Shown here in pieces: positions 1 to 39,941 of a stretch of 39,941 bases of DNA. The position numbers and the translations under genes are program-made. A model generated the notes under the pieces. It was not told the origin of the DNA and ran no database searches. It was given only the letters and a program-made list of their open reading frames with translations. Source of the DNA: Reclinomonas americana ATCC 50394 (taxonomy: Eukaryota); the NCBI GenBank assembly GCA_048213135.1, contig PS015321.1:1-39941 (forward strand), read 5' to 3'. Every line of letters begins with the position of its first letter. Positions within the stretch are counted from its first letter, which is position 1.

Positions 1-78
<78 letters not shown>
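1..78. repeat. (TC)n(TG)n compound microsatellite
   Basis: Read directly from the sequence. Confidence 0.95.
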
Positions 79-82
<4 letters not shown>

Positions 83-161
83 AGTGAATGAGTGAATGAG
101 ATAATCCGCATCTCACTGTTGCATTCCTCCAATGCAGCCTGTCAGTCATCAACTGATCTCT

Positions 162-201
<40 letters not shown>

Positions 202-261
202 GTGTGTGTATGTGTGTGTGTGTGTGTGTGAGAGAGACAGAGTCAGATTAGTAAGCGCAAC

Positions 262-614
262 TCCGACGCAAGTCCGCCGCCGATGGCCGCTGGTCACTGG
301 GAACATGCATATGCGCATAAAAGTCACTGGCCATCTACAAGAGAGAAGAGAGTAAGAGTGAGAGTCACAGAGGGAGGGGGTCTATGCGGACATGAGCATG
401 CCATGTCGCGCGTTCTCTCTCTCACTCTTTGCCTCTCATCATTGTTGTTGTTTGTTTGTTATCACACCTGCACAAACTCAGTCTCATCCAACGTTCTGTT
501 CCCATCAGAGTCGTACGAGTCAAAGAAGCGCGTCATGGTCGATTGAAGACGCGCAGGGTCGCGCGCAACACTGCGCAGTTGCGCGGACAGTGAATCCGCC
601 TCTCCACTGCTCAT
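262..614 (-). CDS. EF-hand calcium-binding protein, 5' part (exons 614-468 and 334-262; probably continues left of the window)
   Basis: MSSGEADSL...FFDSYDSDGNRTLDETEFVQ contains a canonical 12-residue EF loop (DSDGNRTLDETE). Donor CAG|GTGTGA at 467, acceptor TTGTAG before 334, next donor GGA|GTTGCG at 261. Confidence 0.65.
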
Positions 615-970
615 TGCTCTCTTACTTTGTTGCAAAACACGGGTGGCTGCACCACTTGATTTCCCGATTGGGACAGCAAAGCGTCCTGCGACCCTTACGT
701 TCACCAAAGGCTCTTCTGGTCAACAACAAGAGCGATTTGAATAATCCAGTTAGCAACAAAGCTGGCATGATGATCGCCATCGTGAGTGAGCACCAGAAAC
801 GGAGACGGCAATGCGAACTTCCGCACGACGTCGCTTCACTCACCGCATTGCAACAATACGGCGAATGCTATTTCCTTCCCGACAATGACCTTGGCATCCT
901 ATGCATATAGTACGCAGAGAGCCGGCTGCTTGTGAATTCGTCGTTGAATTCGTCGTCGTGAATGACACCT

Positions 971-1120
971 ATTGGCTTTGCCTCCTGAAAGGGAAGATGA
1001 CTGTTGGAGAAGTAATTATGTGTTTGTATATTGTTGGTGTGGCAAGGCCATTGTCGGCAAGGGATTTGTGGGCGTTTATCGCATTATTGGAATGCTGTGA
1101 ATGAAGTGTTTTGTTTGTTC
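971..1120 (+). repeat. Dispersed intergenic repeat, copy A (plus a partial inverted copy at 871-909)
   Basis: Shares CATTGTCGGCAAGGGATTTGTGGGC.TTTATCGCATTATTGGAATG..GTGAATGAAGTGTTTTG with 34370-34470, and matches the reverse complement of 13271-13412. Confidence 0.85.
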
Positions 1121-1555
1121 TCCGCACAAGTTCGTTTGCATGCGCAGCTGAAGAACGAAAGCTCGGGACGCTTACAGGCGACTGCTATAGCTGAGTGGTC
1201 TCTGATGCGGTGGAGGGATTTCTCTCGTGCAAGCCACAGTTCGAATTCGCGACGTCGACGTGTCAACGTCGAATACAAAGTGTCGACCATCCGGGAGTGC
1301 ACGCAGAGACAAGGCTGCTGGTCCATGACCTATCTCAAAGATGCGGCTCGGCACGAAAACAAGCAGGTATGGCGCCGGCGAGCGACGTCGACGTCCAACG
1401 TTTCTTGTGTAAACAAATCGGGGTGGTGCCGTTGCATACTGCTCGCATGCAATCCCCAACTTGATTCGTGTTCTGCAAGTGCGAGCCCCTTCTCCCCTTT
1501 TGCAGCACACTTTTGATCTCGAGATTCAACCAATCAACCCATCACCATCTGTTGC

Positions 1556-4500
1556 ATGCCATCATGGCTGAGCACACACAGACTGCAGTTCTTCACTGTC
1601 ACTGGCGGCAATCACTGTCGTCGCTGGCTTACGACAGCCTTGACTGATGAGGAGCGCGCCAAGGTTGCTGTCTTCAATGATGCTCTCCAGCTGTACACGT
1701 CCATCAACGTCGGCAACTTGCTGTGTGGGGCGAAGTTCGAGTGCGAGGCCGCCATGCTTGGGCATGGTGTGCGAGTGAGTACATCGCGTGTGTAGGAGTG
1801 AGAGACATGAGAGAGAGAGATGATGATGATGATGATGACAGCGAGAAAGAGTGCATCGATGTGTCTTCTTGTTCTCCACATTGTTGTGTAAAAGCTGTTG
1901 GCTCTCTTTGCCTCTCCTTCTCTCTCTCTCTCTCTCTCGCCCTCTCCTTCCCTCTCACATATCATCCTCTCTCCCTTTTCCTCGCCCTCTCCTTCACCTC
2001 TCACTCTCTTGTTCATCGTTGCAGACCGTCCGCCGTCCACTGACANNNNNNNNNNNNNNNNNNNNTTGCAAGCCATTCTTCCGCGGGATGTGTGCGATGC
2101 GGTTCGCCAGCACGGACTCACCACCACCAACAGCGGCCTGGTTGAGCTGCAGATCCCAGTGCTGAACCGGGAAATGGCGATGGCATCTGTTCGCTCGATT
2201 ACCGCTTCTGCGTCTCCTTCCAATCTCCGCAAAGTGCCCGCTTTTGTGGGCACGGCTGGCATTGGGAAGACACTCCAGATGACATTGGCTGCGGCGCGTG
2301 TGGAAGAGATGCTGAAGGACGGTGAGTGGTTCTCTCTCTCTCTCTCTCGCAGACGGATCCTCTGCGTCAAGTGCACGTTCTAAATCATTTCCGTGCACAT
2401 CTACAACACGTTATCCCTCTCGATCTCTTCACTATCGACCTCCATCCTTGCGCGAGTTCTCCGTGCAGTGCTCCTCTCTTCTCTCCCTGCTCATCCACTC
2501 GATTGTGTGCTTCCATCCTCGCNNNNNNNNNNNNNNNNNNNNTCGTCAAGCAAGCAGATGAGAGCCAGTCTGCGATCATGGTTCGACAGTGAGCAACCGG
2601 GAGGACGATACCGAATCGAGAAGAGCGTCATACATACTTGTCATCTGGCGCAAGACGGCCAGCTTGTGTGAGATCCAACCGGATACAGCGCATGGCGACA
2701 ACTGTGGTCATTGTCGACCACGTTCGCGGATACTTGTCACAAATCTGGCGAAGCCAGTGGACATGGGCCGTGTCGCGTCGGCAGAAATGCGCCAGCAGAA
2801 GCCGCCACGCGGTGGCCGCTTCGATTGTCCACTGAGTGGCTGCCTTGCTCACGCCATCAGCTGGAGTCAGACTCTCGCACGGCGCAACTCCGCCAAGGCC
2901 TTTCGCGTTATCGTACGCCAGGTCCAACCGGTGCACGACGAATCCGTCTGATAGTGAGAGAGAGAGAGAGAGAAGACACACGTGGTGAGTAATATTACAC
3001 AGCGGTTGAATACACGTACAGACACGCACTTTGTGTTGAGGAAGAATTAAACAAAACAAGAGGATGGAGAGTGGTGTGACAGAAAGCAGGGAGCGGGGAA
3101 GACAAGTCGCAGGAGCACTGTACGGAGAACTGATNNNNNNNNNNNNNNNNNNNNTCGTCAAGCAAGCAGATGAGAGCCAGTCTGCGATCATGATTCGACA
3201 GTGAGAAACCGGGAGGATGATACCGAATCGAGAAGAGCGTCATACATACTTGTCATCTGGCGCTAGACGGCCAGCTTGTGTGAGATCCAACCGGATACAG
3301 CGCATGGCGACAACTGTGGTCATTGTCGACCACGTTCGCGGATACTTGTCGCAAATCTGGCGAAGCCAATGGACATGGGCCGTGTCGCGTCGGCAGAAAT
3401 GCGCCAGCAGAAGCCGCCACGCGGTGGCCGCTTCGATTGTCCACTGAGTGGCTGCCTTGCTCACGCCATCAGCTGGAGTCAGACTCTCGCACGGCGCAAC
3501 TCCGCCAAGGCCTTTCGCGTTACCGTACGCCAGGTCCAACCGGTGCACGACGAATCCGTCTGAGAGTGAGTGAGAGAGAGAGAGAGAGAAGACACACGTG
3601 GTGAGTAATATTACACAGCGGTTGAATACACGTACAGACACGCACTTTGTGTTGAGGAAGAATTAAACAAAACAAGAGGATGGAGAGTGGTGTGACAGAA
3701 AGCAGGGAGCGGGGAAGATAAGTCGCAGGAGCACTGCGCGGAGAACTGACNNNNNNNNNNNNNNNNNNNNNNNNNNNNNNNNNNNNNNNNNNNNNNNNNN
3801 NNNNNNNNNNNNNNNNNNNNNNNNNNNNNNNNNNNNNNNNNNNNNNNNNNNNNNNNNNNNNNNNNNNNNNNNNNNNNNNNNNNNNNNNNNNNNNNNNNNN
3901 NNNNNNNNNNNNNNNNNNNNNNNNNNNNNNNNNNNNNNNNNNNNNNNNNNNNNNNNNNNNNNNNNNNNNNNNNNNNNNNNNNNNNNNNNNNNNNNNNNNN
4001 NNNNNNNNNNNNNNNNNNNNNNNNNNNNNNNNNNNNNNNNNNNNNNNNNNNNNNNNNNNNNNNNNNNNNNNNNNNNNNNNNNNNNNNNNNNNNNNNNNNN
4101 NNNNNNNNNNNNNNNNNNNNNNNNNNNNNNNNNNNNNNNNNNNNNNNNNNNNNNNNNNNNNNNNNNNNNNNNNNNNNNNNNNNNNNNNNNNNNNNNNNNN
4201 NNNNNNNNNNNNNNNNNNNNNNNNNNNNNNNNNNNNNNNNNNNNNNNNNNNNNNNNNNNNNNNNNNNNNNNNNNNNNNNNNNNNNNNNNNNNNNNNNNNN
4301 NNNNNNNNNNNNNNNNNNNNNNNNNNNNNNNNNNNNNNNNNNNNNNNNNNNNNNNNNNNNNNNNNNNNNNNNNNNNNNNNNCGTTCAAGAATATGTTTAC
4401 ACTGTCAACGAAGCGAAATCATGCGGCATTCCCGAACCAGAGATCAAGGTGTGCAGTGCGCAGCAATTCAGTTCTGAGACGACATCTTGTTGACTTGTTA

Positions 4501-6971
4501 AACAGAGCTTCCGACGAGAGCGCCTGAAATTCGCGTTGACAGCGGTTCTTGGGTCACTCGAGGGTGTCAATCGTGCAGTTCCAATGTTTGCAGGCGTCAT
4601 TACCGCGGATGCCGACATTATTCAGGAAGTTCCGGGGTTCCAGGTGCATCGCGTTCCCGGAATCCCGCTGCTTCCTCTGGAGACCGACGAGCTCATGAGT
4701 CAGATTTTCGAGACTACGGTGCCAAGTTTCGTTTCTGTGCACTGCACTTCGCGAATGCTCGTGTGACAGATATGAGTGGCGAGAGAAAGGCGAGCAGCAG
4801 GCACATACACTCACACACATGTTAAAGAGAGTAGAGAGATGCGCGTGAGAGTGGTGCGTCGGGCCACAATCGGGAGTGTCAGTGATCTGCAAACCAACTG
4901 CGATGTATGCAGATACTGGCGTCACTGCCAGCGGCCTCCCTGCATCCATCCGTGTGGCTTGGAGAACGAGTCGAGCTCTGCGATCTCTGCTCGACAGCCG
5001 TGCTTCTCTCACCCGGGCACAGATTACTGTGATCGAGGCTGCCCTTGGTTGCGTCAGGCCCTCGTCCAACTTTATCAGTGTGCCACCTTTTCCTGAGATC
5101 CTGTCGCAGAGTGCACGAGAATGCACAGTGCTGCAACTAGTGCACGTTGCGTATGTGGTGCGAGCCAGATTGTGTTCTCTAGATTGGCTCATCTAGCACT
5201 GGCCATTCAGAGGATTTGGTGCTTTCATTCAATGACGACGCGCTGCTTCTGCGTGTCGAAGATTCATCGGTCGCCGTTCGAGCTGAGGAGGTCGCCAAGG
5301 ACATCTTGTTCGCAGCAGTCGACTCGATGGCCGTCACGTCCACCTTTGTTGAGGCGGCTGAGGGGGCAGGCTACGCCATTCTTCGCAAGGTTTGCCACAG
5401 AGATTATACTATTGTCATGCGTGGGAGGGAAACAACGATGAAGATGTGACACGGTACAGTCGAGTGACGGCAGCACCCGAGTGTACATTCCACCTGCGTT
5501 CATCATGAGCACGGTAAATGTTTACGGCAAGATTGGCGAGCTTGCCGCACTTCTCGCCCGGTTGAGCGTCGGGTTGGATGGCATCAACTTGCAGCCGTAC
5601 GAAGCATTTCAAGTGTGGCGCACGGCGTATGTAACAATGCTTTTTGAGCGGCACATGACGGACTCGAGTACGTCGTTGCGATTGTTCGACATGTATCGGT
5701 TGAGGAGCGCTAGAGGTCTGACCCATGCAGCGAGATGCGTGTGTGCCACAGTCGACGTCGCTTGTTCACCCACCTCTCTGCTTTCGTTCAGTTTCCGCTG
5801 CATGCCACCCATTGTGGTACACTGCTTTGCGTCGCAAGAGCTTGGATGGAGAGACTATGGCACATGCAGAAGACGTCCGTCGCAGCCGCTGGTCACCACC
5901 ATGGCTGTCGAAGAACGAGATGGCCAAGGTGCGCTCGGTTGCTTTTGCGTCGAGAATTCATGTAGTCTGTATCTGCACTGTTCTGCTTGCCTTTCGTCTC
6001 TCTCTCTCTCTCGGCGTGTGTGTTTGTGTGTATGTGCGAACTGATGGGTTGACATCTATGCAACAGGCGCGTCCGGGTACGCAGGTTGAAGTTTGTCAGC
6101 CTGCCGAACAGCTTCCAACTGTGCGCCTGACACGAGATGGTGCCCACGGGTGCGACATTATGACGGTGGTGGAGACTCGAGACAACAGAACGATCGTGGT
6201 CCTTGAGCAGTGCAAGTTGCTGTATCGCGACCAGCGAACGGTGGCAGACGCGATGCAGAGTTTGTGTGAGGTGCGAAATGTCAGCTCGACCCACAGAGTT
6301 TTACGATTCTTTTTCACGGCACTGAAGCACACACGCGTCACGAGCAGATTGGACGCGACATTGAGAGGCGCTCCGGATCCACGACATCCTGGCTGGCGGT
6401 GCTGTCGTCGCCTCATGTCATTCCTGACATGGGCACGTTCAACTGGCAGAAGGTGGCGAAGGAAGGGAAGCCTCCAACCGCTGACGAGCTTNNNNNNNNN
6501 NNNNNNNNNNNGGTCGCTTTGTCGTTATCGACAAGAGTGTGGCATCGGTGTACTACGGACCGACGTTTAGCGACATGCCACTGCGGACAAGTTGCGCTTT
6601 GATGAGAAAGAGAGAGGATGCGCGCAGGAAAGGGTGTCTCATGCTGAGTGCCGGCTGGTCAATTGCTGGTCAACGCTGTCGAGAGAAACTTTGATACTTC
6701 GGCGGCACTACACGATGCCCTGGTCAATGCGTTGGGCGAAAAGGCAGCAGCGAAACTCGGGCGGAGTGTGACGTCTCTGGCCTATGCGATTCGTGATCGC
6801 AAGCCGCCGACCGGCTACTTGTCGGCGAATCATCTGTGTCAGGTGCTCCGGAGCGACACCGACAAGTCTTGTCGCCGGATTGCTGAGGCGCTGCGACGCA
6901 GCAGCAGTAACAGCAGCAGCAGTGGTGTCAGGGACTTGCCGTCTCTGTTCAACTTCGTCTTTCGTTTCTAG
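1556..6971 (+). CDS. Crinkler/CR-effector-like protein: P-loop NTPase followed by PD-(D/E)xK restriction-endonuclease-like domain (multi-exon, gapped, start uncertain)
   Basis: Walker A FVGTAGIGKT near 2245-2272; TASGLPASI motif near 4925; nuclease-like motif AHGCDIMTVVETRDNRTIVVLEQCK at about 6140-6216; final exon ends TAG 6969-6971. An upstream exon MTYLKDAARHENKQ|GTATGG (1326-1366) is possible. One junction near 2322-2352 does not phase cleanly. Confidence 0.6.
2543..3750. repeat. Two near-identical ~600 bp units (2543-3134 and 3155-3750), each bounded by gaps and carrying a minus-strand exon (2947-2638 and 3559-3250)
   Basis: Direct comparison shows a few substitutions (e.g. YDNAK vs YGNAK). 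Each exon has a CT tract plus CAG acceptor and an AA|GTATGT donor. Confidence 0.9.
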
Positions 6972-7095
6972 CACCGAATAGCAGAGCGTGAAGACACGAT
7001 GAGTCTGCAAATGTTGCGAGTGTATTGCATAACAAAACACAAAGATATCGCAAACCATTCGCTCCCCTCCACAGTTACACACACACATGATCACA

Positions 7096-7914
7096 CTAGT
7101 ACTTTAGCAATCTATACAGCGAGCTTGCGAAACAAAAGAGAGAGAACACAAAGAAACAGAAAAAGAAGATGCGCGGACCCCGAATGAACCTTTTCCGCCA
7201 CGCCGGCGTGTACAAGTTGACCTTGAACGTCACGCTCACTCCCTGACGCAAGGCGGCGCGCAGACCCGCAAAGTACTGGCGCGTTTGAACCGTGGCCTCC
7301 AGCACGTCCTCTCGCATATGCTCAAAGTCGAACGCATACACCGTGTTGAGGAAGCCGCCGAAGAGTGAGTTGCAGAAATGGTCCGGCACCTCCACCGACA
7401 GTCGCAGGTCTTCCAGTGCGTGTCGCGAGAAGGTGATGCAGATGGCGAAGAAGGTGGCGTACAACGCAACACAGCCGAACACAATGGGAATCACGTATCG
7501 TGGCCCATCGATCGCGATCGGACCGGCGCTGTTGGGGTTGACATAGAGAGCGACGTAGTAGGCGGTGCCGACGAGGGAGAGGGCAAAGACGAGCAAGGTG
7601 AACAGAGCTTCGAGCAGACGAAGCAGGGTGTAGCACGTCCACGACCACTTCAGTGTCACCGTGCTCAATCGCGGCGCCGCCGGCCAGCCGAGCTGCCGGC
7701 GCTCCTCGGCCGAGAACCGATTCTCCATCGATCGGATCAAGTTGATGGCGTACGAGTGGCGGCAGCGCACCTCCCAGAAGGAGATGTTCACGGGCTTGCC
7801 CACGTCGGTGATTTCGAGGCCGCCAGCTTCGCGGGTTTGGTGGCGCACGGCGGCCGCACCGGACACCTCCGACGAGGTGGAGAGGAGCGGGCGTCCAAGT
7901 GGGTGACTGGTCAT
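7096..7914 (-). CDS. Hypothetical multi-pass membrane protein (upstream exons near 8060-8400 possible)
   Basis: GC-rich ORF MTSHPLGR... with hydrophobic segments LLEALFTLLVFALSLVGTAYYVALYV and YVIPIVFGCVALYATFFAICITF. An acceptor TCGCAG lies just upstream of the ATG. 3' end uncertain. Confidence 0.6.
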   Translation of the reverse strand: MTSHPLGRPLLSTSSEVSGAAAVRHQTREAGGLEITDVGKPVNISFWEVRCRHSYAINLIRSMENRFSAEERRQLGWPAAPRLSTVTLKWSWTCYTLLRLLEALFTLLVFALSLVGTAYYVALYVNPNSAGPIAIDGPRYVIPIVFGCVALYATFFAICITFSRHALEDLRLSVEVPDHFCNSLFGGFLNTVYAFDFEHMREDVLEATVQTRQYFAGLRAALRQGVSVTFKVNLYTPAWRKRFIRGPRIFFFCFFVFSLFCFASSLYRLLKY

Positions 7915-8015
7915 GTCTGCGAGACAGAGAAAGGGAGGGGGGGACGGGATTTGCAAGAATGTGTGTTCGGAAGTAAAATGCCCAATATATAACTTAAAAA
8001 ACAGCCGCAGCGAGC

Positions 8016-8051
<36 letters not shown>

Positions 8052-8462
8052 GCTGATACGTGCTGCTGCTGTGGCACGGCATGAACGCCATGATGATGCG
8101 CATGTGTACGATGGTGGACGAGTCGGGAAGAGAATGCAGTCCAAGCAGGACGAACACACGGTTTTTTACAGCAGGGATGCTGCGTGTGTGTGCGAGGGAG
8201 AGACACACGCATAGAGAGAGAGAGAGAGTGAACACAAAGATGTTCTCTTCCGCTCACCTTTGAGAGAAAATGCCTTGATACAGGCCTTGCGTGGAGGACA
8301 CGTACTACCCGTCTTGTCCGCTGCGCTCCGACAAGAGGAGCCTGTTGTCCACATGCGGTCGTACGCTCTGTCCGGACCGGGGTCACACACTCCGACTCCC
8401 ACAGGCGCAGATAAACTAGCATATATTTCACAACGTTTTCTGTACATAAACAACGACTGCTC

Positions 8463-11400
8463 TTACTTCTTCTTCTTCTTCTTGCCCTTGCCACCCTTCT
8501 TGCCTTTCTTGCCCTTCTTGCCCTTCTTCTTCTTACCGCCGCCACCACCGGCTGCGCCCGCCGCCTTCATGGGTCCGGGAGCCACGTACTCGGGCACAAA
8601 CTCGCTCAGCGCCAGACGTCGGCTCTTGTCCAGGTTGCGCTCCACGGCCATGGTACGCGGGTGGTAGGGGCCGAGCTCGTACTTGAGGATCTCCTCGGCG
8701 ATCCTGTAAGGGGGAGGGGGAGATGAAAAGGGAGAAGGAGAAGGAGGGGGAGGGTGAGGGTGAGGGAGAGGGCAACGGGGAGGGGGAGGGAGGAGGGAGA
8801 GGGGGAGGTGGAGAGGTAGAGGGAGAGGGAGGGAGGGAGAGGGAGAGGGAGAGGGAGAGGGAGAGGGAGAGGAAGTGGGGGAAGAGAGAGAAAGAGAGAG
8901 AGAGAGAAACAGAGAGCGAGCACGCAAACCAACACGGGCATAGAGAGAACCTCATGCTCGGTCCAAGCAAGAAAATGTGCTTGCAGGCAAGAAAAGAAAC
9001 ACACACAAGACACGAGGTATACCAGGAAAGGGGAAGATGCGCACAGATCCTTGCAAGAGATGTCGTCTGCAGGAATAAGAACATACAGCAGGAATGACGC
9101 ACGGGCATACAAAAGAGAGATGCAGACGGAATGTCGAATGCGGAATGAAACACGCGCACTACAAGACACGCGCTGATACGCAAAAAGAGAGGGCCTGATG
9201 CACACAGATACAGGCAAGTGACGTCGGTGCATGCAGAAAGCAACACACAGAAACGCAAATGAATATGGAAGAGAGGGCAAGATGTATACAGAAAGACATG
9301 TGCATGCAGCGAGAAAAAACAAGCACACAACACAAAGAACACACGAGCATAGGGAAAAAAAGGGCAAGATGAAGACATAATACGTGCAGAAAGAAACAAA
9401 GTATGCGCTGATAAACAGAAAAGAGAAGACAGAATGTCGTGCGCACGCTCAAATACACACAACACGAAGAGTACACGTAATATCCAACATAGGGTAAGAT
9501 GCAGACAGAATGTCGTGTGCCAGAGAGAGACATACACTTTCCACAAGAAACGCACTGGCAAATGCAAGACATACACACAGATCCACGCAAGATATCTCCT
9601 TTCCTTCCTTCGTTTGCTCACTCCCTCTCTCTTCCTGTCGTTCTGTCGCTCAGTTTCTCATGTGTCTCGTTTCTTTGCACGCTCACGACTTGTCCCTTTG
9701 CTCACTCCTTCTCTATTTTTCATCATATACCGCTCGCTCACTTCCCCCTCTTCTCTCGCTCGCATCCATTACATTCGTTCACCCTCTCTCTCTCCCCCCC
9801 CTCTCTCCCTCTCGCTCTCCGTCCAACTCACCGATAAAACTCCACGGCCTCCGCATGTCTTCCCAAACAAAACAGCGCCGCTCCTGAATTGTTCATCACC
9901 AGTGCCGTGTCCACGTGACCGGGGCCGAGCAACTCTGTGCGCACTGCACGCGCCCTCTCGAACTGCTCCAGTGCCTCGTCGTAGTCGTNNNNNNNNNNNN
10001 NNNNNNNNNNNNNNNNNNNNNNNNNNNNNNNNNNNNNNNNNNNNNNNNNNNNNNNNNNNNNNNNNNNNNNNNNNNNNNNNNNNNNNNNNNNNNNNNNNNN
10101 NNNNNNNNNNNNNNNNNNNNNNNNNNNNNNNNNNNNNNNNNNNNNNNNNNNNNNNNNNNNNNNNNNNNNNNNNNNNNNNNNNNNNNNNNNNNNNNNNNNN
10201 NNNNNNNNNNNNNNNNNNNNNNNNNNNNNNNNNNNNNNNNNNNNNNNNNNNNNNNNNNNNNNNNNNNNNNNNNNNNNNNNNNNNNNNNNNNNNNNNNNNN
10301 NNNNNNNNNNNNNNNNNNNNNNNNNNNNNNNNNNNNNNNNNNNNNNNNNNNNNNNNNNNNNNNNNNNNNNNNNNNNNNNNNGTCGGTGGAAGGCGACGCT
10401 GCCGAGGCTGCTGTAGATGATGGCGCGATCTGGGTGGTCGTCGTCCAGGTCGAACTCGGAGCGCAGGGCGTCCTGGAAGAGAAGGGATGGTGAGAGAGAG
10501 GAGCAGGGAGAGGTGAAGGCGGAAGGAAGGGGGAAGGGAGAGGGGAAGGGAGGAGAAGGACGGATGGGAAGGAGGGTGAGAGGAGAAGGTGGAAGGCAGG
10601 GGGAAGGAAGGCGAAAGCGGAAGTGGGAGGGTGGGAGGAAGAGAGGAATGGAGAGGTATTGGAGATGAGGAAGAAGGGAGAGGAGATTGGAAGGGAGGAG
10701 AATGAGGAGGGAGGAGAAGGGTGGGATACGAGGGAGCGCGAACATGGGAGATTGGGATGAGAACAAGCGCTTGAGAGCGAGGGAGGCTGAGAATGTAACA
10801 ATGGAGGCAGAGTAACAGAACGAGGATGAGAAAAAGCATGATCGACAACGAGAACAAGGACTGTTGAGAATGACAAGAGTAGGACTGACACTGGGAACGA
10901 GGAAGACGTAGAGGGAGACAAAGAATGATGACAAGCAACAACGATGTGATGGAACATGTTCTCTCTCCTCTCTCTCCCCCCTCTCTCCCTGAATCTCTGG
11001 CACACAACCGACGAACCATGTACTCGGCAAACGCCAGATCATCCTCGCCCTCGCTCTCATACACACTCCCGATGGCGACGTGGAAGTAAATGTTGACCTC
11101 CGGAGGCAGCGTCGTTCTGTGAGCGTGGAAATCACTGTAAGACTCTGGAGGAATCCGGAAGCGCAAGCAAAGGAGGAGACTGCAGAAGAGAAACTGCAAC
11201 TGGAGAGTCGAGGGTGAGATGAGACGACAGATGCCAGATCGCGTGATGACGGAGACAAACAGACGAGAGGAGAGCAGCGGGTGATCGAGGGCCACAGAGG
11301 CAGCATGAAATGAGGAGAACCAAGTCCGCCTCTCCGTCTGTCACCTCACAGCCCTTGATCTCTCCTTCCTTCTGATCAAGGCGACCTCGCTTCACACCAC

Positions 11401-12970
11401 ATTCTACCTCTCCTCGCTTGCCTCGCGTTTTCTCCTCTGTGATCCTGTTCTTGATTTCCTCCTGTGCCCTTCTCCCTATTCCTTTCCTCCTGTACCCCGT
11501 CTCGTCACTTCTCGTTCTCCTCTGGCTCACATCGCCACTTCCCTTCGCAAACACGGGCCAGGAGATCAGGAAGAGAAGTGACGGCACAGGAGGATATCAA
11601 GCATGGGAGGTGGAGAGAACAACTTGAAGCGTGGAGACGCATCGCCACCTCCGTGTACTCTCCTCTCACTTACATCTCCTTCATTATCGACTTATTCTTG
11701 CTGCAGTTGTTGTTGTTCTCCTCCTTCATCCACTTCTTCTCTTCTTTCTTGCTCTTGTTCTCCTCCGCTGCCCATCTCTTCTCTGCTCTTTTCTCTTCCT
11801 TGATCTTGATCAGTGTCTTCTTCTTGCTGTTGTTGCTCTTGCTCCACTCCTTCCCACGTCTTCTCTTCTTTCACCTACTCTTGTTCTCTCTTCTCCATTA
11901 TCGCTGATCTTTCTACATTATCTTCAACAACAACAACAACAAAAGCAGCAAGAAGAAGGTGTTGTTGTTGTTCTTCTCCTTCCTCCACTTCTTCTCTTCT
12001 TTCATGTTCTTCTCCTCTGCCCATCTCTTCTCTTCTTGCTGATCTTCTCTTCTCTACACTTCGCTGATCTTCTTCTTCTTCCTGTTGTTGCCGTTGTTCT
12101 ACTCCTTCCTCCACGTCTTCTCTTCTCATCTCTTCTCTATTCTCTTCCCTCCCCCTTCCCTCCCCCCTTCTTCCNNNNNNNNNNNNNNNNNNNNNNNNNN
12201 NNNNNNNNNNNNNNNNNNNNNNNNNNNNNNNNNNNNNNNNNNNNNNNNNNNNNNNNNNNNNNNNNNNNNNNNNNNNNNNNNNNNNNNNNNNNNNNNNNNN
12301 NNNNNNNNNNNNNNNNNNNNNNNNNNNNNNNNNNNNNNNNNNNNNNNNNNNNNNNNNNNNNNNNNNNNNNNNNNNNNNNNNNNNNNNNNNNNNNNNNNNN
12401 NNNNNNNNNNNNNNNNNNNNNNNNNNNNNNNNNNNNNNNNNNNNNNNNNNNNNNNNNNNNNNNNNNNNNNNNNNNNNNNNNNNNNNNNNNNNNNNNNNNN
12501 NNNNNNNNNNNNNNNNNNNNNNNNNNNNNNNNNNNNNNNNNNNNNNNNNNNNNNNNNNNNNNNNNNNNNNNNNNNNNNNNNNNNNNNNNNNNNNNNNNNN
12601 NNNNNNNNNNNNNNNNNNNNNNNNNNNNNNNNNNNNNNNNNNNNNNNNTCCCTTCCCCTTCCTCACGCAACTCGATTCGCAACCACATCTCCCTCGCCTG
12701 CAAATACGACTGAATCGCCGTATGAAAATGCGCCTGATTATGCGCACACAGCGCCACCTCCAACAGCGAAAGCACCTCAGCCGGCGCCGGTGGCGCAAAC
12801 AGCACCTCGCGAATCAAACACGGATGCCCCACCGTGCTCGCCAACTTCTCCGCCAACTGTCTCCGCCGCTCTGCTTTGTCCCGCTCGGCTTGCTCGGCCG
12901 CTGCCGCCGCGGCCTCGGCTTCCATGGCGGCGACCATTGTCGGGTCGCCAGTCACCACTGCCTCGCCCAT
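8463..12970 (-). CDS. Tetratricopeptide-repeat protein (kinesin-light-chain-like TPRs) with lysine-rich C-terminal tail; multi-exon, gapped
   Basis: Repeats DHPDRAIIYSSLGSVAF, YDEALEQFERARAVRTELLGPGHVDTALVMNNSGAAL and ELGPYHPRT; tail KKKKGKKGKKGKKGGKGKKKKKK followed by TAA. Exons at about 12970-12672, 11145-11018, 10472-10382, 9988-9832 and 8703-8463. Confidence 0.8.
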
Positions 12971-13167
12971 TGTTGAAATAAATAAACCGATCGGTGTGGG
13001 ACACGGAGGACAAGACTTTTCTTGTCTCTTATCTTTGCGTGCGGGCACACGTACAAAAAAATCGAATGTATGAAGGTGATGCAGTGCTGGGAGCCGTGTG
13101 TGGATGATATGCGTCGAATTATGGCTGCAGGACGTGATAAATGTTTTTTAGACAAGCCATGCGATAT

Positions 13168-13468
13168 TTCCCTTGCCGACGGCCATGGCGTAATTTGGTC
13201 CCGCAATTTTCTCCAAACAGTCTTCTTCCCTTTCAGGAGGCAAGCAAACGCGTGCTGGCTACGTGAATTCGAACAAAACACTTCGTTTCCCCTAATCATG
13301 CGCGCGCGCGACAAATGCCCACAAATCCCTTGCCGATAATGTCTTTTACCAACAACAAAACGCAATTACTCTCCTCCAACAGTCATCCTCCCTTTCAGTG
13401 GGCAAAGCCAATCAAATGTTTTGTGGGTGTTTATCGCATTTGGAATCTGGTGAATGAAGTGTTTGTTT
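13168..13468. repeat. Dispersed intergenic repeat, cluster B: minus copies at 13168-13245 (partial) and 13271-13412, plus half-copy at 13419-13468
   Basis: GCCCACAAATCCCTTGCCGATAATG and CTCCAACAGTCATCCTCCCTTTCAG..GGCAAAGCCAAT are reverse complements of parts of copy A. Confidence 0.85.
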
Positions 13469-13827
13469 CGTGTTGGAATAAAAATACTGAGTTTTCGGAG
13501 AGAACAATCAGGAGCCAGCTCATTGTCTCCAATCGTTTACCTTTTTTGTGCTCGTTCCTCGCCCACCCAAGCAGCCTTCCCTATTGTTCGAATTCACACC
13601 CGACGTCGTCGTTGATCGCGGAAGAAAAAATGCACGATTAGCAGCCCCACGCGCTTTCCGCTTGATGCACACTACTGCACATGCACGATACACGCACACG
13701 TACACTGAGATGGCGAGGAATGAGAGTGCACTGACCAGTCGACGTCGCGTGTTAGGGACATAGAACAGTGCCGCTCGCTCCGCGATCTGTCCACTTACAC
13801 AAAATCGCACCCTGCAAGGCGAGCTCA

Positions 13828-13838
13828 CCTTTCCCCCT
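13828..13838 (+). promoter_or_regulatory. Possible 5'TOP-like pyrimidine tract at the RPS6 transcription start
   Basis: CCTTTCCCCCT ends 8 nt before the RPS6 ATG. Pyrimidine starts are typical of ribosomal protein mRNAs; the TSS is not known. Confidence 0.3.
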
Positions 13839-13846
13839 GAACAAGC

Positions 13847-15283
13847 ATGAAGGTCGGTAGCAGATGTCGGGAAAGCAGAGTGGGAGAGAGCGCGAGTGTT
13901 TTTGAGCAGAGTGTCATGATACTTTTGTTGTTGTTGCTGTGTGATGCACACACCGTGTGCATGCACTGGTGCTGTGCTCTCGTGCGTGCGTCTCTTGTGT
14001 GTGTGAGTGCGTCTCGTGTGCGGTGGCGGAGAGGGAGAGAGTGCGTGTGTCTGTGGTACATGTGCCCATGGAGATGCAAATGCGCGACCACTCACGCGCC
14101 CCTCTTGCCCTCTGTTCCCCGCGCTCTCACTCGCATCTGCACGTGGAGGTAGTGCGCGTTTCTCGAGTGTGCCTGTGCGTTGTGTTTGTCAGTCGCAATA
14201 GAGAGTATGACTCTTTTTATGTGAGTCACACTCATCAGACCTCTCTCTCGCTCTCTCCCTTCCATCTCTTCTCCTGCACACATGACCATCATCACTCCTT
14301 ACAAACAGGGCGTACTTGAAAGAGAGTGTGTGTGTGTGAGAGAGAGTGAGAGAGAGAGAGTAGGCGGCCATGTCTTTCGCCTCCCCGCAGTGACTGACTG
14401 TGCCCGTCGTTCTGCGAAACAGTTGAACATTGCGGACCCCGTGTCGGGGGGTCAGAAGACCTTTGAGTTCGAAGACGAGCGTCGCTTGTTGAGTCGTGCC
14501 CTTGTGCTGCTGCTGCTGGTTGTTGATGTGCATGGCACTCACACGCACGCTCGCACGCACACACACACACACAGGCTGTGCTTCATGGACAAGCGCATCT
14601 CGCAGGAGGTGGCCATGGACGACTGCGGTGAGGAGTTCGCCGGCTACATTGTCAAGATCACTGGCGGTCACGACAAGCAGGGTTTCCCGATGTACCAGGG
14701 CGTGTTGCTGCCGTCGCGTGTGCAGCTGCTGCTCCCCGGACGTTGAGTCTTTGTGTTGTCGCCGCCACCACCACTTGCCAGCTGTGCCAAATCGCTGATG
14801 TGTGTCTGTGTGCAGGGAGCTACTGCTTGACCCGCGGTCGCTCGGGCGAGCGCCAGCGCAAGTCTGTGCGTGGTTGCATTGTGGATCACGACATTAGCGT
14901 CATCAACTGCATCATTGTGAAGCGCGGCGCCAACCCGATTGCCGGTGTGACTGACAAGAACGTGCCGGCTCGCCTCGGCCCCAAGCGTGCGAGCAAGATC
15001 CGCCGCATGTTCGACCTCGACGAGAAGGACGATGTGCGCAACTTTGTCGTGCGCCGTGTCATCAAGCGCGAGGGCAAGAAGGACTACTCCAAGGCACCCA
15101 AGATTCAGCGACTCATCACCCCGATCCGCCTGCAGCGCAAGCGCACTCAGGTTCGTCCCCCGTCCACGTTGCTGGGAGTGCTGCGACTGGGGAAACTCAC
15201 TACTGCTGTTCTCGCGCTCCACAGCTCAAGCTGAAGCAGGCTGCCCGCGAGAAGACCGCCAAGCAACGCAGTGCTTACCTGGA
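13847..15283 (+). CDS. RPS6: 40S ribosomal protein S6 (eS6); exons 13847-13852, 14423-14487, 14575-14741, 14816-15150, 15225-gap
   Basis: [23 protein letters not shown]...[15 protein letters not shown]...RKSVRGCIV...[11 protein letters not shown]...[11 protein letters not shown]; the 3' end is lost in a gap. Confidence 0.97.
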
Positions 15284-15351
15284 NNNNNNNNNNNNNNNNN
15301 NNNNNNNNNNNNNNNNNNNNNNNNNNNNNNNNNNNNNNNNNNNNNNNNNNN

Positions 15352-15496
<145 letters not shown>

Positions 15497-15531
15497 TCCA
15501 TCGCTCTCACTCACACTCTTCTCCTCTACAG

Positions 15532-15954
15532 TCTCCCCCGCGGCCACCACCCATTGTCACAGTGCCCGAGTCGCCTCCTCCACGTCCTCCATCGCCTCCG
15601 CGCCCTCCATCACCTCCACCGCTGTTGACTGTGCGGCTGTTCTTCCGCTCAGGCGCGACAGTGTCCGCGTGGCACGTGAGCTCCGCATGCACACATGAGG
15701 AGGTGGTGCGAGGGGCGCTGCAGGAGGCGGCCTCGTCGGGACGGAAACCGCGTGGCAAGAGCGCGTCTTCTCCGTCTTCGTCTTCGTCTTCGTCGTCGCC
15801 AGTGTCTGTGTCGCGTATTCGGCACACCAAGGTGGTGTGGTTGGAGGAGGAGTTGGTGATGCCGACGTTCAAGACGCTGGGCGAGTTCTTCTTGGAGAGG
15901 AGTGAGGCGGGGAAGGAGATGGAGGGGGTGCCGACGTTGTTTATTGATTCGTGA
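15532..15954 (+). CDS. Terminal exon of an unknown protein (proline-rich segment followed by a possible beta-grasp-like domain)
   Basis: Acceptor CTCTACAG after a CT tract; open frame SPPRPPP...LTVRLFFRSG...PTLFIDS ending in TGA. Upstream exons not seen. Confidence 0.5.
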   Translation, partial: SPPRPPPIVTVPESPPPRPPSPPRPPSPPPLLTVRLFFRSGATVSAWHVSSACTHEEVVRGALQEAASSGRKPRGKSASSPSSSSSSSSPVSVSRIRHTKVVWLEEELVMPTFKTLGEFFLERSEAGKEMEGVPTLFIDS

Positions 15955-16663
15955 GTGTATTTGTAGATGCGGGGAAGTGAGGGAGAGAAGTCTTAGAGGT
16001 TTCACGGCGAGGGAAGTGGCTCGCTTTGCAGTGGCTGTTGCGTGATTGCTGTCAGAGGAGATCGGCGATCTTCTCTGGCAGCTGGTCTCATGTTACAGGA
16101 AGCCAGTTCATGAGCTTGCAGTCTCATTTCTTGAGGGAGATGGCTCACATTGCAGTGGCTGTTGCCTGTTTATTTGCATTGTTGCACGTCAGAGGAGACC
16201 GGTGATCTTCTCTGGCAGCTGATCCTGATACGGAGTGGTGGGTCACAGAGAAGTCATACCTTTTGCAGACTGTTGCTTTGCTTGCGTGGCAGTCTTCGTG
16301 CCGGAAGAAGTCGCTGACTTTTTTCATGAGCAGCGACGGAAGAAGATCGGAAGTCACAACTTAAGGTTGCTTGCTGGCCGGTTCGGTGATTGATAGCATG
16401 AGAACTGGTCGTTCCATTCATGTTGTTGCATGTGCTGATCATGACTTGCTTCTTTGAATACTTGGAATTGGATCATTCCCATCTTCATGAAAATGAGTGC
16501 ACGCTCACTTCACACGCGCTCTTCCTGGCCTCTCAACCATAGCAACTCTTGTTTGTGGAAGTCAAGAGCACGTTTCCAGTGCCTTCGACTTATCTGGAGG
16601 CACAAGCAGAAGCTTGTATTCGTCTGATTCCAAAAAAAGAAAGGTAAACCCATCAACACACTC

Positions 16664-17884
16664 TCATCCCTCGTACTCAAATGCCGAGCCACCAAAGAAC
16701 TCGCGAATAATGGATATGCGTGGGATCGACTGCAGCGCATCCTGCGAAATGGGCTCGAACAGACTGGTGATGGACAACAGGCGCTCCTTCTCCTCGATGA
16801 GGTCCTCGGGCGCGTCAAACTGCACAGATCTCGGTGAGCAGGCAAAATAGGAAAGCGCACTAAACAACACACCTGCTCCAGCATCGGTCGCACAATGGTT
16901 GAGAGCGCGGCCACCTCGTACAGCAGCGATGTGTCGAGGAACATGTCGGCGCTCTCCGAGTGCGGGAAGACGTAGCGCTCCTCGCCGTCGCGCACAGCAG
17001 GCCACTGTTTGACGCAAATATGTAGAAGAGTGAGTGGGAGGCATGTGTTGGTGAAACTGCTGTCTTGGTCACTCACCGTTCGCAGCACGTCGAGTGGCGG
17101 GTAGCCGCGGGCATGGGTGTCGCGGGCCAGTCGTCGCAGCAGACGGTTGTCGGAGGTCGAGATGTGGAAGGTGTTGTCGACGTTGAGCACGGTGGGTGCC
17201 GAGATGAAGACGCGCATGACTCGATCGGCGCCGCCAATCATGGCTGTGCAGAAGGGAAAGGTCGGCGACTTGCTGGTGGAGGGAAAGCATCTCTCTCTCT
17301 CTCTCTCTCTCGTGCTTTGTGTATGCGCGTGCGTGTGTCATTCACTCACAAGTCAGCGCCGGATTGAGGCCGTGAATACCCTCGATGATGATCACAGTCT
17401 TGGAGTCGGCCGGCAGGAACCAGGGATCTGCGGTGGCGCCCATGTCAATTAGCACGATCAAGGGAGAGCAAAGAGGCGTGACCACGAACCCACAGTGTCG
17501 TCGTGCCCGGCGTGCTCATGGAAGCTGTAGATGCGCCGTGGCACTTTCTGTATTACATGATGAGCGAGACACAGCCTGCAGACGCATCGGAGAAGGAGAT
17601 GAGACTCACCTCGCCAGCGAGCAAGCGATGCAGACGGTCGGCCAACATGTCGACATTGAGACTCTCCAGGCACTCGTGGTCAGGTTCGCCCTTGTCGTTC
17701 AGTGGCACCTGCGATGAGGATCAGTAAGAAGCGCGTTCTGACTGCTTTAATGTGCTCTCTTTGCAGTCAGTCTCGTGTAACAAGGTGCTGTCAATATGTG
17801 TCAGTGGCGGGGAGTTGTTCAACCTCACGCTCACGGACTGGAACGCAAGATGCTCGTATCCAACGACTCCCACACATCTCTCGT

Positions 17885-17924
<40 letters not shown>

Positions 17925-20689
17925 GCTTTCTCTCTCACTCACTTTCTCACCCTTGTTCACTTTCTCTCTTCCTCGCTCTCTATAGTATCTGCTGACTCTT
18001 CCATTGTCTTGGCCTTCTCCCTCTCTCCCTCTCTCACTCTCCCACCTGCGTGCTCCCTCCCGTGCTCCCCCCCTTTCTCGCCCTCCTCACACACCTCATG
18101 CTGGTCACGGTAGAACGAATCCATGCCCATCTGCAGCACCTTGATGCCGAGAATGCGCAAGTGCACGGCAATGCGCTTGGCCGAGGTGGTCTTGCCGGCG
18201 GACGAGGCACCGGCGAGGCACACGATGCGCTTCTCGGGGTACGAAGCGGCCTGCGGCGATAACGGCAATGTCAGCTGCCTGTCTCACCTCACCCCGCTAC
18301 GCACGAAACACGCAACGATAGCGTCGGCAATGCGCGCAAAGCGGCGCTCGTGGTACGCCTCGTCGACTTGAATGACCTGCTTGATCGAGTTGTCGCGCAC
18401 CTTGCGGTTGATGGCCTCGATGCTGCCGCACTCCATCTCGTTTGCCCAGCGCAGGTCCTCGCGGAGCACCGCAAAGAGACGAGGGCCTGGCAGGTGCGAG
18501 AGACACACACACTGTCAAAAAAATGGAAGGAATAGGCGTGGGGGGAATGTACCGCAACGATCAATGCGCTCCTCGGCCAGCATGTCGCCGGCGAACTCGG
18601 GACGACGGTGGTGCCAGGCGGCGGCGAAGCGGAGGAGGATGCCGCCTTCGTAGGCCTCCACCAGGTGGGAGCGCTTGAGGAGGGCGCAGTCGAGGCTCAT
18701 CGGGCGCAATCGGTAGTCCATGTGCCCGTCGCAGCTGCAGAAGGGAGAGAGGGAGGTGAGAAAGCGGGGGGCTTGGGGGAAGATGAGATAGAGGGACGCA
18801 CCGAATAATGGGCACCGGCTCGTGGGGCACGTACTGGAGAATCGCCAGCTTGTCGGGGGCGTCGATGAAGCGGAAGTAGGATTCGAGTTCGGCGCGGGGG
18901 ACCTCGGCGAAGGAGAATGATTGGCCTGTGTGGGGGAGGGGACGGAGGGGAAAGGGAGAAGGACGGATGAAAAGGAGGAGGGAGGAAACGACACAACCAC
19001 GGTCGCTGCACATCAGATGACACTGTGCAAGAGATCTAAGAACAAGGGCAGAAAACCTGCATGAGAGCGAGAAAGAGAGAAACAGATCGCAATAAGGAGA
19101 GGAGGAGACAACCAAGAGCGCTGAACATCACTGAGCGCGTGGCACTGAAGTAGCAACGGATGCAATGAAAACGGGCAAAGCAACTGGCATGAGAGGAGAA
19201 GACGACCACAATCGCAGAAGATCACTGAGCGCGTGGCACAAAGTAGCAAGGGATGCAAAGAAAAAGAGGGACTTGGCTCTGACGGCAAAAGGCACACGCT
19301 GTGCGTGCGCACAGGAGTGAGAATGAAAGAAGGGAAGGGAAGGGAGAGAAAGGAGGAGAGAAGGGGAAGAACTCTCACCACGATGCGCTGCGTTTCTCAA
19401 ATGAGAGCGAGAGAGACACAGGAGAAGGAGAACACAACCACAGGTCGCAAGAGTGAGAGGAGAAACCACAGTCGCAGAAGATCACTGAGTGCAAGACACT
19501 GAAGCAGCAAAGGACGCAATGAAGCGGGCAAAACAACTGGCATGAAAGAGAACGAGAGACGCAGATCGCAGGAGTGCGAGGAGGAGATAAACACAGTCGC
19601 AGAAGATCACTGAGCGCGTGGCACTGAAGCAGCAAAGGACGCAATGAAACGGGCAAAGCAACTGGCATNNNNNNNNNNNNNNNNNNNNNNNNNNNNNNNN
19701 NNNNNNNNNNNNNNNNNNNNNNNNNNNNNNNNNNNNNNNNNNNNNNNNNNNNNNNNNNNNNNNNNNNNNNNNNNNNNNNNNNNNNNNNNNNNNNNNNNNN
19801 NNNNNNNNNNNNNNNNNNNNNNNNNNNNNNNNNNNNNNNNNNNNNNNNNNNNNNNNNNNNNNNNNNNNNNNNNNNNNNNNNNNNNNNNNNNNNNNNNNNN
19901 NNNNNNNNNNNNNNNNNNNNNNNNNNNNNNNNNNNNNNNNNNNNNNNNNNNNNNNNNNNNNNNNNNNNNNNNNNNNNNNNNNNNNNNNNNNNNNNNNNNN
20001 NNNNNNNNNNNNNNNNNNNNNNNNNNNNNNNNNNNNNNNNNNNNNNNNNNNNNNNNNNNNNNNNNNNNNNNNNNGCAAAGGATGCAATGAAAAAAGGACA
20101 AAACAACTGGCATGAGAGGGAGAGAGAGAAACAGATCGCAGGAGTGCGAGGAGGAGACAAACACGGTCGCTGAAGCACAAGGATGCAATGAAAACGCGCA
20201 GAACAACTTGTATGCGAGGGAGAGAGACAGCGTGCACGTCTCTCAAATCGCCTGCAGCCCGTATGTGCACCACGAACCTTCAATCCACCGCTCGACTGCC
20301 CCAGCACACCAACAACTGAGCACCCTACACAACAACAACACCACCAAATCGACACCAAAACAACAGCAAAACCTTGCGCCGCCACTCGCTTCACCGTCTC
20401 CGCCGAGATGGCCTGCTCCGGCGCATGCGCATCTCGATAGAACCAGCCCACGCCCGCAGAAAATTCACTCTTCAGTGTTCCATGAGGCGTCGCTGTGGAA
20501 AGAAAACAAGAAAGAGAGAGATCGGTCGCTGAAATGCAATGCAGGAAAGATGCGATATATCAGTCATGACAACTACATGCTCTCTCACACACACTCTCTC
20601 TCACACACACTCTCGCACACTCTCCATTCACTGGATTCTCTTCTTCGTCTTCTTCTTCTTCTCCTTCATCTTGTTCTTCTTCTTCTTCT

Positions 20690-20740
<51 letters not shown>

Positions 20741-20903
20741 GTCTGTCTGTCTGTCTCTGTTTACCTTCTGTGTGCACCTCAGTGTCGCCACCAATGGTGA
20801 CTGCGCGATAGGCGGCGCACAGCAGGAAGCTGAGAGTGGCCTTGGCCTTGGCGAGTGCCACTGTGCGCTGCCAGCGCTCTTCAGAGGGGGCCAGAGTGGA
20901 CAT
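16664..20903 (-). CDS. Bacterial-type uridine/nucleoside kinase with N-terminal threonyl-tRNA-synthetase-related region (about 12 exons)
   Basis: P-loop RIVCLAGASSAGKTTSAKR; MDSFYRDQ; IIEGIHGLNP; DNRLLRRLARD..RGY; WPAVRDGEERYVFP; SIIREFFGGS; N-terminal LSFLLCAAYRAV...FSAGVGWFY. Confidence 0.88.
18990..20220. repeat. Intronic degenerate minisatellite (unit of roughly 120 bp)
   Basis: Recurrent GCAGAAGATCACTGAGCGCGTGGCAC and GCAATGAA..CGGGCAAAGCAACTGGCAT. Confidence 0.8.
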
Positions 20904-21045
20904 GTTCTTTTCTGCTCTTTTGCTTGCTCTTCTCTCTTGATTCGTCGTTGTGGTGATCATGACGACAAGTGATGCAATTTCGCAAATCGAACATGAGAGT
21001 TTCATGCACTCTTTACAGGCACAGCAGCCAGAACACACAGCATCA

Positions 21046-21304
21046 CAGCTGCTCGACGATCACTCTCTCTTGTGTGAGCGCCGGTAATGGAGAAGCAGGG
21101 ACACAGCACGAGAATCAATCAAAAAAGTCAAATACTGGTGTTTCTGCAAGAATTCGAAACCCCACGGTTTTTGCAGTCTTTACGCAGGAACAGCACCGAG
21201 ATCACATAGTAGGATAGCTGCCCGACGATCACCCTCTTGGTTGGACGCCGGGAACGGAGAAGCAGGGACACAGAATGAGAGTCAATCAAAAAAATCAAAT
21301 ATTT
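21046..21304. repeat. Pair of ~90 bp imperfect direct repeats (about 21046-21136 and 21215-21304)
   Basis: Both copies contain CGACGATCAC...GGAGAAGCAGGGACACAG...TCAATCAAAAAA.TCAAATA. Confidence 0.75.
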
Positions 21305-21498
21305 GAAGTCGCGAAAATCCGAATTCATGCGCATCTCTTTCTCTCTCCCCCCTTCCAAGAACGCGACTGCAGGCTGCTGCAGCTGCTCTGACGCGACTGC
21401 TACCTTAGCCCACTGGATCTGGCTGCAACAAAAAAAATTGCAACTGCAGGGTGCAAAAAAAGGCCTCCTGAATTTCTTCGCCGGCCGAATAAAAGGTG

Positions 21499-21571
21499 TG
21501 GACGACACCGGAATTGAACCGGTGACCTCATGCATGCTAAGCAGGCGCTCTACCAACTGAGCTAGCCGCCC
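21499..21571 (-). tRNA. tRNA-Ala, anticodon AGC
   Basis: GGGCGGCTAGCTCAGTTGGTAGAGCGCCTGCTTAGCATGCATGAGGTCACCGGTTCAATTCCGGTGTCGTCCA folds into a cloverleaf with the G3:U70 alanine identity pair; a TTTT Pol III terminator follows. Confidence 0.96.
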
Positions 21572-22007
21572 GTCACATCGTCACCAGCGTACACCAAATC
21601 GTTCGGGCTCGAAGCTGCGGGAGAGGCCAGATCCGGACCCCTATAAAATGGCACAGTGACTTTCTGGAATGGAGTCGGTAATTATCATGAAGCACGTCCT
21701 TGCTGTTGCGGGTCGATCTGCACAGATGCAGAGATGCGGCCACGCGCTGCATGCGTTTTCTTCTTTTTCCCTCCGTGGCCAGCTGCAAAGCTCAGCAATT
21801 GCAAGGCCGTCGATTTTTTCCAGAAGTACGCGTTTTCGCAGTTGTGTTGCACAATCCTCCAATGCAACAGCTGCATCAGCTGCAATCTATTTTTGCACCA
21901 TGTCCTGCTTATTTGTCCCCACTCGTCACTCACTCACATCGATAAAAGCGCCGCACGCGCACTGAGAGAGAGAGAGAAAGTCTTCTGTAACTCACTCACA
22001 AGACAAT

Positions 22008-22109
22008 ATGAAGTCACGCCTGGACGACGCGCGACGAGTTGCGTCACAGTTGAATGTGATCAACTGACACACAAGCGACACGAGAGAGAGAGAGAGGAGA
22101 AGGGAGGAG

Positions 22110-22173
<64 letters not shown>

Positions 22174-24452
22174 TGTGTGTCGTGTCNNNNNNNNNNNNNN
22201 NNNNNNNNNNNNNNNNNNNNNNNNNNNNNNNNNNNNNNNNNNNNNNNNNNNNNGGTGGGGGAGGGAAGGGGGGGAAGGCGTGGGCTGCTGTCAGTCGAAG
22301 CACGCCTTTCTCTGTCTCTCGATTTCATTGCACGACAGCACGCCTTGGAATCTCTGTCACAGACTCTGGCTTGTGTCATCTTCCGTTGTGTTCTTCACTC
22401 TCTCGTTTTCAAGCACGCGCTGTGATGCCCTCTTGTTTCTCAATACGACAGCGCATCTTCGGATCTCTGTCACGGACTCTGTCTTGAGTCATCTTCATTT
22501 TGTTCATCTCTCTCCTCGTACACAAGCGCATGGTGTATTTAGCTCGACAGCGCACCTCGAGGTCTTTCACGCAGACTCTGTCTTGCGTGATCTTCATGTG
22601 TTCATCTCTCTCTCGTACACAAGCACACGCTGTATTTAGCTCGACAGCGCACCTCGAGATCTTTCACGCAGGCATCATCTTCGTTGTGTTCATCCTCGTA
22701 CAGTGGCACGCGCTGCGATTCCCTCTTGTTTCTCAATTCGACAGTGCGCCGCTGGATCTTTGCCACAGACTCTCTCTTGAGTCATCTTCGTCGTGTTCAT
22801 CACTCTCCCTCCTCGTACACTAGCACACGCTGTGATTTCCTCTCGTTCTCGTAGCTCGACAGCGCACCTTGGGTTGTGTGCCACAGTCTCTGTCTTGCAT
22901 GACCTTCATTTTGTTCATCTCTCTCTCCTCGTACACAAGCACACGTTGTGTACCCTCTCGTTCTCTTAGCTCGACAAGTGTACTTGGGATCTTTGTCACA
23001 GACTTTGTCTTGCGTCATCTTCATTTTGTTTATCGCCCTGTCAATCTCTCTGGGTCTCTCTCTCTTTCTCACTTTCTCTCTCTTTCTCTCTCTCCTCATC
23101 AATCTCCCTCTCACTTTCTCCCCTCCGTCACTCCCGCAGAGCTGAACGACGAGCTGCAAGTGTTCCTCACCCAGACCAACGCGGAAATCAAGAGAGCGCA
23201 AGACATTTTGAAGCAGCTCGATGCCGAGAACAAGTTGCGTCGTAATAATCCTCCTGTTACCTTCCCCCCGGTCGCTCATTCGCCATTCTTTTCTCTTCGC
23301 AGCGCCTTCAAGGGTGGTTCTGGCGAGAAGCGCATGCGTGAGAGCCAGTTTGCCATGCTGGTGCGCACGCTGGCGGCCAAGACACGAAGGGTGCAGGAGT
23401 CGGAGGGCGAGGCGCTGATGCGCTACCGCACTCGCCTGAAGGAGGAGATTCATATTGGTGCGTGACGTGAGTGACGAAGAGTGCAGGTCGCTTTTCTTCT
23501 TGCTCCTATGGATTGTTGATGTCTCGCTCTTCTCTCTCTCTCTCAGTCTTCTCATTCTCTCACTCTCCCCCGCTTTACTCCTCCTCCCTCGTTGTTTCTC
23601 TCTCTCTCTCGCTCTGCCCTCCTCACTCTGTTCCCCCTTCCTCCCAACTCCGCTCACGGTGGTTCTCTCTCTCGCTCTGCTCCTTTCTACCCTTCCACCC
23701 TTCCCCTTGCCCCTTCCTCCTTCCCCCCTCCCCCTTTGCCCCTTCCTCCTCCTTCCTCCTCCTTCCTCCGTCCTCCTTCCCCACCTCCCCCTTTGCCCCT
23801 TTCCCTTCCTCCCCCTTCCTCCCCCTTCCCCTCACCCTTTCCCTCACAATCTCATCGCAGCCGACCCGACTGCCTCGGAGGAAAAAGTCGAGCAGTACCT
23901 CAACGCCGGCCAGTCGCAAGTGTTCGCCGACATGCTCTTCTCCAACTCGGCCACCGCGCACACCATCAAGACCACGTACGAAATGGTGAGCCGCTATGTC
24001 TGTGTTGATGTCTTGAAGCCGCTGGTGCGTGTGCTCAAAACAACTCCTGTTGTTTTCTTTTGCCTGCAGGCCGTGGAAAAGTACCGCGATTTGCTTCAGC
24101 TCGAGCAGAGTCTGGAGGAGCTGCACGAGGTGTGTGTGTGTTGCATCCGTGTCATCATCGTAGTCATTTTCCTTGCGCCCCTTGCCTGACCTCGTCGTGG
24201 TGCAGCTCTTTGTGGATTTCAGCAACTTGACGTTCCAGCAAGGCGCCGCCGTCGACCAGATTGCCGCCAACATTGAGAAGGCCGACAATTATGTGGCGCA
24301 GGGCACGCAGGCCCTGTACGATGCCAGGAAGCATCAGAAGAAGGCCCGCAAGTTGGTGAGTGTGGGATGCGGGAGCGGTGGAGTGGAGCTTGTCGTACAC
24401 ACAGTGCTCACTGACACACGTCGTCGCGCAGATGTGCTGCTCTATGATGTGA
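22008..24452 (+). CDS. Plasma-membrane-type syntaxin (Qa-SNARE) with no transmembrane anchor; ends MCCSMM
   Basis: N-peptide MKSRLDDARR (22008-22037); Habc exons 23140-23233 and 23303-23457; SNARE motif LEQSLEELHE|LFVDFSNLTFQQGAAVDQIAANIEKADNYVAQGTQALYDARKHQKKARK; last exon 24432-24452. Some N-terminal exons are missing, probably in the gap. Confidence 0.88.
22300..23035. repeat. Intronic degenerate minisatellite in the syntaxin gene
   Basis: Recurrent CACAGACTCTGTCTTG.GTCATCTTC, CTCGTACACAAGCAC and AGCTCGACAGCGCACCT. Confidence 0.8.
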
Positions 24453-24569
24453 CGAGGGCTGCATGCACTATTTCGGGGGTCGCATGTGCCGTGTTTTCTT
24501 TTCTTTACAGGGGTGTTGGTTTCGATGAATGCAAACTTTGTTCTTTTTGTTCAAAAATCGCGCGTGTAC

Positions 24570-24980
24570 ATGCCTTGATTTCCTCCTCAACAACCCCGTC
24601 GTCTCTGGTAATGTTCTTCGTCCGCGTGCTCTGCGATTCGGTTGTTTTTCCACTCACTCGTGCAGCATTGGTGATGAGCTCGCCTGGGTATTATTACACT
24701 CAGCGGTGTCTTGATTTCCTCCTCAAATCTGCGAGGCTTGTCATTTCGCCTCCGGTAATGTTCCTCGTCCGTGTGCTCTTAGATGCGGTTGTTTCTCACT
24801 CGCTTGTGCAGCATAGGTGATGAGCTCGCCTGGGTATAATTACACTCAGCGGTGCCTTGATTTACTCCCCAAACAAGCTGCGAGGTCGCCCCCGGTAATG
24901 TTCCCTCGTCCGCGTGTTCTTCGATTCGGTTGTTTCTCCACTCACTCGTGCAGCATTAGCGACGAGCTCGCCTGGGCTCA
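24570..24980. repeat. Three imperfect tandem copies of roughly 145-160 bp downstream of syntaxin
   Basis: CTTGATTT...GGTAATGTTC...GATTCGGTTGTTT...GTGCAGCAT...GAGCTCGCCTGGG occurs three times. Confidence 0.85.
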
Positions 24981-25485
24981 GCTTGTCCACCGTTCCCCCG
25001 TCGCTGCGTCGTTGCCACCTCCTTCTCCGCCTCCCGCGGCTCCCGCACCGGCAATCAAGGCACCACCACCAGCAACAGCACCGCCAGCAGCTCCACTTGG
25101 CTTCCTCACCTGGCAGCCACCATCGCTGTTCGCTGGCCACTCGTGTGACGACGACTTTTCTACGCCATTTGACCCGTTGTCTACGAGGTCGATACTGGTG
25201 AGTTTTCCGATATTTCTCGAAGTTGCGTTGTCCATTCCTCGCCCTTCCCCTCGCCTTCCACTTTACTTAATGTTTGAGCAGGCTTTTATATATCACACAC
25301 GATCTCGAGCCTGTCACAAAATGAGCTTGCACCTTCGTCCTGTCCCATACGACCGTTGGAACACAACACAGGAGCACTTGTCTCTCGCAGAATGAGGTGA
25401 GATTGGTCGACAGTGATGGAGACACACACGCGCTTCATTCGTCCACAATCACAATCACATTGTTCGCTCACAATCAGTTTTCCTC

Positions 25486-26061
25486 ATGATCACTCCAATG
25501 TGCAGTGCCCCGCGACAGAGTCCATTGGAGATGGCCTTGCTCGGCAACGTGCAAGCACTGCGCGACTTGGTGGCACACGAAGGCACCTCGCCTCTCCTCG
25601 AGGTGAACGAGCTGGGCCAATCCGTGTTTTTCGCGGCCGCCACCGAAGGCCAGCTTGCTGTATTGGAGTATCTTTGGGAGGAGAGCGGAGTTGGCCCACA
25701 GCTTGCATTGCACGTTGGCGCCGATGGAGTCACGCCACTGATGATTGCCTCGAATTACGGGCACTTAGACGTCGTTGAGTGGTTGCTCGCGGATGAGAAA
25801 CGGTGTCCGCCGGCAATGGTTCGCGCAGTGACCCGCGAAGGCGACTTTTACCCGCAGTCCACTGCGCTGCATTATGTGGCGGGCTCCAGTGGTGACGAGG
25901 GAATTGTGCGGCTCCTTGCCACTCGGTATCCGGACCTCATTCCGATGGTGAATGAGCAGGGCAAGACGGCGGCTCAGTGGGCGCGTGACGATCACAAGAC
26001 GGCGTTGGCCGAGCTGATCGAGTCTCTGTATCCGGGGGGTGAGTCACGCATGTTTGTCTGA
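25486..26061 (+). CDS. Ankyrin-repeat protein, intronless
   Basis: DGVTPLMIASNYGHLDVVEWLL, STALHYVAG...IVRLL and NEQGKTAAQWA motifs. Confidence 0.88.
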   Translation: MITPMCSAPRQSPLEMALLGNVQALRDLVAHEGTSPLLEVNELGQSVFFAAATEGQLAVLEYLWEESGVGPQLALHVGADGVTPLMIASNYGHLDVVEWLLADEKRCPPAMVRAVTREGDFYPQSTALHYVAGSSGDEGIVRLLATRYPDLIPMVNEQGKTAAQWARDDHKTALAELIESLYPGGESRMFV

Positions 26062-26657
26062 TCATCAACTCTTGCTCATGCTTCTGTGTGCTGCAGCACC
26101 CCCGTCGTGAGCGGAGAGCTAGCGCGCAGTGTTCCCTGTCTGCAAAGAGTGTGACTGACGATGAGCAGTGAGACAACCGCTGCCATCAAGGCTGGTATTT
26201 GTGTGCTGCAGGCTTGCACACTCAATATACCTGCTGTTGCCTGTGTTGTTGGCGAATGTACGCGAGTGCAGGAAGGTCATCTCGTCGCCGTTTCTGGCCA
26301 TGGCGCTCGCTCAAGGTGGTAGTCGTCATGCAGCTGTGCTGCTGTTTCAATCAAGACGTGCCCTGCACGACCTCGGAAAAACGCAGAGCGTCTATGCAAG
26401 TGCGTCAAATCCGCTGGTCAACCTCGCTCATGCAGTGAAGATCGCAGTTCTCGCTGCTACTTGCTTGGATCGATATCGAGAGCGAACACACACTCAAGAC
26501 TTGTGCTGTGCTGATGTTTTGGATATGGTTGGACTTGGTCAGCAAGACAGCTGTTGCTTGTTTGCTGGTGATGTGTTGTCAAGGCCGACGCTCGAACACG
26601 CATCAATATCGGTCATGTCCGCTCGCCCTCGCTTTTATTGTTTCGTTGTTTGTGACG

Positions 26658-27286
26658 ATGAAGAGCGCGCGCAAGCCCACCACCTCTGTGAGCAAGCCCA
26701 CCACCTCCCACGGCGACGACTCTCCCCCGTCCTTTGTGGCGGCACTCACCTACTTTTTTGTGCCTCTCTTTTTCCCGCTCTGCACCGTGTGGTCCTTCCA
26801 CCACACGGGCGGAGGTGGCGCGTGGACGTTCCTCTCGTTTGGCATCTCGTTTGTGCTGGTGCCGCTGATGGATCTGCTCATGGGAGAGGACAAGTCGGGC
26901 CCGTTCTCGGAGAAGCAGGTGGAGGCCATGAATGAGCGGTGAGTGTGAGAGGGGGAGGATATGAGGGAGAGAGGGGAGAAGGGGGGAGAAGGGGGGAGAG
27001 GGAGAAGGGGGGATAAAAGAGAGAGAGAGAAGAGAGAAAGGGTGAGAGAGAAGGGAGAGTGATGATTGAGAAGAAAGGAAGAATAAGGAAGCGGGAAAGA
27101 GAGATTGAGAGCGTGAGATTGAGTGTGTGAAGAGAGAAGAAAGAGAGAGAGAGAGAGTGAAAGAGTGAGAGAGGCGAGAGAGCAGGGAGAGAGAGAAGAG
27201 AGATGCAGAAGGACATGAATACTCTTTGCTCAGTGTCACCCTTGCTCCCCTCTCACTCCTCTCTTTCTCCCCTTCTCTCTCCCCTT

Positions 27287-27331
<45 letters not shown>

Positions 27332-27720
27332 CTCTCTACTCGTCTACGTTACGTACTACGTACGTACGTACGTACGTACGTACGTACCGTACGTACTACT
27401 ACTACTNNNNNNNNNNNNNNNNNNNNNNNNNNNNNNNNNNNNNNNNNNNNNNNNNNNNNNNNNNNNNNNNNNNNNNNNNNNNNNNNNNNNNNNNNNNNNN
27501 NNNNNNNNNNNNNNNNNNNNNNNNNNNNNNNNNNNNNNNNNNNNNNNNNNNNNNNNNNNNNNNNNNNNNNNNNNNNNNNNNNNNNNNNNNNNNNNNNNNN
27601 NNNNNNNNNNNNNNNNNNNNNNNNNNNNNNNNNNNNNNNNNNNNNNNNNNNNNNNNNNNNNNNNNNNNNNNNNNNNNNNNNNNNNNNNNNNCTCTCCCTC
27701 TCGTGTCGTCGTCTTCGTCT

Positions 27721-27759
<39 letters not shown>

Positions 27760-27773
27760 CTTCTTCTTCCTTC

Positions 27774-27804
<31 letters not shown>

Positions 27805-29210
27805 TCCTCTGTCACAGCAGGATTTTTTGTCACGAAAGATGCAGAAATTCCTTCGTTACCCCGCGCCCTTCTCACTCTTCTCACTCTTTTCCTCTCAAGT
27901 CTCATTCCTCCCCTTCTCTCACATTCCTTTTCCTCTATTCTCCCTCCTCTCTCTCTCTCTCTCCCTGCCTCTGCACGAAAGATGCACATATTCCGTGATT
28001 TCCCCGCGTGCTCACTCTTCCCACCTTAGCCCCGAATTCCGCTACATTTGCTACCTGTGGGTCCCGATCAACATTGCGCTGGTCATGTGGGGCTGCTGGC
28101 TGGCCGGCACTGGCCGTCTCTCCGCGGTCGAGTTTATGGGCCTGTCGCTCTCGATCGGCCTCATCAACGGTGGCTCGTTCACTGTCGCCCACGAGCTGTC
28201 GCACCAAAAGGACGAGCGGTGGCTGTCGGATGTGATTCTCTCTGTGTCGGCGTACATGCACTTTTCGATTGAGTTGCGTGGCCACTTTAGCTGACAGCGG
28301 CGACGATTTTGTGCTGATGACGCGGTGCCAGGCATCCGCTCGGGCACCACGTGAATGTGGCCACTCCCGAGGATCCGGCGTCGGCGCGCTACAAGGAGTC
28401 GTTCTACCAGTTCTGGCCGCGCACCGTCAAGGGCAGCTGGCTGTCTGCGTGGAAGATTGAGAAGACGGTTCATCTCAGATTCCTCTCCTTCTTCTGCCCC
28501 CCTTCTCTCTCTCTCTCCCCCTTACTGAGAGCATCGCACAGCGCCTGGAGAAGCTGCATTTGCCCGTGTGGAGTGCACACAACCGCATGTTGTGGTACAT
28601 TGTGGCGCCGGCCAGTATTGCTGTCGGCGTGTTGGTGGCGCTGGGTGTCATGGGCCTCGTTTTCTGGGTCTACCAGGCGTTCCTGTCGTTCACCGTGTTC
28701 GAGGTGAGTGTGACGCACACAGCAGGCAAGATGATGTTTCTGCACTAACCGTGCGCCGCCTCAGATCATCAACTACGTCGAGCACTACGGCCTCGAGCGC
28801 AAGCGCCTGCCCGACGGGCGTTACGAGCCGGTGGGAGTGCAGCACTCGTGGAACAGCAACACCCTCGTCACGAACTACATTTTGCTGAAGTTGCCGCGCC
28901 ACTCGGATCACCACATGAATGCGTGGCAGGTTGGTGTTCCGTGTTGCCGTCCTCGCTTCTCATACATACGTGCTCACCATTTCCTTCTCTCTCACACCCG
29001 CACAGAAGTACCAAGCGCTGCGCAACTTGGAGGGTGGTCCCGAGCTGCCGGCCGGTTACTCAGGTACATTGATTCCCTCTCTCAAAAACGCTGTCCAGCT
29101 CACTCCCCACATCCTGCACAGTGATGACGCTCCTGGCTCTGGTGCCGCCGCTGTGGTTCAAGATCATGAACCCGCGTGTCGAGGCTTGGCGTGCCAAGCA
29201 CCTGGCGTGA
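26658..29210 (+). CDS. alkB: Alkane 1-monooxygenase (AlkB/AlkM family membrane di-iron hydroxylase); exons 26658-26938, 28030-28272, 28332-28467, 28542-28703, 28765-28929, 29006-29063, 29122-29210
   Basis: All family motifs appear in frame after splicing: AHELSH, EHPLGHHVNVATPEDPASAR, NYVEHYGL, HSWNSN, LPRHSDHH, PELPAGY and LALVPPLWFKIMNPRV. Confidence 0.93.
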
Positions 29211-29482
29211 TGGAATCAACTACTTTTCGCCTTCCAATCACAATGCAGTGAAGGCAACACCCTCTCCCTGTCGTTGACCAAATACGGACACTGTTGTATT
29301 TTTTCTCCCTTCACACAAACCGAAACCATCAAGCGACACACAGATATGACAACACCCACGCACGTTGCAAGCGCCGCGGGAGGGGGGGAATACGATGAAA
29401 AAAAGAATGAGACACTCTCATCAGGCACACGAGAAAAAAAGAGAAAAAGGGCACTGGCTTCCGCGATTTGGGGGTAGGAAAG

Positions 29483-31590
29483 TTAGAGTGTGAGCGCGTT
29501 GAATGCCGAGCGGCTCTTGCGGCACACGCTGGGCCCGATCTCGTCGTACTCCTCCTTCTTGACGACCCAGTTGACAAAGTGTGGCAGCGTGGCCAGCTGG
29601 CTACCGCCGCACCACACGGCGTATCGCTGGAAGTCGTGTGAAATGACGTTGACCTCGATTTCGGCGACCTAATAGGGGGGAGAGAAGGGGGAAGTGAGGG
29701 GAAGAGAAGAAAGGGACAAAGGGGAGAGAAGGGGGAAGAGAAGGGGGAGAGAAGGGAAGAGAAGGGGAGAGAAGAGGGAAGGGGAGGGGAAGGGGAGGGA
29801 GAGAAGGGGAAGAGAGAAGGCGAGGGGAAGAGAGAAGAGAAGAGGGAAGAGAAGGGGAAGAGAAGGGGGAGAGAAGGGAGAAGAGAAGGGGGAAGGGGAG
29901 GGGAAGAGAAGGGAGAAGAAAAGGGGAAGAGAAGGGGAAGAGAAGGGGAGAAGGTGAAGAAATGAAAGCGAGGAGAGGGGACGGGCGAGGGAGAGAGAGA
30001 GAGAGAGAGATAAGAACTGATCGCGCGCAACAGCAGTCTGCTTTCACAATGTAGCCGTCCACTCGCTCGTCGAATTCCAACGCGTCGTGCCCTCTCACTT
30101 TTGGCTTCTCTTTCAATATTTGCACTCAGCACACACTCGACGAGTCTGCGTCCTCTGCCTCTCGCTTTCTCTCTTACATTCGCACTCACTTACGCCTCAC
30201 TCAACGTGCGCTCTCTCTCTTCTATGCACCCATGCGCTCGCTTCTGCGTGGCATTTCAGATATCTGACAAGTCGATTACTTCGTCCTCTCGCTTTCTCTC
30301 TAACATTCGCACTCACTCTCGTGTCAAAGTAGAGAGTAAGAGAGCAAGAGCGTTGAGCGAGCATACTCAAAGAACACATGGAGAGAGCGAGAGAGGAGGA
30401 AACAGACTCGTCGAGTGCACGCATCACAGATGTCACTTCACACTCAACGAGGTTGCTCATCTTTCTCTCTCTCTCACTCACTCACAGTGTTCCTCAGTCT
30501 TGCTCATCCACACGCTCGTTCATCCGAGCGGTGCAACAGACGCCTCTCTAATTCTCTTTGCTCTCCTCCCCTCCTTCCCCACCAATTCCTACTCTCCCTA
30601 CGCAACAGCAGCTGCGCTTCCTGGGCGCACACCGGCACGCGCCATGCTTCGCTCAATGCGCTCATTCACAATGTGCTTGATGTCGCGCTGCAGGCGCTTG
30701 TCAAAGTTGCTGAACATGGTGGAGCCGCCCGAGAGCACAATATTCTGCCGTTATACAAGAGCGCACGAGAGAGTGAGCTGCTGCCGTGAGAGACCGCGGG
30801 CATTGCTGCATACGACGACTCAGCACCTTGTACAGTCCTCGTCGGTAATCAATGGGGCACGATTGAATCGCCTGGTCGACCACTTCTGGCAGTGCCGTGG
30901 TGAAGTCGGAGCTGAAGATTTCCGGCGAGAAGAAGAGTTCGGGGCCGAGGAATTGCTCAAAAGCCACGTCGAATGTGAAGGACTGGTGACAGCAGTGAGC
31001 GTGAGATGAATGAAGAGAGGAGGACATATAATATAACCCATCGCAAACAAACCTCTCCGCGCTGTGTCTTGGAGGTGTGCTTCTTGACCTTAGAGGGGTC
31101 CGTGTCGAAGGCGGCAAACTCGGACGCCAGATCTCTGCACACGTACGAGTACTCCTCCTTGACCTTTTGTGCCACGCTCAGAGCATCCTCGGATGGGATG
31201 GTCTTCTCGCGCTCCATCAGCAGCTGGCGCACGAAGCGGGTGATGACGTTGCCGGCCATGGGGATGTGCTTGATGGCGGCGCCAATGACGAAGCCGTCGG
31301 CCTGTGGAAAAGGGAAGGGAGGTGAGACGGAGTGGAAGGAGAACAAGGGGGAGGGGGACGAGAGAAAGGAAAACAAGGGGATTCGTGGATTCGAGTCTCA
31401 TCTCGCTACTTCCACAGCTCTGTCTTCACATGCTTTATCGCCATATCTTACAACTGCATATCCTTTGGTCTGGTGCACAGCAATCGCGTCCTCTGCATCT
31501 GCTTCACCACTCCTACTCAGCCATTTACAAAACGACCTAAACTCGTCAGCTTCTGAGGAAAAAGGAAACGTCAGGCGTTTTGAGTAGTTC

Positions 31591-31643
<53 letters not shown>

Positions 31644-33494
31644 CACCTAGAGCGCACCAGTGTGGGCCAGGAGGGAAGGCGAAGACGGGAAGATGAAAGG
31701 ACAGGCGTTTCCTTTCTCTCGACTTCTCACAAGACGCCTCGTCTTCTCTCCCCTTCTTCAACTGCTCACGCATGCAAATCACTCTATCCTCTTCCTCAGC
31801 TACTCAACACCTAGCCTTTCCTCCTCTCTTCCCTTCTTCCACTGCTCACACAAGCCTGGCCAATCACACGCTAAGCATCTTATTTCTTCACTCTTCCTCA
31901 GCTACTCAATACCCCAGGCCTTTCCTCCTCTCTTCCCTTCTTCCACTGCTCACACAAGCCTGGCAAATCACACGCTAAGCATCTTATTTCTTCACTCTTC
32001 CTCCACTATTCCATAAACCAGGCCTTTTCTCCTCTCCCTCACTGTCGCGCTCGCAGTATCTCTTTTTCTCTTATTCGCCAACTCGCAAAACGCCACTGGC
32101 CTTTCTTTCTCTCCCTGTCTGTCTCAGCATGTCTTTTCCTTTGAAAACTCTCATAGAAACTTGGCCTTTCCTCCTCTTCCTCATTATCACGCTCGCAGTC
32201 TCTTTTCTCTCTTATTCCACTGCTCACTGACCGCCTGTCATTTCTTCTCTCCTTTCAGTATGACTTTATTCTCTCTTTCTCTCACAAAACACCCGTCTTT
32301 TGCTCCTCCCTCGCACTATCACGCTCGCAGCATCTCTCTCTTCTCTTATTCTACTCTTCACAGACCGCCTGTCGTCGTTTTCTCCTTTCCCTTCAGCATC
32401 TCTCTCTTCTCTCATTCTCTCACAAACGCCTTTCCGCTTCCTCACTCCCTTCCTCTCCCTCAATTTCCCTCCCACGCGACTCACCACCGGGATGACGTGC
32501 GTCACACCATCACCAGAGTCAATGACCGTACCCGTCGATGCACCGCGCAGACCCAGACGCGCCACCTTCTTTGCGCCCCACGACGCAGCCATGGCAAGCA
32601 TGGCTTGCACGGCAATGTCCAGGCCTCGCACATTGAAGGTCTCAAACATGATTTCGGCCACGTACTCACGGTTCTCTGGTGGGCTGTGGGAAGGGAAAAG
32701 GGTGTCGGAATGAGAGAAGGATCGAAAGAGAAAACCGAGATGAACGCCGTCGCAACTTCATCGGAGGCTCCGTCTGCACATCAAAACAGTGATCAGCCTC
32801 CGAGGTTCACCAGCACGAGCAAGACAGCTCACACGCAAACGCACCAACAACACCAGCTGCTCCTCGGGCTCACACCGCAGGTACTTGAAGAAGCAGTGTT
32901 CCCACAAGCGCTCAATCTGATCCCAGTTCTCGATCTTGCCCTCCTTCATCGGGTAGGCCAGGGTCGAGTAGCCAGCCTTGTGCTCCAGAGCCTCGTCGCT
33001 GCAGAAATGTGAGACAAACACGCACAGGTGGGGTGGAGAATGACAAGCTAGTGTGCCACGAACCCGACCAAAAAGTCCAGGTCGCGCATTCTGGAGAGGG
33101 TGAGCGACAAGTGAGCGAATACTCGAGATGGCACGACATTGAAGGTATCTTGCTGGTCTTTTAACATAGCAAAAAGAAACGAATGCATGTGTGATAGAAC
33201 ACAGGGCACTGCCTGCCCTCTCGGTTTGTGCGAATGTGTGCAAGACACGGAAGGCGTCCTCTCGGATGCCTGTTCACCCTGTGCGCTTCAGCAGGCGTGC
33301 CTGCTCGACTGCTCTCACCAACAGAAGGTGTGTGTGAGAGAGAGAGAGGGGAGAGAGAGAGAGAAAGAGAGCGAGAGACAGAAATACAGAGAGAGATCAA
33401 GTATGGATAGAAAGTAGACGTTCTCTCGCTTGTTTGTGCACCCTGTGCGCTACAGCAGGCGTGCCTGGCGTGCCTGCTCGACTGCTGTCACGCA

Positions 33495-33530
<36 letters not shown>

Positions 33531-34119
33531 CAAATACAAGGCAGGCACCCTCTCGGATGTCTGTTCACCCTGTGCGCTGCAGCGTGCCTGCTCGACTGCC
33601 TTTGCGCACAGAGGCCTGCTCGACTGCCTTCGCGCACAGAGGTGTGTGTGTGTGTGTGTGTGTGTGCGTGTGTGTGTGTGTGCGTGAGCGTATGTGTGTG
33701 AGAGTCAGAGAGTGCGTCTGCCTGTCATTCATCGACAGGTCACCTCGCACGCCCGCTCAAACCGCCTACACAACGCCTATACATAAACACCCACATCATG
33801 CAACGCAACTCCGCAGGTCCAGCAGCACGCGGCGCACGTCCCGCTATGAGAAGAGACAAATGCAATCAGCGCAAGGAATGCTCGGAGAAAATAAATCCCT
33901 CAATCATCAACATCTCACACAAACACGCAGAGAATGCACAAGCACAGCAAGCGCACACAGAGANNNNNNNNNNNNNNNNNNNNGCGCTGACACTGAGAGA
34001 GACATACCCTGTTCCATTGCTGTTGTGCACAGAGAGAAGAAGAAGTCAGTCGCTGTTATGTTGCAAGCAGGCAGACACACACGCCGCAACTCGATGACGA
34101 CAGCCTGGTGACCTGACAT
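29483..34119 (-). CDS. ARP3: Actin-related protein 3 (Arp2/3 complex), at least 11 exons
   Basis: [106 protein letters not shown]. The exon following NGTG was not found and is probably in the gap at 33964. Confidence 0.94.
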
Positions 34120-34369
34120 TGCTCCGCGTGTGATGGAGAGTAACCCGTAACCTAGGCGTGGAATTCCGCGCGAAGGTAACCCAAAGCCAATGTCTTTTTT
34201 TTTTTTTTTGCTTGGTCTACTTCGAAGTGGCGGTGCGGAAAGCACGGAGCATAGTAACAATGCATTTACAAAGGAACCGTTGGTTCATTCGACGCTGCAG
34301 CCGTGTTGATACTCGTTGCAATTGGGCGGACGTCGACGTCGACGTCGACGCACATGCGCTGTGCACTCA

Positions 34370-34470
34370 TAATTATGTGTTTATATATTGTTGGTGTGCC
34401 AAGGTCATTGTCGGCAAGGGATTTGTGGGCATTTATCGCATTATTGGAATGTGGTGAATGAAGTGTTTTG
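34370..34470 (+). repeat. Dispersed intergenic repeat, copy C
   Basis: Highly similar to 1014-1113. Confidence 0.85.
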
Positions 34471-34786
34471 CTTTAATTTTGGCGATCAGATTCTGCGGAG
34501 CAAAGCCACCTGCAGATCGGCTCGTACAACTGCGAACTCGGATCTCTGTGCAATCATAAAGAGGAAGCGCTCCTCGGCAGCTCACCCACCGCAAAAAATG
34601 CACGTGTGTACAAATACCGGCCTTGCAAAACAAATTTAAATTTTTCGACATTTCTCGTACTGCTGGCGCAATGTCTCCGTTTCTGGTGCTCCCTCGCGAT
34701 CATCCTGCAGCTACATGCATTATATACAATCGGTGCACGGCGGCCGCCCGCGTGTCCTGCGCACCAGACCAATTCATTTTTCCGCA

Positions 34787-36099
34787 ATGCAAGTCGGTTT
34801 CCGCGATCAGGAAGCCTCCGTGCTGGAGATCGGCTGGTGGCGCGGGCAATGGCGAGCCATCACCACGCTCTTCTTTGGCGATGTGCACCCGCCCTGGTCA
34901 GTCTCTCTCTCATTGCGCTCTTGCCTCTCTGTTTTTTTCGTCATTGCTTCTCCTCTCAGGGCGCTTCTTGATCGCGTTGTGCGCACTGATGACGAGGAGG
35001 GAGATGAGGAAGAGGGATTGATTGATGATGAGAGGCGACGTGCGGTGCGACGTTCGTTCTTGTCGCTGGTTGGACTGGTGGTGTTGGGCGCGGGATTTGT
35101 GCTGCTGCGCCTGGTGTATGTGAAGAGGAGGCATGCGAGGAGGGATTTTGGTGAGTTGGCGCTCATCAGTGCATGTTTTCATCCACTCGCGGGTTGTCTC
35201 GCCCTCTCCTCTCACTCTGCCACTCCATCCTTGCTCTCCTGCTTCTATACAGGCATCCTTTTTGCTTCTCCCTCGCATCTCACTCTGCCACTCCGTTCTT
35301 GCTCTTCTGACTCCATGCAAGCATCCCCTTTGCCTTCTCTCCCTCTCCTCTCACTCTGCCACTCCGTTCTTGCTCTGCTGACTCCATGCAAGCATCCCCA
35401 TTGCCTTCTCACTGTCCTCTCTCTCTCTCTCCTGCTGTGGTCTCGCTCTTGTTCTTCTCACTCCATGCACATCTCCCCTTTGACTTCTCCCTCGTCCATG
35501 TTCCATGCGAACATCCCTTGCCTTCTCCCTCACCTCTCTCCATCTCTCCGTGCTTCTTCTTCTCACTCCATGCAAGCATCCGTTTTGTTTCTCCGTCACC
35601 GCTCCCTCTGCCTCTCCGTCCTTGTTCTCCTGACTGCATGCAAGCATCCCCTGCCTTCTCCCTCTCCTCTCATTCCTACTGTTGTCTTGCTCTTGTTCTT
35701 CTCACTTGATACAAGCATCCTCTTGCGTTCTCCTCTCCTCTCACTCTGCCACTCCGTTCTTGCTCTCCTGCCTCCATGTCAGCATTCCTTGCCTTCTCCC
35801 TCTCCTCTCCAGTCAGTTCTCGTTGTCGCTCTTGTTCTTCTGACTCCATGCAAGCATCTTGTCTCCTCCTTCTCCTCTCTCTCTGACCACTCCGTCCCCA
35901 TCGTGTCATCGCGCTTGTTGTTCTGCCTCCACTCTTCAGTATGCAAGCCTCCCTTTGTCTTTCTCTCCATCTCTCCATCTTTGTTGCCGCTCTTGTTCTG
36001 CATTTTTCTTCCTCCTTCCCAATCCCCTCCCTTCCCCTTCTCCCCCTTCCCCTTTTCCGCAGTGGAGCTCGCCCTCGACCGCGTGGGTCTGGTGGACCC
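34787..36099 (+). CDS. Hypothetical single-pass membrane protein (exons about 34787-34896, 34960-35150, 36063-gap)
   Basis: MQVGFRDQ...; acidic stretch DDEEGDEEEG; TM-like FLSLVGLVVLGAGFVLLRLVYV followed by KRRH; phase-compatible GT-AG junctions. Confidence 0.55.
35200..35860. repeat. Intronic minisatellite (unit of roughly 60-70 bp)
   Basis: Recurrent ACTCCATGCAAGCATCC and CACTCTGCCACTCCGTTCTTGCTCT. Confidence 0.85.
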
Positions 36100-36569
36100 N
36101 NNNNNNNNNNNNNNNNNNNNNNNNNNNNNNNNNNNNNNNNNNNNNNNNNNNNNNNNNNNNNNNNNNNNNNNNNNNNNNNNNNNNNNNNNNNNNNNNNNNN
36201 NNNNNNNNNNNNNNNNNNNNNNNNNNNNNNNNNNNNNNNNNNNNNNNNNNNNNNNNNNNNNNNNNNNNNNNNNNNNNNNNNNNNNNNNNNNNNNNNNNNN
36301 NNNNNNNNNNNNNNNNNNNNNNNNNNNNNNNNNNNNNNNNNNNNNNNNNNNNNNNNNNNNNNNNNNNNNNNNNNNNNNNNNNNNNNNNNNNNNNNNNNNN
36401 NNNNNNNNNNNNNNNNNNNNNNNNNNNNNNNNNNNNNNNNNNNNNNNNNNNNNNNNNNNNNNNNNNNNNNNNNNNNNNNNNNNNNNNNNNNNNNNNNNNN
36501 NNNNNNNNNNNNNNNNNNNNNNNNNNNNNNNNNNNNNNNNNNNNNNNNNNNNNNNNNNNNNNNNNNNNN

Positions 36570-37122
36570 CCGTCGTCCTCCTCGTCGGTGGCATCGCCCT
36601 CCTCCACCACCATCTCCTCTTCCTCCTCCGCCTCCACATCGTCGCGACTCCTTCTCCGACCTCGGCGCGATGACGAAGGCGCTGGTTGCTCGGCCTGCTC
36701 ATCGGCATCCTCGTCGTCATCGTCGTATGCCGTCGCACGCCGTGTGCTCCGGCGCGGCCGTCCCGAAGCGGTGACGGCGGTGTTTGCCGTCTCGGCAGGA
36801 GTGGCAGCACCGGCCGATCGCTTGCGAGCGCTGCTGCTCACTGCCGTGGTCTTGATCGGCGACGATTTCTCGGCTGCAGCCGCCCGCTTGCGCGACGCAG
36901 CACCGCCACCGGTCGACGCTGCGCCGGCAGCCGACTGGCGGCGACCAGAGCGTGAGCCGGTGGGTGTCGACGGCGATACCATGGTCGTGGTGGTAGTGGT
37001 GGTGGCGGTAGTGGCAGCAGCCGCTGCCGCCGCCGCCGCACCACCGGCAACTGATGCAGTAGCCGCCGCCACGCCCGCCGACGCTCTCCTCGACGGTTGG
37101 CGCCGAGAAGAGGAAGAAGCCG
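36570..37122 (-). CDS. Low-complexity Ala/Ser/Thr/Arg and acidic coding segment between gaps; may belong to the homeobox gene or to another nuclear protein
   Basis: GC-rich open frame SRRQPSRRAS...GRPRRSTRRAT...DDDDEDAD...EEEEEM, bounded by N runs. Confidence 0.5.
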
Positions 37123-38151
37123 NNNNNNNNNNNNNNNNNNNNNNNNNNNNNNNNNNNNNNNNNNNNNNNNNNNNNNNNNNNNNNNNNNNNNNNNNNNNNN
37201 NNNNNNNNNNNNNNNNNNNNNNNNNNNNNNNNNNNNNNNNNNNNNNNNNNNNNNNNNNNNNNNNNNNNNNNNNNNNNNNNNNNNNNNNNNNNNNNNNNNN
37301 NNNNNNNNNNNNNNNNNNNNNNNNNNNNNNNNNNNNNNNNNNNNNNNNNNNNNNNNNNNNNNNNNNNNNNNNNNNNNNNNNNNNNNNNNNNNNNNNNNNN
37401 NNNNNNNNNNNNNNNNNNNNNNNNNNNNNNNNNNNNNNNNNNNNNNNNNNNNNNNNNNNNNNNNNNNNNNNNNNNNNNNNNNNNNNNNNNNNNNNNNNNN
37501 NNNNNNNNNNNNNNNNNNNNNNNNNNNNNNNNNNNNNNNNNNNNNNNNNNNNNNNNNNNNNNNNNNNNNNNNNNNNNNNNNNNNNNNNNNNNNNNNNNNN
37601 NNNNNNNNNNNNNNNNNNNNNNNNNNNNNNNNNNNNNNNNNNNNNNNNNNNNNNNNNNNNNNNNNNNNNNNNNNNNNNNNNNNNNNNNNNNNNNNNNNNN
37701 NNNNNNNNNNNNNNNNNNNNNNNNNNNNNNNNNNNNNNNNNNNNNNNNNNNNNNNNNNNNNNNNNNNNNNNNNNNNNNNNNNNNNNNNNNNNNNNNNNNN
37801 NNNNNNNNNNNNNNNNNNNNNNNNNNNNNNNNNNNNNNNNGGCGGAAGGAAACAACGGTCCGCACAAGGAGTGCAGGGGCCCGACGAGCCAGTAAACAGT
37901 GACAAAGCCAGCGGATCAGAACGGCTGATTGGATAACAGAGGTGACTCAATGAGAGGACCTCGATTAAAGAGTTCGCAACAGGAGTGGAGAGGAGAAGCG
38001 CGTGGTGCAAAAATGTATCAGAATGCCAAAGGATTTTCGCCAAAGCGCGACATCTGGTAGACAACCCAAGAACAAAAGTCTCCTGCCGCTATCTCTCTCC
38101 CCTCCCCTCCTCCCCTCCCCTTCCCTCCCCCTCTTTTTCCCCTCCACAAAC

Positions 38152-39712
38152 CTCATCAAAGTTCTCATCGGGCTTCCCCGACGTGCGCGCCACCTGCCGG
38201 CGCTTGGCGTACCACCGCGAAATGAGCTTCTCGTCGACGTTGAACTGGGCGGCCAGCTCGGCACGCAGGTCCTTGGAGACGAAGGGGTTCTTCACAAAGT
38301 GCTGCTCCAGCACCTGGTTCTGGTCCTCGTTGAAAATGGCGCGCGTGGTGATGGAGGGCTTGGCCGAGTGCATGTCGCGGCCCTGCTTGCGCGCACGCGC
38401 GCGCTCCGACGTGAACCAGCTGCCGACCTGTCGCGGGTCGCGCGACAGCGTGCGTGCGATACGATCCTGCTGCTCCTTGGAGGGGGCGCACTCAATGGCA
38501 AACTCGGCACGCAGAATCTCCACCTCGGCCTTGGTGAACTTGTTGTACTTGCGCACCGGCTGGTCGGGGCTGCGCTGCGAGGCCGACGACTTGGAGGACT
38601 CGGATTGCGGCGTCGTCACGGCCACGGACCCGGAAGTGAGAATGTGGTGATGGTGCGGCGGAGTGCCCAGAATGGCCGGCTGTTGCTGCAGCTGCAGTTG
38701 CAGTTGACCTTGTTGCTGTTGATGTTGCTGGTATTGGTGGAGGTAGTGGACCGCTTGCTGCCAGGCCTCCTTCATGGGTGAGGGAGCGGAGGACATGCCG
38801 GACTGCGCGGGAAGGCGAAGGGAATATAAGGGGAGTGAAGGGCAAGGAGGAGGAGAAGCGAGAGAAGGGCTTGGAAAAGGGAAAGTGCGAGGAGATAACA
38901 ATTTCTTACTCTAACAGAGCCACAGTGTGAGTGCATGTGTGCAACGAGTCTGACTGTGTTTTGAGCATGAACGTCTATCCATGCCCCTCTCTCTCACGCT
39001 TTCGAGAGAGAGTGTGTGCGTATGTGTGTGCGTAGTGTCTGATGAAGAGAAGTGCGAGGATAACAGTGTCCCCTCGTCTCTCTCACAAACGCACATGAAT
39101 AGAGAATGAGATGCAGAGAGAGACGGACACAAAGTCCTCCTCTCTTACTCGCATACCAACATACACACATCCAACACGTTTCTTTCTCGCTCCCACTCTC
39201 ACTTTCCCTCATTTTCTCTCTCTCACCTGCGGACTCTGGAACGAGGGCATTCCACCAACAATACCCGTCGACGACGACGGCGTAAACAGCGACGCAGAGA
39301 CGCCAGAGACGGGCGCCGCCGACGCCGTCGTCGAGTGGAACGGGCTGCCGAGCGCACCGTAAAACGACATCGGTGGCGAGTACACAAAGTGCCCGGGTGG
39401 CGACGTCGGTACGACCGAGCTCGCCGACGTTGTTGTCGTCGTTGTCGTCGAGGTGGTTGTTGTTCCCGTGCCCGACGACGGCTTGAGAATGGCCGGCAAC
39501 GACGACGTCGGGAATGCGTTGAACGAGAACACGGACGAGGGTGCAGCAAAGGCGGATGACGACGATGCGCCACCAGCAGTCGCAGCAGAGTCGACAGAGG
39601 GTACAGAGATAATGTTGGTGGTGGCGCTCTGCGTCGGCAACGCCGGTGGTGGTGGTGGCGGCGGAGGTGGCGGCGGTGGTGGTGGTGGTGGTGGTGGTGC
39701 GTCGTCCTCCAT
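38152..39712 (-). CDS. Double-homeodomain transcription factor (exons 39712-39227 and 38802-38152; both ends uncertain)
   Basis: HD1 RKYNKFTKAEVEILRAEF...PSKEQQDRIARTL...QVGSWFTSERAR; HD2 RAIFNEDQNQVLEQHFVKNPFVSKDLRAELAAQFNVDEKLISRWYAKRR; Pro-, Thr- and Gln-rich N-terminal region. Confidence 0.88.
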
Positions 39713-39865
39713 CTGCGAAGGAGGAGGAGGAGGAGGAGGAGGGAAGAGGGCGATGAGGGCAAGGAAAGAGAGAGAGAAAGGGCGATGATGGTCCTCGATT
39801 GGAAGAAGGAGAATGTTGCATCGGAATCGGGTCAGAATGCGCGTATGTGCGTGCGGGTGCGTGTG

Positions 39866-39868
<3 letters not shown>

Positions 39869-39941
<73 letters not shown>
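39869..39941. repeat. (GA)n microsatellite
   Basis: Read directly from the sequence. Confidence 0.95.

Follow-up and report, generated by a model that had tools for sequence, protein, structure and literature searches.

AlkB is treated as a bacterial enzyme in the structural and review papers that we consulted: the string "Eukaryot" occurs nowhere in the main text of the two 2023 structure papers (PMC10113152 and PMC10110569) and once in a review of electron partners. Described systems closest to the locus reported here are FtAlkB of Fontimonas thermophila (structures 8F6T and 8SBB) and the P. putida/oleovorans GPo1 enzyme. The di-iron ligands of FtAlkB are His137, His141, His167, His171, His172, His272, His311, His314 and His315 together with Glu271 (PMC10113152), and its chain-length gate is Ile54, the corresponding gate in P. 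oleovorans AlkB being Trp55 (PMC10113152, PMC10110569). Evidence for AlkB in protists is scattered. An "alkane 1-monooxygenase family" of ciliates is named in PMC9485055, which cites Cid et al. 2017; in a lake mesocosm, more than 10% of alkB reads were assigned to the ciliate Stylonychia (PMC11068069); and K00496 appears among 33 transcripts and 20 proteins tied to xenobiotic degradation in Willaertia (PMC7285305). Our literature search recovered only such passing mentions, and no paper devoted to eukaryotic AlkB. The gene that we describe from Reclinomonas americana adds to this record, and is a clean counter-case to the treatment of AlkB as bacterial.

The window that we analyzed is a stretch of 39,941 nt from R. 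americana ATCC 50394 (PS015321.1), and it holds an AlkB-type gene on the + strand at 26658-29210, with seven exons and six introns that are all of the GT..AG type. The spliced coding sequence is 1134 nt long, is in frame, and yields a product of 377 aa. Exon 1 (26658-26938) opens with an ATG at 26658, the start chosen in the original prediction, with the reading frame open further upstream; it encodes residues 1-93 plus two bases, comprising a hydrophilic N-terminus and the predicted TM1 and TM2. Intron 1 (26939-28029, phase 2, GTGAGT..TTAG) carries GA, CT and TACG microsatellites, and its length is an estimate because a scaffold gap of 285 N lies inside it (27407-27691). Exon 2 (28030-28272) encodes the predicted TM3 and TM4 and the first histidine box (HELSH), and it breaks off two bases into the Glu codon of the second box. 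Intron 2 (28273-28331; 59 nt, donor GTTGCG, acceptor CCAG, phase 2) interrupts that Glu codon of EHPLGHH, so that exon 3 (28332-28467) completes the second box and adds a conserved VATPEDPAS segment. After intron 3 (28468-28541; 74 nt, donor GTTCAT, acceptor ACAG, phase 0) comes exon 4 (28542-28703), with the predicted TM5 and TM6 in the hydrophobic residues 235-276, and then intron 4 (28704-28764; 61 nt, donor GTGAGT, acceptor TCAG, phase 0), which has an ACTAAC branch-like site. Exon 5 (28765-28929) bears NYVEHYG (the third box, with the Glu ligand), HSWN and LPRHSDHH (the fourth box). The gene closes with intron 5 (28930-29005; 76 nt, donor GTTGGT, acceptor ACAG, phase 0), exon 6 (29006-29063), which was placed by the gene model and tblastn and covers the KYQALRNLEGGPELPAGYS region, intron 6 (29064-29121; 58 nt, donor GTACAT, acceptor ACAG, phase 1), and exon 7 (29122-29210), whose TGA stop at 29208-29210 follows straight after the AlkB core.

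Further support for this model comes from tblastn with two full-length homologues, which hit each of the seven exons, in colinear arrangement, and no second AlkB copy in the window. In exon 1, the homologues P0028 and P0192 matched 26769-26939 and 26805-26918, respectively. The join between exons 1 and 2 is backed by P0243, a fragment of 130 aa that is 50% identical to the product across the junction, over the 127 N-terminal residues that are otherwise poorly conserved. Judged from its sequence, the locus is a real and intact seven-exon nuclear gene of the AlkB type. The original prediction of an AlkB gene split by six spliceosomal introns, one of them with a shifted donor (intron 2, GTTGCG) and one with ACTAAC (intron 4), is thus borne out, the spliced product matching bacterial AlkB at E ~1e-100.

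The surroundings of the gene are those of a eukaryotic chromosome. Other genes in the window are RPS6e, a SNARE gene, an ankyrin-repeat gene, Arp3 and a homeobox gene, and the RPS6e and Arp3 exons were confirmed as eukaryotic housekeeping genes by their matches in the PDB. Arp3 lies on the - strand at 29483-33273 in several exons, with Pfam Actin matches on three ORFs; in the PDB, an upstream exon gave E 8.7e-22 against Arp3 and 7.9e-10 against Arp2. The last exon of this gene is an open frame at 29486-29668 (-), with the frame end at about 29483, that matches the C-terminal end of Pfam Actin (positions 356-407 of 410), so that it stands tail to tail with the AlkB gene, which ends at 29210. 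There is not a single N within 27692-33963. GC3 is 0.844 in the AlkB gene and 0.776 in eight coding segments of neighboring genes when pooled (range 0.667-0.857), and a GTT-type donor is common to the AlkB gene and an RPS6e intron.

Given this setting, an artefact, be it contamination from bacteria, a chimeric assembly or a dead pseudogene, would be a highly improbable explanation. The scaffold gap that parts exon 1 from exons 2-7 speaks for it. The tail-to-tail arrangement with Arp3 on contiguous sequence had been offered as an argument against contamination: it holds for exons 2-7, which lie together with Arp3 on a contig free of N, and fails for exon 1, which lies beyond the 285-N gap on a contig that also has the ankyrin and SNARE genes. 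An artefact would, however, also have to account for six canonical introns, two of which cut codons of conserved residues, for host-like GC3, and for an intact frame in which 47 of 51 invariant residues are kept. Because GC3 and intron style resemble those of the neighboring genes and Arp3 lies on the same contig as exons 2-7, the gene is not a contaminant, as had been argued from the sequence at the outset; with its six introns, host-like codon usage and Arp3 linkage, the contamination reading cannot hold for it.

We next consider the family to which the product belongs. All four histidine motifs are present in it (HELSH at residues 148-152, EHPLGHH at 175-181, NYVEHYG at 277-283 and RHSDHH at 319-324), the third box reading NYVEHYGL over residues 277-284. 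A third box of the form NYxEHYG(L/M) is diagnostic of AlkB, and the most conserved stretch of our homologue alignment follows the pattern Ex[VI]NY[VIL]EHY. By BLASTP, the product is 43-48% identical to bacterial AlkB over residues ~30-375 at E ~1e-100, examples being P0001 (E 1e-103) and P0028 (48% over 341 aa); among named bacterial genomes, identity was 46% to a Calditrichaceae locus. Searches of the PDB with exons 1, 2, 3 and 5 singly returned two matches each, in every case the AlkB structures 8F6T and 8SBB in colinear order (exon 1 to 8sbb_A residues 38-81 at E 0.0016; exon 2 to 8f6t_A residues 89-167 at E 3.1e-13; exon 3 to residues 170-213 at E 3e-13; exon 5 to residues 269-321 at E 8.3e-19). 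No other family of desaturases or hydroxylases was represented among these matches. All named proteins among the best 120 matches of exon 5 were alkane 1-monooxygenase or alkB. A word-index search with exon 2 gave no match, and an exhaustive HMMER search with the same exon gave 238 (E up to 0.001).

In the alignment to 8f6t_A, each of the nine His and the one Glu that bind iron in FtAlkB falls on an identical residue in exons 2, 3 and 5. Measured against an alignment of 15 sequences comprising the closest homologues, the product keeps 47 of the 51 invariant columns and 21 of the 23 near-invariant ones, and neither His nor Glu is among the four invariant residues lost. When exons were scanned singly, Pfam FA_desaturase matched exon 5 at 30.6 bits (cut-off 29.7), exon 3 at 24.6 and exon 2 at 15, and had no match in exons 1 and 4; none of five exon translations matched NCBIfam, possibly because the exons are short. 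The same shortness may explain why only exon 5 clears the Pfam cut-off alone. Hydrophobic stretches, as found by a Kyte-Doolittle scan (window 19, threshold 1.5), occupy residues 24-47, 53-77, 100-119 and 235-276, the last being long enough for two helices; of the six helices expected, TM4 (about 125-145) lies below the threshold of the scan. The predicted protein is classed with the alkane hydroxylases of the AlkB type, which are di-iron enzymes of membranes. The complete set of boxes with NYxEHYG had been read correctly from the unspliced DNA, as had the AlkB rather than ordinary desaturase affiliation, for which 8F6T and 8SBB were the only structures matched in the four single-exon searches.

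The Reclinomonas protein resembles bacterial AlkB in its four histidine boxes, its ligands, its hydropathy (the weak TM4 apart) and colinearity over the whole core, whereas its gene has six spliceosomal introns and a place on a eukaryotic chromosome, lacks an alk operon and a fused or adjacent rubredoxin, and encodes Ser at the aligned gate in place of Trp or Ile. Stearoyl-CoA desaturase, Scs7p and the family of sterol C-22 and acylamide delta-3 desaturases share with it the histidine-box logic and the Pfam FA_desaturase domain; its third box, by contrast, has the AlkB form NYVEHYG, and none of them appeared among the PDB matches of the exons. In the PDB matches and in the names of the best exon 5 matches, the two indirect comparisons made, nothing placed the product closer to ordinary fatty-acid desaturases or sterol C-22 desaturases than to AlkB. 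The sterol C-22 desaturase idea was also dropped on the ground that the Tetrahymena enzymes are placed in a different family of the superfamily (PMC9485055).

Overall, we put at about 80% the probability that the locus is a native nuclear gene of R. americana whose 377-aa product, an integral membrane protein, is a non-haem di-iron oxygenase of the AlkB family. The sequence itself establishes the family, the gene structure, the intactness of the catalytic residues and the integration into the host; activity, substrate, electron donor and expression are inferred. The spliced product would form an AlkB core in which hydrophobic helices surround a cytoplasmic di-iron site of nine His and one Glu. 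If it works as bacterial AlkB does, a long aliphatic chain would sit in a membrane-facing tunnel and be hydroxylated at its terminal methyl group, in a reaction that would consume O2 and two electrons delivered by a separate, soluble carrier. Ser64 aligns opposite the Ile equivalent to Ile54 in the weak exon 1 match (E 1.1 to 8f6t and 0.0016 to 8sbb), and such a small residue at the predicted chain-length gate would favor long chains of about C13 or more. As had been noted from the sequence, no rubredoxin is fused to the product, whose C-terminus is the end of the AlkB core, so the donor would be encoded elsewhere; candidates are rubredoxin, ferredoxin/adrenodoxin and cytochrome b5. No rubredoxin-like motif occurs in the window, nor does any of its 132 ORFs match the ferredoxin, rubredoxin or cytochrome b5 families of Pfam. 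Residence in this lineage has been long enough for the gene to acquire its six introns and the GC3-rich codon usage of the host.

The AlkB fold and its di-iron chemistry could also serve another substrate. Our literature search found no demonstrated substrate for any eukaryotic AlkB-type protein, so "alkane" may be the wrong one, and the enzyme might act, by hydroxylation or desaturation, on a lipid of the cell itself or of its prey (a fatty acyl, fatty alcohol, ether lipid, isoprenoid or sterol side chain, free alkanes being excluded) with electrons from cytochrome b5 or ferredoxin. The labeled eukaryotes with AlkB-type genes are phagotrophs and not known hydrocarbon degraders, which fits such a role, as does the lack of rubredoxin in the window. 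A crude scan with one single regular expression placed a rubredoxin-like gene no more than 3 kb from alkB at 13 of 80 bacterial loci, and at none of 19 loci in the bacterial groups nearest the eukaryote rows, which points the same way. The membrane desaturase-like superfamily is, moreover, catalytically plastic, the sterol C-22 desaturases of Tetrahymena forming another of its branches (PMC9485055). Against a lipid substrate stands the retention of every metal ligand and of 47 of the 51 invariant columns, which means that the sequence gives no sign of a changed reaction. Alkanes are also abundant in prey, both cyanobacterial and algal, and cyanobacteria are named as a hydrocarbon source in the introduction to PMC10110569. 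On balance, a lipid substrate is a tentative alternative that we do not favor.

AlkB-type proteins also occur in ciliates (Tetrahymena, Paramecium, Ichthyophthirius, Platyophrya, Furgasonia and Pseudomicrothorax), Colponema vietnamica, Rhodelphis marinus and Dermamoeba algensis, so that the rarity in eukaryotes implied by the original prediction was overstated. Eukaryotic AlkB genes are a little-noticed set, of which the Reclinomonas gene is one more member. The other eukaryotic proteins are like it in family, in length class and in having no fused rubredoxin (Pfam lists PF00487 only); they differ in an identity to it of 31-46% and in forming, in the most careful of our trees, a clade that excludes it. 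Many of them are labeled "fatty acid desaturase" in databases. The nearest relatives that we found are P0384, P0328 and P0355, together with the fragment P0243, all from public assemblies. Unlike the window protein, P0384, P0328 and P0355 have N-terminal extensions of ~200 aa, in which there is no Pfam domain, and P0355, on a contig of 91 kb, shows apparent read-through into an intron. The clusters of P0288 and P0073 carry "alkane 1-monooxygenase" labels only, and a Protein Atlas search with P0328 returned bacterial AlkB clusters only.

Two accounts of origin have to be weighed. The gene may stem from a single AlkB lineage of long standing among eukaryotes, to which the proteins of ciliates, Colponema, Rhodelphis and Dermamoeba would also belong, through vertical inheritance with many losses or through spread among eukaryotes; or it may derive from an independent horizontal transfer from bacteria, perhaps together with the lineage of P0384 and P0328 and apart from the ciliate-type clade, with later intron gain and codon amelioration. 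All labeled eukaryote rows fall in one clade (15 of 15 in a 75-row clade with support 87 in FastTree; 13 of 13 in a 23-row clade with support 90/95 in the careful tree), and no row of that clade is named as bacterial in either tree, which speaks for a single old lineage; yet 10 of the 23 rows of that clade in the careful tree are without taxon names, several of the labeled rows come from transcriptomes of bacterivores in which bacterial contamination is possible, and the trees contain no red-algal, haptophyte or Naegleria sequences. In the careful tree, the window protein groups with P0384 and P0328 (support 96/86), and this trio stands outside the clade of all labeled eukaryotes, across its 90/95 branch, in a comb with bacterial groups (Calditrichota, Thermodesulfobacteriota, Oligoflexus and Sericytochromatia-type). 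This favors an independent transfer, as do the bacterial rows nearest by path length (the Calditrichaceae locus L001 and P0227, from a Desulfomonilia MAG) and the patchy spread among eukaryotes, and identity to the labeled eukaryotes is no higher than the 43-48% found with bacteria. Transfer nevertheless lacks, in trees without an established root, a supported bacterial sister group and a nameable donor lineage, and the placement shifted between the FastTree, quick and careful runs. Placements from FastTree and quick IQ-TREE, which variously involved Oligoflexus, Legionella and Cytophagales versus another bacterial-type group, were dropped as unstable.

Approximately unbiased (AU) tests did not reject joining the window protein to the eukaryote clade. 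With 67 rows, the tree forced to do so was 5.92 lnL units below the careful tree (p-AU 0.317), and with 94 rows it was 39.4 units above the quick free tree (p-AU 0.903). The original prediction allowed for both horizontal acquisition and ancient retention, and would have been countered by a place in a widespread, vertically inherited eukaryotic clade: the careful tree puts the protein outside the clade of labeled eukaryotes, and the AU tests allow it to join. Six introns and fully host-like GC3 fit a long residence and thereby an old eukaryotic lineage. The extensions of P0384 and P0328 and the read-through of P0355 suggest that this small group may itself be eukaryotic, in keeping with the same account. 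Taken together, we regard an old shared lineage as close to an even chance and an independent bacterial transfer as a real possibility that falls short of one. A fuller scenario, in which an old eukaryote-wide AlkB lineage, as opposed to scattered recent imports from bacteria, has the Reclinomonas gene and its two long-N-terminus relatives as a deep branch, draws on a donor other than rubredoxin (cytochrome b5 or ferredoxin) and enables phagotrophic and algal cells to oxidize the long-chain hydrocarbons that are produced in bulk by cyanobacterial and algal prey, seems to us unlikely.

The gain from this single locus is one further member of the eukaryotic set and a good gene model for it, and no new principle. 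Activity of eukaryotic AlkB genes, if it exists, would bias environmental surveys in which alkB is taken to come from bacteria, and the electron-donor problem in a rubredoxin-poor host would become a testable question. Should the fuller scenario of an old eukaryote-wide lineage prove true, protists would be a sink that has gone unnoticed in the natural cycling of hydrocarbons.

Hand-assembled from the sequence and then verified by script, the AlkB gene model (26658-29210, forward strand) joins seven exons (26658-26938, 28030-28272, 28332-28467, 28542-28703, 28765-28929, 29006-29063 and 29122-29210) into an open frame of 1134 nt, comprising 377 codons and a TGA stop. Six spliceosomal introns had been proposed from the sequence, and all six are indeed GT..AG; five are 58-76 nt long, while intron 1 is nominally 1091 nt, including a 285-N scaffold gap (27407-27691). 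Intron 2 interrupts the Glu codon of the second histidine box and carries the shifted donor that had been described (GTTGCG), and the ACTAAC put forward as a branch point is present in intron 4. With two full-length homologues as tblastn queries against the window, all seven exons were recovered colinearly and no second AlkB copy was found elsewhere in it. The choice of start codon is provisional, because the frame of exon 1 is open upstream of the chosen ATG (26439-26657) and offers other in-frame ATGs, including one at about 26514. By this predicted model, the window's AlkB-type gene is genuine and intact, a nuclear gene rich in introns.

The window contains 14 N-runs and is therefore a gapped scaffold. 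The top match for exon 2 in an exhaustive HMMER search, P0243, is a metagenome fragment of 130 aa. Over 127 residues it shares 50% identity with the model, unbroken through the junction of exons 1 and 2, and its homology starts near the chosen ATG. Exon 1 also aligns with the N-terminal helices of the AlkB structure 8SBB (E 0.0016). The gap in intron 1 conceals no exon. It is flanked by long GA-rich, CT-rich and (TACG)n microsatellites (26950-27406 and 27692-27990), which are probably its cause; a comparable GA-rich tract lies within the Arp3 gene (29680-30010).

The spliced product contains all four histidine boxes, HELSH (148-152), EHPLGHH (175-181), NYVEHYG (277-283) and RHSDHH (319-324), among them the AlkB motif NYxEHYG on which the original prediction relied. 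Searched separately against all PDB chains, exons 1, 2, 3 and 5 matched only 8F6T and 8SBB, both AlkB, and were colinear on 8F6T (residues 40-77, 89-167, 170-213 and 269-321). In Fontimonas thermophila AlkB (FtAlkB), nine histidines and one glutamate hold two irons (PMC10113152), and every one of these ligands is kept in the exon alignments to the structures. In scripted comparisons with bacterial AlkB proteins from our searches, the spliced product showed 43-48% identity over approximately residues 30-375 (E about 1e-100), and among named bacterial genomes a Calditrichaceae locus reached 46%. When the 15 closest homologues were aligned, the model proved to keep 47 of their 51 invariant and 21 of their 23 near-invariant columns. 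At a strict threshold, hydropathy picked out five of the six expected helices. In single-exon scans, Pfam FA_desaturase passed its cut-off for exon 5 only, and none of five exon pieces matched NCBIfam; the shortness of the pieces may explain these weak results.

A Pfam scan of the window's 132 long ORFs gave matches on eight. On the forward strand are ribosomal protein S6e (RPS6e; at least two exons, 14225-15231), a SNARE-domain protein (24164-24817) and, directly upstream of AlkB, an ankyrin-repeat protein (25417-26058); on the reverse strand are three exons of an actin-family gene (29486-33273) and a homeodomain protein (38092-38910). The actin-family gene is Arp3 (E 8.7e-22 vs. 7.9e-10 for Arp2); it is oriented tail to tail with AlkB, with about 270 nt between its last exon and the AlkB stop. 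The original prediction had placed the two genes on contiguous sequence; this holds for exons 2-7, while exon 1 lies beyond the gap. Contiguity apart, its description was correct, as the tblastn, motif and intron results agree. GTT opens three of the six AlkB introns (GTTGCG, 28273-28278; GTTCAT, 28468-28473; GTTGGT, 28930-28935) and also the one RPS6e intron inspected (GTTGAG, at about 14744). Introns with T at position +3 are uncommon, and this may reflect a peculiarity of the spliceosome in this genome. GC3 of AlkB is 0.844, compared to 0.776 pooled over eight neighbouring coding segments (range 0.667-0.857). This host-like GC3, the introns with a GTT donor common to RPS6e, and the adjoining Arp3 exclude bacterial contamination, as had been argued; a transfer too recent for amelioration is likewise excluded.

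With exon 5 as query, a word-index search scored 4215 candidates, of which 4198 were AlkB-type proteins at E up to 0.001. The best named matches came from a Sericytochromatia MAG and mycobacteria, and one match was a marine-protist transcript. Used as a query, this transcript retrieved ciliate genome proteins (Tetrahymena, Paramecium, Ichthyophthirius), many labelled 'fatty acid desaturase', and EukProt entries named by cluster look-up: Dermamoeba algensis, Colponema vietnamica, Rhodelphis marinus, Furgasonia, Pseudomicrothorax and Platyophrya. One representative protein (P0257, 371 aa) combines an N-terminal TetR_N domain with an AlkB-like stretch (212-290), and could be a fusion of a regulator to alkB, whether genuine or produced by gene calling.

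Trees were built with 80 named bacterial loci added, and without red-algal, haptophyte or Naegleria sequences. In FastTree (228 rows), the 15 labelled eukaryote rows all belonged to a single clade of 75 rows (support 87), in which no named bacterial locus occurred. The window protein's position shifted between FastTree and quick IQ-TREE runs. In FastTree, AlkB loci of Legionella (L002, L007), Leptospira (L004, L009) and an Oligoflexus MAG (L018), which are close to Cytophagales genes, lay near the window protein. As Legionella lives within amoebae, Legionella-protist exchange in either direction is worth considering.

In a more careful tree (67 rows, 385 columns, LG+C20+F+G4 PMSF, 1000 ultrafast bootstraps), all 13 labelled eukaryote rows fell with 10 unlabelled rows in a 23-row clade (90/95). 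The window protein formed a trio with two homologues, P0384 and P0328 (96/86), outside that clade and linked to several bacterial groups through an unresolved comb. In these two and in P0355, the nearest relatives of the window protein, the N-terminus is extended by about 200 aa, and no Pfam domain was found there. P0355, from a 91-kb contig, diverges from the sequence of its sister and ends shortly afterwards, which looks like read-through into an intron. We suspect that this group is also eukaryotic; it may represent eukaryotic AlkB proteins of a second, previously unnoticed group that bear a targeting peptide or an extra domain.

At this sampling, the phylogeny that the original prediction had called for is consistent with two origins. 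Placement outside the eukaryote-bearing clade is what an independent import from bacteria would give. Joining the window protein to that clade, alone or with P0384 and P0328, was not rejected by AU tests: with 94 rows p-AU was 0.903 and the constrained tree exceeded the quick free tree by 39.4 log-likelihood units, and with 67 rows p-AU was 0.317 and the constrained tree fell 5.92 units below the careful one. We give a probability of roughly 0.45 to the window gene belonging to one old eukaryotic AlkB lineage; an independent bacterial import is nearly as probable.

By homology, the window protein would use a histidine-rich di-iron centre to hydroxylate long aliphatic chains at their terminal carbon. 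Chain length is set at a position occupied by Trp55 in AlkB of P. oleovorans and by Ile54 in FtAlkB, where small residues are reported to allow longer alkanes to be accepted (PMC10113152; PMC10110569). Ser64 of the window protein aligns with this position, a lead rather than a result because the exon-1 alignment is weak. The protein ends right after the AlkB core and so has no fused rubredoxin (as predicted) or ferredoxin, and a motif scan found no rubredoxin motif in the window. In a simple motif scan, a rubredoxin-like ORF lay within 3 kb of alkB at 13 of 80 bacterial loci, compared to 0 of 19 in the bacterial groups nearest the eukaryote rows, so donors encoded separately seem usual for these members of the family. 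Donors described for AlkB include rubredoxin, fused rubredoxin and fused ferredoxin-reductase forms, with cytochrome b5 serving related desaturases (PMC8918992).

AlkB is presented as bacterial in passages of two structure papers and a review (PMC10113152; PMC10110569; PMC8918992). Elsewhere, ciliate desaturase-like enzymes are described as including an 'alkane 1-monooxygenase' family (PMC9485055, citing Cid et al., 2017). In a lake mesocosm study, the ciliate Stylonychia was assigned more than 10% of alkB reads (PMC11068069), and for Willaertia magna the transcriptome or proteome included K00496 (PMC7285305). In our literature searches, eukaryotic copies received only such passing mentions, and no paper dealt with the biochemistry of a eukaryotic AlkB. 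Eukaryotic AlkB-type genes are a known but neglected kind, to which the window gene adds one member.
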